The notes under the pieces were generated by a model. It searched no databases, was not told the DNA's origin, and saw nothing but the letters and a program-made list of their open reading frames with translations. DNA of 63,366 nt, the filler included, from Basidioascus undulatus (lineage: Eukaryota): NCBI GenBank assembly GCA_000826855.1. It is 5 parts of 5 records of this genome, joined end to end, with 100 filler letters (N's around TTAATTAATTAA, not from the genome) between each part and the next. Parts side by side here need not be neighbours in the genome. Positions count along the whole stretch, not along the records: positions 38,110 to 50,690 come from JTLS01000891.1; 4 more parts are not named here. One strand, given 5' to 3'. The translations under genes and the position numbers were made by a program. Of the stretch, positions 1-63,366 are shown piece after piece. The first letter of the stretch is position 1, and every line of letters starts with the position of its first letter.

Positions 1-3000
1 GGGCGGAGGAGATTGAGTGGGGCCAGGTGCGGAGAGGGGGCGAGGAAGGGGAGGAGGGGAAGGATGATGTGGAGGAGGTGCAGATTCCGGCGATGATGAT
101 CGAGGGGGTGCGTAATGCGTTGGGTTATCAGAGAATGGGCGAGGCTGACGAGTGAAATGTGAGGGTCACAGACGCCGATGATGAAAGTCTCGGGCAAAAA
201 CGTGAAGCAGCGTGTGTTCAAGCTAGACCCGGACATCGGTGTCGTTACCTGGGAATCCAAGCGCGAAGGGCGAAGTATGTCTTCCCCTCCGTCTCCCTCC
301 TCCCCTCCCACTCACCCTCCCGTCCCTCTACCCAGTCCCCATAGAATCAATCAAAGAGCTCCGCTCCGGGCCCTCCGCCTCCGCTTTCCTCTCCCAATTC
401 CGTCTCCCGCCCGCCGTCCTACCCCGGTGGCTCTCAATAATCTACATATCCCCCTCCACATCCAAGTACAAGACGCTCCACCTCCTTGCGCACTCGGTCG
501 AGGCGTCCACGGCTTGGCGGGAGGCGCTTGGGCGCCTCTGCGCCTTGCGTCAGGCGCTGTTGAGGAGGGGCGGGGGCGCGACGGGCAAGGGCGAGAGGGT
601 GTGGATGAGACGGCATTGGAGGATGGGGGATACGTCAGGCGATGAGAGGCTGGGGCTGGAGGAGGTTGTCAGGCTGTGTAGGAGGCTCGGGATACAGGGG
701 AGGAGGGAGGATATCGCGGAGAGGTTCAAGGTGGGCTGGCTTCTTCTGGTCCCACTCCCAACCTTCTCTTTACCCTCCTTTCCACCAGCCCTACCCTCTC
801 CCCCCCCTTTGCGTGAACAGTGCATTGACTTATGATTGGGAGGGCGGTGCAGGAAGCGGACACGCAGGACAAAGGCTACCTCGACTTTGCCGCCTTCCAG
901 CGCTTCGTCAAGCTCCTCAAGGCGCGCCCTGAGATCGACACGCTCTGGGCGGACGTCGCGCGCGAGGACGGCGCGCTCGGGTTCGACGACTTTGTGCGGT
1001 TCATGAGGGAGACGCAGAAGGTGCGACTCCGCTCCCTCCTTCTTCTCCTATATCTTGGCCACTAATGGGATGTTGGGTTGGGTACCGGCAGTCCACCGCC
1101 TCAACAGACGACCTCCAGCGCGTGTACGGCAAGTACGCCTCCTCCGCGGCGGGCGGGTCGATGGACCTCGACGGCTTCGCGACCTTCTTGCTCAGCACGG
1201 AGAACAGCGTCTTCGCGGATCAGCACGGCAAGGTTCACCACTACATGGGCCGCCCGCTCCCTGAATACTATGTCTCCAGCTCGCACAACACGTATCTTGT
1301 GGGCAACCAGATCCAGGGGGACTCGACGGTCGAGGGGTATATAAGGGCGCTGCTGCAGGGGTGTCGGAGCGTGGAGAGTACGTGGGTTTCGCTTTTCGTT
1401 TGAAGTGTCTTGGGAAGGGAGAGGGAGAGGGATAGGGAGAAGGAGAGGAAAACGGTACGGTACTGATGCCGGGGTGGAACGCGCGAACAGTCGACGTGTG
1501 GGACGGCGACGAGGAGACGGGCCCGGTGGTGTACCACGGCCGAACGCTGACGGGCAAGGTCCCGCTCAAGGACGTGCTCGTTGCGATCCACAAGTACGCG
1601 TTCGTCGCGAGCCCGTACCCGGTCATCATCTCCGCCGAGACGCACTGCGACCTCGCGCAGCAGGACGTCATGGCCGCGCTCTTTGTCGACGTCTTTGGCG
1701 ACGCCCTCGTCCGCGAGCGCTTGCCTGGGCACGCGAAGGAGGACCTCCCTAGCCCTGCGGAGCTGAAGGGGAGGATACTGCTGAAGGTACGTTGGGTGGA
1801 GGAGGGTAGGAGGAAAGGGAAAGGCAAGTGCTGATGTGTGGGAGGGAGGATGAATAGACAAAGAACTTATATATCGCTCAGGGCGAACCACTCCAGCAGG
1901 CGGCCGTCACCGTCGATGCGTTCTCGTCCTCGTCCGAAGGGTCCTCCGACGTCGACGTGCGCGGTAAGTCGCTGCGTACCCTTCGTTATCGTCGTTCGTT
2001 CCGCCACTCACGCGAGGCTGGACGCTGCAGGCGCGCTCGGCAACCTCATCTCGCGGGTGACGGGCCGCTCGTCGCGAGACGAGGGCGAGCCGGTCCCCTC
2101 GCCCAAGTCGTCGCCCTCCCCGAACCGGAAGTCCTTCGACCTCGCCGTCCCGCGCCCGCGCAAGCCGTCGCACTCACACTCGCGCAACTCGTCCCTCTCC
2201 TCCGTCTCCTCGTCCGACTCGACCACCACGAGCGGCTCGACGTCCGGCGGGGGCGGCAGCGCCGCGACAAAGACGAAGATGTCTCTTGCGCTCGTCGCGC
2301 TGCTGGTGTACACGGTGGGCGTCAAGTGCCGCGGGTTCAACAAGAAGGAGCGCTACGCGCCTGAGCACATGTTCTCGCTCTCGGACCGCACGGGGCGCAA
2401 GACTCTCAGGCAGAGCGCGATAGACCTCGTCAAGCACAACCGCACGCACCTCACGCGCATCTACCCCCACGGCACGCGCGTCCGCTCGGGGAATTACGAG
2501 CCGCACCACTATTGGGCCGCGGGGTGCCAGCTCGTCGCGCTGAATTGGCAGACGGCGGGTAAGCACGCTTTCTTACTCTTTCCTCACCTTCCTCGACCTT
2601 TCGGGCAACTGACGCTGGGTGGGTGGACGCCGTACAGATCTCGCGCTCTGGCTCAACCAAGCGATGTTCGCGCGCAACGGCCGTTGCGGTTACGTCCTCA
2701 AGCCTGAGCCCCTCCGGATCAAGGACAAGCCCGCGCTGTTCCGCAAGGATAGCTACGTGCTCGAGATCAAGGTGCGTCATCCTCCTGCATCTCGACCTTC
2801 TAAGGAAGTTCAAAGCTTAAACTGCTGCTCCCCCCTGCATGCAGGTCATCTCGGGGCAGCAGCTCCCTCGCCCGTCGGACAACGGCAAAGAAGCGGCGAA
2901 GGACGACGTCGTCCTCTCGCCGTTCGTCGAGCTTTCGATTCACGTCCCACAATGGACGTGCTACACCGTCCTCGGGCCAAGCGTGGTCCCCACGCCGGAG

Positions 3001-3285
3001 AAGGCCGAGCGCCGCCGCACGCGCGTCGTCGAGGGCAACGGCTTCAACCCGATCTGGGACGAGACGTTCGACATGCCCTTCGACGTCGTGGGCGACATGC
3101 TCGACCTCGTCTTCCTCCGCGTCACCGTCCGCGAGGCCGAGGACGAGGACCGCGCGCTCGCGCAGTACTGCATCTCCCTGAAGAGCTTGCAGCCAGGGTA
3201 CCGCCACGTGCCCCTCCACGACGCTCAGCTCAGCCAGCTCCTGTTTTCGTCTGTCTTTATCCACAGCAACATCCGTCCCGCGTGA
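1..3285 (+). CDS. PLC1: Phosphoinositide-specific phospholipase C (PH, EF-hand, X, Y, C2 domains); 5'-partial, ~9 introns visible
   Basis: Spliced exons give the X-box PLPEYYVSSSHNTYLVGNQ...CRSVE|DVWDG...VYHGRTLT, the Y-box RTHLTRIYPHGTRVRSGNYEP...GCQLVALNWQT and C2 VISGQQLP...NGFNPIWDE. Introns at 108-171, 275-335, 731-852, 1021-1091, 1378-1490, 1787-1881, 1964-2030, 2559-2637, 2772-2844; TGA ends at 3285. Confidence 0.95.
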
Positions 3286-4088
3286 AGAGATCCATCGATG
3301 ACCCCCTTCTTTCTCTTCATTGTTATTTCACCCTCGCACTCGTTTTGTCTATCCATCTAGCACCATGTTCCATTCACACATCATTCCCTCTGCATTTCAT
3401 TTCCCCTTACTCGCAATACTCTCCTCGCACCCTAATCGTCGCTCGAACGCCTCCAGCCCACCGCACGCGGCACTGCTCCGCTCTTTGGCTAGTTTCATCT
3501 CTCGTCGCTCGCCTTTCGTCCACTGTTTCTTGTTCTCGACACGCTTTCTTGCTCGCCTTTGCCTCGTCGTCTTCTTGCAACCCAATCAAGCGCTTCACTC
3601 GCATCCCATGTACCGCCCCACTTCTCGCACGATACCTGCCTTTACAATCGCACTGTACATACACTCGTCTGTCTGATTTAGATACGATGCTATTGCCCGC
3701 GCATGTGGGAGACCAGTTCCAAGATGGCTGGAGCACTTCCAAGGCTTACTGCAGAGGCAGTCGCAGATATGTGTCTGAGCACCCACGGGTAGACGATCCC
3801 GTAAACCTCGCGATGCCCATTCCGTCCGACTCGCTGATAGCACTGCTTTGTGCAAACTAGCGTGCGGTGCTCTCATCCTAGAACTCGAGACTCGCCAGTG
3901 CTGCTGATTGTAATTTCTCGGCTGCGTACACAGGCCAGGATCCGCCCATGAAAAGGCAGCGAGAAGTGACTGGGTCCTCTACAGAATACCAACCCAAAGA
4001 GCCCATAGATTTCAAACAACAAACAAGCCCAATGACAGACAATCGATTCGAGGAAGGTCGTCGCGAGTCTGAGTCCGACTGCGAGCTT

Positions 4089-5314
4089 TCAGAATTTCTC
4101 CTTGGCCGGGCGCAGGTCCATCTCCAGCGTCCATGCGCCAGGGGACTGTTGATGAAGGAAGAGGTACGCCTGCCAAGAACAGCAGTTTCAGTAATTCAAG
4201 TCCTATAGCACTATGTAAGGGTCGAAATGCTCCGCACCTTCGCAATCGCGTCTTCCGAAAGTGTTGCGCCGGGGTCGTCGAGCCTTGCAGCGCCCTCTGG
4301 TGTCTTCCCAAACAGCTTCCGTACAGCTGCATTCCATACATCCTGATAAGCCCGAACCGCAGGACCACATTTTAGGGAAACACACTGACGCGGAGTCGGG
4401 ATCATCCCGTCCAGCACGACGAACGCGACGTGCACGCCCTTCTGCCCAAACTCCCTCGCGATGCTCTGCGACATCGCCCGCAAGCCGCTCTTGCCCGCCG
4501 CAAACGCTGCGAACCCGGCGCTGCCCCGCGTGGCGGACGTCGCGCCGGTGATGAGCAGCGAGCCCCCTGGCGAGGGCGCGGCGAGGAGGCGCGGGATGAG
4601 GAGCTGTGCGAAGAACAGCGGGGCTTCGCTGTTGGGACGTAGGGGTGATCAGTCCAGCAATACAACAACACGCAGCGGGGGTAGAAGTCGTTTCGAAGTA
4701 CATGTTGATCTGAGTAGAGGCTCGGATGTCCTGCGTTGCATGCTGTCAGCCGGGAGATGACCCTCGTATCACGAGGAAACACAGCACCTGATCCTTAATG
4801 TCGAGGAATGGAATGTTGGACCATTGGGAAGCGTTCCAGATGCCCACCCGGAAGTGGCCGTCCGGCCAGACCTTCGCGATCTCGTCGAAAACGTGTGCGA
4901 GCTCCGACTGCGTGTAGGCACCAATTTGGAAAGCGTCGGCCTGAGGGTAGAGTGCAAGGTCAATGTGTAAGAAAATGGCCTGTACATAGTAGTTTCCATA
5001 CCTCTCCACCAATATCGTGTATGGATGACTTGAGCGCGTTCAAGCCGTTCGAGTCTTACCGGAACGAAAGCCCCAGCCAGAAGTCTTCAGCGCCCAACGA
5101 CGGGTTGGGCGATACGGTTCTGCTTACGACGCGCAACCAGAGCCACTCTATATCCTAAGGACCTGCAAAACTCCCTCCTGTACAATTCTGTTAGATGCAA
5201 GGTGGGTTATAGATAGGACAATGAACCATTGGCTCACGCGACTGCCGCGCCTGTACCCTGCGCCGCGCCGACCCCGACCACAACAGCGATGGCCTTGCTG
5301 TCTCGCTCCCACAT
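4089..5314 (-). CDS. Short-chain dehydrogenase/reductase, multi-exon
   Basis: Spliced product MWERDSKAIAVVVGVGAAQGTGAAVAREFCRSLGYRVALVAR...ITGATSATRGSAGFAAFAAGKSGLRAMSQSIAREFGQKGVHVAFVVLDGMI...QSPGAWTLEMDLRPAKEKF*; Gly-rich Rossmann motif; canonical GT-AG introns keep frame. Confidence 0.88.
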
Positions 5315-5359
5315 CTTATCGGCTGAGGTCTCTTCTGGTGTTCTGGATGGATTTGGGAT

Positions 5360-5387
5360 GCAGACAAGACGCAGACAAGACGCAGAC
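5360..5387. repeat. 11-bp tandem repeat GCAGACAAGAC x2.5 in the 250-bp divergent SDR/RMD1 intergenic region
   Basis: Read directly: gcagacaagac gcagacaagac gcagac. Confidence 0.7.
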
Positions 5388-5563
5388 GCAAGGACCATTC
5401 AAGGAGTGGACGGCCGGCAAACACGCCTGCCGGCCCTTGGCCTTGAACGTGACGCAATTTCTGTTTACGTAAGCGACAGGGGTATCCGAATCCCAGCTGG
5501 GTTCTAACACTCACCCTCTGCTATCAATCAAATCCTCGTATTCTCGCAAACTTACTCTCAGCA

Positions 5564-7860
5564 ATGTCAAACGGTTCATCAAGCCGGCGGTCTCTTCTTC
5601 CCCAGCACGCGGCGCCCACAGTCAGCGGCGTGAGCAAGCGCCCCGGCGACGCGCGCATCAACCGGTGCGTGGTCCCTGACTTCCCCCTCAGACCGCGACG
5701 TGTCCGCTGAACCTCAGACGTGGTGAATAGCACGTCAAAAGTCGCCCACAAGCTGAAGGTTCTTCCCGAAGAACCTGATTCGCTCGCGGGCAAGGATGGA
5801 GCGAAGGAGGAGAGCCCCGAGAGCGGGGAGAGCAGCGAGGAAGACGAGGAGGACGACAGTGCCGAGGTGCAATTCTGTTTTCTGGTTCGAGAGTGACGGG
5901 CATTTGTCGAACGGTTCCTCCTTCAGGTGTACAAACAAATTTCCCAAATCCCCGCTGGAACGGCGCGTAAGGACGCCCGGCTATTGACGAAGAAGGAGAA
6001 GGCGAAGCTTCCGCGTTCGTCCACTTTGGCTTGCATACTGTTCGAAGCACGGCCTTGACAGAGAACCCCACCCTGAAGGCGTCACCGCCTACTGCACTGC
6101 GTCCTCTTACCGGCTGAGCGATCTCCTCAAGCACCTCGAGTCGCGGAAATCGACGCACTCCACCGCACCCCAGCTGTTCGATGACGGTGCGCCTGATCCT
6201 CTCCTTCCCATGGGCACGCCTTCTGACTCGCCCCTGTTCCCCGCTACAGTCATCTACACCCCCTATCTCCCACCTTCCATCTCCACCGCTCCATCCTATC
6301 CGGCCGACGCCGACCTGCTCGGCGACCCCTCGCTCGTCGCGAGAAAGCAGAGCCGCTACGACCGCTTCCAGGTGGACGAGACGCGACGCGTTCCCGAGGC
6401 GTTCTTCTTCTGCGAGTTTGGTGTGACGGTGCTGTGGGGCATGGACGAAGCGATGGAGCGGAGAGTGCTGAGCATGCTGTTGAGTTCCCATCTGCGCGGC
6501 ACATGCTGCAGAGATAGGCTGACGAGCCGCCGGGCAGGAAACGTTTCGAACTAGAGAAACTCGCCGCCGAGGACGTCGAGATGGAGGGTGTGTCTTTCCT
6601 TTCTTCCGCACAGCATCCTAACACCTTGCTAACGCTCGTTTCAATCCCCCAGAGCTCAACTTCTACTACGCGTCCGTTTGCCCCGCCGTTATTGAACTTT
6701 GGACGGCGCAGTGTTGACAAGAACCTCGCCAACATAGTGACTACTCCCGAATCTACAACGACGTTATTGCGCTGCTGCGCGGCTCCTCCTTCATGTGCGT
6801 CTTTTTGACCACGCCTAGGAAGTTACGTTGATTGCGTCTTGCGCTGCTTCAGGACGAAACTCGCGCTGTCATATGCTCTGGCACAAAGCGTGAAGGTGAG
6901 TACGATCCACTCCCAAGCCAGATCGAGCTGGTACTTACAAGGAGTTCACGGTTCTCAGATATCTTTGGTCTGCACGCTTCCTCGCCTTCCCAACTATGCA
7001 GGATCTCATATCTCCACCTCACACAGTTCGAGAAACTCATCGGGTCGACGATCGAGCAGACGAAAGACAGTGCGTGATGTCAGCAGCTTCTTCGCATAAG
7101 ACTTATAGTCTGACGGGCGTCTCTTCTTACGCAGTCCCGCAAGATATCGCTCAGTCCGGCAAGATCGGGGTACGCTTGTCCGTCTCTGGCGAGACGTACC
7201 TCATCCGCTGACCAAACGCTCCGTTGCACCGTCTTAGATGCCGCGTAAAGAAATCATGAAGCAAATCGTGCGGCGCTCGTTGGGGCTATCTCCGCGCCCA
7301 TCCAGATTAACCGACCATTTTTCTTGTGCAGGGCTCCCTGTTCATCCTCCGCATCAACATCAACCTCGTCGGCTCCGTGCTCGATTCGCCCGAGCTGTTC
7401 TGGACGTATCCCGATCTCGAGCCCCTATGTGCGCCTCTCCCCTCGCGCTCCCGATCGAGCAACCCGCCCGACGCTGAGACCCCGGACTTCTGCTCCATCA
7501 CAGACCAAGCCTTCCGACAATATCTGGAGATCCGGCAGCGCATAGATCTGCTGAATACGCGTGTCGAGGGTGGGTGTCTCTGATGTCTCTTTGCCTCCCC
7601 GAACGGCCGCGGTGCTGATGGTGACGGTGACGCCGAACGCAGTTCTCCAAGATCTGCTGAAGCTGCTCAAGGAGAGCGTCTACTCGCGACATTCGGAAGG
7701 GCTCGAGACAGTCGTCATCTGGCTGATCGTTGTGGAGATGTACGCTGCGTTTCTTTGCTGTTTCACACCACGCTATGTTCGTGCCTCAGAACTAATGTTC
7801 TGCAACGTCTGCAGTTTGCTGGGCATACTCACCATCGTGGTCGATCTGACCGTCTCTTGA
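5564..7860 (+). CDS. RMD1: RMD1 / DUF155 family protein, many short exons
   Basis: Spliced motifs LPR|VTAYCTASSY, KLALSYALAQSVK|ISL|FEKLI, GSLFILRININLVGSVLDSPELFW, YLEIRQRIDLLNTRVE and a C-terminal hydrophobic segment match yeast Rmd1. Confidence 0.92.
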
Positions 7861-9248
7861 TCGTCGCATGACCGCGCGTCTTCCGAGACGGATTGTTCAG
7901 TTTCGCGTCTGCCTATGCACACCCACTATTTCTGACGTCGGTCGCTTCGCTGTCGCACTGCTTGTTCTGCCCGGAACTTGAAAGGGGACCACGTGCGATA
8001 GATAGAGATTTGCTCGCTAACGATGCAGGATTCATGCGAGACAGCACCAGGCACCACATACGCAATCAACCGTGGCTACAGGGGGGCGCTCGCCTCGCCT
8101 GCTCGCCAAGCCTCCCACCAATGCTCCTTTGAAACCCCGCCGACGCCATACTTCTCCGCAAGATGCTCGACAGTGAGCCGGAAAGCCTACCCGTCTTCAC
8201 GTGGAACAACTCCTTCGCCCTTGCGTCAGACGAAAAGAGGCTGAGCCGCGAGCAGGTCGCTGCGAAACACATTGCTACTTCACTCGGCGTGTCGTTGCAG
8301 TCACCAGAGATGTTCCACAACGTGCTGTAGGATCAGCCGCGTTTGCCTACTACACGATGCCAACAAAGAAGAAAAGGTGAATTACATAGCACGATTTATC
8401 ACGCTTGAATCCTGTATTCCTGTCCCAAAAAGATCCAGGACAGGGGGTCTCTGCGTTGACTGCGTACGCAACACACACCAGAGCACCTTGAGAATTTTCC
8501 TCCCCCGTAGACGTGAACACTCAAACCACGCAATGAAATCGAGGTGTCTCGAATAGAAAACACAATATACTCATTTAGAGATGTACAACATCACTATCAT
8601 TTGGGACAGAGAGCGGTTCGTAATTCGTATAAGTGATCGCAAGGATATGACTCCTAGCCTCGGGCAGGCATGTACGAGCGCTCCTTCTTCATTACTAGCT
8701 TCTGTCGATTGGCAAATAAACTAGAAAACTAAAATAGAAAACAACACAACTTTTGAGCGCTTATACGTTCCGAACTTCTGTCATATTTGCTTCTTGGGCT
8801 GCGGATATAGCCCGAGCGACGTTGCGGGTCCGCTGAGTAGATACGGACGAGGCGCAAGCGGCTTCTCAAATTGGTCCGTAAAAACTAGGATAGGCATTAC
8901 TAAGTAAGTAAGCTGCTACTTCTCGATGGAGTGAATGATAGCAAGTAACATCCCGAAATGGCTTGCGGCGCGCCTCTATTCTTGCAGCCGTCAGGCAGCC
9001 ATCGATGGGAGCTTCATCGGCCTTCCAGATCAGCGCGCACCAAGCTTGTACGCCCATCCGGACCTTGTGTTATCAGACGCACATCGGCAAAAGCATCTGC
9101 CTTTGGTCTCCAAACACATGTGCACGACGCCCAGAGTACCCAAGAAGCGCAAACGCAGATCCCCACAACACCAAATACAGCCCGAATCCTGAACCAGCAC
9201 GGCTTTCGAACATCGACCGTCCCCATTCCCAGCTGTTGCGTAAAAAAC

Positions 9249-9283
9249 AGCAAGCCGAGAGAAAGCAAGCCGAGAGAAAGCAA
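9249..9283. repeat. 15-bp tandem repeat AGCAAGCCGAGAGAA x2.3
   Basis: Read directly, just downstream of the Est1-family stop codon. Confidence 0.6.
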
Positions 9284-9363
9284 CACTCCGAACGGCGCGA
9301 CATCACCGCCTCTGCACCAAACCCAGCGCAGGCACCCTGCTCCTTAACCCGGACCGGAGCTAT

Positions 9364-12300
9364 TCAACCGAAAGACTGCCCGCGGTACAGCCGCCCATCG
9401 AGACCCGGCGGCAGGTGGTCCGCCGGCCCTGCGAACGGGTTGAAGGGGTCGCCTCCGCTAAACGCCGGTGGCCACGCTGGATGCTGCTGCTGGTACTGAT
9501 GCCGTTGAGGCGAGGGCACCTGCGCCGGCGAGCGCGACTGGCCGATCGCGCCCCAGGGGGACCCGCTCGAGCCGGCTGTCGGAGGGAGAGCGATGCCTGG
9601 CGGGGTCGACGTCGCGAATGCTGGCGGCTGCTGGGCGAAGTGATTCGGCGAGGGTCCCCAGATCGATGGCGAGATGTTGAGGTTAGGAATGCGAGAGGAG
9701 GACGGCGAAGGGAGAGAAGGCGCGCGTGAGAGTCGAGTGGGAGACGGAAGAGGCTGGACGGGCAGAGAGGGAACTTGAGCAGGGGAGGCGCCCGAGAGCA
9801 CGCGCGCGAGCAGATCTGACGCGGTCGTCTGCGCCTGGGGACTCGGCCCGACGAACGGCGGGGATGGGGCGAAGGATGGTGAAGGAGCATAAGATGATGA
9901 AGCAGCGACATTCTCCGCAGGAGGAGTCGGCTGCTGTTGTTGGTGGTGGTGCGGAGGGGACGGTACGAGCGACGTCTCGCCGGATGCGGAGGCAGTAGCG
10001 CCGCCGGAAACGCAAACGCCACGCTGAGGGTACATGATCATCTCCTCGTCGTTGTCGTCCTCCTCGCCAGCATGGTCGCCCGCGGACTCGCGGTCGATCG
10101 CGACGCGGAAGGCTCGCTCGACGATGTCGGTGTCCTCGGTCGCCACGGTGCGCGCGTCGTCGTGCTCGTCGTCGTCGTCGCGAACTGAATGCGTCCGGCG
10201 GGACGGTCCCTCAGACGCTGAATCCGGCGGTGATGGTCGTTTGAAGGGAGAGTCAGAAGAAAGGGTGGGCGTCCGCAACGTCGACCCCGTGGCGGTGTGG
10301 AGGAAGCGCCCGGCGACGACACGGATCTGAGGGACCTTCTGGAGACCTCACGTGCCATCAGCACAGAACAAGGCAAGGACGGGCGATGCGACCCACCTCG
10401 TCTTCCGCGATAACCCTCGCATCCATCAGCAGGTCGCCGATCCTTCCCAGCTGCTCCTCGTTCGGATGCGCCCGCTTCCGCTCCTTGTCCGCGTCCTCCT
10501 GGTCTGGCAGCATCCCCTGCTTGAGCGGCGCAAACCCGCGCATCTCCACATCCTCCTCCAGCGCGCTCTGCAGGCGCGGGAGGCGCTCCGGCGGGAAAGC
10601 GAGCGTGAGGTGGCTCGCGAAGATCGTGTACGCGGCCCAGAAGGACGCGACGCCCTCGAGCAGGTCGGGATTCGGCGGTGTCTTCTCGGACGAACGCCGG
10701 ATGTACTCGAGGTTCGCGCGCAGCCACTTGCTCATGATGCGCAGCGCGGGAAGGAGGCGGCGGAGAGGAGCGGTGATGAGGCGGGCGAGACCGAGCCCGT
10801 CCGAATCATCTTCGGCGTCAGCAGCGGAGCCCGCCTCGGCTTCGGTGGGGTGACTGCGCACCTCGTCGGCGTCGTCTGCTGGCGTCGTCTCGAGCGTCGC
10901 GAGAGCGGACGCCGGCAGGACTTCACGCAGCTGGCTAATCCCGACGCCGAGCAGGGTGCGGAAAGTCGTGAGGACGTGGAGGTGAATGAGAGGTTCGAGA
11001 CTCGGGCGGGGCGCTTTTGCAGTGACGGTCGATGAGCGCTCGCGGGTGTGTTCGGCTGCGGTTGGAAAATAAGTGTCAGCCCCCGCCAAGTCATATGAAA
11101 GGGGTCAAGCGCGATGCACTGTCACGATGAGTGCGGATGTTGTGCAGGGCACAGAGAGAGTAAACGCTCGTCTTCAGGATGGTCTCGGCGGGCAGTGTAC
11201 GTTGTGCGAGGAGCGCGAAGAGCGTGTCCTCGAGGGACGCGGCGTGCGGAACGATCATAGACGGACTGGAAGCACAAAGGTCAGCGGAAGTTGATGAATG
11301 TGCGACGTTCGTCCACATAGCATACCTAGCTTTCAAGAAGAACATCGCCTGCAGGACCGTCCAGCCCCGCTCGAACGCCCGCATGTCCTCCTCGCCGAGT
11401 TCGGCGCCTGGCTCGCGCGGAGGCGGCAAGGGCGACGTCTTGTGCGCCTCATACGCCTTGGCAAATGTTCGGCGAAGGTTGTCGCGAGCGGTATCGAACG
11501 GCTGGGCACCGGCAGACAAGTGTCAGCGCGAGCGGTTTAAAGCTGGATGACGGAGCCCAGGCACCTTCTTGACGCAGAGAGCTCGGTAATAGTAGTATGC
11601 CGCCGAGAACGGGTCAGCCGAGTATGTCGCGATGATGGCGAGCTGGTTGGAGGGGTTGCCTGGAGATCACCCGACGTCAACACCCCCGCGCTCTAAACAG
11701 CCCGATCTGAATGAGAGGGACGGACCATGGTCTGGCAAGAGCAGCTTCGCCTGCTGGTAGCACGCCAGCGCGCGGTCGTAGTTCCTAGCCCTCCGGACCT
11801 TGCCCTTCCCCATCCCCCTCTTCTCCGGGAGATCATGGACCTCCCTCCCCGCGCGCGGCCGGCCGCCCTCCTCGTTGTACTGCTCCTTGTACCGCGCAAG
11901 ATCGCCCAGAAAGATGAGCGCGCGGAACGCGGTGTACAGCTTCCGCTCGCGCTCAGCCTTGTCGAGCGCAATGGGGCCCTCGGGCGGGACGTCGAGGCTC
12001 ATGCGCCGGGGAGACTCGGACGCGGGCCCCGTCGGCGGCGGCGCGTCGGAGGCCAGCGCGTCGAGCGCCGGCCGCGCCTCATTCAGTGCGAAGGCGGTGA
12101 TGAGGCGCGCGATGAGCTGCCGGTAGAATGTCTCCTCGGTCGACAGGAAAGCGCGGAAGCGCTGCAGCAGCCTGCGCCACTCCACGTTGCCCATATCCGC
12201 CAGGTGCCCGCCCCCACCTCCGCCGCGCCGCCGGCCTATGGGCCCGCGACCGTATGTCGCGCCGTCTGCGAGAGAGGCTGATGCGGAGCCCGAGAGTGGG

Positions 12301-12619
12301 ACTTCGTTGAGCGCAGCGGCTGGTGGGGCTGGAGAAGATGCTACCGCGGCTGTGCAGGTCGATGCGCTGGAGCTCGAGCAGCACTCCTCCCCAATCAGTT
12401 CCGTCCCGACATCAGCGGCAACGCCATTCTCCGCCCAGCGTTCACAGGCGGCGTCGCCGGCTGCATCTCGCTCGGACGTCGCACATTCTCCACGCAGCCC
12501 TACTGCTGCGCCCGAGCTCGGGAGCGCCGGCCGGCCGGCTTCCGCGGCTTCCATCGCTGGTGCATCCCGACACGCTCTGGGCGACCAGACATCTCCCTCT
12601 CCCCCGCTGCTCTCCCCCA
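9364..12619 (-). CDS. Est1/Ebs1/SMG5-7 family protein (telomerase/NMD factor), 5'-partial
   Basis: RFRAFLSTEETFYRQLI, RALIFLGDLARYKEQY, YQQAKLLLPDHG|NPSNQLAIIATY...AAYYYYRALCV, PFDTARDNL and LEEDVEMRGFAPL are the Est1 / EST1_DNA_bind pattern. Frame runs into the contig edge; stop at 9364. Confidence 0.88.
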
Positions 12620-12719
12620 NNNNNNNNNNNNNNNNNNNNNNNNNNNNNNNNNNNNNNNNNNNNTTAATTAATTAANNNNNNNNNNNNNNNNNNNNNNNNN
12701 NNNNNNNNNNNNNNNNNNN
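12620..12719. other. Artificial contig linker N44-TTAATTAATTAA-N44
   Basis: 100-bp spacer with a six-frame stop core, identical at all four gaps. Confidence 0.98.
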
Positions 12720-13868
12720 CCCCGCCTCGTCCTCTCCCTCCGCCGCCGTTGACCCGTTCGTCGCACCCCCCGCATCAGACGCCTTCCTCCCCGGCTTGCC
12801 GAGGTGCGGCTTCCTCCCGAAGCGGCTCTCGAAGCTATCGCGGCTACGGTACGTGAGGAGCGCGGCCATGCGGGCGGCGGCGAGTCCCTGCACGGGGCCA
12901 GCGCGAGCGGCAGAGTCGGGCTCGTCGAAGTAGTAGCCGTCGTAGTAGTTGGGGTCGGAGTAGATGGACTGCCGCTGCGCCTCGCCCCACGAGATGCACC
13001 ATGCGCTGTGCCGTGCGGAGGTCGCGATGGGGATGATGTGGCGGACGTAGTGCGGGTCGGAAGGGGACGCGGGCGGGAAGCAGAGCGGCCACTCGAGCGT
13101 GGTCATGCCGCCCATCGAGCCGCCGATGACGACGGCGATGGAGGACACACCGAGGTGGTCGAGAACGTGCTTGTGTAGCCTGCCAAATATACTAATAGCT
13201 TAAGCGAGTGTCGAAGTGGGTGGAGAGGGGTGAAGGGAGAACGCACCGGACGTCGTCGCGCACCGTGCTACCGGGGAACTCGGGTCCATACGGCCTGCCG
13301 TTGTCCGGGTTAATGGAGACGGGCGATACAGTGCCGTACGGAGAGCCGATCACGTTTCCGCAGAAGACGAAGAAGCGCGTGTAGTCGAATGCTCTGCCGG
13401 GGCCCATCAGCGGTCCCCACCTGTCGGCGCGAGAAGACGGTCAGTAGCGGTCAATGGACGTAGTTCCACGCCTTCATTCTCTATCAAAGGATACCGCCAA
13501 AGAGGGCCCCCCGTCCATGCCCACAGCTATCAAGCTGCTCGACCCCAGAGCCCGACCCTCATCTCCATCTCTCGGAGACCTTCATCGCCATCTTTCTCTC
13601 GACTCACCAGTCCTCGACGTCCGCGCTGCCCGTGAGCGCATGACAGATGACCATCACATTATCCCTCCTCTCATTGAGCTTCCCCCACGTCTTGTACGCG
13701 ACAGGTACATTCGTAAGCGTCCGCCCGGACTCGAGCGTGAACGAGGGGACGGTGTAGACCGATTGGTCCGGAATGAGGGACGATAGCGAGCCGGGGCCTG
13801 ACGAATAGAAAGTATATCAGCTTGTTGTCCCAACAAAGCGCCTCGGTTCTCGTACGGTCTGCAGCCAT
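12720..13868 (-). CDS. MET2: Homoserine O-acetyltransferase, 3'-partial
   Basis: FTLESG...[10 protein letters not shown]...[27 protein letters not shown], nucleophile motif [34 protein letters not shown]. The first-exon model (MAADR|PGS) is less certain. Confidence 0.93.
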
Positions 13869-14968
13869 GCTGGCCGGGCTCGATGAAGTGGATGAAGGCA
13901 GCAGAGGGAGCGGAGTCAAGGAGCGAGTCAAGCGAGAAGCCGGCGAGGCGGCGAACTCGGCTTTTTGGCCTTGCGCGGCCGGCTAGCTTGCCTGGCTGCG
14001 CCTGGAAACGATGCACCCCGCTCTTTGCACATCGTGTCGTGGCGCTTTTCTAAAAATCTGTGGCTGCACTGCGGCATCTCTACTGCTTGAACTATCCCAG
14101 GGAAGATTTGGTTCTGGCCAGCCTTGAAATGACCTGCAGTTCCATAGACCGCTTGCGCAAGCTGCAGACTTCCTGGCGTGACTGGGACACACTTGTCAAA
14201 GGTAAGATGGACAGGAGTGGGCATACTTACTTACCAATCAAGTATGATGCGGCTGAGGGGCGGTGTACCACCATGCTGTGAGCTCTTCATCACGAGCTGG
14301 CACCTGCGCTGTCGTGGATGGCGTGAATGGATATCCGGAGTTCGCAAGATTTCGGAAAGTCGAGTTAATATGGACAAAATTAAGCAAATTCCTTTATTTC
14401 GTCTGCGACTTACCAAAGCCCTGGGGATGAAGCGGGACAGACTGCCTTTCCTAAGCAGACCACCAGCCGGCACCGACAGCAGTATGTTCCTCTTCGTGTT
14501 TCTGACCCAGTGCCTCGTATTTGAGCCTCTTCAATCAATCCTCTTCAACCATTCAAAGATGAGCTATTCACACGTTATGCTCATTGTGGCCTCGGATCAA
14601 GTTTCATATCCACATACCACAGAAACTTTCCCGTTCCATACAGTCTGCTCACCATCATCTCCCATCGTTCCGTCTGGCCAGAACACCTGACACCCTCTTT
14701 AAGAACCTCTACACCCGATTCGTCTGAGCAGGCTTTCGACTTCCAAAACGAAGCCTTCTTGACATACAGTCTGCATTTCGCTTCGTCGACGTTTCTCTGT
14801 GCAAGCCTTTCCTTTTCATGCGAATGTTAGATTCTTTTGCTCTTCGCCTTCCTTTCAAGCAGAAAAGCTTCACAGGCTTCAGGAAAAGAAATCGAGACGA
14901 ACGTTTTTCAGGTTCACTACATCTCAGGGCATCACGTTGGGCCGCCCGCATCCTCCTTCTTCCCTCAA

Positions 14969-16279
14969 CTACTCCCCTGCACCAGCCGCCTCAACAGCGA
15001 TCACCTGCTTGACGGTGTCGACAACCGTCTTCTCGACGCTAATGTAGCTCCGGAGGTCGAGGGCTGACGGGGCCGGGTTCCCGTCCGTCGAGTAGTGGTC
15101 GACCTGCGCATTTTTGCCACTGCATCACTGGGTTGAATACGGCGCGCACGATCTGGCGTTCCGTAGAAGGCTTGAGAAAAGGGAAGTTGCGACGAATGAT
15201 GTCCGCGATCTACCAGATCCCCTCATGTCGTTATGAGCAAAGCACGCCTTGACTGCAAAATGCGAGACGCACATCGGAATACGTAACCATTCCCGCCTTC
15301 AAGATCACCTCTTTCCCTGCTCCTCCTTCTTCACAAGCGCGTTCACATGCGCGCGAGCGACGTCGGGCACGTCGCACTAGCCTGGAAAGTCCATGTCGGG
15401 GAGCTTTGAGCCGCCGCGACCTGCCAGAGCAGCGCCTGGGAGAAGCTGAGGGAGCCGGTGCCGCGGGTGAGAGGGAGGATAGACGGGCCGCCGACGTAGG
15501 TGAGGAGGAATGTCGAGAGCGTGAAGTGCGGCTTGTGGGTCTCCATGAAGTCCCGAGCCGAGGAAGGGGAAAAGGGAATGTGTGTCAGACGCGACCTTGA
15601 AAATTAGTTTGGCAGTGAGGCGTACCCAGGCCGCCTTCTCGCTGTACTTCTTGGAGGCGGTGTAGGTGATGTACGCGCGCCATTCGACCGGCCATTGGGT
15701 GAGGTCGAGGTCGGGGAAGCTGCTTGCTCGTAGGTGAGGGGGTTGTAGTTCGCGCTGCGTTCCATTCGTGTGGGTCAGCTCAGCCTCAACCGACTGTAAC
15801 ACCGAAAAAGGTCTACAGCCGTGTAGATCTGGCCAGAACGCAACCCCTTCGCGGGATCGAACACACGCCGAAGGAGCCTGTGATCGCGATCGCCTTGACG
15901 GACGGCCACTTCAGCGCCGACTGGCTGTCAACGCCCCGCTAACGAGCTAGGACTAGAGAAGAAGCATTTCATCTTGACTGCCTCATCGAAGGCCCCATCT
16001 TTTACAATGTCAGGTACGCGAATGACGTCGAGACGTCCCTCGGCGACCGCCTCGCTGAAGAAGTCCGAGACCTGGTGTGCAGACTGCTCAGAGCGAACGG
16101 TCGTGCGGACGCGGGGGCCGTTGGGGGCCGAGAGGAGCTGGTTGACGACGTGCTGGGCGACGTGCCCGTTGGCGCCTGGGGACATTGAAGAAGCGAGTGA
16201 GCCACGAATGCATGAGTTGACCAGATGTCGTTGCGGTCGCACCGGTAACCAAGACACAGTCGGTGGGGGCGTAAGACAT
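14969..16279 (-). pseudogene. NAD(P)-dependent epimerase/dehydratase-family (GRE2/ARI1-like) reductase with an internal deletion and frameshifts
   Basis: VLVTG|ANGHVA, GAFDEAVK, VKAIAITGS, NPLTYEQA and YTASKKYSEKAAW are present. The conserved HxASP...PAVxGT block is missing after FDEAVK, and frames shift near 15865 and 15720. Confidence 0.75.
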
Positions 16280-17216
16280 GATGATGGGTTGTTTGTTGTT
16301 TTGGTAGGATGGTAGAGCAAAATTATGTATAGGAGGTGAGTGCTTGAGTGGGAAGAATGTCCCTTTATGTCGCAGAAGCCTGTCGGGGTCTTGCAAAGTG
16401 GAGCACCTCGGGCAGCACGGAGCGGCACAACAAACGAGCATCATCGTTGGAACCCCTGGCAGCTCGCAGCCTTAGAGTCAACTGCCTTATAACGCAGCAT
16501 AGAGTACCAGTACCAAAGAGCAGTTATAAATCCAAAATTCCGTCGAAAGCGCCATCGCTATGGAGGATGTCGGCGAGTTGGCACGCCACGCAAGAGGAGT
16601 CGAGCTTCCGTGCTTCGAGGTGGAGGTGGACGGGAAGGATCTTTCAATGCGCTCAATCTGGCAATGCTCGGTGCTTCCCAGTGAATGAAAATATTCGTAT
16701 TCTCATGCAGAATACCAGGGGATTTTCCGGAACGGTGGCTATCACGGTCTGTTACAGGAAGAGAGCTCGAAGAACGCCGCTTGGAAACACTGCAGTGGTT
16801 CCAAGATTCCGAACCAACAGCTGGTACTTTAAGCTAGAATATGGTTGTGCCTAGGTGATTTTCCAATCAGAGCCCACACAGACTGCACGACAAGTCCCCG
16901 AGTCTAGCACAAGGCGGAGTCTTGCCATGAGGTTCGTCGTCAATGCAGCACTTCGAATAACGACTGAAATTGCAATCGTTCTCTCGGGTGCACCATTCTT
17001 TACCCAAGGTTATTTGGGAAGGGGTTTTGAAACAACTCGGGTAGACTGGGAGGGCCGGTTCATGCAAGATTACCTCCTTTTGTTCGGCGCTCCAGTGGGC
17101 ATAGGCCGCTCGGCTTCTTATCGTGCCCGCGTGGACACCTTCTCCTTCTCTTCCTTACGTGCTCGCCCTTGTTAACCCTACAATCACTCACCGTGGCTCT
17201 CCTTCGCACATCTGCA

Positions 17217-19805
17217 ATGACCATGCTCAAGTCGAGCTACTCGACGCTCGCCCCGAAGCCGGCAGCCGAGGTATGCCTGTTCAGCGGGCCTTTCTCCAAC
17301 CGTTTGTTGTGGGTAGTGACACCCCTCTCGCCAGGGTTTCCTCCGCTTCGTCGACGCTTCTCCCGACCCCTTCCACGCGACCGCCACGGCCGTATCCAAG
17401 CTCGAGCACGCGGGCTTCCAGCGTCTCAAGGAGTCTGACAGCTGGGCCGGCGACACGCTCAAGCGTGGCGGCAAGTACTTCTTCACCCGCAACCAGAGCA
17501 GTGTGGTCGCGTTCGCGGTCGGGAAGGAGTACAGGCCAGGCGGGGGGATCTCCATCATCGGGGCGCACACCGACTCGCCGAACTTGAGGGTGAGTGCGCA
17601 TCGCTTACTGAGGTACTTGAAGCGGAGAGTTGTACTTAGGGAGGGCCAAACAGATCAAGCCTATCTCGAACAGGACGAAGGTCCGTTTCAATACAATCCC
17701 TACAAAGCGCTTTACACTTACCCAACTCTTATTCAGGCTGGGTATCTTGAGGTCGGTGTTGAGACCTACGGTGGAGGGATCTGGCACAGCTGTGCGCGTC
17801 TTTCCTCTTCCCCCCACCCCGCATACTCCCCAAAAGTCTGAGCAGCATTCGATTACAGGGTTCGACCGCGACCTCTCTGTCGCGGGGCGCGTCATTGTCG
17901 AGGTTTCGGCGAACAAGTTCGTCTCTAAGCTGGTCAAGGTCGACAGGCCGATTCTCCGCATCCCGACGCTCGCGATCCACCTTGATCGCGGCGTGAACGA
18001 AGCGTTCAAGGTAGTCCACATCTCTCCTCTGTGATACTTTGTTCAAGTACTCACAACTTTCTCGTCGTCTCAGTTCAACCCCGAAACCCACCTTCTTGTA
18101 CGGTCAACCCTGCACAGCACTGCCTTTCAGCGTCTGACCTCCCCGTCCCTCCCTACGCAGCCGGTCCTGGGTCTCGTCTCTTCGCAGCTCAACGCCCCGA
18201 CGGACGTCATTTCAAGTATGGGGTCATCTCAGATGCCGGAGAAGCACCACCCCGCCCTTCTCGCCCTGCTCGCCGACGAGCTCGATGTCGGCGTTGAGCA
18301 AATCCATGACTTTGAGCTGTGCGTCAATTGCTCATGTCATTGTAGTTCTGCGTTCGCTCTTCGAAGCTGACCTTGAAGAGAGAACTTGGCAGGTCCCTGT
18401 ACGACACGCAGAAGGCCGAGCTTGGTGGCATCGCAAACGAATTCATCTTCTCGGCACGGCAGGACAACCTCATGTCTGTGCGTGCTCAAACTTGCCATGC
18501 TACATTCCTCGCACAGTCTTATCTTTCTCCGAACTGCAGTGCTACACCGCTCTCGAAGCGCTCACTGCTTTCTCCTCGGACGAGTCGCTCGCCAAAGACC
18601 CCTCCATCCGCTGCATCGCCCTTTTCGACAACGAGGAGGTGCGTGTACCCACCTATAGGCCCCGTCCCAGCCTCCCTCTCCGTTACATTCGCTGATTCGT
18701 CCTTAAACCTTGCGCTCCATTCTCTCAGATCGGCTCAGTATCGACCCACGGCGCCGACGGATCTTTGATTCCTGACCTCGTTCGCCGCCTCACGACTGCC
18801 GGTTACGGTTTCGACGCCAGCCAGATCTCCCCGACCGCCTACCAAGAGGCAGTCGCTGGAAGCTTTTTGATTTCGAGCGACATGGCCCACGGTGATGAAT
18901 TATCGCCGGGTCGAACCTTCTGCCTGGCGGAATATTGACGTTCGCGATGGCCGGGCGGATGGGCAGGCGTCCACCCGAACTACGCGGAGAAGCACGAGGA
19001 GCTGCTGAAGCCTGCTATTAACGGCGGTACGCACTTGAGGGCCTTCGTTTCCCATTTCACACGTTCTGACTGCAACTTGGCTTCGGACCAGGCCCCGTTA
19101 TCAAGACTGTGCGTTCCTCCCTCTGACCGCGTTCTTTCTCAAGTTTGAACCGATACTGCCTCCTTGTTCGCCGCTGACCGTGGGCCCCACTTCCCGCAGA
19201 ACGTGAAGCAACGCTGTAGGTTTCACCGAGTATCTCTCCGTACTATGCAGGCTCACAGTCCCTCTGCGCAGACGCGACTACCGGCCCGACTACCTTCCTC
19301 CTCCGCCGGCTCGCGAAGATCGCTGGAGTGAGTTATCATGTCCGGGAGTGTGTCGGCTTCGCATGAGCGTCTGAACGCTTCGGTTGCAGGTGCCGCTCCA
19401 GGAGTTCTCGGTCCGGAACGACTCGTGAGTGTTCCGAGATATAAGCGCCGGTGAGAAGAATCTGAACCGCGGTTGTCCACAGTCCTTGCGGGAGCACGAT
19501 CGGTCCTATGCTTTCGTGCATGCCCAATTCTAGCTCGCACTTGTCCTTCCTCTCTTGTCTGATTCCATCTCCCTTCATTCAGCGCGAAGCTCGGCATCCG
19601 CACGATAGACATCGGCAACCCGCAGCTCAGCATGCACTCGGTAGGTGCCCCTCGACCAGTTACCGCGAGACTATTGCTGAGCTCGTGCTTTCTCTAGATT
19701 CGCGAGACTTGTGGCTCGGACGATCCGGAGCTCGCCATCAAGCTCTACAAGACGTTCTTCGAGCGGTTCTCTGAAATCGATAAGGAGCTCACGGTGGACG
19801 CTTGA
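17217..19805 (+). CDS. APE4: Aspartyl aminopeptidase (peptidase M18), ~17 introns
   Basis: [99 protein letters not shown] ends at 19805. Confidence 0.95.
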
Positions 19806-20121
19806 AAGGGGCTGCGTTGAGGCTGCGTATAGAATCGCAGGCCATGTTTGGTGCCTGGGTGCAATTGATAACACACATTCAAAGCTCTCCTTTCTCCATC
19901 AAGCTCGTTATTTTTGATAACTGCTATGGGACGCTTGCCGAAAGAAGGTTGTAGACCTGAGAAGAGCGGACGCCGGACGCCGTCATTTGCTTCCGACAGT
20001 CCGTGGAATTTCAGCGGCCGCTGGCCCACCCGAAAGCGGAATCTCGTCTTCTCTCCTTTCATACCTACACTCCCACAACCATCCTCGTTTTCGGCTCTCC
20101 TAATCAGTAACGCAGTCGGTA

Positions 20122-22770
20122 ATGTCGCTGCGTTCCTATCTCGGTCGGGCAGCTGCCGCTACAGCGCAGAGCGGGCGCACTCTCGGTCCGCGCCTCTTCT
20201 CGTCCACCTCACCAGCACCGGCTGCAGGCACCGATTCGCAGGGAACGACTCAGACCGTCCCGGATGAGCCGACGCTCGCCGACCTCGAGTCCTTCAGGCC
20301 CGTGCTGCGACGAGGCAAGCGGACCGTCAACGCCGACGACCTGTACAAGCAGACCTTTCGTCAGGTCTACGGCGCCTTCACGAAGGCGCAGATCACGCGC
20401 CTTGCGAAGGAGATGCAGCTCAAGGACGTGACGTTCAAGAAGAAGAAGAACGAGGTGGTGGAAGCTGTTCTGAGGAGCTGGGGAATCTTGAGCAAGGAGG
20501 CGAGGGAGATGCTCAAGAAGGAGGGCGAGATAAGGAGGGCTGAAGCGAGCGAGGGTGCGTCTTCCTTTTGCAGTGGGTCTACAACAGCTATTGAACTGTG
20601 AGGGGTCTCTGAAGGCTTCGCCATCCCGGACTATGCCCTCTTCCTCCTCCTCGGCGAGCACGGCACCGGTCACCATCTCCTTTCGACCCATTACCCCGTC
20701 TCCGTTACCATCGCGCGCTCGCCGCTTCGGCTCGTTGTATCCGGCACGCAGGAACACGTCGCGCAGTCCGGGATCTGGCTAAGCCAGTTCCAATCTGTGC
20801 GTAGCGTCTTAAACTCGTTACCTGACTTTGCTGACATGACAATGTAGCGTATTATCCGGGAGGAGGTCCCCATCTCCGACGCACACACCATCCCGCGCTC
20901 CCTCCTCCAATCCGTCTCTCGTACCTCCCGCGCCTTCATTGAGCACGTCCCGAGCAACCGAAATGCCGTTCGCGTCTCTGCGCTCGGTCGGTCCGCTGTC
21001 GATCGCGCTAGTCGTCTTCTTTCGCAGCTCCAACATGGGGTGAGCTATACTCGAATCCCTCGCATTCGGACGTGCCCGACTCAACCCCAATACGCAGGAC
21101 GCCCTCCGCACCCGTACACCTATCTTCCTCGCGCATCCGCCCGAGAAAGCGGGCGCCGAGGCGACGCACGCTATGTACCCGTTCGAGACGGTCGACGAGC
21201 GACCGTGGACTCTGACCAGCTCAGGCTATCGCGTCCGGCGAGTGCACGACATCTTCGCAAGTTTGGGAGCCTCGTACCAGTCGAGCGGCATTCAAGATAC
21301 CGACTGGGTGTTGAAAGGCATTGATGGGTAGGTCTTGAGCCGTACCCTTCTTTGATGTTTTCGTTCTAACCGGTGGACGAAGCGCGACTCGGGACTTGGG
21401 AGAGGAGCTCGTCAAGCCCCTAGACGCATCAACCCCTCACTTCACTGCCCGGTAGGCATTGTCCTGCACTGCTGAAATATACGTCCGCTTATCCGCATCC
21501 GCCTCCCCAGCTTCGGCCATCTCCTCTTCCACCATCCCCCGACGTGCTCGTCTTCCGCTCCGCTCCCTCCCCTCGAACCACCACTCGCAGGCCCCTTCCC
21601 TCTGTCCTTCCTCGAACCAGGCCTCTCGGATGGCCACCTTCCTTCGTTCGTCCCTGCGGTACCGCCGGCCGGACAGGCGATCTCCGCCAACTACTCCGAC
21701 GCCCGAACAGAGCGCGCTGTCCGCGCGACATGGAGGTCATTTGGCGCCGACGGCGAAAGCCGCGTCGTGACGGTTGAAGTTAGGAAGGAAGAGCAGGCGG
21801 AGGCAGACGAGACCGTCGAGCCGCGTGACGACGCTGTCGCTGAAGAGCTCTTCTCTCCCGCGAACTCGGCCACCGCGCCTGCCGAGACGCAGACGGACGC
21901 GAGCGCCCCCGCTTCTTCAAAGGCTTATCCGGCCTTGGAAGAACTGACGGAAACCGGAGAGCCGCAGCACGGTAGCGAAGGCGGCCCTTCAGCGCGTGAC
22001 GATGCCGTCGCGGAGTCCCTCCTCCATCCTTCGCATGACTCTTCGCACCAGCTTCCTTCCGATCCGATCCTCGACTCGGTTCCCTCCGAGGATCCGTTTG
22101 CGGACCTCCCCGCCCCTCCACCACCAACCGAGGAGGACGAGCCGCTTCCGCCTCGGCCTCGACGCACGTCCGTGCACGCGACCGTAGAGTCATCGCGCAC
22201 GGCCAACCTCCTGCTTCCCAGCAACTCGGTCGACCTCAACCTTTCGGCTTCGTCTTTAGAGCCTCTTTCTCGTCTATCTGATGCGCTTTACGAGTGGGTT
22301 GAGGCGGTAGGAACGAGGTAGGAGACCACACATTCCCCTGAAGCCTCTGAAATCTCACTGATTAATCGTCGTCGCAGTCTTACTGCCGACACGCAAAGCG
22401 GCGCCGTGCTGCCCCCGCGCACGCTTGACCTCGGCGACGGACGGCAGTACGTGCTCGAGTCCCACACGCGTCTCGAGCGGACCATCGCTTCCGACGAAGA
22501 GCCCGGCGTCGTGCTCGTGCACGAGCTCACGACTGACCTGGAAACGGGTCAAGATTCGCACGCCTTTTCGGTGCGTACTCGGTGTGGACGGGCCAGCTGC
22601 TGGGAGCGTGACGCTGAACGTGTTACGCGGACGTGCAGATGGAGCTTCAAAGCGAGGGGGAGTCTGGCTGGGAGCGCTTCATGCAAGCGGTACGACGGGT
22701 CGTAGTCGCGCCGTGGAGAATCGTGTACACGAATCCGCAATGGACGCGGCCGCCCAGAGCCGAGTACTAG
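20122..22770 (+). CDS. Mitochondrially targeted protein, SLS1-like (tentative)
   Basis: Arg/Ser/Ala-rich presequence MSLRSYLGRAAAATAQSGRTLGPRLFSST; AFTKAQI...KNEVVEAVLRSWG and LFLLLGEHG resemble SLS1 N-terminal and KH-like regions; multi-exon; last exon ends PPRAEY* at 22770. The family call is from memory of the pattern only. Confidence 0.6.
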
Positions 22771-22936
22771 GACTGGCTGCTTGCATGTATACAACACCAC
22801 TCCTTGCTCGGCTACGCCGCTGGCTGAAATAGACCGCTGCGTGCTCTCTGCAATGCGCAACGGTCTCGAGGTGCATGCTTGAACAAATAGCATAAATAGA
22901 ATAGCATGTAGCGGATGGTAGGCAATGCAATAAGAG

Positions 22937-24902
22937 CTAGGTATCTACTCCTTCGGGCAAGTGCTCGTCCCATACCTGCAATTGCTCCACGGGTCAGCTC
23001 GCATCCATAGGAGAGAAGTTTGTGAGATGCACGTACCTCAAAGAACCGCCGACGTTCTGCTACCGGCACACCACGGGCGCCGGTCTGTTGACGGCGGTCA
23101 AGATTCGTCCAGGCGGCAAAGCGCGACGAGCTACGTACCAAGTTGAGAGAAGTGAGACGCTGGCACCCCTCCAGAATCGTAAAGAGTCCATCCGCTATTT
23201 TCAAACCCGAGTGAGGCAAGAAGAAACGGGCGCGAAACGATCCTCGAACGTACGCGTGACAGATGTCGAGCCGAGCCCCAGCGTCTCCAGCTCTCGGCAA
23301 GTCGAAATCGGTACAGCAGAGTCGTCGGTAACTTTCGTCCCATTCAGGAGAAGGACGTGCAGGCGCGGAGTCGAATACGCCATATTCTCGCCCGCTTCCA
23401 GCAGGCCGCCTATCGCGGCGTCCGAGATCGGGATGTTGGAGAGATCGAGAATCTGCGCATTGCTGTCGGGTCAGGCGGGATATGTGGTTTCAACTGAAGG
23501 TGGGGAAGGACTGACCTGCAAGTTGCGACCAACACGCGACAGGAAGCCCGCTAACAAGTCCTGATACCGGAGCGCCGACCACCCAGACAGCGCAACCTCC
23601 TCCAGTCGACCGCCGAACCGCGCCATCTCGTCAAAGAGCACCTGGAAGCTCTCCGCGTTGTACGCCAGTTGGGGGTCGGACAGCCGCGACAGCTTGAAGA
23701 TGCGGAGCTCGGCGTCATCGGGCAATGCGCGAACGAACGCGACGAGCGCTTTCGACCGGATCGCGTTGTGGCCGATGTTGAGCTTGTGCAGCGGGAAGCG
23801 TGTGGAAGAGGAAGCAAGGAGAGGGGCGAGAGCGATCTCGAGAGCGCTGATGTTTGTGAATGAGACGTCGAGATGGCGAAGCTGCGGCGTGAGGGCGAGT
23901 ATCCGAGCGAGGCTGGCGTCCACGATGCTCTACGCCGATGGACGCATGAGCCATGGTTCAACAGTTAAACGGATAGGACACCGTACCGTCCCCTGGAGTT
24001 TCAGCTTCTTGAGCTTCGAGAGCGGAAGGACACCGCGCCCTGCCGCTTGACCGATAGCCGTATCAAGCATTCGCTCCACTGGCGCGGCGCCCTGGAAATA
24101 GTTTCAGGCTGAGGGTGAAGCGCGGTATGAAAAGCGGGTAGGACGCACCATTTTGACCGCCGCTAGTTTCAAGACCTCAAGGTCTGAGCAGTTCGCGATG
24201 ATCGCGGCGAGATCTGCCGGCTGCACGGCGGTGCGCGAGAGGTTGAGCACCGCAAGCCGCTGCAGCTTGGAAATCGCGACGGCCGACTTGGACCCGACGA
24301 GTAGGCAGTCACGAAGGATGAGCGTCTGCAGATTTGGAGAGCGCTTCGCGATGAGTGGCATAGCCGTGCTGAAACCGACGGGCTGATGAGCTGCGAAAGT
24401 GAGCCCTGGCAGATCGCAAAGTAGCCTACTCGGGCAACCTGGGGAAACCGCTGAGCTCGAGGTGAGTGAGATTCTCGGGCAGAGCGCGAAAGGTAGCGGG
24501 TACGACTCCGGGGAGAGCCGAGGTGAGAGTGACTGAGGGAGGCCTCAAGAAGTAGTGTGCGATGGTATCGGGGTAGACGATGGAAGGATGAAACTCGGTC
24601 AGGAGAGCGAGGAGGAGGTCCGCGAGGTGGTCGGGCAGCAGAGCGAGCTGCTCCTTGGTCTTTGCCTCGTGCTTCTCCCATAGCGTCCTGAAGCTGACGG
24701 AAGTTCGAGAGAGAGCGAGGGCAGTGAGCTTGGGAACGTCTGCCGATGGCAGTCGCCGAGTCGAGAACGAGGCGGGGTTGGGGGCCGAAGTCGACTCGGA
24801 CCACTGGGCACGCTTCTCCTTGTCGACCGTCGTCGACGCTGACGCTGGGCGGTAGCGCTTGGATGGTCGCGGTAAATTCGAAGATGCAGCTCGCTTCGCC
24901 AT
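22937..24902 (-). CDS. Leucine-rich repeat (RNI-like) protein
   Basis: Repeated LxxLxL motifs (NLTHLELSG, NLQTLILRDC, RLAVLNLSRT, QLRHLDVSFT, RLHVLLLNGT, ELETLGLGST, RLTSLNL|TGARGV); GT-AG introns keep frame; ends HLPEGVDT*. Confidence 0.82.
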
Positions 24903-25098
24903 GGTCGTTTCGAGAGAAAATGATGATGAAAGTCGAAGGAAACCCACACGCACTTGCGAGAAACTCCACAGCCAGCCTTCACGTGATCGAGACAGTGCAG
25001 GCACCGCCAAGCAAAGGTCGTCTACGCATTATAGGAAAACGTTTACAGAGGCCGAAATGGAGAGAAAGTAAGATGTATGAAACGTTCAAGAGGCACAA

Positions 25099-25296
25099 CT
25101 ACCGCCCAGGAGAATCAGGCTCAGCAACACCCGAGAAACGTCCAGTGTTCCAGCCGGCGGGGAACGACGCCATCTGCGTTGATGGCGAGTTGGGGAGGAC
25201 CTGCTGATACGACAGCCGATGATTCGAGTTGGACGTGAAGCCGGGGGACCCTTCGGGAGGCGGCGGGGTGTAGGGGAGGTCTCCGCGCGGCGGCGA
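25099..25296 (-). CDS. Possible last exon of a gene truncated by the contig end
   Basis: Acceptor-like ttggtttgcag followed by a Pro/Ser-rich open frame SPPRGDLPYTPPPP...DSPGR*; no recognisable family. Confidence 0.3.
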   Translation of the reverse strand, partial: SPPRGDLPYTPPPPEGSPGFTSNSNHRLSYQQVLPNSPSTQMASFPAGWNTGRFSGVAEPDSPGR

Positions 25297-25308
25297 CTGC
25301 AAACCAAG

Positions 25309-25320
25309 AGATCGGAAGAG
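25309..25320 (+). other. Untrimmed Illumina TruSeq adapter prefix AGATCGGAAGAG at the contig end
   Basis: Exact 12-nt match to the adapter start, immediately before the N linker. Confidence 0.85.
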
Positions 25321-25420
25321 NNNNNNNNNNNNNNNNNNNNNNNNNNNNNNNNNNNNNNNNNNNNTTAATTAATTAANNNNNNNNNNNNNNNNNNNNNNNN
25401 NNNNNNNNNNNNNNNNNNNN
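25321..25420. other. Artificial contig linker N44-TTAATTAATTAA-N44
   Basis: Same 100-bp spacer. Confidence 0.98.
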
Positions 25421-25443
25421 GCGCGGGCGCGTTCGACGCGTAG

Positions 25444-26025
25444 GAGATGGGGTCGAGCCCGTCCACGCCGGACTCGAGCATGCCCGGCACGCCGATGATG
25501 GACCTCGATCCGGCGTCAGAGCTCACGGACTCGTTCTTCCCCTCCGGAGGCCCGGGCGTCGCGGGGCCGACGGCGCTCTTCAGCGTCCCGCCCGCGTGCG
25601 TGCAGCCGACGATGCTGCACCCCGCCGCGGTGAGCATCGCGCCGTCTGCGACGGCGGGGGGCGCGCCTGCGGGAGCGGGCGCGGGCGAGGAGAAGCCCAA
25701 GAAGGAGAAGCGGACCTACAACAAGAGCGAGAAGATGGACCCCCGGGACAAGCCGTTCAAGTGCCCCGTGCCGGTAAGGCTGCTCATGTCTGCTGCTGCT
25801 GCTCCGCGACCACCCGACGAACGGTCCATGCTGACCGGGAGGGTGGCCGGCTTGCACAGGGGTGCAACAAGGCTTACAAGCAACAAAACGGACTCAAGTG
25901 CGTCTTCCTCCCCACCTCCCTCGCCCTTTTCTTCACCCCCGTCGTCCCCCGTTGTGCTTACGATGGTGCGCGCGCGCGTGTGCAGGTATCACCGCCTCAA
26001 GGGACAGTGCTCGTTCCAGAGTTAG
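25444..26025 (+). CDS. Sfp1-like zinc-finger transcription factor, 3' portion
   Basis: Spliced KPFKCPVP|GCNKAYKQQNGLK|YHRLKGQCSFQS* matches the Sfp1 finger pattern; the 5' part is probably lost at the contig edge. Confidence 0.7.
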   Translation, partial: EMGSSPSTPDSSMPGTPMMDLDPASELTDSFFPSGGPGVAGPTALFSVPPACVQPTMLHPAAVSIAPSATAGGAPAGAGAGEEKPKKEKRTYNKSEKMDPRDKPFKCPVPVRLLMSAAAAPRPPDERSMLTGRVAGLHRGATRLTSNKTDSSASSSPPPSPFSSPPSSPVVLTMVRARVCRYHRLKGQCSFQS

Positions 26026-26765
26026 ACGCCATCACCTACCCACCGGCCGCCTGAACAACGTCCATCGCCCAACCACCACACTCTCAAAAATGTCGTCCGC
26101 TCAACTCTGTCGACCGCTGCACCACCCCGTCCCGCCCAACAACCTCCGCCGCTTCCGCTCCTCGCTCGCCGCCACGCTCCTGCTCCCCACGATCGCTTAT
26201 CGCTCGGAATCGCAAGGTCTCGCTGTTATCTCGTCTCTTCCTCCTCTTCGACCCGGGGCAGCCCCGGCATCGAAGTCGGTTCTTCCTTCTTTTTCGGTAC
26301 TACATCATCTCTTTTTGCCTAGTTTTTCGTCGGCGCCTGCGCCTATTTCCGTTGCTCTCTGCTTTCCTCTCGCATATTTCCTCCCTACTCCTGTGCTTGT
26401 ACTACCGCATGCCTCGCGACCACGACGAAATAAAGGAATAAGACGATATATGCACTACATGAGAACGTCCCATGTCTGCCGTGTGCTGTGCGGCCTTTCT
26501 TCTGCGCTTTCAAATTCTCCTCGAAGCGTGTCTTGCTCATTGCAATTCACGCAAATTTGCGACCACCAGTTGAGCGTTTCGTTGATGGGCGGAAGCGCCT
26601 CGAAGGTTGGAGGCGGTTCGTCCCTGGACGATCCGCGACAGTCCGCCCCCGCTGTGCGCAGGTGACGACAGCTTGTGCCCCGCCCAGCGAGCCGCTCCCC
26701 CTGCTGCCTTCCTCGCTCTCTCACTCTCGCTTTCCTAGACTCTCCCATACCTCACATCCTACACG

Positions 26766-27593
26766 ATGGCCCCCGCTACCGCCTCCCACCCCGACCCGGC
26801 GTCCTCTGCCCCGCTCCACCCCGAGCTCCTCTGGGCCCAGCGCTCCTCTGCCGACTCGCCTGAAAAGTGCGCTTCCTCCCGACGACGCTGTCTACAAGCG
26901 GCGCCTGATGGCTGATTGGTGTCTTGCGATGCGGTATTTGTGTCTAGGAACGTCCTATACTTGACGGTCAACTTGCCTGATATCCAGGGCGAGCCGGACC
27001 TGGAACTCAGCGAGACGGGCATCAAGTTCAAGGCGCGTGCGGGCAAGTGAGTCGTCGGCTTTTCCCTGGGCTCGATTGCATCCTTGCGTATTCGCGCGCG
27101 GGGTCGGCGTTCGGTAGAACGGGATGTTGAATGACGGTGGGACTGGGATGGTAGCGCGGCAAAGGGTCTGGAGGAGAAGGACTACGCGTTCGAGCTCGAG
27201 TTCTTCGAGCCTGTCGACGTGGCTGTGAGTGATGCTCTCCCCCTCGGCGGACAGGCATACGGGGAGAGTGGGATAAGGTGGCTGATGGTTTAATGGGTTG
27301 TTTGGTGTGGTGCGGAACAATAGGAGTCCAAGAAGCACCTCACTTCCCGCGCGCTCACGCTCGTCCTCCGCAAGAAGGACGCCAAGGCCGACTACTGGCC
27401 GCGCCTGACCAAGGAGAAGAGCAAGAACCATTTCATCAAAGTGGACTGGTCCAAGGTGCGTTGCGCCTCCCCTTCCCCTACAGCGCTGTATAATGAAGGG
27501 CGGGAGACGCTGCTGGGCTGGGACTTGCGAGCAGTGGGTCGACGAGGACGAGCAGGAAGACGCGCTGGGCGAGGACCCCATGGCGGGCCTGGA

Positions 27594-27638
<45 letters not shown>

Positions 27639-28002
27639 TGGCGGCGGCTTCGGCGGTGCGGGCGGCATGGTGCGTCTTCCCGCTACACAACCTCCTCTCC
27701 CTCGCAGGCGCGCTCACCACGTCCTCGACCTTCCTTCCTCCAAACAGGATCTGCAAGCTGTGCGTTTCATTCCCACTCACTCCCTGATGCTACCGCACAA
27801 CTTACTCACATTATTCCCCGTTCCCGCGGTGTGACAGATGATGGCCCAGATGGGTGCCGGCGGCGCGGGCGGCGCAGGCGGCTTCGACCCCTCCGCGTTC
27901 GCCGCGGGTGCGGGCGCCGGCGCCGGCGGTGATGACTCGGACGACGATGCGGCGCCGGGCGATGATGACGACGACGACATGCCGCCTCTGGAGACTGCGT
28001 AA
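26766..28002 (+). CDS. SBA1: Hsp90 co-chaperone p23 (Sba1/Wos2)
   Basis: LHPELLWAQRSS, YWPRLTKEK, FIKVDWSK|WVDEDEQ, GGM repeats and an acidic tail DDDDMPPLETA*. Confidence 0.95.
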
Positions 28003-28408
28003 GGGAGGACAGGGCAAGCGAAGGGTTGGGCGATGAGAAGGGCGATTAGGGGGGCGGTTGAAGGGCGGTTTGGGTGTGCTGTTGCTCGAAAACAGAAAGC
28101 GATGGGGCTTTGGGCCCGAAAAGATTATACCGCTTTGCTCTGCTTGGTGCAGGAACGCGTGGTGCTTCTCGATTGTGGAACGCTTGCAAGGCTTGGATTA
28201 CGTTGCGGAGGCGCGGTGTTGAGCTCGGGATGTCTCGCGACTTGCGCGAAGCTCGCAACGTCTGAAAATCTCGTAAGAAACCCAATCGTTATGTAGTAGA
28301 GAATGCTGCCTTTGGTTGCCCGCATCTATACCATTGGTAAGAGCCCACAGCCGCGAAGTGAGTACGCCCGACGCGTGCCCCTCGCGTGCTTCCTTCCACC
28401 CTCTCGTC

Positions 28409-29462
28409 ATGACCTCCGCCTGCCCCGCCCAACCGCCGACGCCGCTTGTCCGCCTCCCGCCATTGTCAGAACGAGTAACAGATCCTGACGAAGAGGTAAT
28501 TACCCCTGTACCGTGACCACGTGCTTTTGCACCAATGATGAACACAAAAACCACTAGATCTTCATCCTCTACACCACCTCCTCCCGGGCAGGCGATGCCG
28601 GAGGCCTCGGGTACTTGGACGGCTCAGCGCCGGTCGTGAGCGTGCGACTACCGGCACTGCCGCACTCTGCGAAGTCGGCAGCGTCTGGGAAGCCGGGTCG
28701 TAGAAGAGCGGGCCGGGAGAAAGAGAGGGGGACGGAGAAGACGGAGGAGCGCGAGATCGGGGTCTTTCAGGACCCGGGCTCGCTGAAGAACCGGAAGGGC
28801 GATACGGGGAGCGTCGTTTGGAGATCTTCGTGCGTTCTTCGAATAATGCTTCAGGACTCGTCGGCAATGCTGAAACTTGATTCCGATGCTGCAGGGTGTA
28901 TCTCGCTCGACTGCTCTTGTCTTCGCCCGATCCGGCGTCATCTATCCCACCGCTCCTCGACCCATCCCACCTATACACTTCCACAGTCCTCGAACTCGGC
29001 TCAGGAACAGGCTTCCTCCCGCTCGCGCTCTCCTCGCTCGTCGCGCACTGGCTGGCAACCGACCAGCACGCGTCCCTTCCGCTCATCCACAAAAACATCC
29101 AATCCTCCACATCTTCCTCCTCCTCCAGAATCTCCGTCCACGAACTCGACTGGAGTGCGCTCCTCACCTTCTCCCGCCTCCGGCCCTACACCCTCCCACA
29201 CGAACCCGACCTCATCATCGCTGCAGACTGCGTGTTCAACGCTGCGCTCCTGCCCGCGCTGCGGGCGGCGCTGGACGAGTTCGCATTGGTGCGGAAGACG
29301 GTGGTCATTATGGTTGTGGAGCTTAGGAGTGAGGACGTGCTGAGGGAGTGGGTGCGGGTGTGGTTGGAGGGGGAGAGGTGGGAGGTGTGGAGGGTCGGGA
29401 AGGAGGCGGTCGGGGAGCTCGCGGAGGGGTTTGTGGTGTGGGCGGGATGGAGGACCAGATGA
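28409..29462 (+). CDS. Protein lysine methyltransferase, METTL21/Rkm5-like
   Basis: VTDPDEE|IFILYT, RKGDTGSVVWRSS, VLELGSGTG (SAM-binding), LATDQ, ELDW, DLIIAADCVFN, ELRSEDVLREW. Confidence 0.85.
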
Positions 29463-30321
29463 CTTGCCGTTCAGAGTGCATATCGCGACGGACGCAGAAG
29501 GTTGTTCGGGAGATTTAGAAAGTGCCTGCTGTCCAGTCCCACATCATCGCCAGCGACTTTAAACACATGTGCAGACGAAAGTGGACCTCCAAACCTGCTC
29601 TCACTGGCTGGTTCAGTCTGTCTTTACTCGAAAATGTTCAGACACAGAGTGAAAGGTGTCCCTTTCGCTAACTCTGCTTTGGAATCGTCAGTCCGCGGGC
29701 GAGCCTGTAGACGACACCAAGATGACACGACCCTGTAGATTGTTCAATACAGCCGTTAGCTCCAAATTCTTGGTTCCCGAAATACTATTAAAGCACCCGA
29801 ATTTACGGAGCATGCTGAGCGCTGAATGACAAGAAGGCAGGTCGTCGCTCATCTGCATGCACATGGATTTGGTGGAGCCATTCACCGGATTCCCTTTTTG
29901 AAGCACCACTTTCAAAATTTAAGTTTACAAAAAGCCATCGCCACTCTCGCTCCCAATCTACGCAGATCATTTTTGTCCTTCCAGGGGCAACAGGCGGGTT
30001 CCGTCCAGGATAGCAAGACCTTGTCATCCAATTGGAAGGAAAGCCTGCATGCTCCCAATGATGAGTGGGTCTTGATACTTCACAGATGGGAAGTTCATTT
30101 ATGCGATCTCCCATGAAGATGTATTGGAAGCGAAACCAGCCGTCTGCGCATGGTAATATTGAAATGGTGGACGTACGTTTTCATTTTCAATGACTCACGA
30201 AAGACACGCAACATGCAGTATGTTTCATTTGTATATGAATTCCGCCGCTTTACATGCGGCAGGTTTAGTCCCGGCCGATGACCATCCCATTCTCAACGTC
30301 CAGCCGCCAATCCCACCAGCG

Positions 30322-31206
30322 ATGTCCGTGTTCCCTTCCCACAGTACAACTCACCCAAGCCACGGACCTGAGTCGAGGCAGGCGCTTAGCCAGCGCCTGC
30401 ACGGCTCGAAGCTGCAGCACCCTGCCATGTTCGACATATGTTGGGCCCGCGCCGTAGCGAACAACCCCGCCGTCGTTCCAGAAGCTGATGTTGTCATAGG
30501 GTGCTTCATGGCGGCCTCCATGACGGCTAGATTGTCAGTTAGGGCCCAGATTTCGAGCAAGCTTGGCTACAGGCACCCTTCAACTGCAGTCAGCTTCAGA
30601 CGTAGCCCATCTAGTGCAAATAGTTTCACTTACCGTCCAGATCAGAATAGGATCATCGCAGTTGTAGCGAGCTTCGGTCAGGCATGGGCAGCAACGCAGA
30701 ATAGTCTCCAGGTCAGACGAAGCTATTCGAGCGTCGAAACTGAAGATGGTGAGCGCGAGAGGATTAAGCAATTCATTGAGCATGCGGAGCAAGACGACAG
30801 TCACCTCGATTTCCCCAGCCTCGGAGAATTCCAGCTCGTGCAGAGATGGTACCAAGCCGAATACAGCGTCCGGCACTCGTGGTCGGCTGCAGAATCGGAG
30901 AGCTTCGAGCTTCGAGAACGGGACTTGACCGGATTCTCCGGTACCGGACGGCAGAAGGGGTACAACGCAGCTTCCTGAGACCCATATTTCCTCCGGATCT
31001 TGAGCATTCCAAGGTAAGATTTGGTGATATGCTACACCAGAGGAGTCCGTGTCGAGAACGTCCACATCAATGGCCAGGTACTGCAACGTGGACGTATTCT
31101 GCCGGATGAGCTAGCGAACCAGATCAAGCATGACACTCGCGCTGCTAGCGGGAATCCGGTGTCCCTGTCCCAAGTGAAGTCGATGATCAGGGACCGAAGT
31201 CCCTAA
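30322..31206 (+). pseudogene. Unknown, possibly decayed reading frame in a lower-GC island
   Basis: Two ORFs in the same frame separated by two stops (30976, 31015); no clean intron model found and no recognisable family. Confidence 0.25.
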
Positions 31207-31342
31207 TGCCCGTGAAGGAAACGGGAAGGGTCGATCGACATCATGAGGCTCCCTAGGTCCACCAAGCGCGCGAGAGCTTCTCCGACGTGGAACTCTGTGC
31301 CGCCTTCGAGAGGGCCCAAACCTCACTGGTGATCGAAGCAGC

Positions 31343-31745
31343 TTAGATTAGGGAGACATGCGATGACTTCGTCGAGCGGGTCGGACGGCTTGGGTCCTCG
31401 AGTCTCAGTTTCTGTAGTAACAACTTCGGAATATCAGCAGCGCTTGATATCACATTGCATACGAACTTGATGACCTTCTGCAACGCTAGGTTGCTCTCGA
31501 GCGCCTGGCGAGTAAGTGAACGCGACGGGAAGCGGATCACCAGCTCGAAGACGCCCGACAGAAAGACAGAACGCGTCCTGGCGTTCACGGACAAGAGCGC
31601 CTTCCGGGTCTCGATGTCGCAGAACGCTACAAGAAAACATCTCGGTCGGAAGGCACTCGAGCGAAGGAGGGGACGCCTGCGAGCTCAAGAGAACGGGATC
31701 GAACACCGCGGCGGTAGTCTCGGGGTGTTTGAAAAGCTCAGACAT
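31343..31745 (-). pseudogene. F-box-like gene remnant with a frameshift
   Basis: SLECLPTEMF continues after a frameshift near 31632 as VAFCDIETRKALLSVNARTRSVFL, together an F-box-like motif. Confidence 0.45.
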
Positions 31746-32912
31746 TTCTGATTTATGTGAATAGAGCTGTTGTATGGTGTTGATGATACTGGTGTGAGCG
31801 TAAAGAGCGCGTTCGTGGATGAGAGGAAGAGGAGGGAGAGGCACCGCGGCCGCGCGAGACTATGCGGCGGCAGTAACCCTACCGTTCCGGGAGAGTCCGC
31901 CAAATAGTTGAGCACCGGAAATGCAGGCGCTAGGTACAGCAAAAGAAAGGGAAACTGCTTCCCTTGACAATTGGCGAGATCCTTCACATGCAGTCTGCAC
32001 ACAATACTTGAACTCGCATTATACACTTCACACACTGCACAGTGGGCTCGCATCGCAATCAGGACGATTGCTTCTAGGCATGGGCTAATGAAACTAAGAA
32101 AGTCCGCCTACTTTCCGATGCTGCGGCTGTGCCTTCGACGATAGCGCGGCCATACGTCGTGAGGCCGCAAAACTCGAAGCCCGTCAACCAATGGAATACT
32201 TGGTAGGGGTCATTCTCCACATAATGATACCCATGAGTCGAATTGTGGAGGAATTATCACCCAAGTAAATGAGCGCTTCATGGAGAGCCTGTATCGTTTC
32301 TGGGAGCGGTTCATGGTAGCCATTTCACTGATTTCATGACCCGGCTGTGTTGCGCCGTCCTGTATTGGGATCTGCTGTCGTTGACGGTTCAGAATATACC
32401 GAAGGCGCAATATAATACCCAATAAGACACTGAAGGCCATGGACGTTTTCGGGTACGCTAAAAATAAGAGTTATCCCTCTCCTTACGGTAATCCATGGCC
32501 AACATTACTTACGTGAAAGCGTACAGAAGCGAAGCGCAGCTCGCGGAGAATGTTTTCCACCCGCTTGCTGCCGCACATGAGATAGGGGTAAAAGAGCTGG
32601 GAAGGATAACGAATGTGGCTATGTGTCGAAAAATGATAATTGTCCGTACGCTGCAGACCAGCTCAGGTTGGGCTAGCGAAGCACAACCAGAGCGCCAAAG
32701 GTAGGATGTTTACCGCGGGCCTCGCTTCGGATGTCTAAGCATGGGCGATGCGATAAAGAGGTTAATATAAATAGTCCCATTCCCTTCTATCACCCCACGA
32801 CTTCCAGAGAGCCGACGATAAGAGGTAAGCGGCATTGTGTGCAAGCACTGGAAGGCTCTTCTTCATACCGCCTACATACCAGCAGTGAGGACCGGTGCGC
32901 AAGCCTCATGCA

Positions 32913-33768
32913 TTAATCTATGCCATCCTTCTCCTGGGGCTCCTCACTCTCTTCACCCTTCTCCCGCTGCTTCCGCCTGTGCTTCTTCGCCCTCTGCCGC
33001 TTCCGTGCTCGCTCCTTCTCCGCCTTCATGTCGAGCCGTGACACGCCCGGATTCTGCAGTTGGTCAAGCTATTGAACAGGCAGCATTAGATTAGACGAAG
33101 GGCATGAACGTGGAATTCAACAGCAATGCGCACTCGGTCGGTAAGGATCTTGCGAGCGCGCACACGATTCTGCTCGAGGGAGCGCGTCTCTTGGCATTGG
33201 ACGCGAATGCCAGTGGGAAGATGGATGAGTGAGACCTGTTGAGGTAACGCGCGCCAGCATTAAAGATAACTAGTGAGGGCCTGACGGCAACAAGATCAAC
33301 GAACGGAGCTGTTCGTCTTGTTGATCGCCTGTCCTCCAGGGCCGGAACCTGCGAATACCCATGAGCACGGGCGGCAGCGCAACCTGCCATATGGATGACT
33401 CACCTCGGACAAAAGACTCCTTGATATCGTCCTCATCCAACACGGGTATTTGTCGGGTCTTGAAGGCGACCTTGCGGTTGCGGTGCGAGAGCGTCGCAGG
33501 ACGATCAAGTTCAGACCCCTGCGGCGGAGCTTCATCTTCTGATCGGTCCAAAACAGGCTGTGGTTCATCTTCCTAAAAGAGATAGGCATGGGCACCGAGG
33601 GTTCAACCGACGAAAGCGGGTCAGTTGAAATGAGCGATGTACCAAGGTCGACCGTGAAGAGGCCCATGGTGCAGCGTGTGACGCGAAGGCGCGAATAGGC
33701 GATCGATGAACGGGAAGTATCCGTCCGCGAAGGTGATTCAATAGCAAGATTCTGGTGAGTGCATGCAT
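32913..33768 (-). CDS. Mitochondrial class-I release-factor homologue (C12orf65/MTRFR-like), 4 introns
   Basis: Presequence MHALTRILLLNHLRGRILPVHRSPIRAFAS; DIKESFVR|GSGPGGQAINKTNSS|VSLIHLPTGIRVQCQETRSLEQNRVRARKIL; basic C-terminal tail. Confidence 0.9.
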
Positions 33769-34184
33769 TGCAAAGTATAAGCGTGAGGAAGCGGAGTGGA
33801 TAACAAGGCTTGTGAGGGCAGAAAGGCAAAGGGCCATCGCAGCGCTCACAAACACTCTCAAGCTTAGTCATCCGAGGGCACTCTGGAGCCTTTTGCACGG
33901 CGGTTGCTCAAGTATTTTACAGATGTGAACTGCCATTTCTCGTTGTATATGAAGATACATCAAGAACGATGGAAGTTGGGGAAGGATGCTGGGTGAAAGC
34001 GTGCTGCTTTGAAACGCCCAAGTACAAGCTGAGCCGCCCCTAATCAAACCGAAAACGTGAGTGCCGCCCGGTGTCGCTTGGGAAGACGCCTCGCCGTGCC
34101 AAAATCTCGTCGCCTTCTGTCAGTATATTTTCCAGCATCGCCGCCAACGGTACACACGCCATCCTCGACATTGCTGCGACCGCC

Positions 34185-34593
34185 GTAATCCACCCGAGCG
34201 ACCCGTGGCGCGACGAGCCCGCTCGTCCGACCCCGACCACCGGACGTCTTCCCGCCGCACCGGCGCCGCGCTGAGGGAGCGCGGGCGTCTGGCGGACGCG
34301 GAGGCGCTGGTTGACGGTCGCTGAGAACTCCGAGGGAGATCCGTTGGGGTTCGGGCGGCCTTTGGGTGGGAGGCACACGGGAGCTGAGCGCGGAGAAGGC
34401 GGAGGAGGCGCCGGCACAGGCAGGACTTCTGGGCGCAGGAGCGTGCGGCTGACCTGGTGGATGCTCTGGTTGCAGCTCGCAGACCTCAAGACTCTGCGAA
34501 AGCTGTCCGTCTTTCCTTCTTTTTGCACCGCGACAATCCACTCCCAAACCACCCTGGAACCCAGCGCTTACCCCGCCTCTTGACCTCCCACAG
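34185..34593 (+). other. Two probable 5'-UTR introns of RPS10 (34185-34475 and 34505-34593) around a 29-nt non-coding exon
   Basis: GTAATC...GCTGAC...TTGCAG and GTCCGT...TTGAC...CACAG splice signatures upstream of the ATG at 34608. The first donor position is uncertain (alternative GTACAC at 34150). Confidence 0.6.
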
Positions 34594-34607
34594 ACCTGTC
34601 CACAATC

Positions 34608-35401
34608 ATGCTGATTAGCAAGCAGAACCGGCGCACCATCTACGAGGCGCTCTTCAAGGGTTCGTGGATGGGGTTCTCGTGCTGTTGGTTACCGGGCTAG
34701 GCCGGGATGGGATGCTGAAGCAGTGGGCTGGGCGCCTGCAGAGGGTGTCCTTGTCGCCAAGAAGGACTTCGAGATCAAGCACGAGGAGCTTGACGTCCCC
34801 AACCTCGAGGTGCGTCCACGCTTTTGCGAACTGTGGGAATAGGGAGTTGGTCGCTGACGCGAGGAGTCTTGCGCGGTTGCAGGTCATCAAGGCGATGCAG
34901 TCGCTGACCTCGCGCGGCTACGTCAAGACCCAGTTCTCGTGGCAGTGGTAGTACGTGGAAGGCTTTGGCATGGTCGCATCCGCAGGTGGTCTGACAGGCC
35001 GGGAATGATGCAGCTACTACACCCTCACCCCCGAGGGTCTCGAGTACCTCCGCGAGTTCCTCCACCTCCCCTCCGAGATCGTGCCGGCCGTGCGTATCCC
35101 TCGCACCGGCAATTGCTTTCGGGCTAGTCTACTAACAATTGTCGGACTTCGCTTGCCTCATCGTACAGACCCACAAGAAGGCCGTCCGCCCGCCCCGCCC
35201 CGCCGCTGTCCAGGGCGGTGCCTACCGTGCTCCCCGCGGCGACCGCGACGAGTACCGCAAGGCCGAGGCTAAGGAGGGTGCTGACGCTGGCTTCCGTCCC
35301 CGGTGAGCATACCGTCGTTGGAGACCTTATGGAAGGGCCTTTGCTGACAGGAGACGGAACGTAGCTTCGGTGGTGTCGGCCGCGGTGCTCCCCGCGAGTA
35401 A
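34608..35401 (+). CDS. RPS10: 40S ribosomal protein S10 (eS10), 5 coding introns
   Basis: MLISKQNRRTIYEALFK|EGVLVAKKDF...VPNLE|VIKAMQSLTSRGYVKTQFSWQW|YYYTLTPEGLEYLREFLHLPSEIVPA|THKK...RGAPRE*. Confidence 0.97.
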
Positions 35402-36090
35402 ACATTGTGGTCGATCTCCGTTCGCTCATGTACTCGTATCGCCGCATGCTCCTACGCTTTTCAGGTTGATTGTGCTTCAGGTCCATCTGTCGCCCTTGGG
35501 CTGCCTTGCATGTTTGATCACGCGTTTCGGCCCTTGATAATGGGCCTTCGGTGCTGCTAAACATACGCCTTGCAACGTCCGCCCCCATGTCCAGCGACAC
35601 GCAAGTCTCTTCCACTGAAACTCACTTTTGAGCCAGTTGTCGGGCAACTAATGAAAGCGTCACAGACGGCTTCTTGCGTTTCGCGTTTCGCAATGCTTGC
35701 ACGAGGAAAACGGTGGCACACGAGATCCTGAACAGCGCGGTACCCATAATCACCTCGTTCCACTGGAGCGAGAGACGGATCATGTGCTCCGCAACTCTCC
35801 CCGAATAGCATTTCCACCGTGCCGCCGCGTTGTACTGTGGGCGGGGCCGAAAACGAGACGAGGAGGGCCCGAGGTCATGACAGTTGCTTTTCCGTTGCGG
35901 CATTCCACGGCAGTTGCGTTGCGCAAGTGCCTCACGCAACAAGACCTTGTGTCCTAATGACTCGAGCTGGGACTTCCGGCAGTTCTCTGGTCTTCTGCAG
36001 AAAGTCCTGAACTCCTTCACTGCAGATATCCCTCTTGCAACGTTTGATTCAAGCATGCAGTGCTCCCTCTCCACCGACTCGCGAAGCTGC

Positions 36091-36721
36091 ATGGTCTGCG
36101 GCTCTCCCTCGACGTGTTCCTCCTCCGCGGACGCTACCTTGCTCGACGACATCTGCAATTCGGTCAACGGCAAGAAGGGGGACAACGCAGAGATCGTTAG
36201 GCAGCTCTGTAAGGACATCGCGTGCGTCCTCAGCCTTTCGCTTGAGAAGACGGTGCTCGTTAACTGTGGGTCGCTTTCAACATGAGCAGGGCAGCCTACG
36301 CGAAGTACAACGTCGCGGTCATCCTCAGGGAGCTCGTGTGGCAACTTCACGTCGGCGAGATGCACGCCTGTGCGGAGGTCGAAATCATCGACGACGAGAA
36401 GGGCCCGCTCGTCTACAAGTGCTGCGTTTTTCGCGACGGTGTGTTCGTTTTGCATGCAGGCGTACGTCAGCGTGGGCTGACATTCATGCGGAAAGTAGGC
36501 ATCCTCAACTCGATCAGGCTGTATGTTGTGTTACTTGTCGAGCTGACAGAGCAGTATCTGACTTTCATTTTGGACTGTCCCATCGCAGGAAGGAGTGCTG
36601 CTGCGTCCAGAGCGCGCACATCAAGCACGGCAGCCAGCTCATCTTCCGCACGCCCGCGGGCGCCGCGGACCGCAAGTTCTTGGACAAGGTCGCTATGGAC
36701 ATGGAGATGACTACCAAATGA
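36091..36721 (+). CDS. Hypothetical 144-aa Cys-rich protein, 4 exons
   Basis: Exons 36091-36221, 36290-36438, 36499-36520 and 36589-36721 join in frame (435 nt) with canonical splice sites and GC3-rich codons. Confidence 0.65.
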
Positions 36722-37845
36722 AGGTACGTCTGTATCCAGATCACGCGCAAGCCCGTCAGACTCATTTGTGTCGACGTTCTGCAGCGGAGGACCGGGGGCA
36801 GGTTGAGAGGGGGTGTTTGCCGATGCTTGCCGATGCTTGAGAAGTATATCTTGCCTGAACGAATCGAGTTGTTGTGAAATAGCTTAACGTATATCCCCGC
36901 TCAACTTCATAAGCTTACATGATCCCGTTGCCTATGTTTCTGGGTCAATGTCGATCTTGGAAGGCTTCACGGTAGACAGGGTGGGACACCGTTCAATGTT
37001 GGCCTGAACCGCCAAAGTGAGAAATACAGAAACGCCTATACTAAGTCTTCTGCTATCCCATTTAGAGCTTCGAAGCCAGGACGACCCAACGGCGTAGCAT
37101 AACAAGCAACGCCAGTGAAGCCACCTCACGGCATTGCGTTACGCCTGTCAGTGGCGGCGCAAAGCCTGGGGTATGGCTTTTACGCGAGTTTAACAAGAGG
37201 TACAGTAAGGGACACACGAGTCTCAGCGCTAGCTTTCACAGCGTGGCATGCCGCGGAAGACTTCCAACGCTGGACTCCAAAGATATTCGTGAAGTAGGAC
37301 ATTTCAAAGTTGGACAGGTTCATTACAGTAGGGCGTTCATCGTCGAACATGATTGAATTTAAGCCCCAAGAACTGTAGTTTTCCAGCCGTCGGAATACAA
37401 CTGTTCACCTGTGGTATTGCGACCGTGCGGCTGCTCCGTCGGCACGCATGAACAAACTTCTGCCCACACGTGAAAGGGAATCTAACTTCAACTTGAATCG
37501 TTTTTCCCTGTTTCCAACCGACGCTTAAGGGATAGAGGGTCCAAAGCAGCCTACGCCTACGGATCGTTGTGAGAGTGACTTCGCAGTTCGTGCGGTCAAC
37601 GCTCCACCGCCCCTGCAGGAAGGGAAGACCTCGGAATGCGCGTCTCGACTTCCGTTGCTGGCTGTCTGTTGTGCTACCCTGGAAGAGGAAATATTATCGA
37701 TAACATTGCTCTCAAATAAAAGCGCTGGCCACCACACCCTTTGAATCCCCATCCCAGCGGCGTTCTCTGCCGCTCACTCATCCACTCCTTCACCCGCACG
37801 CTCCTTTCGATCGCCACACTATTTAGACAACCCCTTCCACCCAAA

Positions 37846-38009
37846 ATGAAGTTCACCTTCACCACCATGGCCATCGTGGCTCTCTCTGCCTCCTCCATCG
37901 CGTTTCCCCTCCTACAATACGACGCTGCCTCCCCGAGCGTCTCCCGCCGCTGGGCAGCGCAGTCGCTCGTCGCCCGCGCACCCGCCCAGACGGCTCCCAA
38001 GAAGGCTGA
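37846..38009 (+). CDS. Secreted protein, N-terminus only
   Basis: Signal peptide MKFTFTTMAIVALSASSIA, good context aaaATG, pro-region-like SRR and LVAR; cut by the contig end. Confidence 0.7.
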
Positions 38010-38109
38010 NNNNNNNNNNNNNNNNNNNNNNNNNNNNNNNNNNNNNNNNNNNNTTAATTAATTAANNNNNNNNNNNNNNNNNNNNNNNNNNNNNNNNNNN
38101 NNNNNNNNN
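38010..38109. other. Artificial contig linker N44-TTAATTAATTAA-N44
   Basis: Same 100-bp spacer. Confidence 0.98.
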
Positions 38110-38649
38110 CGGCCAGCTCCTGGAAGAGCAGCTTGGCGGCGTAGGGGATCTGTCGAGTCGGACGTGAGCGCGAGTACCGCCACAAAAATGTGTCAAGGTT
38201 TCTCCCTACGTGGATCTGCAAAACTTCTGTTTTGTTGCGGCAAGCGCGGCATTCGAAGGTCCTTTATCAGCAGGGCGATAGCAGTCATGCCGCAGCTGCT
38301 CCCCAGTCATTGTCAGTCCTTGTCAGTGATCCACTTCACGTTACATAAGCGGTGGTACGCGGCGGCACATACAGGTCGTAGACGTGCAGGCGAAGCGTCA
38401 AAGAGACACTCCTTAAGGAAGCCCGCGACACCGTGGGCCATCATGCAGTCGCGTGAGTGTCGAGGCGAGTATCAGCAGCGGCCCATCCGACACTGAATGT
38501 CATCGCACGCACCACCCTCTTTCCAAAAAGCACGCTACCATAGGGAGATCCAGCTTAAACCACTTCGCAATTTCGTTGTCAACTACGCGCGCAAACTATA
38601 AAGGTGTTGGAATGAGGTACGTGCTGGTTCCCTGGTGGCGGTGGTACAT
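38110..38649 (-). pseudogene. Inverted partial duplicate of the RPB2 3' end, introns retained
   Basis: The reverse complement aligns to about 43370-43978. 38110-38261 matches 43828-43978 with only 2 differences; further in there are a 10-bp deletion and many substitutions. Confidence 0.9.
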
Positions 38650-39273
38650 CGCACTGGTCTCACTGTTTTCTGTCGGGCACCGGGGAAACACAGGCCACCA
38701 ACAAATATAATCAACCCTCAGATAAATATATTGGCCTATGCTGAGTTTCGCGAGGACGTTGCATGACTATTACGCACGAAGTGAATGCGACCTTCTTGGG
38801 CACAAGAAAATAGCGGATAGCTTGAAGGGGGTTGTAAGGGCCAGTCTCCTTCTGATGATGATCTATCTTCCAAAACACTTAATTCAGGGTATTCCCACTC
38901 GAGAGCCCAACCTCCTGGAGTGCAAAAAAAAGCCGATGATCAGAGCGTCTTCCTTTCGAGACTTTTCAAATTGCATGGCTAAGCTGCGAGCCACTACAGG
39001 TTAGGTTACGCGGCTTGGGAGATCTCACTCATCTCGCCGCGCGACGTCTTCTGAAGTTGCCGCCGTCTTGCCCATCCTCGCCGTTCTCTCTTTGATCTTC
39101 ACCGCCAGCACCGCGTCTTTGGCCAGACCGAACCTCCGCCACCCAGTGCTACACCCGCCAGCTCTATTCCTCAGCTCGGACGCGCCGAGCTCAGAACCAT
39201 CTTCTGCGCAGAACCAGCCAGCCAGCCTCTTCATCTCCGCCACACACGTCTCCCGACACCTGTTCAGCCCAGC

Positions 39274-42200
39274 ATGAGCATGGAGGACCAGATTAAGACT
39301 GGTACAGAAGCATACTGCTTGCTTTTGGGGCGCACATGGCGCTCACACCGCGCTCTCAGATGACTTCGACGAGGACTTTGGGTTCGGCCTTGGCGACGGC
39401 ATGGACGAGGATGGGGACGCGGGGATCACACAGGAGGACTGCTGGACTGTGCGTTTCAAAGAGTTCCTGGGGAGAAATGCATCAATTTGCTTATTGGGGA
39501 GCTTGGGCAGGTCATCTCCGCCTTCTTCGAGGAGAAGGGCCTCGTGCGCCAGCAGCTCGACTCGTTCGACGAGTTCGTGCAGAACACGATGCAGGAGATC
39601 GTCGAGGAGAACGCGAACCTCACGCTCGACCAGGTCAACCAGCACACGGGGCACCATGGCGACACGACCGTGCGTTCAGACAGCTCGCATAGGAAGATTG
39701 CTCGGTGTTGGGAGGGGGTGCTGATGGAGGGGATCTCGTGCCACCAGAAACGCTACGAGATCACGTTCGGGCAAATCTACCTCTCTCGCCCGACCATGAC
39801 GGAGGCGGATGGGTCGGCGTCGCCCATGTTCCCGCAGGAGGCTCGTTTGCGTAACCTTACGTGCGTGGTGCAATGCGCTGCCAGGTCTAGGCAGGCGTTG
39901 ACCTGACCCTCTGTGGCCACTAGGTACTCGGCGCCGATCTACATCGACATGACGAAGCGCGTGCTGGTACCGGCGGAGGACCCCGAGACGGGCGAGAGCG
40001 GCTGGGCGGAGGACTTGGAGGCGAGGGACGAGCCGGCTGCGGATCCCAACGAGGACCCGAAGCCAGTGAAGGTCTGGATCGGCAAGGTGCGTGCTTTACT
40101 CTTGGATGGAGATGAGGAGAATCATGCTGAAGGTTGAATTCGGGCGGGGCAGGTCCCGATCATGCTGCGGTCTGGCTTCTGCATGCTCAAGCCGCTCGAC
40201 GACATGAGCTTGTATACCGTGAACGAGTGCCCGTATGACCAGGTTCGTTGCTGATACAGGCACAGGCTTCAGGCCGGGACACGCAGCTGATGAGGGTGGC
40301 GCTTCAGGGCGGGTACTTCATCATCAACGGTTCGGAGAAGGTCTTGATCGCCCAGGAGCGTCTCGCGGCGAACCACGTCTACATCTTCGCGAAGGCCGAG
40401 CCTTCGCCCGTCTCCTTTCTCGCCGAGATCCGGTCCGCCGTCGAGAAGGGCGGCAAGACCATCTCGACGATGCAGATCAAAATGTACCGTCGCTCGCAGA
40501 ACAAGGCTGTGCGTCTTCTTTGTGCCGTCTGGCATCCTATGGGCGAAGGATTGTGAGGAGCGGGCAAGGGCTGACTGGCGTTTTGGGTACAGCCGCCCGA
40601 CACCATGCGCGCGACGCTCCCGTACATCAAGAACGAGATCCCCATCGTCGTCGTCTTCCGCGCGCTCGGCATCGTCCCAGACCGCGACGTCCTCGAGCAC
40701 ATCTGCTTCGACCCGAACGACACGCAGATGCTCGACCTGCTCAAGCCGTGTATCGAGGAGGCCTTCGTCATCCAGGACCGCCAAGTAAGCGGGGAAAAAC
40801 ATTACATTTGCCGCAAATGCTAACAGCGGTCTTTTTTCCTCAGGTCGCTCTCGACTTCATCGGCCGTCGCGGTACCCAGACCGGTCTCAGCAAGGACAAG
40901 CGTATCCGCTACGCGCGCGACATTCTGCAGAAGGAGATGCTGCCGCACGTCTCGACGTCCGAGGGCTACGAGACCAAGAAGGCGTGGTTCTTCGGCTACA
41001 TGATCCACCGCCTCGCCCTCGCCCGCATGGAGCGCCGCGAACTCGACGACCGCGACCACTTCGGCAAGAAGCGCCTCGACCTCGGCGGGCCGCTGCTCGC
41101 GAGCTTGTTCCGCATGCTCTTCCGCAAGCTCACGAAGGACGTCTTCCGGTACCTCCAGAAGGTATGCTTGGCTTTCGCCGGTGCTGCCCTGCTTTTGTTT
41201 GACTGTCGACTGATCTCCTGTCCGCGTATCACAGTGTGTCGAGACGCACAAGGAGTTCAACCTCAACTCGGCGGTCAAGCCGAACACGATCACGAACGGC
41301 CTGAAGTACTCGCTCGCGACGGGCAACTGGGGCGACCAGAAGAAGTTCATGCAAGCCAAGGCGGGCGTGTCGCAGGTCCTGAACCGCTACACGTTCGCAT
41401 CGACGCTCTCGCACTTGCGTCGCTGCAACACGCCGATCGGGCGCGACGGCAAGATCGCGAAGCCGCGCCAGCTGCATAACACCCACTGGGGCATGGTCTG
41501 CCCCGCCGAGACGCCCGAGGGGCAGGCGTGCGGTCTCGTCAAGAACCTCGCGCTCATGGCCAACATCTCGGTCGGCACCGCGTCGGCGCCAATCGTCGAG
41601 TTCTTGCAGGAGTGGGGAATGGAGGACCTCGAGGAGTTTTCGGCGCGTACGAGCGGGTACACGAAGATCTTCGTCAACGGCGTCTGGCTCGGCGTCCACC
41701 GCGACGCGAGCGGCCTCGTCAAGACGCTGCGCAAGCTCCGCCGCGGCGGCGACATCGAGGCGGAGGTCTCGATCGTGCGCGACATCCGTGAAAAGGAGCT
41801 CCGGCTCTACACGGACGCGGGTCGCGTCTGCCGTCCCGTCTTCGTCGTCAATGAGGACACGCAGGACCTCGAGCTTAAGAAGAAGCACGTCAACGCGCTG
41901 CAGAACCACCTCGCGGGCGAGGGCACGTTCGGCTGGGGCAAACTGCTCAAGCACGGCATCGTCGAGCTCCTCGACGCCGAGGAGGAGGAGACCTCGATGA
42001 TCTGCATGACGCCCGAGGACCTCGAGCAGTCGCGCACCGGGTACAACCCCCGCGAGACCGAGCCGTTTGACCCCGCCGCGCGCATCAACTCCGCGATGAA
42101 CCCCAACCTCAACACCTGGACGCACTGCGAGATCCACCCCTCAATGATCCTCGGGATCTGCGCCTCTATCATCCCCTTCCCCGACCACAACCAGGTACGC

Positions 42201-44120
42201 TCGCGCTGGACTGCTTGCTCATCGCTGCGCGCTTTTCTCTGACGCTCTGCTTCCCACAGTCGCCGCGTAACACCTACCAGTCCGCCATGGGCAAGCAGGC
42301 GATGGGCATCTACCTCACGAACTTCCAGATTCGGTACCGTTTTGCTCTGCGGTCTCTCCCGACCGATTTTCGACTGACATGCTCTCTTTTCGCAGTATGG
42401 ACACGATGGCCAATATCCTCTACTACCCGCAAAAGCCGCTCGCGACGACGCGTTCAATGGAGTATCTCAAGTTCCGCGAGCTGGTTCGCCCCATTTCAAA
42501 AAACGCTCCCACCCTTAACTGTTGCTGACAGCTCGATACAGCCTGCCGGCCAGAACGCGATCGTCGCGATCCTGTGTTACTCGGGCTACAACCAGGAGGA
42601 CTCGGTCATCATGAACCAGAGCTCGATCGACCGCGGTCTGTTCCGCTCGATCTACTACCGGAGTGCGTCCCTTCCCGTCCCACTCACATTCTTGCGGGGT
42701 CTAGGTGACTGACGCCGGATTGGGCCAGGCTATATGGACACTGAGAAGAAGGTGGGGGCGATTATGATGGAGGAGTTCGAGAAGCCGACGCGCGAGACGA
42801 CGCTTCGGATGAAACACGGCACGTACGACAAGATCGAGGACGATGGCCTCATCGCGCCCGGCACGCGCGTCTCCGGTGAAGACATCATCATCGGCAAGAC
42901 CGCGCCGATCCCGACCGACAGCGAGGAGCTCGGCCAGCGCACGAAGCTGCACACGAAGCGCGACGTCTCGACGCCGCTCAAGAGCACCGAGAACGGCATC
43001 GTCGACCAGGTGCTGATCACGACGAACCAGGAGGGCCTCAAGTTCGTCAAGGTCCGCGTGCGCTCGACGCGCGTGCCGCAGACGGGCGATAAGTTCGCGT
43101 CGCGTCACGGGCAGAAGGGGACAATCGGCATCACCTACCGCACCGAAGACATGCCCTTCACCGCCGACGGCGTCACGCCCGACCTCATCATCAACCCCCA
43201 CGCCATCCCCTCGCGCATGACCATCGGCCACTTGGTCGAGTGTCTGCTCTCGAAAGTCGCGACGCTCAGCGGCTCCGAGGGCGACGCGACGCCGTTCACC
43301 GACCTCACCGTCGAGAGCGTCTCGGCCATCCTCCGCGAGAAGGGCTACCAGAGCCGCGGCCTTGAAGTCATGTACAACGGCCACACCGGCCGCAAGCTCC
43401 AGGCGCAGGTGTACCTCGGCCCGACGTACTACCAGCGCCTGAAGCACATGGTCGACGACAAGATCCACGCGCGCGCGCGCGGTCCAGTCCAGATCCTGAC
43501 GCGCCAGCCGGTCGAAGGTCGTTCGCGTGACGGTGGTTTGCGTTTCGGCGAGATGGAGGTGCGTGTCGTGGACTGTTCGCGTCTGGGCCGCGGCTGACGT
43601 TCGCTTCCCTCGGGCTTGCAGCGCGACTGCATGATCGCCCACGGTGTCGCCGGCTTCCTCAAGGAGCGTCTTTTCGACGCTTCGGACGCTTACCGCCTGC
43701 ACGTCTGCGACCTGTACGTAACGCTGCATGCACACCGCTTACGTAACGCTGGAGGAGCAGGTAACTGACGGGGACTGGGCGGGGGGAGCAGCTGCGGCAT
43801 GACTGCTATCGCCAACCTGAAAAAGCAGACCTTCGAATGCCGCGCTTGCCGCAACAAAACAGAAGTTTCGCAGATCCACGTAGGGAGAAACCTGACACAT
43901 TTTTGTGGCGGTACTCGCGCTCACGTCCGACTCGACAGATCCCCTACGCCGCCAAGCTGCTCTTCCAGGAGCTGGCCGCGATGAAGTGCGTTGTTCTCCA
44001 ATAATCAGCTCTATTTCTGCATTCGAGCTGACTCTGTCCCCCACCCAAAGCATCGCCGTCCGCCTCTACTCCGCTGTCACGACCACGGGCGGGCGCGTTG
44101 ATTCCCCGCTTTCACCTTGA
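39274..44120 (+). CDS. RPB2: RNA polymerase II second-largest subunit, ~17 introns
   Basis: [119 protein letters not shown]. Confidence 0.98.
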
Positions 44121-44550
44121 CCGTCCGCCAGATGCTCAGCACTTGACCCCCCTTGTCTTTGAGTCGTTCGTGCTGGGCATTTACGGCGACCATCGTCTCA
44201 AGATGGAGATGAAGCAGAGGATTCAACGCGCTGTCAGGCTGGCTGGCCAAGAAGCCACGGGCAAAGCGGATCCTCCGCTGGGTTGGCGAGGAGGGCAACC
44301 AGGAACGGGTCTGGCCGGAGTGAGCGTAGCCGGCGTCGTGAGGTATGACGGCTTAACATTGAGGAGTAATGTGTGGCTCAATATATTCCTTCCTTTTAGG
44401 TCTACAGACAGGTGTACGCAACATCTTGTCACAGCATCTGAACGTGACGGGACAGCCTGACAGGCCGCCGCGTCTGAATGAGCGCTGCTCAGCTTTCTTC
44501 AACATATCTCATCTATCCCCAACCCCTACGCCACTGTGGATGCTGGTCCT

Positions 44551-46546
44551 CTACGAAACATTCATCTCTCCTTGGTCCGGCTCAGCTGACGCAGCTACAG
44601 GCTCAATGTAGAAGTCTAAAAACACCCCTCCATAGAATCGATAAGGGTTTGACGTTCTGCCGGCTAGATGCAGCCGATCTCGTAGATGACAGCCTTTTCC
44701 TGATCTCCAATGCAGCGTCCGAAGGTTCGGCGAGGTCCAGGACACCAATGTAACATCCTCAAGCTTTGGAAACCCAGCAAGCAAGGTAAACAGTTTGGCG
44801 CACGGAAGAAGGGGAAGAGAGAATTCTGTCAGAATTCTCCTACGACGCGTGCAGGGGGACGGGATGGGCTAGATAGAAGTGGGACGTGAGAGGTAAACAG
44901 AGACGTGACTGACCTCCGCCTCGTCTTCAATGCAATAGCATAGAACACGAATCTCCAAGGTCCGCAGGTAGAGCAGGACCTTTAAAGGGGTTCCAAGAAT
45001 TCAAGGAGCATGTGGTCAAGAAGGTAAACCCAGAGGTAGAGAGTGTCGAAACGAGCGAGGGAGCGACTGGAGGGTGGCATGGAACTCGGTAGCGTGGCGC
45101 AGGCTCTTTTCGAGTCCGTATGCAGACTCTATGCCCGGCGGAAACACGAACTCGATCCCCTTTAAAGCGTCGTAATACACTTCCTCGAAATCGGTGCCGA
45201 AGATAAGGCAACGAAGAGCCTGTTGCTTCGCTACGAAAGAGGCTAAGCCAGCAAGAAGGAGTCTAGCGTCGTCCCCATGACAGAGGTCTACAGGCCGAAA
45301 GCGGATGTCAAGCTTACGGAGGCTCGAGAAAGCCGGACCAGAAACGAGGGCTGCAGGGATATCCGAATCACAATCGTCGATCAGCTGGAGCTCGACAAGC
45401 GCGTTGCAAATGAACAGGGGGTTGGTGAGTGCGAGCGAGAATTCCTCTGCAGCGGTAGGAGAGACACGCTATAAGAGTAAACGGCGAAGCTGCGACAGAT
45501 CGACGTTTGGGAGCAGTTCCAATCGCAGGATGCTCTCGACGGTGTTTTTGGCATCGCAGCGTCCATTACGATTCCCGTCAACCGAGGTCAAATGTAGAGA
45601 GGGAAAGGGGCTCCCGCAGAGAATGGGAGGGGAGTAGAATGTCAAGAGTTTAAACGTGCACTGGTTGAGCGTCAGGGAGCTCAGAATCTTAGCGGAGCGG
45701 AGGTCGTGGGGCTCGGAAAAATGGCAGTTCCTGCGTAACGTGAGCACAAACGGAATCAGCGCTCACCGTGGAAGGCAGAATGAGGCCGAGGCATTAATGA
45801 ACATAAACGTGATGCTTTGAATGTACGCCAGGCGGGCTTGTAAGGTAACCTAGAGGGTCGGAGGCACGCTGCAGTTCTTGGAGAACCCGTTGCGCCATGT
45901 AAAGTCGCAAATCCCGGGCCCCAAATCGAGCAGCTTGCGCAAGAGTGATAGTGAGTTGGTGCAATCAGTAATTATATTCTCCCATGCCGGCTGCGATCTG
46001 AAGCCTGAGTCAGCGTCGGACTTTGCAAGCCAGCTGACACGGTCGGTACTGACCGTCGATTGGCCCAGTGGTTCAGAGCTGTGGGCTGCTAGCAATTGGG
46101 ATAGAATCCTGGGCTCGAACCAGGTGCCTCCGGTGTCACATACCGGCGCTCTGACACGTGAGCTAAAACTGCCTGTCGTTCGCAGTGGCACCCCAGAGAG
46201 ACTCAAAGACATTTCGACGCACGATCCAGAAGCGCACACTGGGAGGTGCGCACCTACCCGCGCAAATTTAAAGCTCTACCCAGTTGACCTCGACTTTCAG
46301 GAGGCCCCGCAGCAGCACCGGCTTCTAGGTAAAGCGCTATAGACGCGTGAAGTCTTGGAAATCTGTGCGAGGCTCTCGACACGGAGAACAGCGTGTCGAA
46401 CACACGAGGGAGGGCGACACCGTGCATGTTCCGTAAAACGGTGAGCGGAGCGACTGCAATCCAAGCTTCGAGGTCTGCAGGATTGTCCAGTGGTCGGCGA
46501 CGCAGTGCCAAACGTCGAGCGGGAGCGAGTCCGGAATGGGCTGCAT
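44551..46546 (-). pseudogene. F-box / LRR-like pseudogene with several frameshifts and stops
   Basis: MQPIPDSLPLDVWHCVADH continues after a 1-nt frameshift near 46490 as LDNPADLEAWIAV. Downstream LRR-like segments (LSQLRRLLL*, FSSLRKLDIRF, YLRTLEIRV, FPKLEDVTL) are broken by stops at 45850 and 45469 and by frameshifts near 45050. Confidence 0.6.
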
Positions 46547-49500
46547 CTCGAAAGTGATCGAGGGGTGAGGTATCGAGGTGGTGTGAATTCGGGTCAGAAC
46601 GGTCCAGCACAAGGCAAGATAGGCGAGAGGGCGTGAACGTGTGTGTGCGGTGATGGGGCGAGTGAGAAAGGGAGTTGTAGGGTCGGCGACCAACTCAGCT
46701 GCCAGGGAGCCGCGGCGCGTCGATTCAATCTGGCGTCCAGCCTACCGATGCAGTCTGAGCCCGTGTTTATTAATCGCGTTGAGCCAATCGCGTCGAGCGA
46801 CGCGCTCCAAGTCGTAGATTTTTCTCACTATGGCTTTGTTTTCACCCAATGGATGGGTGTTGCTCGTGTCTCCTGTAGGACTTTCAATCATAATCGAAAG
46901 CGGCAGATTCTTGCCCTGCCATAGCCGAACAGCAGAACGGGCCGGTGTGCTTTGTCTGAATATACCAGGGAATCCCAAGCCTAGACACACATAGGGACAA
47001 TAATTTTTTTCCGGTCATTGGGCAAAGCTTGCAGACAGGAAAGTAACAGCGTGAGATATCGTCTTTGCAAGGACGATGCAAGTGTTTGGGGACATTCGTT
47101 CTGTCATAATGCACCTTTCCGCTTACTTGCTTCTGAGCGTTACTGTCCCCATATCTAATGTCAGCGTAGTCGTGAATCTGTTACAACGCCCAATCAAAGC
47201 AGCACCAGGCATCCCTGGTAAGGAAGTCTGCAGCCACTGCACGGTTGCACCTGCAGCCTGACTGTTGTTTGATTTCTTGCTGTAGTCTCGCTCATCTTTA
47301 ACCCTGATCATATCGGTACACATTATGTATAGTGTTTAAAGCATTGTGCACCTTGGGGAAATGCATCATATAGAACCTCTGCCTCATGCGTGTGCACCTT
47401 GTCGTCGAAGTGGAGTTCGTGTTATTGTTGACTCACAGCGATCACTTGACGCACGGACATACAGAGACTTTAGGCTTGATGCTTCAATGTGTGACCTTGG
47501 TACACCAGATCAGATGTGTTGCGCATTCCCCAGTGTGCCACGGTACCGATGCAATGGCGCACTCACTAGGGACTGCGGCATGCCACGTACACTCTCTGTC
47601 CGACAATGGCTGCATGTTGTCGTTTGTCGCAGGGGCAATTGTGCATCAATGGTTTACACTTCTGCTTCCCAAACACAGCCGCCGAACGCACAAAGTGGCT
47701 GGCATGTATAGGGGAGCCCTCTCGGAGTTTAAGAAGCTTTCCCGTGTACCTTCTCAAATCTCAGCACAGAACGTGCTTGCCCGCAACGGCACCAAGGCGA
47801 ACGTTCACCGTACGTACTCTTCGCAGGCTTGCGACAACTCGCCTTTGCAGCCTCATGTGAACTGACGCCCCATCTGTCCTGCAGCTACCTGCACTCACGA
47901 AGCCATCCCATAATGGTATGTTCCCATCCTCGGCAATCATGCATCTTCAGGCCACTGATGCCGCCGAAACTCCCGCGCATGCAGTCCAACCCCCCGCCGT
48001 CCGATGTGCACTAAACCAAAAACAACTCGTAACTGAGGCCAGGACCCCATCCGCGGAGGTGGTAAGCAACCAACTCACCCGTGAGGCGCACATCCCTTCG
48101 CGCACCGATTTCAGACCAAAACTAACGCAACGCTTCGCCCTCAGGCATGCTGCGTCTCTCTTTCCTCCAGTCCGCGTTTATGAACGAGGTGTTCAAGGCG
48201 CATAACCTCACCGAGGTGGGTTGTTCTTCTCGTCGATGTTGAATGAAAGGTGGGCTCAAGCTGACTTTTGGTGTTTGATTATCGTGCCACTTCTTCCAGG
48301 CGCAGCACCGCGCGTTCTGGAAGATTTGTGCCACCTGGGAGGCGGCCGGGATATTGCAACACCTGACAGTATCGAGGACAACGATTGACGGGGCTGGAAT
48401 TTATACAAGTCCCAACTACGAGTGTACGCGCGCGTGTTGTTGTCCTCGCTGCCTCGTATGGGCCAGTGCGTGCTCACACATGTTCGGCCACACGCAGCGA
48501 AGGGGTCAACAATCACCGATTGGCACCAGGCTACAGATAACTTCTAAAAAAGATGCTCTCTTGGGACTCCGGGCAGTGAGCACTGGCACGGCACTACCCG
48601 TTGTACCGACCTGCTCCCCATGCCACTTCCGACTTGACGCCTGCGCCCTGTCTTTGTGCAACCGTGCTCTGATCCGCCGACGTACACACATATCCTGCAT
48701 TTTCAACCTGGTCAACCCTTTGATGTACATCTTCAGGCTGAGAACAGTTTCATACACGGCACGCTCAGTAGCATTGCTTGTCCCACTCACGGCAGCTCTG
48801 CGCAGATCCGCGAGAGGGTCCGCCTAAATATGTCTCCTCGTCCACAGTTGGCTTACGTATGCATGACCATTTTCATGATGTTCTACCTGAGATTTATTAG
48901 CTGATTTCCACGCAAAACAAAGAGCTGGGCCGCCGCTGCAGGCCAGGTGAGGAAGGGAAGGGTGCCCAAGTATCTCACCACGGCTTACCGGGTGTTTGAC
49001 AAGAATAAGCAAACAGGTTCCTTGAATCTTCTGAACTCTTTGAGGAGTATGAAATAGCCAAACTCACTTCTACGCCAGGTCTTTCCAGGTCCTGCCACTG
49101 GCGCTCGACTCGCCGTCGACCTGTGCTGCAGGCTGCTCGACTGCTCAGGTATCTGAGAGGGATTCGAGTTGTTTCACACCTAGGCCTGGATCAGTTTCAC
49201 CTTTTATGTTCAGCTCCATCCAGGTTGAAGTGGACCGAGCAGTGCATGCAATGGAGATTTAGGCCACATCGGCAGGAGCGAGAACCTCGCTCGCTGCCAG
49301 GACTTTCTGACTATTGCTCCGCGGCAATAAATGCAGCGGTTCTTAGAGCGATCCCTCTGTGGACCTCTAGTTACTGCTGAACTGAATACTGTCAGGGCTC
49401 TGGAGGAATGAAGGCCTGGTTGATATCAGAAGGAACGGGTGGTGGGCGAATAGTAGGTACGTCTTTTGAGGAGAGCGTGTGCACCCTCTGTATGTGTAAT

Positions 49501-49887
49501 CGTTCTTTTCTCTCACTGACATCGACTGGATCAACGATGAGCGCATAAAAGGAGCTTTCTTACCATGTGCTGTAGGCTTTTGAGTTCCAAAACCCTGACA
49601 AGAACGCCAGCTTGCTTCAGTAGCGAGTTGGAGGTCAGCGCGTCCGGTCGTTCGGCGCCCAAGAAAGGGTACCGTTGGGCGGAGCACACCCACTAAGGCT
49701 CGAGGACGAGAAGAAGGCATAGGTATGACCCAGCGCTGGAGCTTCAGGACGAGGTCGGTTGCCCGGGTGCAGACAAAAGCGGAGCTTGAGCTGCAGTCGG
49801 GTTTCCGGGCATTCCTCCTCTCTTCCGTCCACACAGCCCTCGCCGACTCCCGAAATAAATACCCATACACCTCCCGCCTCCTACCAC

Positions 49888-50690
49888 TCATTCACCTCCA
49901 TCCCGTCCAACCCCTCCCCTCCCCTCCTCAACAAGCACCCAACTACTTCCGCACCCGCCCCACATTCCCCTAACTCTCCACCCCCTCCACGCCTCTTCCA
50001 CAGGCGGCCATGCTCGTTCAGGCACCCAGACGTCCTCCGTGTGGCCCAAGCCAAGCGTGCCGTGCTCGTTCCACCCGAAGACGTAGATCTCGTCCGGCCC
50101 CTCCTCCCTCTCATCCTCGGCGGCGGTGGAGAGTGCCAAAAGGGAAGGCGAGGAAGGGGAGGAGAGAAGGACAAGCAGGTGCTCGCTCCCCACCGCAATC
50201 TCCCGTGCAGGCCTCGGGAGCGCCACGGGCCCGGGGGTATCTTCCCCCATTGCGCGCCGCCCAAGCTGCCCGTGCGTATTGCTCCCGCACGCCCACACCC
50301 GCCCCTCAAAATCAAGGACATAGCTTCCATTCCAGCTCGCCTGGACCTGACGTGCCCTCCGCTCAGGCAAGCGCAGCTGTCCGCGTGCGTCGGACCCCCA
50401 CGCGACGACCTCCTCCCCAGGCGAGGAGGAGGGGGGGAGGAAGAGCGAGTGTTCTCTCCCGGCTGCGATCTTAGCGGGAGCAAAGGGGATTGGGAGGACG
50501 GCAGGGGCAGAGAGGAAGGGGGCGTGGGAGAGCGAGGGCGAGAGCTGGGACTTGCGGGAGGCGCCGAGGCCGAGCGTGAGGGGTGTTGGGTCCGGGGAGT
50601 GGGGGGAGAAAGCGAGGAGGGAGAGAATCGCGTGGCGAGGGGAGGCGGCGAGGGGGGTTATTGTGTAGTGCGTTGTTTCGGGGGGTAGGG
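49888..50690 (-). CDS. RCC1-repeat protein, Ats1/Kti13-like, 5'-partial
   Basis: AAGREHSLFL, VAWGSDAHGQL, VWACGSNTHGQLG, IAVGSEHLL, FGWNEHGTLGLG and terminal WGGCGSSWV. Confidence 0.82.
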
Positions 50691-50790
50691 NNNNNNNNNN
50701 NNNNNNNNNNNNNNNNNNNNNNNNNNNNNNNNNNTTAATTAATTAANNNNNNNNNNNNNNNNNNNNNNNNNNNNNNNNNNNNNNNNNNNN
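50691..50790. other. Artificial contig linker N44-TTAATTAATTAA-N44
   Basis: Same 100-bp spacer. Confidence 0.98.
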
Positions 50791-53700
50791 GCTCAACCTC
50801 CCGCTCTCCCTCCCACCCCGTCCACGGCGACCCCGCCGCCACCTACCGCCGCGCAGCTGGGCCCGCCCAGGCGCGCTGCGTCCGCATTTGAGTCGCAGCA
50901 GCCGCTGGTGGGGCCGCCGCCGAAGGGCGGGCCGCGTCGCGTCGCGAGCTACGCACCGGGCGAGATGCAGCAGGAACTCGCGGCTGCGCAGCAGCAGCAG
51001 CAGCAGCAGCAGGGGTACCAGTCTTTCTCTCCGCCGCCGTCGGTATCACCAGCATACCAGCCTCTCGTCCCCGTCACCGCCGGAGGGCCGCCCTCCCGCG
51101 CCACGTCGCCCTACGAGCCGCCTCCACCCGCAGCGGCCGGCCCGCCTCCTTGTGCGCGCCCACAACCGGCGACAGCACCGCCCCAGCGCCCCTCCACCCT
51201 CCCGCTCTCGCCTCCTCACACCGGCCGTCGGAGCGCCTCGCCCTTGGAGGACCCCTACGGCGCCCCGCGGCGCGACCCGAGCATCTGGCCATCCCAGCCG
51301 GGCACGCCGACGGGGAGTGCGTTCGCGCCTCTCCCGGACGAGCAGATGCCGCCCCAGCCGAGCTGGTACGACGGTGCCGCCGCTGCGCCAGCGCTGGACG
51401 AGAACCGGGCCCGGCGGGTAGACACGGGCGCGCCTGCGGCACCTTCCACGCCACTCGGGCTCCCCGCGCTCGCGGTCACGAGCGCAAGCCCGCAGGAGGA
51501 GACGCCTAGCATGCCCCGCCCGGCGGGCGAGGTCGAGGACCTTGTGAAGGAGCTGCAGGACCTGCAGGTCCAGCCGTCGGAGCAGGAGGAGCCGCTCTTG
51601 CCGAAGCCCGCGGAGGAGGGACCGGAGCAGCAGCCGGTGTTCGGGGAGGATCCGGAGGGTGGCGCTCAGGCGCTGTTTGGGGAGGACCCGGAGGCCGGCT
51701 CGCAGTCGCAGGCGCTGTTCGGGGAAGAGGGAGCGCTGCAGCCTACACCGCCGCCTGTTGATGAGGTGCCGCTCGATGCTGAGGCCGCGCGTGCTCCGGC
51801 TGACGATGCCGCACCGCCGGTCACGGAGCAGTACACGCCTTCTGCCGAGCAGGCACCGCCTGTCGACCCGTACGCGCCCACCGCGCCGGTCAGCCAGCCC
51901 TCGTCTCCAGCCAACACAAACGTCTACACCTACGCACCGGCCGCCGCGGAACCTGCTGTCCCGGCCTCCCAACCCGTCGGACCATACGCCCCTGCCGCTC
52001 CCGCCCCCACCGATCCATACGCCCCGCCTCCAACTTCCGCCGCCGCCTCGAACGGCTACACCCCGTCATACGGCATGGACGACACCTCACCTTTCGGCGA
52101 CGCCTCTGCGGCCGACGCGACCCTGTATGGGTATGGCTCTCCCCCGGCCGCGACGAGCCAGTTCGACCTCGGCGCAAACGGTGCCTCCCCCGTTCCCGAG
52201 ACGCGGGCTTCCTTGGACTCTATCGCTGCGCCGCCCCGCTTCCAGCCGCCCGCGCACTTGACGAGCGCGGCGGAGGACCCGTACGCGCCAAGCACGCCGC
52301 CCATGCAGATCGGGTCGGGCTGGCAGACCGCCCCGCCTCCGCAGTCGTCGCCGTCGAAGCCGAGCACGGGCATGTCCTCGTCCTACGGCGCTTACCAACC
52401 CCCTTCTAGCGCGCCGGCGCCGTACAACCCCTACACCCCCGTCGCTGAGCCCTACGCGCCGGCGTCCCTGAGCTCCTCGCCGCGCTCGATCCCTCCGCGC
52501 TCGTACACCGCCAGCCCGCACAAGGGGTACGCGCCCGGGCGCTCGAGCTCCGAGTACCCGCTCCGTTGCGGCACGCTCGACCACCCCGTGCGCACGAGCT
52601 CCGAGTACTCGTACGAGCCCGTGTACGGCGACTACGCCGGCTTCGCGGCGAACGGCGCGCAGCAGCCTGCGGTCCTGAACGGGCCGTACGAGGTCGGCAG
52701 CGGCGGGGCGGACGAGCAGGTCGACCTCCGCCGCGCGCCCTACCCGATCGTCAGCTTCGGCTTCGGCGGCAAGGTCGTCGTGCACTTCCCGCAGGGCACA
52801 TCATCCTCATCCTCGCTCACAGACCTGTCATCACCCTTCGCGAGCCTCAGCGCTGCGCCCGCCGTGCCGTCGTTTGCGTCGCCCAGCACCGTCTCGATCC
52901 GCAAGATGGCCGACATCCTTCCGCCTGCGCCGGCGCCATTCCCTGGCCCAGTGTTCGTCCCGCCCTCGGGCAACAAGGGCAAGAAGAAGGACGCGCTGCA
53001 ATACCTGGACGCTCGCGCGAAGGAGCACGAGGTGGGCCTGGCGTTCGTCGCTCAGGGCTCGGAGGAGGCCGGAAAGCACCACGAGGCCAAGATCGCCCTG
53101 CTCCGCATCGTGAAGATCATGGTTGAAAACGAAGGAAAGCTCTCAGGACGGTGCGTGTGACTCGGGCCCGTTTGACCAGTGTGAGCGGGCTGATACGTGT
53201 GCTGGGAGCAGTCCGCAGATCGAGGAAGCTGTGCGTTCAGCGCTGCTGCCGAAGGGGGCGGGAATCGGCTCCTACACCACCAAGCCTCCCTCGCCCGTCG
53301 TCGAGCGCTTCCCCTCAGCACCATCGCCTTACGCCACGAACGGCGGGATCTTCGGGTCGACGGCGCCCGCACTCTCGGACAAGCCGCAGCGCACCGTCGC
53401 GTCGTACGAGGTCTCGTCGCACGCGCTCGACCACATCCAGAGCCTGCTCCTCCGCGGCGCGCGTCGCGACGCCGTGCGCTTCGCGCTTGACGAGCGCATG
53501 TGGGCCCACGCGCTCGTCATGTCTAGCTGTGTCGACAAGGAGACGTGGAAGGAGGTCGTCGACGAGTTCGTGCGAGTCGAGATGGGCTCTAAGCTCGACG
53601 TGGACGGCCAATCTAACGGCCGCGAGAGCATGCGCGTGGCGTACAGCATGTTCGCCGGGCAGGGAGCGGCTTCCAGTACGTCGGCTGTATGACGATCTGC

Positions 53701-56250
53701 TTTTGAACTGATATTGACAGACGCTCCGTTGCTCTGCAGTTGACGCGTTCTTCCCGCCGCGATCACTTTCGAACATGCAAGACGCTCTCGCAGCACCGGC
53801 GCCGATGCCGATGGCATTGTCGTCGCCGGGCTTCAAGCCCCCGCCCAAACTCACGAGCGCGAGCCTCGTGCACTGGCAAGAGACTGCCGCAACGCTGATC
53901 TCCAATCCGGACGCGGGTGACGCTCAGGCCACGTTGCGGGCCCTCGGCGACACCCTGGCTGCGAACGGCTGGATCGAGGCGGGCCATGTCTGGTTGGTCC
54001 CTCCCCCCCTTTTCCACCCATTTCTCGTGCTCTTTTGCTGATTTCATGTGCCCTGCAGCTATTTGCTCTCGCCTAAGGCGTCGCCGCTCGGCGGCGAGAT
54101 CGTCCCTGGCGCACGAATCGCACTCGTGGGCTCCGAGTCGCCCAAGTCCGCTCCTGCGTTCCACCGCAACCTCGACAGCATCATCCTCACTGAGCTCGTC
54201 GAGTACGCGCTCTCGCTCGTCCCGGTCGCCAAGGGCCAAGAGCCGTACCACGGCTTGCCTCATCTGCAGGCGCATCGTCTCGTCCACGCGTGGCGGCTTG
54301 CGGACTTGGGCTACCTTTCTGAAGCGCAGCGGTATGTCGCTTCAGCACTGAACAGCGGTCGGAACATGCTGACAGAGGAGATATCGCAGGTACTGCGAGG
54401 CTATCGCTGGCACGCTCAAGCTCGCCACACGCGGCTCGCCGTACTACCACCCCACTCTTCTCACCCAACTCCGCGAGCTTTCGGATCGCCTCTGCGGCGC
54501 CCCGCAGATGGACAAGACCGGATCGTGGATCACACGCAAGATGGTCCGGCCGAGCCTGGACACGCTCTGGACGTCGATGGAGGGCCGCTTGACCAAGTTC
54601 ATCGCCGGCGACGGCGACGGTACGAGCGAGGGCGAGCCAACGCTGCAGAAGGCCTCGCAGCTCACGACGCCCAAGGTCGGCAAGGAGCCCGTCGTCGGAC
54701 CGTTCTCGCACTACAGCTCTATCTCGCCTGCCAGTACGTCCGGCACGCTTTCGCGCACGCCTTCCGCGGTGGACCTCAATGGCGGCTTGGTCCAAGGAGC
54801 TCGCCGCACCGCGTCACCGTTCCAGTACGGCTCTGGCGGCGTGCCGCCTCCGCCCGCGCGCGCGTCCTCGGCGGGCGGATACCATCAGCGTCCGGTTGCG
54901 CTTTCGCACATGCGTACTCCTTCCGCGTCCGGCTCGTTCTCCGCCCATGCCGCCGCGGGCCAATTCGCGGACAGCGGCTCCGCCTACAACGCGTACCAGC
55001 CGTACGGCAGCTCCTCTCGCGCCGCTTCCACCTTCGAAGAGGCCACGCCGACCTCAAACGTGTATCCTGCTGGCCTCGCCTCGCCCTACAACCCCGAAGG
55101 CGACAGCGCTGGCTGGTGGGGCGCTGCGCAGGGCGGCGAGTCGAGCGGAGCCGACCAGCCCAAGGCGCCGCTCTTCAGCCCTATATCTGAAGACGAAGCG
55201 CCGGCGGTTGGCGAGGGCGGCTTCGTGTCGCTCATGGATGGCTTTTCGAGCGCGCCGACGCCCACGTTCGGCCTGTCGACCGACGCTTTCCAATCGTCCG
55301 GCTCGGGCCGAGCCGCCGCCGAGGAGGAGGACCTAGAGGATCTCGGTTTCGGCAATGCTTCTACTCGCGCTCGCGCACGGCGCGAGGAACCGGAGGAGGA
55401 CGAGGCTGCGTCAGCGGCAAAGGAGGAGGAGCCCAAGCAAGGTGTGTTCCGCATTTCTCACATCTGTAAGCCAAAGCATAAGCTCACGCTCGCTGCTCAT
55501 TATGTCGCAGAAGTGAAGCCTCGGACGTCGTCCTCGTGGCTGCGTCGCTCAAGCACGGGAGTAATGCCGCCCGCTGCGCCGGCAGCATCGGGCGAGGATA
55601 CGACGAAGAGGGGGGAAGGCGGTCAGTCACCTCGTCCGCAGACGCGCGAGGACCGTTAAACTGACCTCCAGGGCGCCGCTCCGCAGAGCTCAAGACGTCC
55701 GCGTCTTCGTCGTGGCTCAGCAGGTGGTGGAAGAAGGAGCCCGCCGAAGCGGCGGGCTCTGGGCCTGTGCGCGCCAAGCTCGGCGAGGAGTCTTCGTTCT
55801 ACTACGACGCGGAGCAGAAGCGATGGGTCAACAAGAAGGTGCATCTCAAGCCCCAACTCCCCACACTGAAATGCTCATCATCTTCTTCCATCTCCCCAGG
55901 CTGGCGCCGCCGCCGAAGCGCCCAAACCTCCTCCTCCCCCACCCCGCGCTCAAACGACGTCTCCATCGACGACCGGTCCACGTCTGGCAGCAGCGACGCC
56001 CCCCGCCGCGTCCGGTTCCGTCCCGCCCCAAGTCTCCGCCGCCGGCCCCCAACCGCCGCGCGCTGCGGCCGGACCTCCTCCTCCCGGTGGAGCGCCTCCG
56101 CCCTTCCGCCGCCCGCCGTCGAGCCTCGCGCAGTCGCACGTCCCCTCCGACGCGCCGTCCGAGGCCGGCACGCCACCCCCACCCCCACCGGGCGGCGCGC
56201 GCAAACCCGCGAAGAAGAACATCCGCTCGCGCTATGTGGCGATAGAGTAG
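50791..56250 (+). CDS. SEC16: COPII coat assembly protein Sec16, probably 5'-partial
   Basis: Pro-rich N-terminus open from the contig edge; PIVSFGFGGKVV, LLRGARRDAVRFALDERMWAHALVMSS, RAKLGEESSFYYDAEQKRWVNKK, KKNIRSRYVAIE*. Confidence 0.93.
50989..51012 (+). repeat. (CAG)8 microsatellite encoding polyQ in SEC16
   Basis: Read directly. Confidence 0.9.
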
Positions 56251-56869
56251 TACGTCGGATGGGATCTTTTGTTGCTCTGAAAAAGAAACTTGTTCAGTCG
56301 TGCTGCATTTCTTCTCTTTTTTCTGATCCTCCATGTCTTTCCGCTTTCTTCTTCTCATCTTATACGCCCTCGCATGTCTCGCTTGCTACGCCCTATGCAC
56401 TAATCACTTTTCTGGCATTGCTCGTTATTCTCAACAGGTGTGTGACCGCGCAAGATGAAAGTGAACGACTGCTGCTTAAAGTGGATGAGGTTCAGGCCTG
56501 GGAGGTAATCACAGAAAACTCAAACGCATATCTTCATGTGAACGGAAATGGGGAAGGAGAGAGGGCGATCTCTTTCTCCTACCTGCCTCTTACGAATATT
56601 GAGTGATAAGGTCAAACTGGACGCCCAGTTTCATTTTGCGGTTTTGACATGCACCAGTCGGATTACTTGATTTGTACACTGCCTTGCCGGACGGACTGCG
56701 AGGGCCTCTGACAGCCTATCTCCTTCCGTTCACATTTACGCGGCGGCTGGCAATGGGATGTCAGTAGATGTGAGCGTTCAGAAACCATCGAACACATCCA
56801 TTTGAGCCACCTCTTATAGAAAATTCGACATCACATCAACCCAAACGAAAGAAGCCTCGTTCCACCAGC

Positions 56870-58139
56870 TCACAACCTCGCCGTTCTCTTCCACCCGCCG
56901 TCGCGCTCTTGCTCCTGCTCCCCATCCCCACGCGCAATCCTCCCAAACACCTCAATTCCCTGCACACCCAGCGCAGTAGCAAGCCCGACGGCACGCACAC
57001 CGCACGCGACCATGCGGTCGAACGCCGCGCGCGAGTCGACACCGCCTGCGCCGATGAGCGCTATCCGGCGGACGGGCGCGTGCGGGCTTGCGGAGAGGTG
57101 GGTCGAGAGGTGGCGGACGTTGCCTTAAAGATAGAGGGGAAAATAATAAGTTTAAGGAGGTGACGGAGAAGGGGAGGCGGAAGGCTACGGACCCAGAGAA
57201 AGTGGGTGCAGCGCATGGCCGGCCAGTCCGCCGTATGGTGTGGGAAGCGCGTCTGTGAGTTGGCAGCCCTCCACAGACGCGGAGGAGGCGGTGGCAATGA
57301 GGACGGCCGTGCACCCCAGAGTGTTGGTACTAGTGAGGAAAGAAATCGGATGCGGGGCGTCCGGGTCCGACGGGGAGACGGCCTCGATGCAGGACAGGAC
57401 GGCGGCGAACTGGTCGGCGTATACGAAGGGCGAGAGCTTCAAGCCGATGGTGAGTGACGGGTCGGAGGCGTGCAGGGTGCGCAGGGTGGAGAGGTAGTAG
57501 GCTAGAGATGCGGGGGAGTAGGAGGGTGGGAGGTGGTTCGGGATGTTGCTGTTCGCGGTCCATATGGTATTTTTTGATATCAGACGCTCGGATGTAAAGA
57601 ATGGGAAAGGGAATAAGGCGCACGGGCACGACAAGTTTATCTCAACCCCAATCAAGCTCCTCCCATCCCTACCATCGTCCAACCGCCTCCTCAAGCCCTG
57701 CACCTCCTCCACCGCCTCCCTCACCTCCTGCTCCGACCCCGTCACGCTAACGATCACCGGTTTCCACCCCATCCGCTTCCCCTCCCTACGCAGTAGCTCC
57801 TCGACCCAGCGCACGTACTCCCCCGTCGTGTGCGGGGAGAACCCGAAGCTGTTCGACGACCCCCAGGCGTGGAAGGCGACTGCGTGCGAGGGGAGCGCGG
57901 GGAAGCCGGAGGGCATGGACGTGCGCGTCGTTATCGCTCCGGTGTAGGGGGAGGTGTAGACCGCGTGCAGGTCGGTGGGGGTGGTTGCATAGGGGGAGGC
58001 TGGGGGGTGGAGTGAGAGGAGGAAGAGAAGATGGAAGGCACGGGAGGTACACACCAGTGTTGAGCAGCGCGCCAGGGAAATGGAGCGTATGGATTTGGAC
58101 GGGCGTAGAAGGGGTGATTGCCGGTCGTGGAGATGACAT
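56870..58139 (-). CDS. Class-I dihydroorotate dehydrogenase-like FMN enzyme, probably dihydrouracil oxidase, with C-terminal PTS1 (ARL)
   Basis: LLNT|ASPYATT, GAITTRTS, SSNSFGFSP, KPVIVSVTG, EINLSCP|NIP, GLKLSPF, TSTNTLG, GGLAGHALHPLSL|GNV, IGAGGV; 3 introns; ends KRTARL*. Confidence 0.85.
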
Positions 58140-60343
58140 TTTACTAGAGCTCTCGGACTATAACTTCGGAGTGCGTTTGAGAAAGGAGAAGGAGGTCGAG
58201 GAGAAGCAAGGCAAGGAGATCTCCCTTCTCCAGAGGCGGAAATTGCGGAGTTTAGATAACAGACAGGTTACATTCTGCAAGCTCTCCTTCGGTTACTTAT
58301 GGGGCCTATGGACGAGGGCCATGAAACTCCCCTACATTACTTCGTTACTAAAGAACACGTATGCAATTGAAAGCCGTAGGCAGAACACTGCAGCGAGTGC
58401 TGCCAATGGGACGCCCAACCATCTGGCACGCTCGCTGTCTCTGAACATCTTTGCGGGAGTCTGGGTCAACGGTCCCCGGGGTTGGCATTTAAGTATCTGG
58501 GAGTCCAACATTTTAGAAACCCCTGAGATGAAATTGAGCTCTCTGCAAGGCCTTGCGAATGTGGCGCTCATCGGGCGGCGGTTCGCAATGCAGCAAGCTG
58601 CAGCCGCAGTGTCTGTAAGCTGGCGCCATTACCCACTCTTGTTTCTTGGACTGTCAAAGTATTTTAACACCACAGATAGTGGTATACTCGGACCAAGAAC
58701 TGAAAGATCCAGGACGACCGCGCTGGTGAGACTAGGATCCGATTCTCTTCAATTGTCAAGCTCATCCATCGCGTTCGGTACCGCTCGCACCCAGCCGGAC
58801 GGACAGCTTCGCTGCAGGAACGTCATTCCCATACACTTTAACAATCATAAATACCGTCGCAGGCTTGTTTCGCCGGCGGCAGGTGAGAGCCGGCGTGCTT
58901 GCATGTTTCCGTATGTGCGCGAATCCGCGTTGATTTTGGTCGATTCGTTGTTTGCAGTGTCCCCGGTGCGTAAGAGCTTGATAGCATGACTTGCTCGCAC
59001 GATGCAGACTTCCCGTGACGACTGCGACCGAACAACAGGGACGTGGCTGTAGCACAAGAACACACTGGAAGATTTGGGGGACCATATACGAATTCTTATT
59101 GGGTAAATAGTCTGGGAATGCAAAGATCGATATAGTCTCGTTTCCGAGCTCCGCGGCGTTCGCCAGCCTCGCGGAGTACAGTGGTGTGTGTGGCACTGCC
59201 GCGACGACGACATACCTTCCATCGCCCGGAGTTAATCTTCGAACCAAGCGGAAGCCTTCTAAAGATGTTCCGACCGAATTCGTTGGGGGCGAGCGGGTTG
59301 ATGGCAAGCGTTTCTTGCTCCTTCGGCGCTGTGGATGATTGCGCTCCAGACGAGCGCCTCAGCCTGCAGAGCCCTGCTTGCTTCTTTTCCGTCCAGGTGA
59401 ATTTAAATCCCCATCGGACCTAAATTGATTCCCAACGGCTTCCAGTCCCCCACAGAAGCGGAAGGGCGTCTTGTCGACGACCTCATTGCAATGGGCCGTC
59501 TGCTTTCAGACTGCGCTCTCTTCGCCATTTTCAGACCAGCAATGCCGCTTTCTCCAATCAGAAGAATTAGTGAAAGAAAATTGTCTCTAAAAACAATTCG
59601 GCTGCTGGACCCCATCTCCACGCCGAACTCTCATCTCTCGCAAAACACCTAGACCCAACAGCCGTGACCTTAATGTCCATCCATGCAGAGCCGACGATCT
59701 GCGAAAGTTGAATGTCTGCAATGGATTCCCAGGACACACCGAACCACTGGTTATAAAGTAATGTGTACCCAAACAGCGGGCAGGATATCGTTCTAGACGT
59801 CTGCGACCGCAGTTGGGTCTTCCGACGGACCTGGCCCTGCTGCTGCTTGCGCGCACGCTTCGAGTTCCCTGCGGCCTCTGCGACACCGCCGCAGAACAAA
59901 ACACAAAGTATATGTCAGAGACCCTGGGGTATTGTTGGATTATGGGACTGGGCTGAGTAGTTCAGCTAAATGTGGGACAGACGAACGACTGGGTTGAGTG
60001 GTTCAGCTGAATGTGGGACGACCGTTCGTCTGTCGAAGTTCACCCGCTCACCACACACCTCTCCACATACCTCCACAACCTGTACACGCTTCGCCTTCGA
60101 ACGTCTCGGGCAATCATGCATGGGCGGGAAGCACCCATCGCACACGTATCACGTCCAGTTGAAACGGCTGATCAGTACTGACAGGGAGACGGCACGGTCA
60201 AGCACACCAAGCATCGCACGCAGATCGCATCAAGCTCAAGTGCGCGATGTTGTTGTTTCGGGTGGACAGACATGCAACAGACGCAGATAGCATCAAGCTC
60301 AAGTGGGCTATATGATTACAACAGTCGATCAAGCAAGGCTACA

Positions 60344-60931
<588 letters not shown>

Positions 60932-62289
60932 CTTGGATGGAGTACGAAGTGGGAGATGCGGGTGTGGTGTGGTCTGTGGTGGTGGTCAATTGAAGGGGAG
61001 AGACGAGCGAGTCAGCTGGGTCGTCCTTGGTCGCTCGGTGGAGCAAGTGGCTTGCTTATCGCGACCGCGCGCTCGCTCTCGGCGCGGCCCCAACGCCACT
61101 GAAGCTCGTCCAACCATCCCAACCCGCTTGCACGCCACCTGCTATCCCCAAGCTAAGAAGAATGAAGACTTACTATGCGGATGGACTGCGCGGCACGGAA
61201 AGAAGAGGGAGATGATGGATGTTCGAAGGAGAGAGGACAGGCGGGCGGACGTGGCGATATGAGTGGAGCGGATTATTAGGAGGGCGGGTTGACGTAAGAT
61301 GTCACATGAAATTTGAGAGTGGGAAACCAGAGAGTGCGAGAGTCGTCGACAGCGTCGAGGAGGCACTGGATGACTTTTTGAAGGGATGTCGATAGATGTA
61401 GCTGAAAATACGACGTTTAAAACGCATCATGTCCGCAGACAGACAGGCACCAGAAAGCAACGGCGCGTTGTGATGGAGTACAGATCTTGCAGCCGGACGA
61501 CGTTCTGCTTGCGGACGGACTCGACCGTCAACGTCTACTTCTCACTAATGTACCTACTTTCCCAGAAACTGACAAATGCCTTTCAATGATCGAATCATGG
61601 GAAGGAAATGCATCGCAAACTGCTGAAAGTGCGACCAGATGGTGAAATTGCACGAATGCGTGGGAAGCTGACAGTTGCCGCTGAAGTGAGCGAGTGGTCG
61701 ACACCGGCACAGTTGCCACCCGACCTTTCTCAACTCTGCTCAAATTCGGCTCAGGAATGCAGATGCAGTTGTAAGATGCAGATTCTACCTGCGTGCCTGG
61801 CCTGGTCTGGCATGCAAAAGGTTGCACAAGGAGTCGGCCGCGGCGAAGGAGACAAACAACGAACTGGACTGGGCCAGAACCTGCGTTCTTTGTGACAGCG
61901 CGGGCTGTCTGCGCGCAGGCGCGGGTGGGGCGGGGCGCGGCACGGTCCATTCTCCAGTCTCGCAAGCTTGACTTGTTGCCCTCCTGAGTCCGCCAGCCTT
62001 TATCCTCAACACGTCCACAGACGCCTCACCTACCGCATCCCCCGCCCTCCTCATCGCCAACGACGGACTAGACGGCGCAGTCGACTAACCGGGCCGAAAG
62101 GAAACCTAACCGCCCGCTCCCTGCGTTGCCCGCGGCTCCCCTTGCCTCCGCATCCCCATCCATCGCCCGCAAGACCAGCAGCAGCAGCAGCCTTCTTATT
62201 TCCACACCTACTTTCTTGTTTTCCTACTCCTTCTCCGACGACCTCCTCCGACTGTCCTCCTTCTTTCCGCCCCCCGCGAGACCGCCAAG

Positions 62290-63366
62290 ATGCGCGAGAG
62301 CAACTTCTCGTTCCCCGCCCAGAACCGGGCGAGCATATGCATCACCTCGGCGATGTACGACCGCAGAGGTGAGTCTGCGCCCAATTCCTAGTTGAAATCA
62401 TCGGGAGCATGCATTTTAGGGGTGGGCATCTGCTCTCATCTGCTCTGGGATGGGCCCGCGGTGGATGGACGCTCAACGCCCAGCGGCTTGCCACCCCTCC
62501 CCTGCTCGCGCGCCTGCCGACTGTACACGCTGACTCGCATGCCTGCCCTTGCCCCGCCCACGCAGCGCTGGACGTCAACAACCCCCTCCCTTTAATCAAT
62601 TCCCTCACGCACCTCACATACCTCACCTCCACCGCGCCGCGCATCCGCGAGATCCTCACGTACGACGGCGGGCTCGAGCGCCTGATCCGCATCATGCGTT
62701 CGAGCGCCGCGCTCCTCTCCATCCCGGGCGGGGCACCCGCGCCGCAGCCGTTCCTCCTCGCGACCTCGCCCGCGTCCACCGAGGGCGGGCTGGACCGCCA
62801 GCTCCTCTGGCAGTGGAGCCTCGCGTTCCAGTGCGTCGTCAACGTCGGCGTGCGCGGCAGCGAGGCCGTCCGCACGAGGGTCGTCCAGGCTGGCATGCTC
62901 GAGGTCGTCGCTGGCGTGCTGAGCAGCTGGAAGGACGGCATGGACCGTGTGAAGGAGGGTCGAGAACGAGAGGCGATGAGGCGGAAGGAGGCTAGAGCCG
63001 CTGCTCGAGGTTCGTTCGCTGCCGCCGTCACTCTCCTACCCCGCAACGGCCCGCACTCACACAGACCCACCATCACCATCCATCAAAGCAGCCGCTGCGA
63101 ATGCGCTTCTCCTTCCTCCTGTTCCTCAACGATCGACCACGCCCGACTCGGCCGCCATGGCCGACGACGAGACGGAGTCGTCCGCTTCTGTTTCCACCCT
63201 CCTCACCGCTTCCGCCTCCTCCTCTTCCCTCAACGAAGACGTCGAGATGGCCGACCCCAAGCCTGCGACCGCCGACATGGACATGACCCCCACCGCGTCC
63301 GCCTCTTCCTCCTCCGCCGCTGGATTTTCTTCCCCGTTATACTTGTCTCCGCCCTCCCGCCACTCT
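62290..63366 (+). CDS. MUB1: MYND-type zinc-finger protein Mub1/SamB, 3'-partial
   Basis: MRESNFSFPAQNRASICITSAMYDRR|ALD...LINSLTHLTYLTSTAPRIREILTYDGGLERLIRI, WSLAFQCVVNVGVRGSEAVRTRVVQAG. The MYND finger itself lies outside the window. Confidence 0.92.

What the first reader, a model, noticed from the sequence alone, without database searches (positions are those of the whole stretch)
38110..43978. RPB2 sits inside an inverted repeat made of its own 3' end, with a steep divergence gradient
Seen: about 625 bp upstream of the RPB2 ATG, on the opposite strand, is an intron-containing copy of the RPB2 3' region. The outermost ~150 bp (38110-38261 vs 43828-43978), including a whole 59-nt intron, differ by one substitution and one 1-nt indel. 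The next ~250 bp are clearly diverged, with a 10-bp deletion and a rewritten intron. The innermost part is barely recognisable (ATGTACCACCGCCAC vs ATGTACAACGGCCAC; SPYGSVLFGKRV vs [12 protein letters not shown]). The contig ends inside the near-identical part. Inference: this is an old inverted duplication whose outer arms are still homogenised by gene conversion or crossover. Crossover between the arms would flip the ~5.5-kb promoter+RPB2 segment and attach a different last exon/3'UTR and neighbourhood. That resembles flip-flop loci bounded by gene-fragment inverted repeats, as in methylotrophic-yeast MAT switching, but here around an essential polymerase gene.
Basis: partly seen in the sequence, partly recalled or inferred. 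Interest (0 to 1): 0.75.

Follow-up and report, generated by a model that had tools for sequence, protein, structure and literature searches.

The report
Inverted RPB2 tail copy, mis-joined assembly
A fungal RNA-polymerase gene has an old, broken, upside-down copy of its own last 600 bases next to its promoter, patchily refreshed from the working gene; the assembly most likely swapped the two ends, and nothing points to a genetic switch.

Summary
The left arm continues on contig G000:C1408, giving arms of about 620 bp (43528-44150). Identity peaks in the middle (105-bp perfect core, 43893-43997; 4 differences in 231 bp) and falls on both sides, in patches. Two public DNA runs keep both arms, with depth fitting two copies, so the tip is not a chimera. 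The last exon joined to RPB2 in the window is the decayed one (frameshift; Val at a site where 0 of 88 homologues have it). The C1408 exon matches homologues and is the only end in a spliced 4,047-nt RPB2 contig. So the working gene ends in C1408, and the window is a mis-join through the core (about 70%) or a real rare isomer (about 20%). Best reading: an old dead partial copy, re-copied from the gene by ectopic conversion at least twice; a possible but poor inversion substrate, with no payload or sign of a programmed switch. Known kind of event; modest interest.

The parts
38010..38109 (.). Artificial contig spacer (N44-linker-N44); the contig of interest is 38110-50690 = G000:C2869
38110..38543 (-). 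Inner half of the dead RPB2 3' copy (equivalent of 43528-43978), with introns, an 11-nt and a 2-nt frameshifting deletion
38110..38261 (-). Near-identical part of the copy at the contig tip; carries two alleles of its own
   Evidence: kept as its own contig in run X2
38544..39061 (.). Spacer / RPB2 promoter region; single copy, no detectable RPB2 homology, no Rfam match
39062..43987 (+). RPB2 transcript up to the penultimate exon (ATG at 39274 read from sequence); the only RPB2 found in the assembly
   Evidence: spliced contig in run X3
43528..44150 (+). Full extent of the repeated segment in window coordinates (about 620 bp)
43622..43713 (+). Older island of similarity (one exon, 8 differences in 92 nt) between two introns at about 30 per 100
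43828..44058 (+). Youngest homogenised tract: 4 differences in 231 nt, two whole introns included
43893..43997 (+). Perfect 105-bp core; the assembly's join across it is unverified
44052..44120 (+). Decayed last exon ([26 protein letters not shown]); belongs to the dead copy. The expressed exon is on G000:C1408 (IAARLYSDVTTTGGAR-stop)
44161..44345 (+). Fragment (79%) of an internal exon-like frame on G000:C2801, fused right behind the decayed RPB2 end
44759..46720 (-). Patchwork of dispersed diverged duplicates (67-90% to C1060, C969, C84, C2988); no Pfam family

Best explanation
An old local duplication put about 620 bp of the RPB2 3' end (last exons with their introns, stop codon and the first 50 nt of 3'UTR) in inverted orientation about 520 bp upstream of the transcription start. 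The copy is dead (shown: frameshifts, replaced conserved residues). Since then ectopic gene conversion between the two arms, 5.5 kb apart, has re-copied parts of the gene onto it at least twice (inferred from nested patches of identity that include introns); selection on RPB2 lets mainly gene-to-copy transfers survive (inferred). The true arrangement is: [window 44000-50690 reversed] - dead copy - promoter - RPB2 - C1408. The assembly crossed the 105-bp identical core from the gene into the copy's outer arm and left the other two ends as loose tips (inferred). A crossover in the core could flip the segment, but only as a rare accident; it has no function.
For: Missing arm found on C1408, overlapping the tip by 51 nt exactly. 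Four-way junction in read-based contigs of runs X1 and X2: one unique 38275-43812 segment, one collapsed ~250-nt piece, two exits. Depth of the collapsed piece: 1.416x predicted for two copies, 1.419x in X1, 1.60x in X2. X1 keeps the gene-arm alleles, X2 the copy-arm alleles, each with 0 other letters. Longest identical run 105 nt: 0 of 20,000 random placements of the 82 differences reach it; 5 of 20,000 when restricted to 43622-44128. C1408 tail has the same length after QEL (20 residues) as Wallemia ichthyophaga P0005 and shares RLYSDV and GG.R; the window tail has Val where 88 of 88 homologue tails have A, P, T or S, and a 1-nt deletion (88 of 120 proteins carried the motif). The spliced X3 contig shows the C1408 alleles at full depth (57.7 of 57.7) and a loose end equal to C1408 from position 208; exon bookkeeping gives 4,048 nt against 4,047 observed. 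The window-type exit is the deeper one in both DNA runs (46.9 vs 36; 25.4 vs 16.2), which would draw a coverage-guided assembler into it. The window-type arm runs straight into a foreign fragment.
Against: No read or pair spanning the core was seen; the public contigs are not phased across it. X1 and X2 may be the source of the assembly, and X3 is the same sample as X1, so there are at most two samples. Contigs drop rare variants, so a minor isomer would be invisible. The assembler is unknown, so the mis-join mechanism is a guess. X2 depth (1.60x) is above the two-copy prediction. The better-kept exon 43622-43713 could reflect past selection on the copy instead of an older conversion (3 replacement vs 4 silent changes). 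CpG-biased decay of the copy is only borderline (12 of 78 vs 9 of 130, p 0.06).
Confidence: 0.7

Rival explanations
1. Passive inversion polymorphism: same relic, but the window shows a real second orientation, made by a crossover in the core, present in the sequenced culture or segregating between cultures; RPB2 then carries the altered 26-residue tail and a foreign 3'UTR.
For: The assembly does join gene to window-type arm. Conversion between inverted repeats is occasionally resolved as crossover and inverts the segment (PMC9731477, passages). The altered frame stays open to a stop 6 residues later, so the isomer could be viable. Neighbouring duplicates show in-place micro-inversions.
Against: Only the C1408 end appears in the spliced contig; no X3 contig covers the window-type exon. 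Perfect identity is 105 bp, below the roughly 200 nt given for lower eukaryotes, and flanking mismatches lower recombination (PMC8918686, passages). The isomer loses the native 3'UTR.
Confidence: 0.2
2. Programmed flip-flop switch of the methylotrophic-yeast MAT type, toggling RPB2 3' ends or neighbourhoods.
For: The Hansenula repeat also contains the C-terminal half of a housekeeping gene (SLA2) in opposite orientation (PMC4238957, passages).
Against: There the repeats are 2,049 bp and identical and the inverted region holds two alternative MAT loci. Here arms are patchy, the core is 105 bp, the alternative exon has only replacement changes and a frameshift, the promoter travels with the gene, and one mRNA end is seen. 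0 of 80 other RPB2 loci show such a repeat (none is a close relative).
Confidence: 0.03
3. The near-identical tip is an assembler chimera; the real copy is uniformly old.
For: Fragmented assembly (2,992 contigs); the tip lies in the repeat.
Against: The tip has its own two alleles, recovered in X2; depth of the collapsed piece fits two near-identical copies; C1408 supplies a second outer arm.
Confidence: 0.03
4. Origin only (not exclusive of the above): the copy is the scar of a 5.5-kb staggered-break inversion of RPB2, or the eroded end of a whole head-to-head duplicate, rather than a templated insertion.
For: Staggered breaks leave inverted duplicates of single-copy DNA at both ends of an inversion (PMC3355041, passages). 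The exon-over-intron conservation at 43622-43713 fits a once-working duplicate.
Against: In the scar model the copy should keep the ancestral downstream DNA; instead it fuses within about 10 nt to a fragment of another locus while the gene keeps a transcribed 3'UTR. No trace of the 5' gene lies in 38560-39060 (291 of 300 shuffles score as high). No outgroup synteny: the gene downstream of RPB2 in Wallemia mellicola has its homologue on another contig, C2339.
Confidence: 0.35

Closest known systems
Saccharomyces FF (flip/flop) region, chromosome XIV (PMC9731477; passages read)
   Same: Inverted repeats homogenised by gene conversion, with inversion of the middle proposed as a by-product, not a switch.
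   Different: There arms are 4.2 kb, 97.6% identical, hold working genes, and both orientations are documented; no flip was seen in about 53,800 mitoses. Here arms are 0.6 kb, patchy, one arm is dead, and a second orientation is unproven.
Hansenula/Ogataea polymorpha MAT inversion (PMC4238957; passages read)
   Same: One arm contains the C-terminal part of a housekeeping gene in opposite orientation.
   Different: 2,049-bp identical repeats, inducible inversion, alternative MAT loci as payload; none of these is met here.
Inverted duplications at staggered-break inversion ends, Drosophila mojavensis 2h and 2q (PMC3355041; passages read)
   Same: Single-copy gene DNA duplicated in inverted orientation around a segment; one copy intact, one decayed.
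   Different: Here the inversion itself is not shown (no outgroup), the segment is 5.5 kb, and the arms show later nested homogenisation.
[quoted passage not shown]
   Same: Repair can paste copies of local or distant sequence, often several pieces, some inverted; the copy here sits in a patchwork of foreign fragments.
   Different: The local fold-back duplications described are mostly 5-34 bp and adjacent to the break; here 620 bp copied from 5 kb away.

Membership tests
Conversion-homogenised inverted repeat (FF-type) | Two real copies in inverted orientation around a unique segment | tested here: met
Conversion-homogenised inverted repeat (FF-type) | Identity higher than age allows, including non-coding DNA | tested here: met
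   3 of 123 vs 42 of 138 intron differences; run test
Conversion-homogenised inverted repeat (FF-type) | Arms cluster within strain or species in a tree (concerted evolution) | not testable with these tools
   No relatives held; 0 matches for a core pattern in metagenome contigs
Conversion-homogenised inverted repeat (FF-type) | Both orientations observed | tested here: inconclusive
   Assembly shows one phase, spliced contig the other; DNA contigs unphased
Programmed flip-flop (methylotrophic yeast MAT) | Long, fully identical repeats | tested here: not met
   105 bp perfect, 82 differences in 601 nt vs 2,049 bp identical
Programmed flip-flop (methylotrophic yeast MAT) | Alternative genes exchanged between an expressed and a silent site | tested here: not met
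   Segment holds one gene with its promoter; alternative exon decayed
Programmed flip-flop (methylotrophic yeast MAT) | Inversion inducible by a signal | not testable with these tools
   needs cultures
Staggered-break inversion scar | Segment inverted relative to an outgroup, duplicates at both breakpoints | tested here: inconclusive
   No flank homology in 80 other RPB2 loci; Wallemia neighbour lies on another contig
RPB2 (RNA polymerase II second subunit) | Orthology and single intact copy | tested here: met
   82-90% identity to fungal RPB2 over a 276-residue exon; one locus at 72-93% to the Wallemia protein, other hits 28-72% on paralogue contigs

The most novel reading that the evidence does not exclude
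The RPB2 cassette really flips at low rate through its own 3'-end shadow, and the window caught the second isomer: a viable polymerase II subunit with a changed, six-residue-longer tail and a foreign 3'UTR. The copy's place, just upstream of the start site, would then reflect promoter-terminator gene looping, which brings the 3' end next to the promoter and favours both the original copying and the repeated conversion (looping is recalled knowledge, untested here). Such inverted shadows of housekeeping genes could be a recurring, assembly-hidden class in fungi.
Probability: 0.15. Interest if true: 0.62.

Novelty: new member of a known kind. Interest (0 to 1): 0.3.

Why it matters
Practical: the deposited RPB2 model of this genome ends in the wrong exon, and RPB2 is a standard phylogenetic marker; a partial inverted copy overlapping the marker's 3' region can also mislead assemblers. 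Biological: it is a compact natural record of nested conversion tracts between a gene and a dead fragment, with introns as clocks. If both orientations exist, it would be a natural inversion polymorphism that changes the tail of an essential polymerase subunit and could be tested with one PCR design.

Tried and rejected
Phasing the arms from public contigs: bubbles are popped one by one, so X1 (gene-inner with window-outer alleles) and X2 (copy-inner alleles) say nothing on orientation; the output also hid 24 pieces and 12 joints. No RNA holder was listed as such; X3 is labelled DNA by guess but shows GT..AG skips at 9 listed RPB2 introns. No X3 contig covers the copy at 38374-38901: not taken as evidence of silence; the X3 depth at 38110-38373 comes from a 38-nt match of another contig. 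Core pattern in metagenome contigs: 0 matches. Synteny: 0 tblastx hits of either flank or the promoter in 80 other RPB2 loci; TAF7 search rang nowhere, controls included, so uninformative; C2339 has the downstream-neighbour homologue but no RPB2 remnant. Continuations of C1408 and C2869 were not found; 6 of 6 other contig tips tested overlap no other contig. Flank frames: 1 of 11 had Pfam hits (RCC1); one flank frame found no homologue among 3,911 candidates of longer proteins. Rfam: 0 matches in 3 loci. ATGTAC motif and upstream homology: chance level. CpG decay: borderline. In one search I set one exon start 3 nt early (43789 for 43792); no difference falls in those bases. Six paper searches listed no title or abstract opening on an inverted partial RPB2 copy; I saw listings only, and the library lacks most subscription papers.
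Full report
Setting. The window is five contigs joined by artificial spacers. The finding lies on 38110-50690, which is G000:C2869 of a 32-Mb assembly in 2,992 contigs. The gene is RPB2 of a basidiomycete: a 276-residue exon is 82-90% identical to fungal RPB2, with Wallemia and Agaricomycotina at the top of that range. It is the only RPB2 found in the assembly; other hits are weaker paralogues.

Observation. The innermost motif it quoted is chance level (264 of 1000 shuffles), while the SPYGSVLFGKRV part is real (0 of 1000). The copy therefore starts near 38543.

The missing half. G000:C1408:1-222 matches 43928-44144 at 90% and overlaps the contig tip by 51 identical bases. The repeat is about 620 bp. 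Comparing inner and outer halves separately gives 82 differences in 601 nt, with per-100 rates, from inside out, of 39 (exon end), 32 (intron), 9 (exon), 29 (intron), 13, 2, 2 (intron), 0, 3 (intron), 8 (last exon) and 26 (3'UTR). So identity peaks in the middle and is patchy. The longest perfect run, 105 nt at 43893-43997, was reached by 0 of 20,000 random placements, and by 5 of 20,000 when only 43622-44128 was used. The two introns in the core differ at 3 of 123 nt, the two inner introns at 42 of 138 (p 4e-10). Selection on protein cannot explain intron identity with a dead copy; conversion can. The youngest tract has 4 differences in 231 nt, so the last event is recent relative to the duplication (roughly a fifteenth of the intron divergence, uncorrected) but not necessarily ongoing.

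Is it an artefact? Three public runs hold the stretch; two may be the source of the assembly. In both DNA runs the contigs form a four-way junction: a unique 38275-43812 segment, a collapsed piece of about 250 nt, and two exits, window-type and C1408-type. From shared 31-mers, two copies predict 1.416 times single depth; X1 gives 1.419 and X2 1.60. X1 kept the gene's alleles, X2 the copy's. The segment and both exits are at about single depth, so this is a repeat, not two alleles.

Which end belongs to the gene? The window's last exon reads [26 protein letters not shown], the C1408 exon IAARLYSDVTTTGGAR-stop. Of 120 homologues, 88 carried the anchoring motif; at the third residue of this exon 63 have A, 17 P, 5 T, 3 S and none V, and Wallemia ichthyophaga has a tail of the same length as C1408 with RLYSDV and GG.R. 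Run X3, labelled DNA by guess, holds a 4,047-nt contig spliced at the RPB2 introns; it shows the C1408 alleles at its full depth and leaves the window at 44129 into sequence equal to C1408 from position 208. Exon lengths sum to 4,048. No X3 contig lies on the window-type exon. So the expressed gene ends in C1408, and the arm printed after RPB2 in the window is the outer half of the dead copy. That arm fuses at 44161 to a 79% fragment of another locus and then to more dispersed duplicates.

Mis-join or second orientation? Not decided. For a mis-join: the RNA end, the short core, and the greater depth of the window-type exit in both DNA runs, which would attract a coverage-guided extension (inference). 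For a real isomer: the assembly does contain that join, the altered frame stays open, and contigs drop rare variants. I put mis-join at about 70% and a real isomer at about 20%.

How common? Among 40 other G000 contigs or contig parts (622 kb), 1 had an inverted local duplicate of 100 nt or more, at 70% identity; repeats with perfect cores break contigs, so this undercounts. The two paralogue loci have none. Of 80 RPB2 loci from metagenomes (44 of at least 10 kb), none has an inverted RPB2 fragment; one has a 106-bp inverted repeat away from the gene. None is a close relative. The neighbourhood itself is restless: C1408 and its paralogue on C2631 differ by two separate in-place inversions.

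Mechanism. Shown: real inverted partial copy; dead; nested identity; expressed end on C1408. Inferred: conversion from gene to copy at least twice; mis-join. Open: origin (templated insertion slightly favoured over staggered-break scar or eroded whole duplicate, since the copy stops short of the transcribed 3'UTR end and joins foreign DNA); existence of the second orientation.

Comparison. It works like the Saccharomyces FF repeats, where conversion homogenises the arms and inversion is a by-product (PMC9731477, passages), but the arms are far shorter and one is dead. It fails the tested features of the programmed MAT inversion, whose repeats are 2,049 bp and identical and whose middle holds alternative loci (PMC4238957, passages). 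A review gives about 200 nt of strict identity as the minimum for efficient recombination in lower eukaryotes and notes that flanking mismatches reduce it (PMC8918686, passages); the core is half that. Staggered-break duplicates are described in PMC3355041 (passages) and templated inverted insertions in PMC11724301 (abstract). Six searches listed nothing on an inverted RPB2 fragment; listings only. An earlier unchecked note of this scan describes a like case at a fungal RPS13 gene; it is a lead, not support.

Verdict. Interest 0.3; about 0.6 if both orientations turn out to exist.

Noticed in passing
L006:467-2180 (G000:C1408) vs G000:C2631:5819-7541: Two diverged (76-83%) copies of a 1.7-kb gene-like segment keep the same block order, but the second and third blocks are each reversed in place: two separate micro-inversions, just downstream of the true RPB2 end. 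No Pfam family.
   Followed up: partly
L166 (G000:C220, 9.9 kb) and L167 (G000:C308): Long intronless frames including a distant RNA polymerase second-subunit homologue (26-28% to RPB2; Pfam RNA_pol_Rpb2_6, E 2e-16) and a TFIIS-type zinc ribbon protein; looks like a virus- or linear-plasmid-like element in the fungal assembly. Observed only.
   Followed up: partly
L030 (G000:C2988:3000-11127): Dense mosaic of dozens of short (26-100 nt), 80-100% identical direct and inverted internal repeats; a scrambled region or an assembly tangle. One 199-nt piece is 90% identical to window 45987-46180.
   Followed up: no
L035:3867-5962 (G000:C2380): Old near-palindromic inverted duplicate, 68-76% identical, arms about 300 bp apart.
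   Followed up: no
window 60132-60867: Tandem duplicate of about 228 bp at 92% (60351-60578 vs 60641-60867) with shorter related repeats upstream.
   Followed up: no
window 49891-50690 (-): RCC1-repeat protein gene cut by the contig end.
   Followed up: no
window 44759-46720: Member of a small dispersed family of diverged gene-like segments (C1060, C969, C84), no Pfam hit and no homologue found for one frame.
   Followed up: partly
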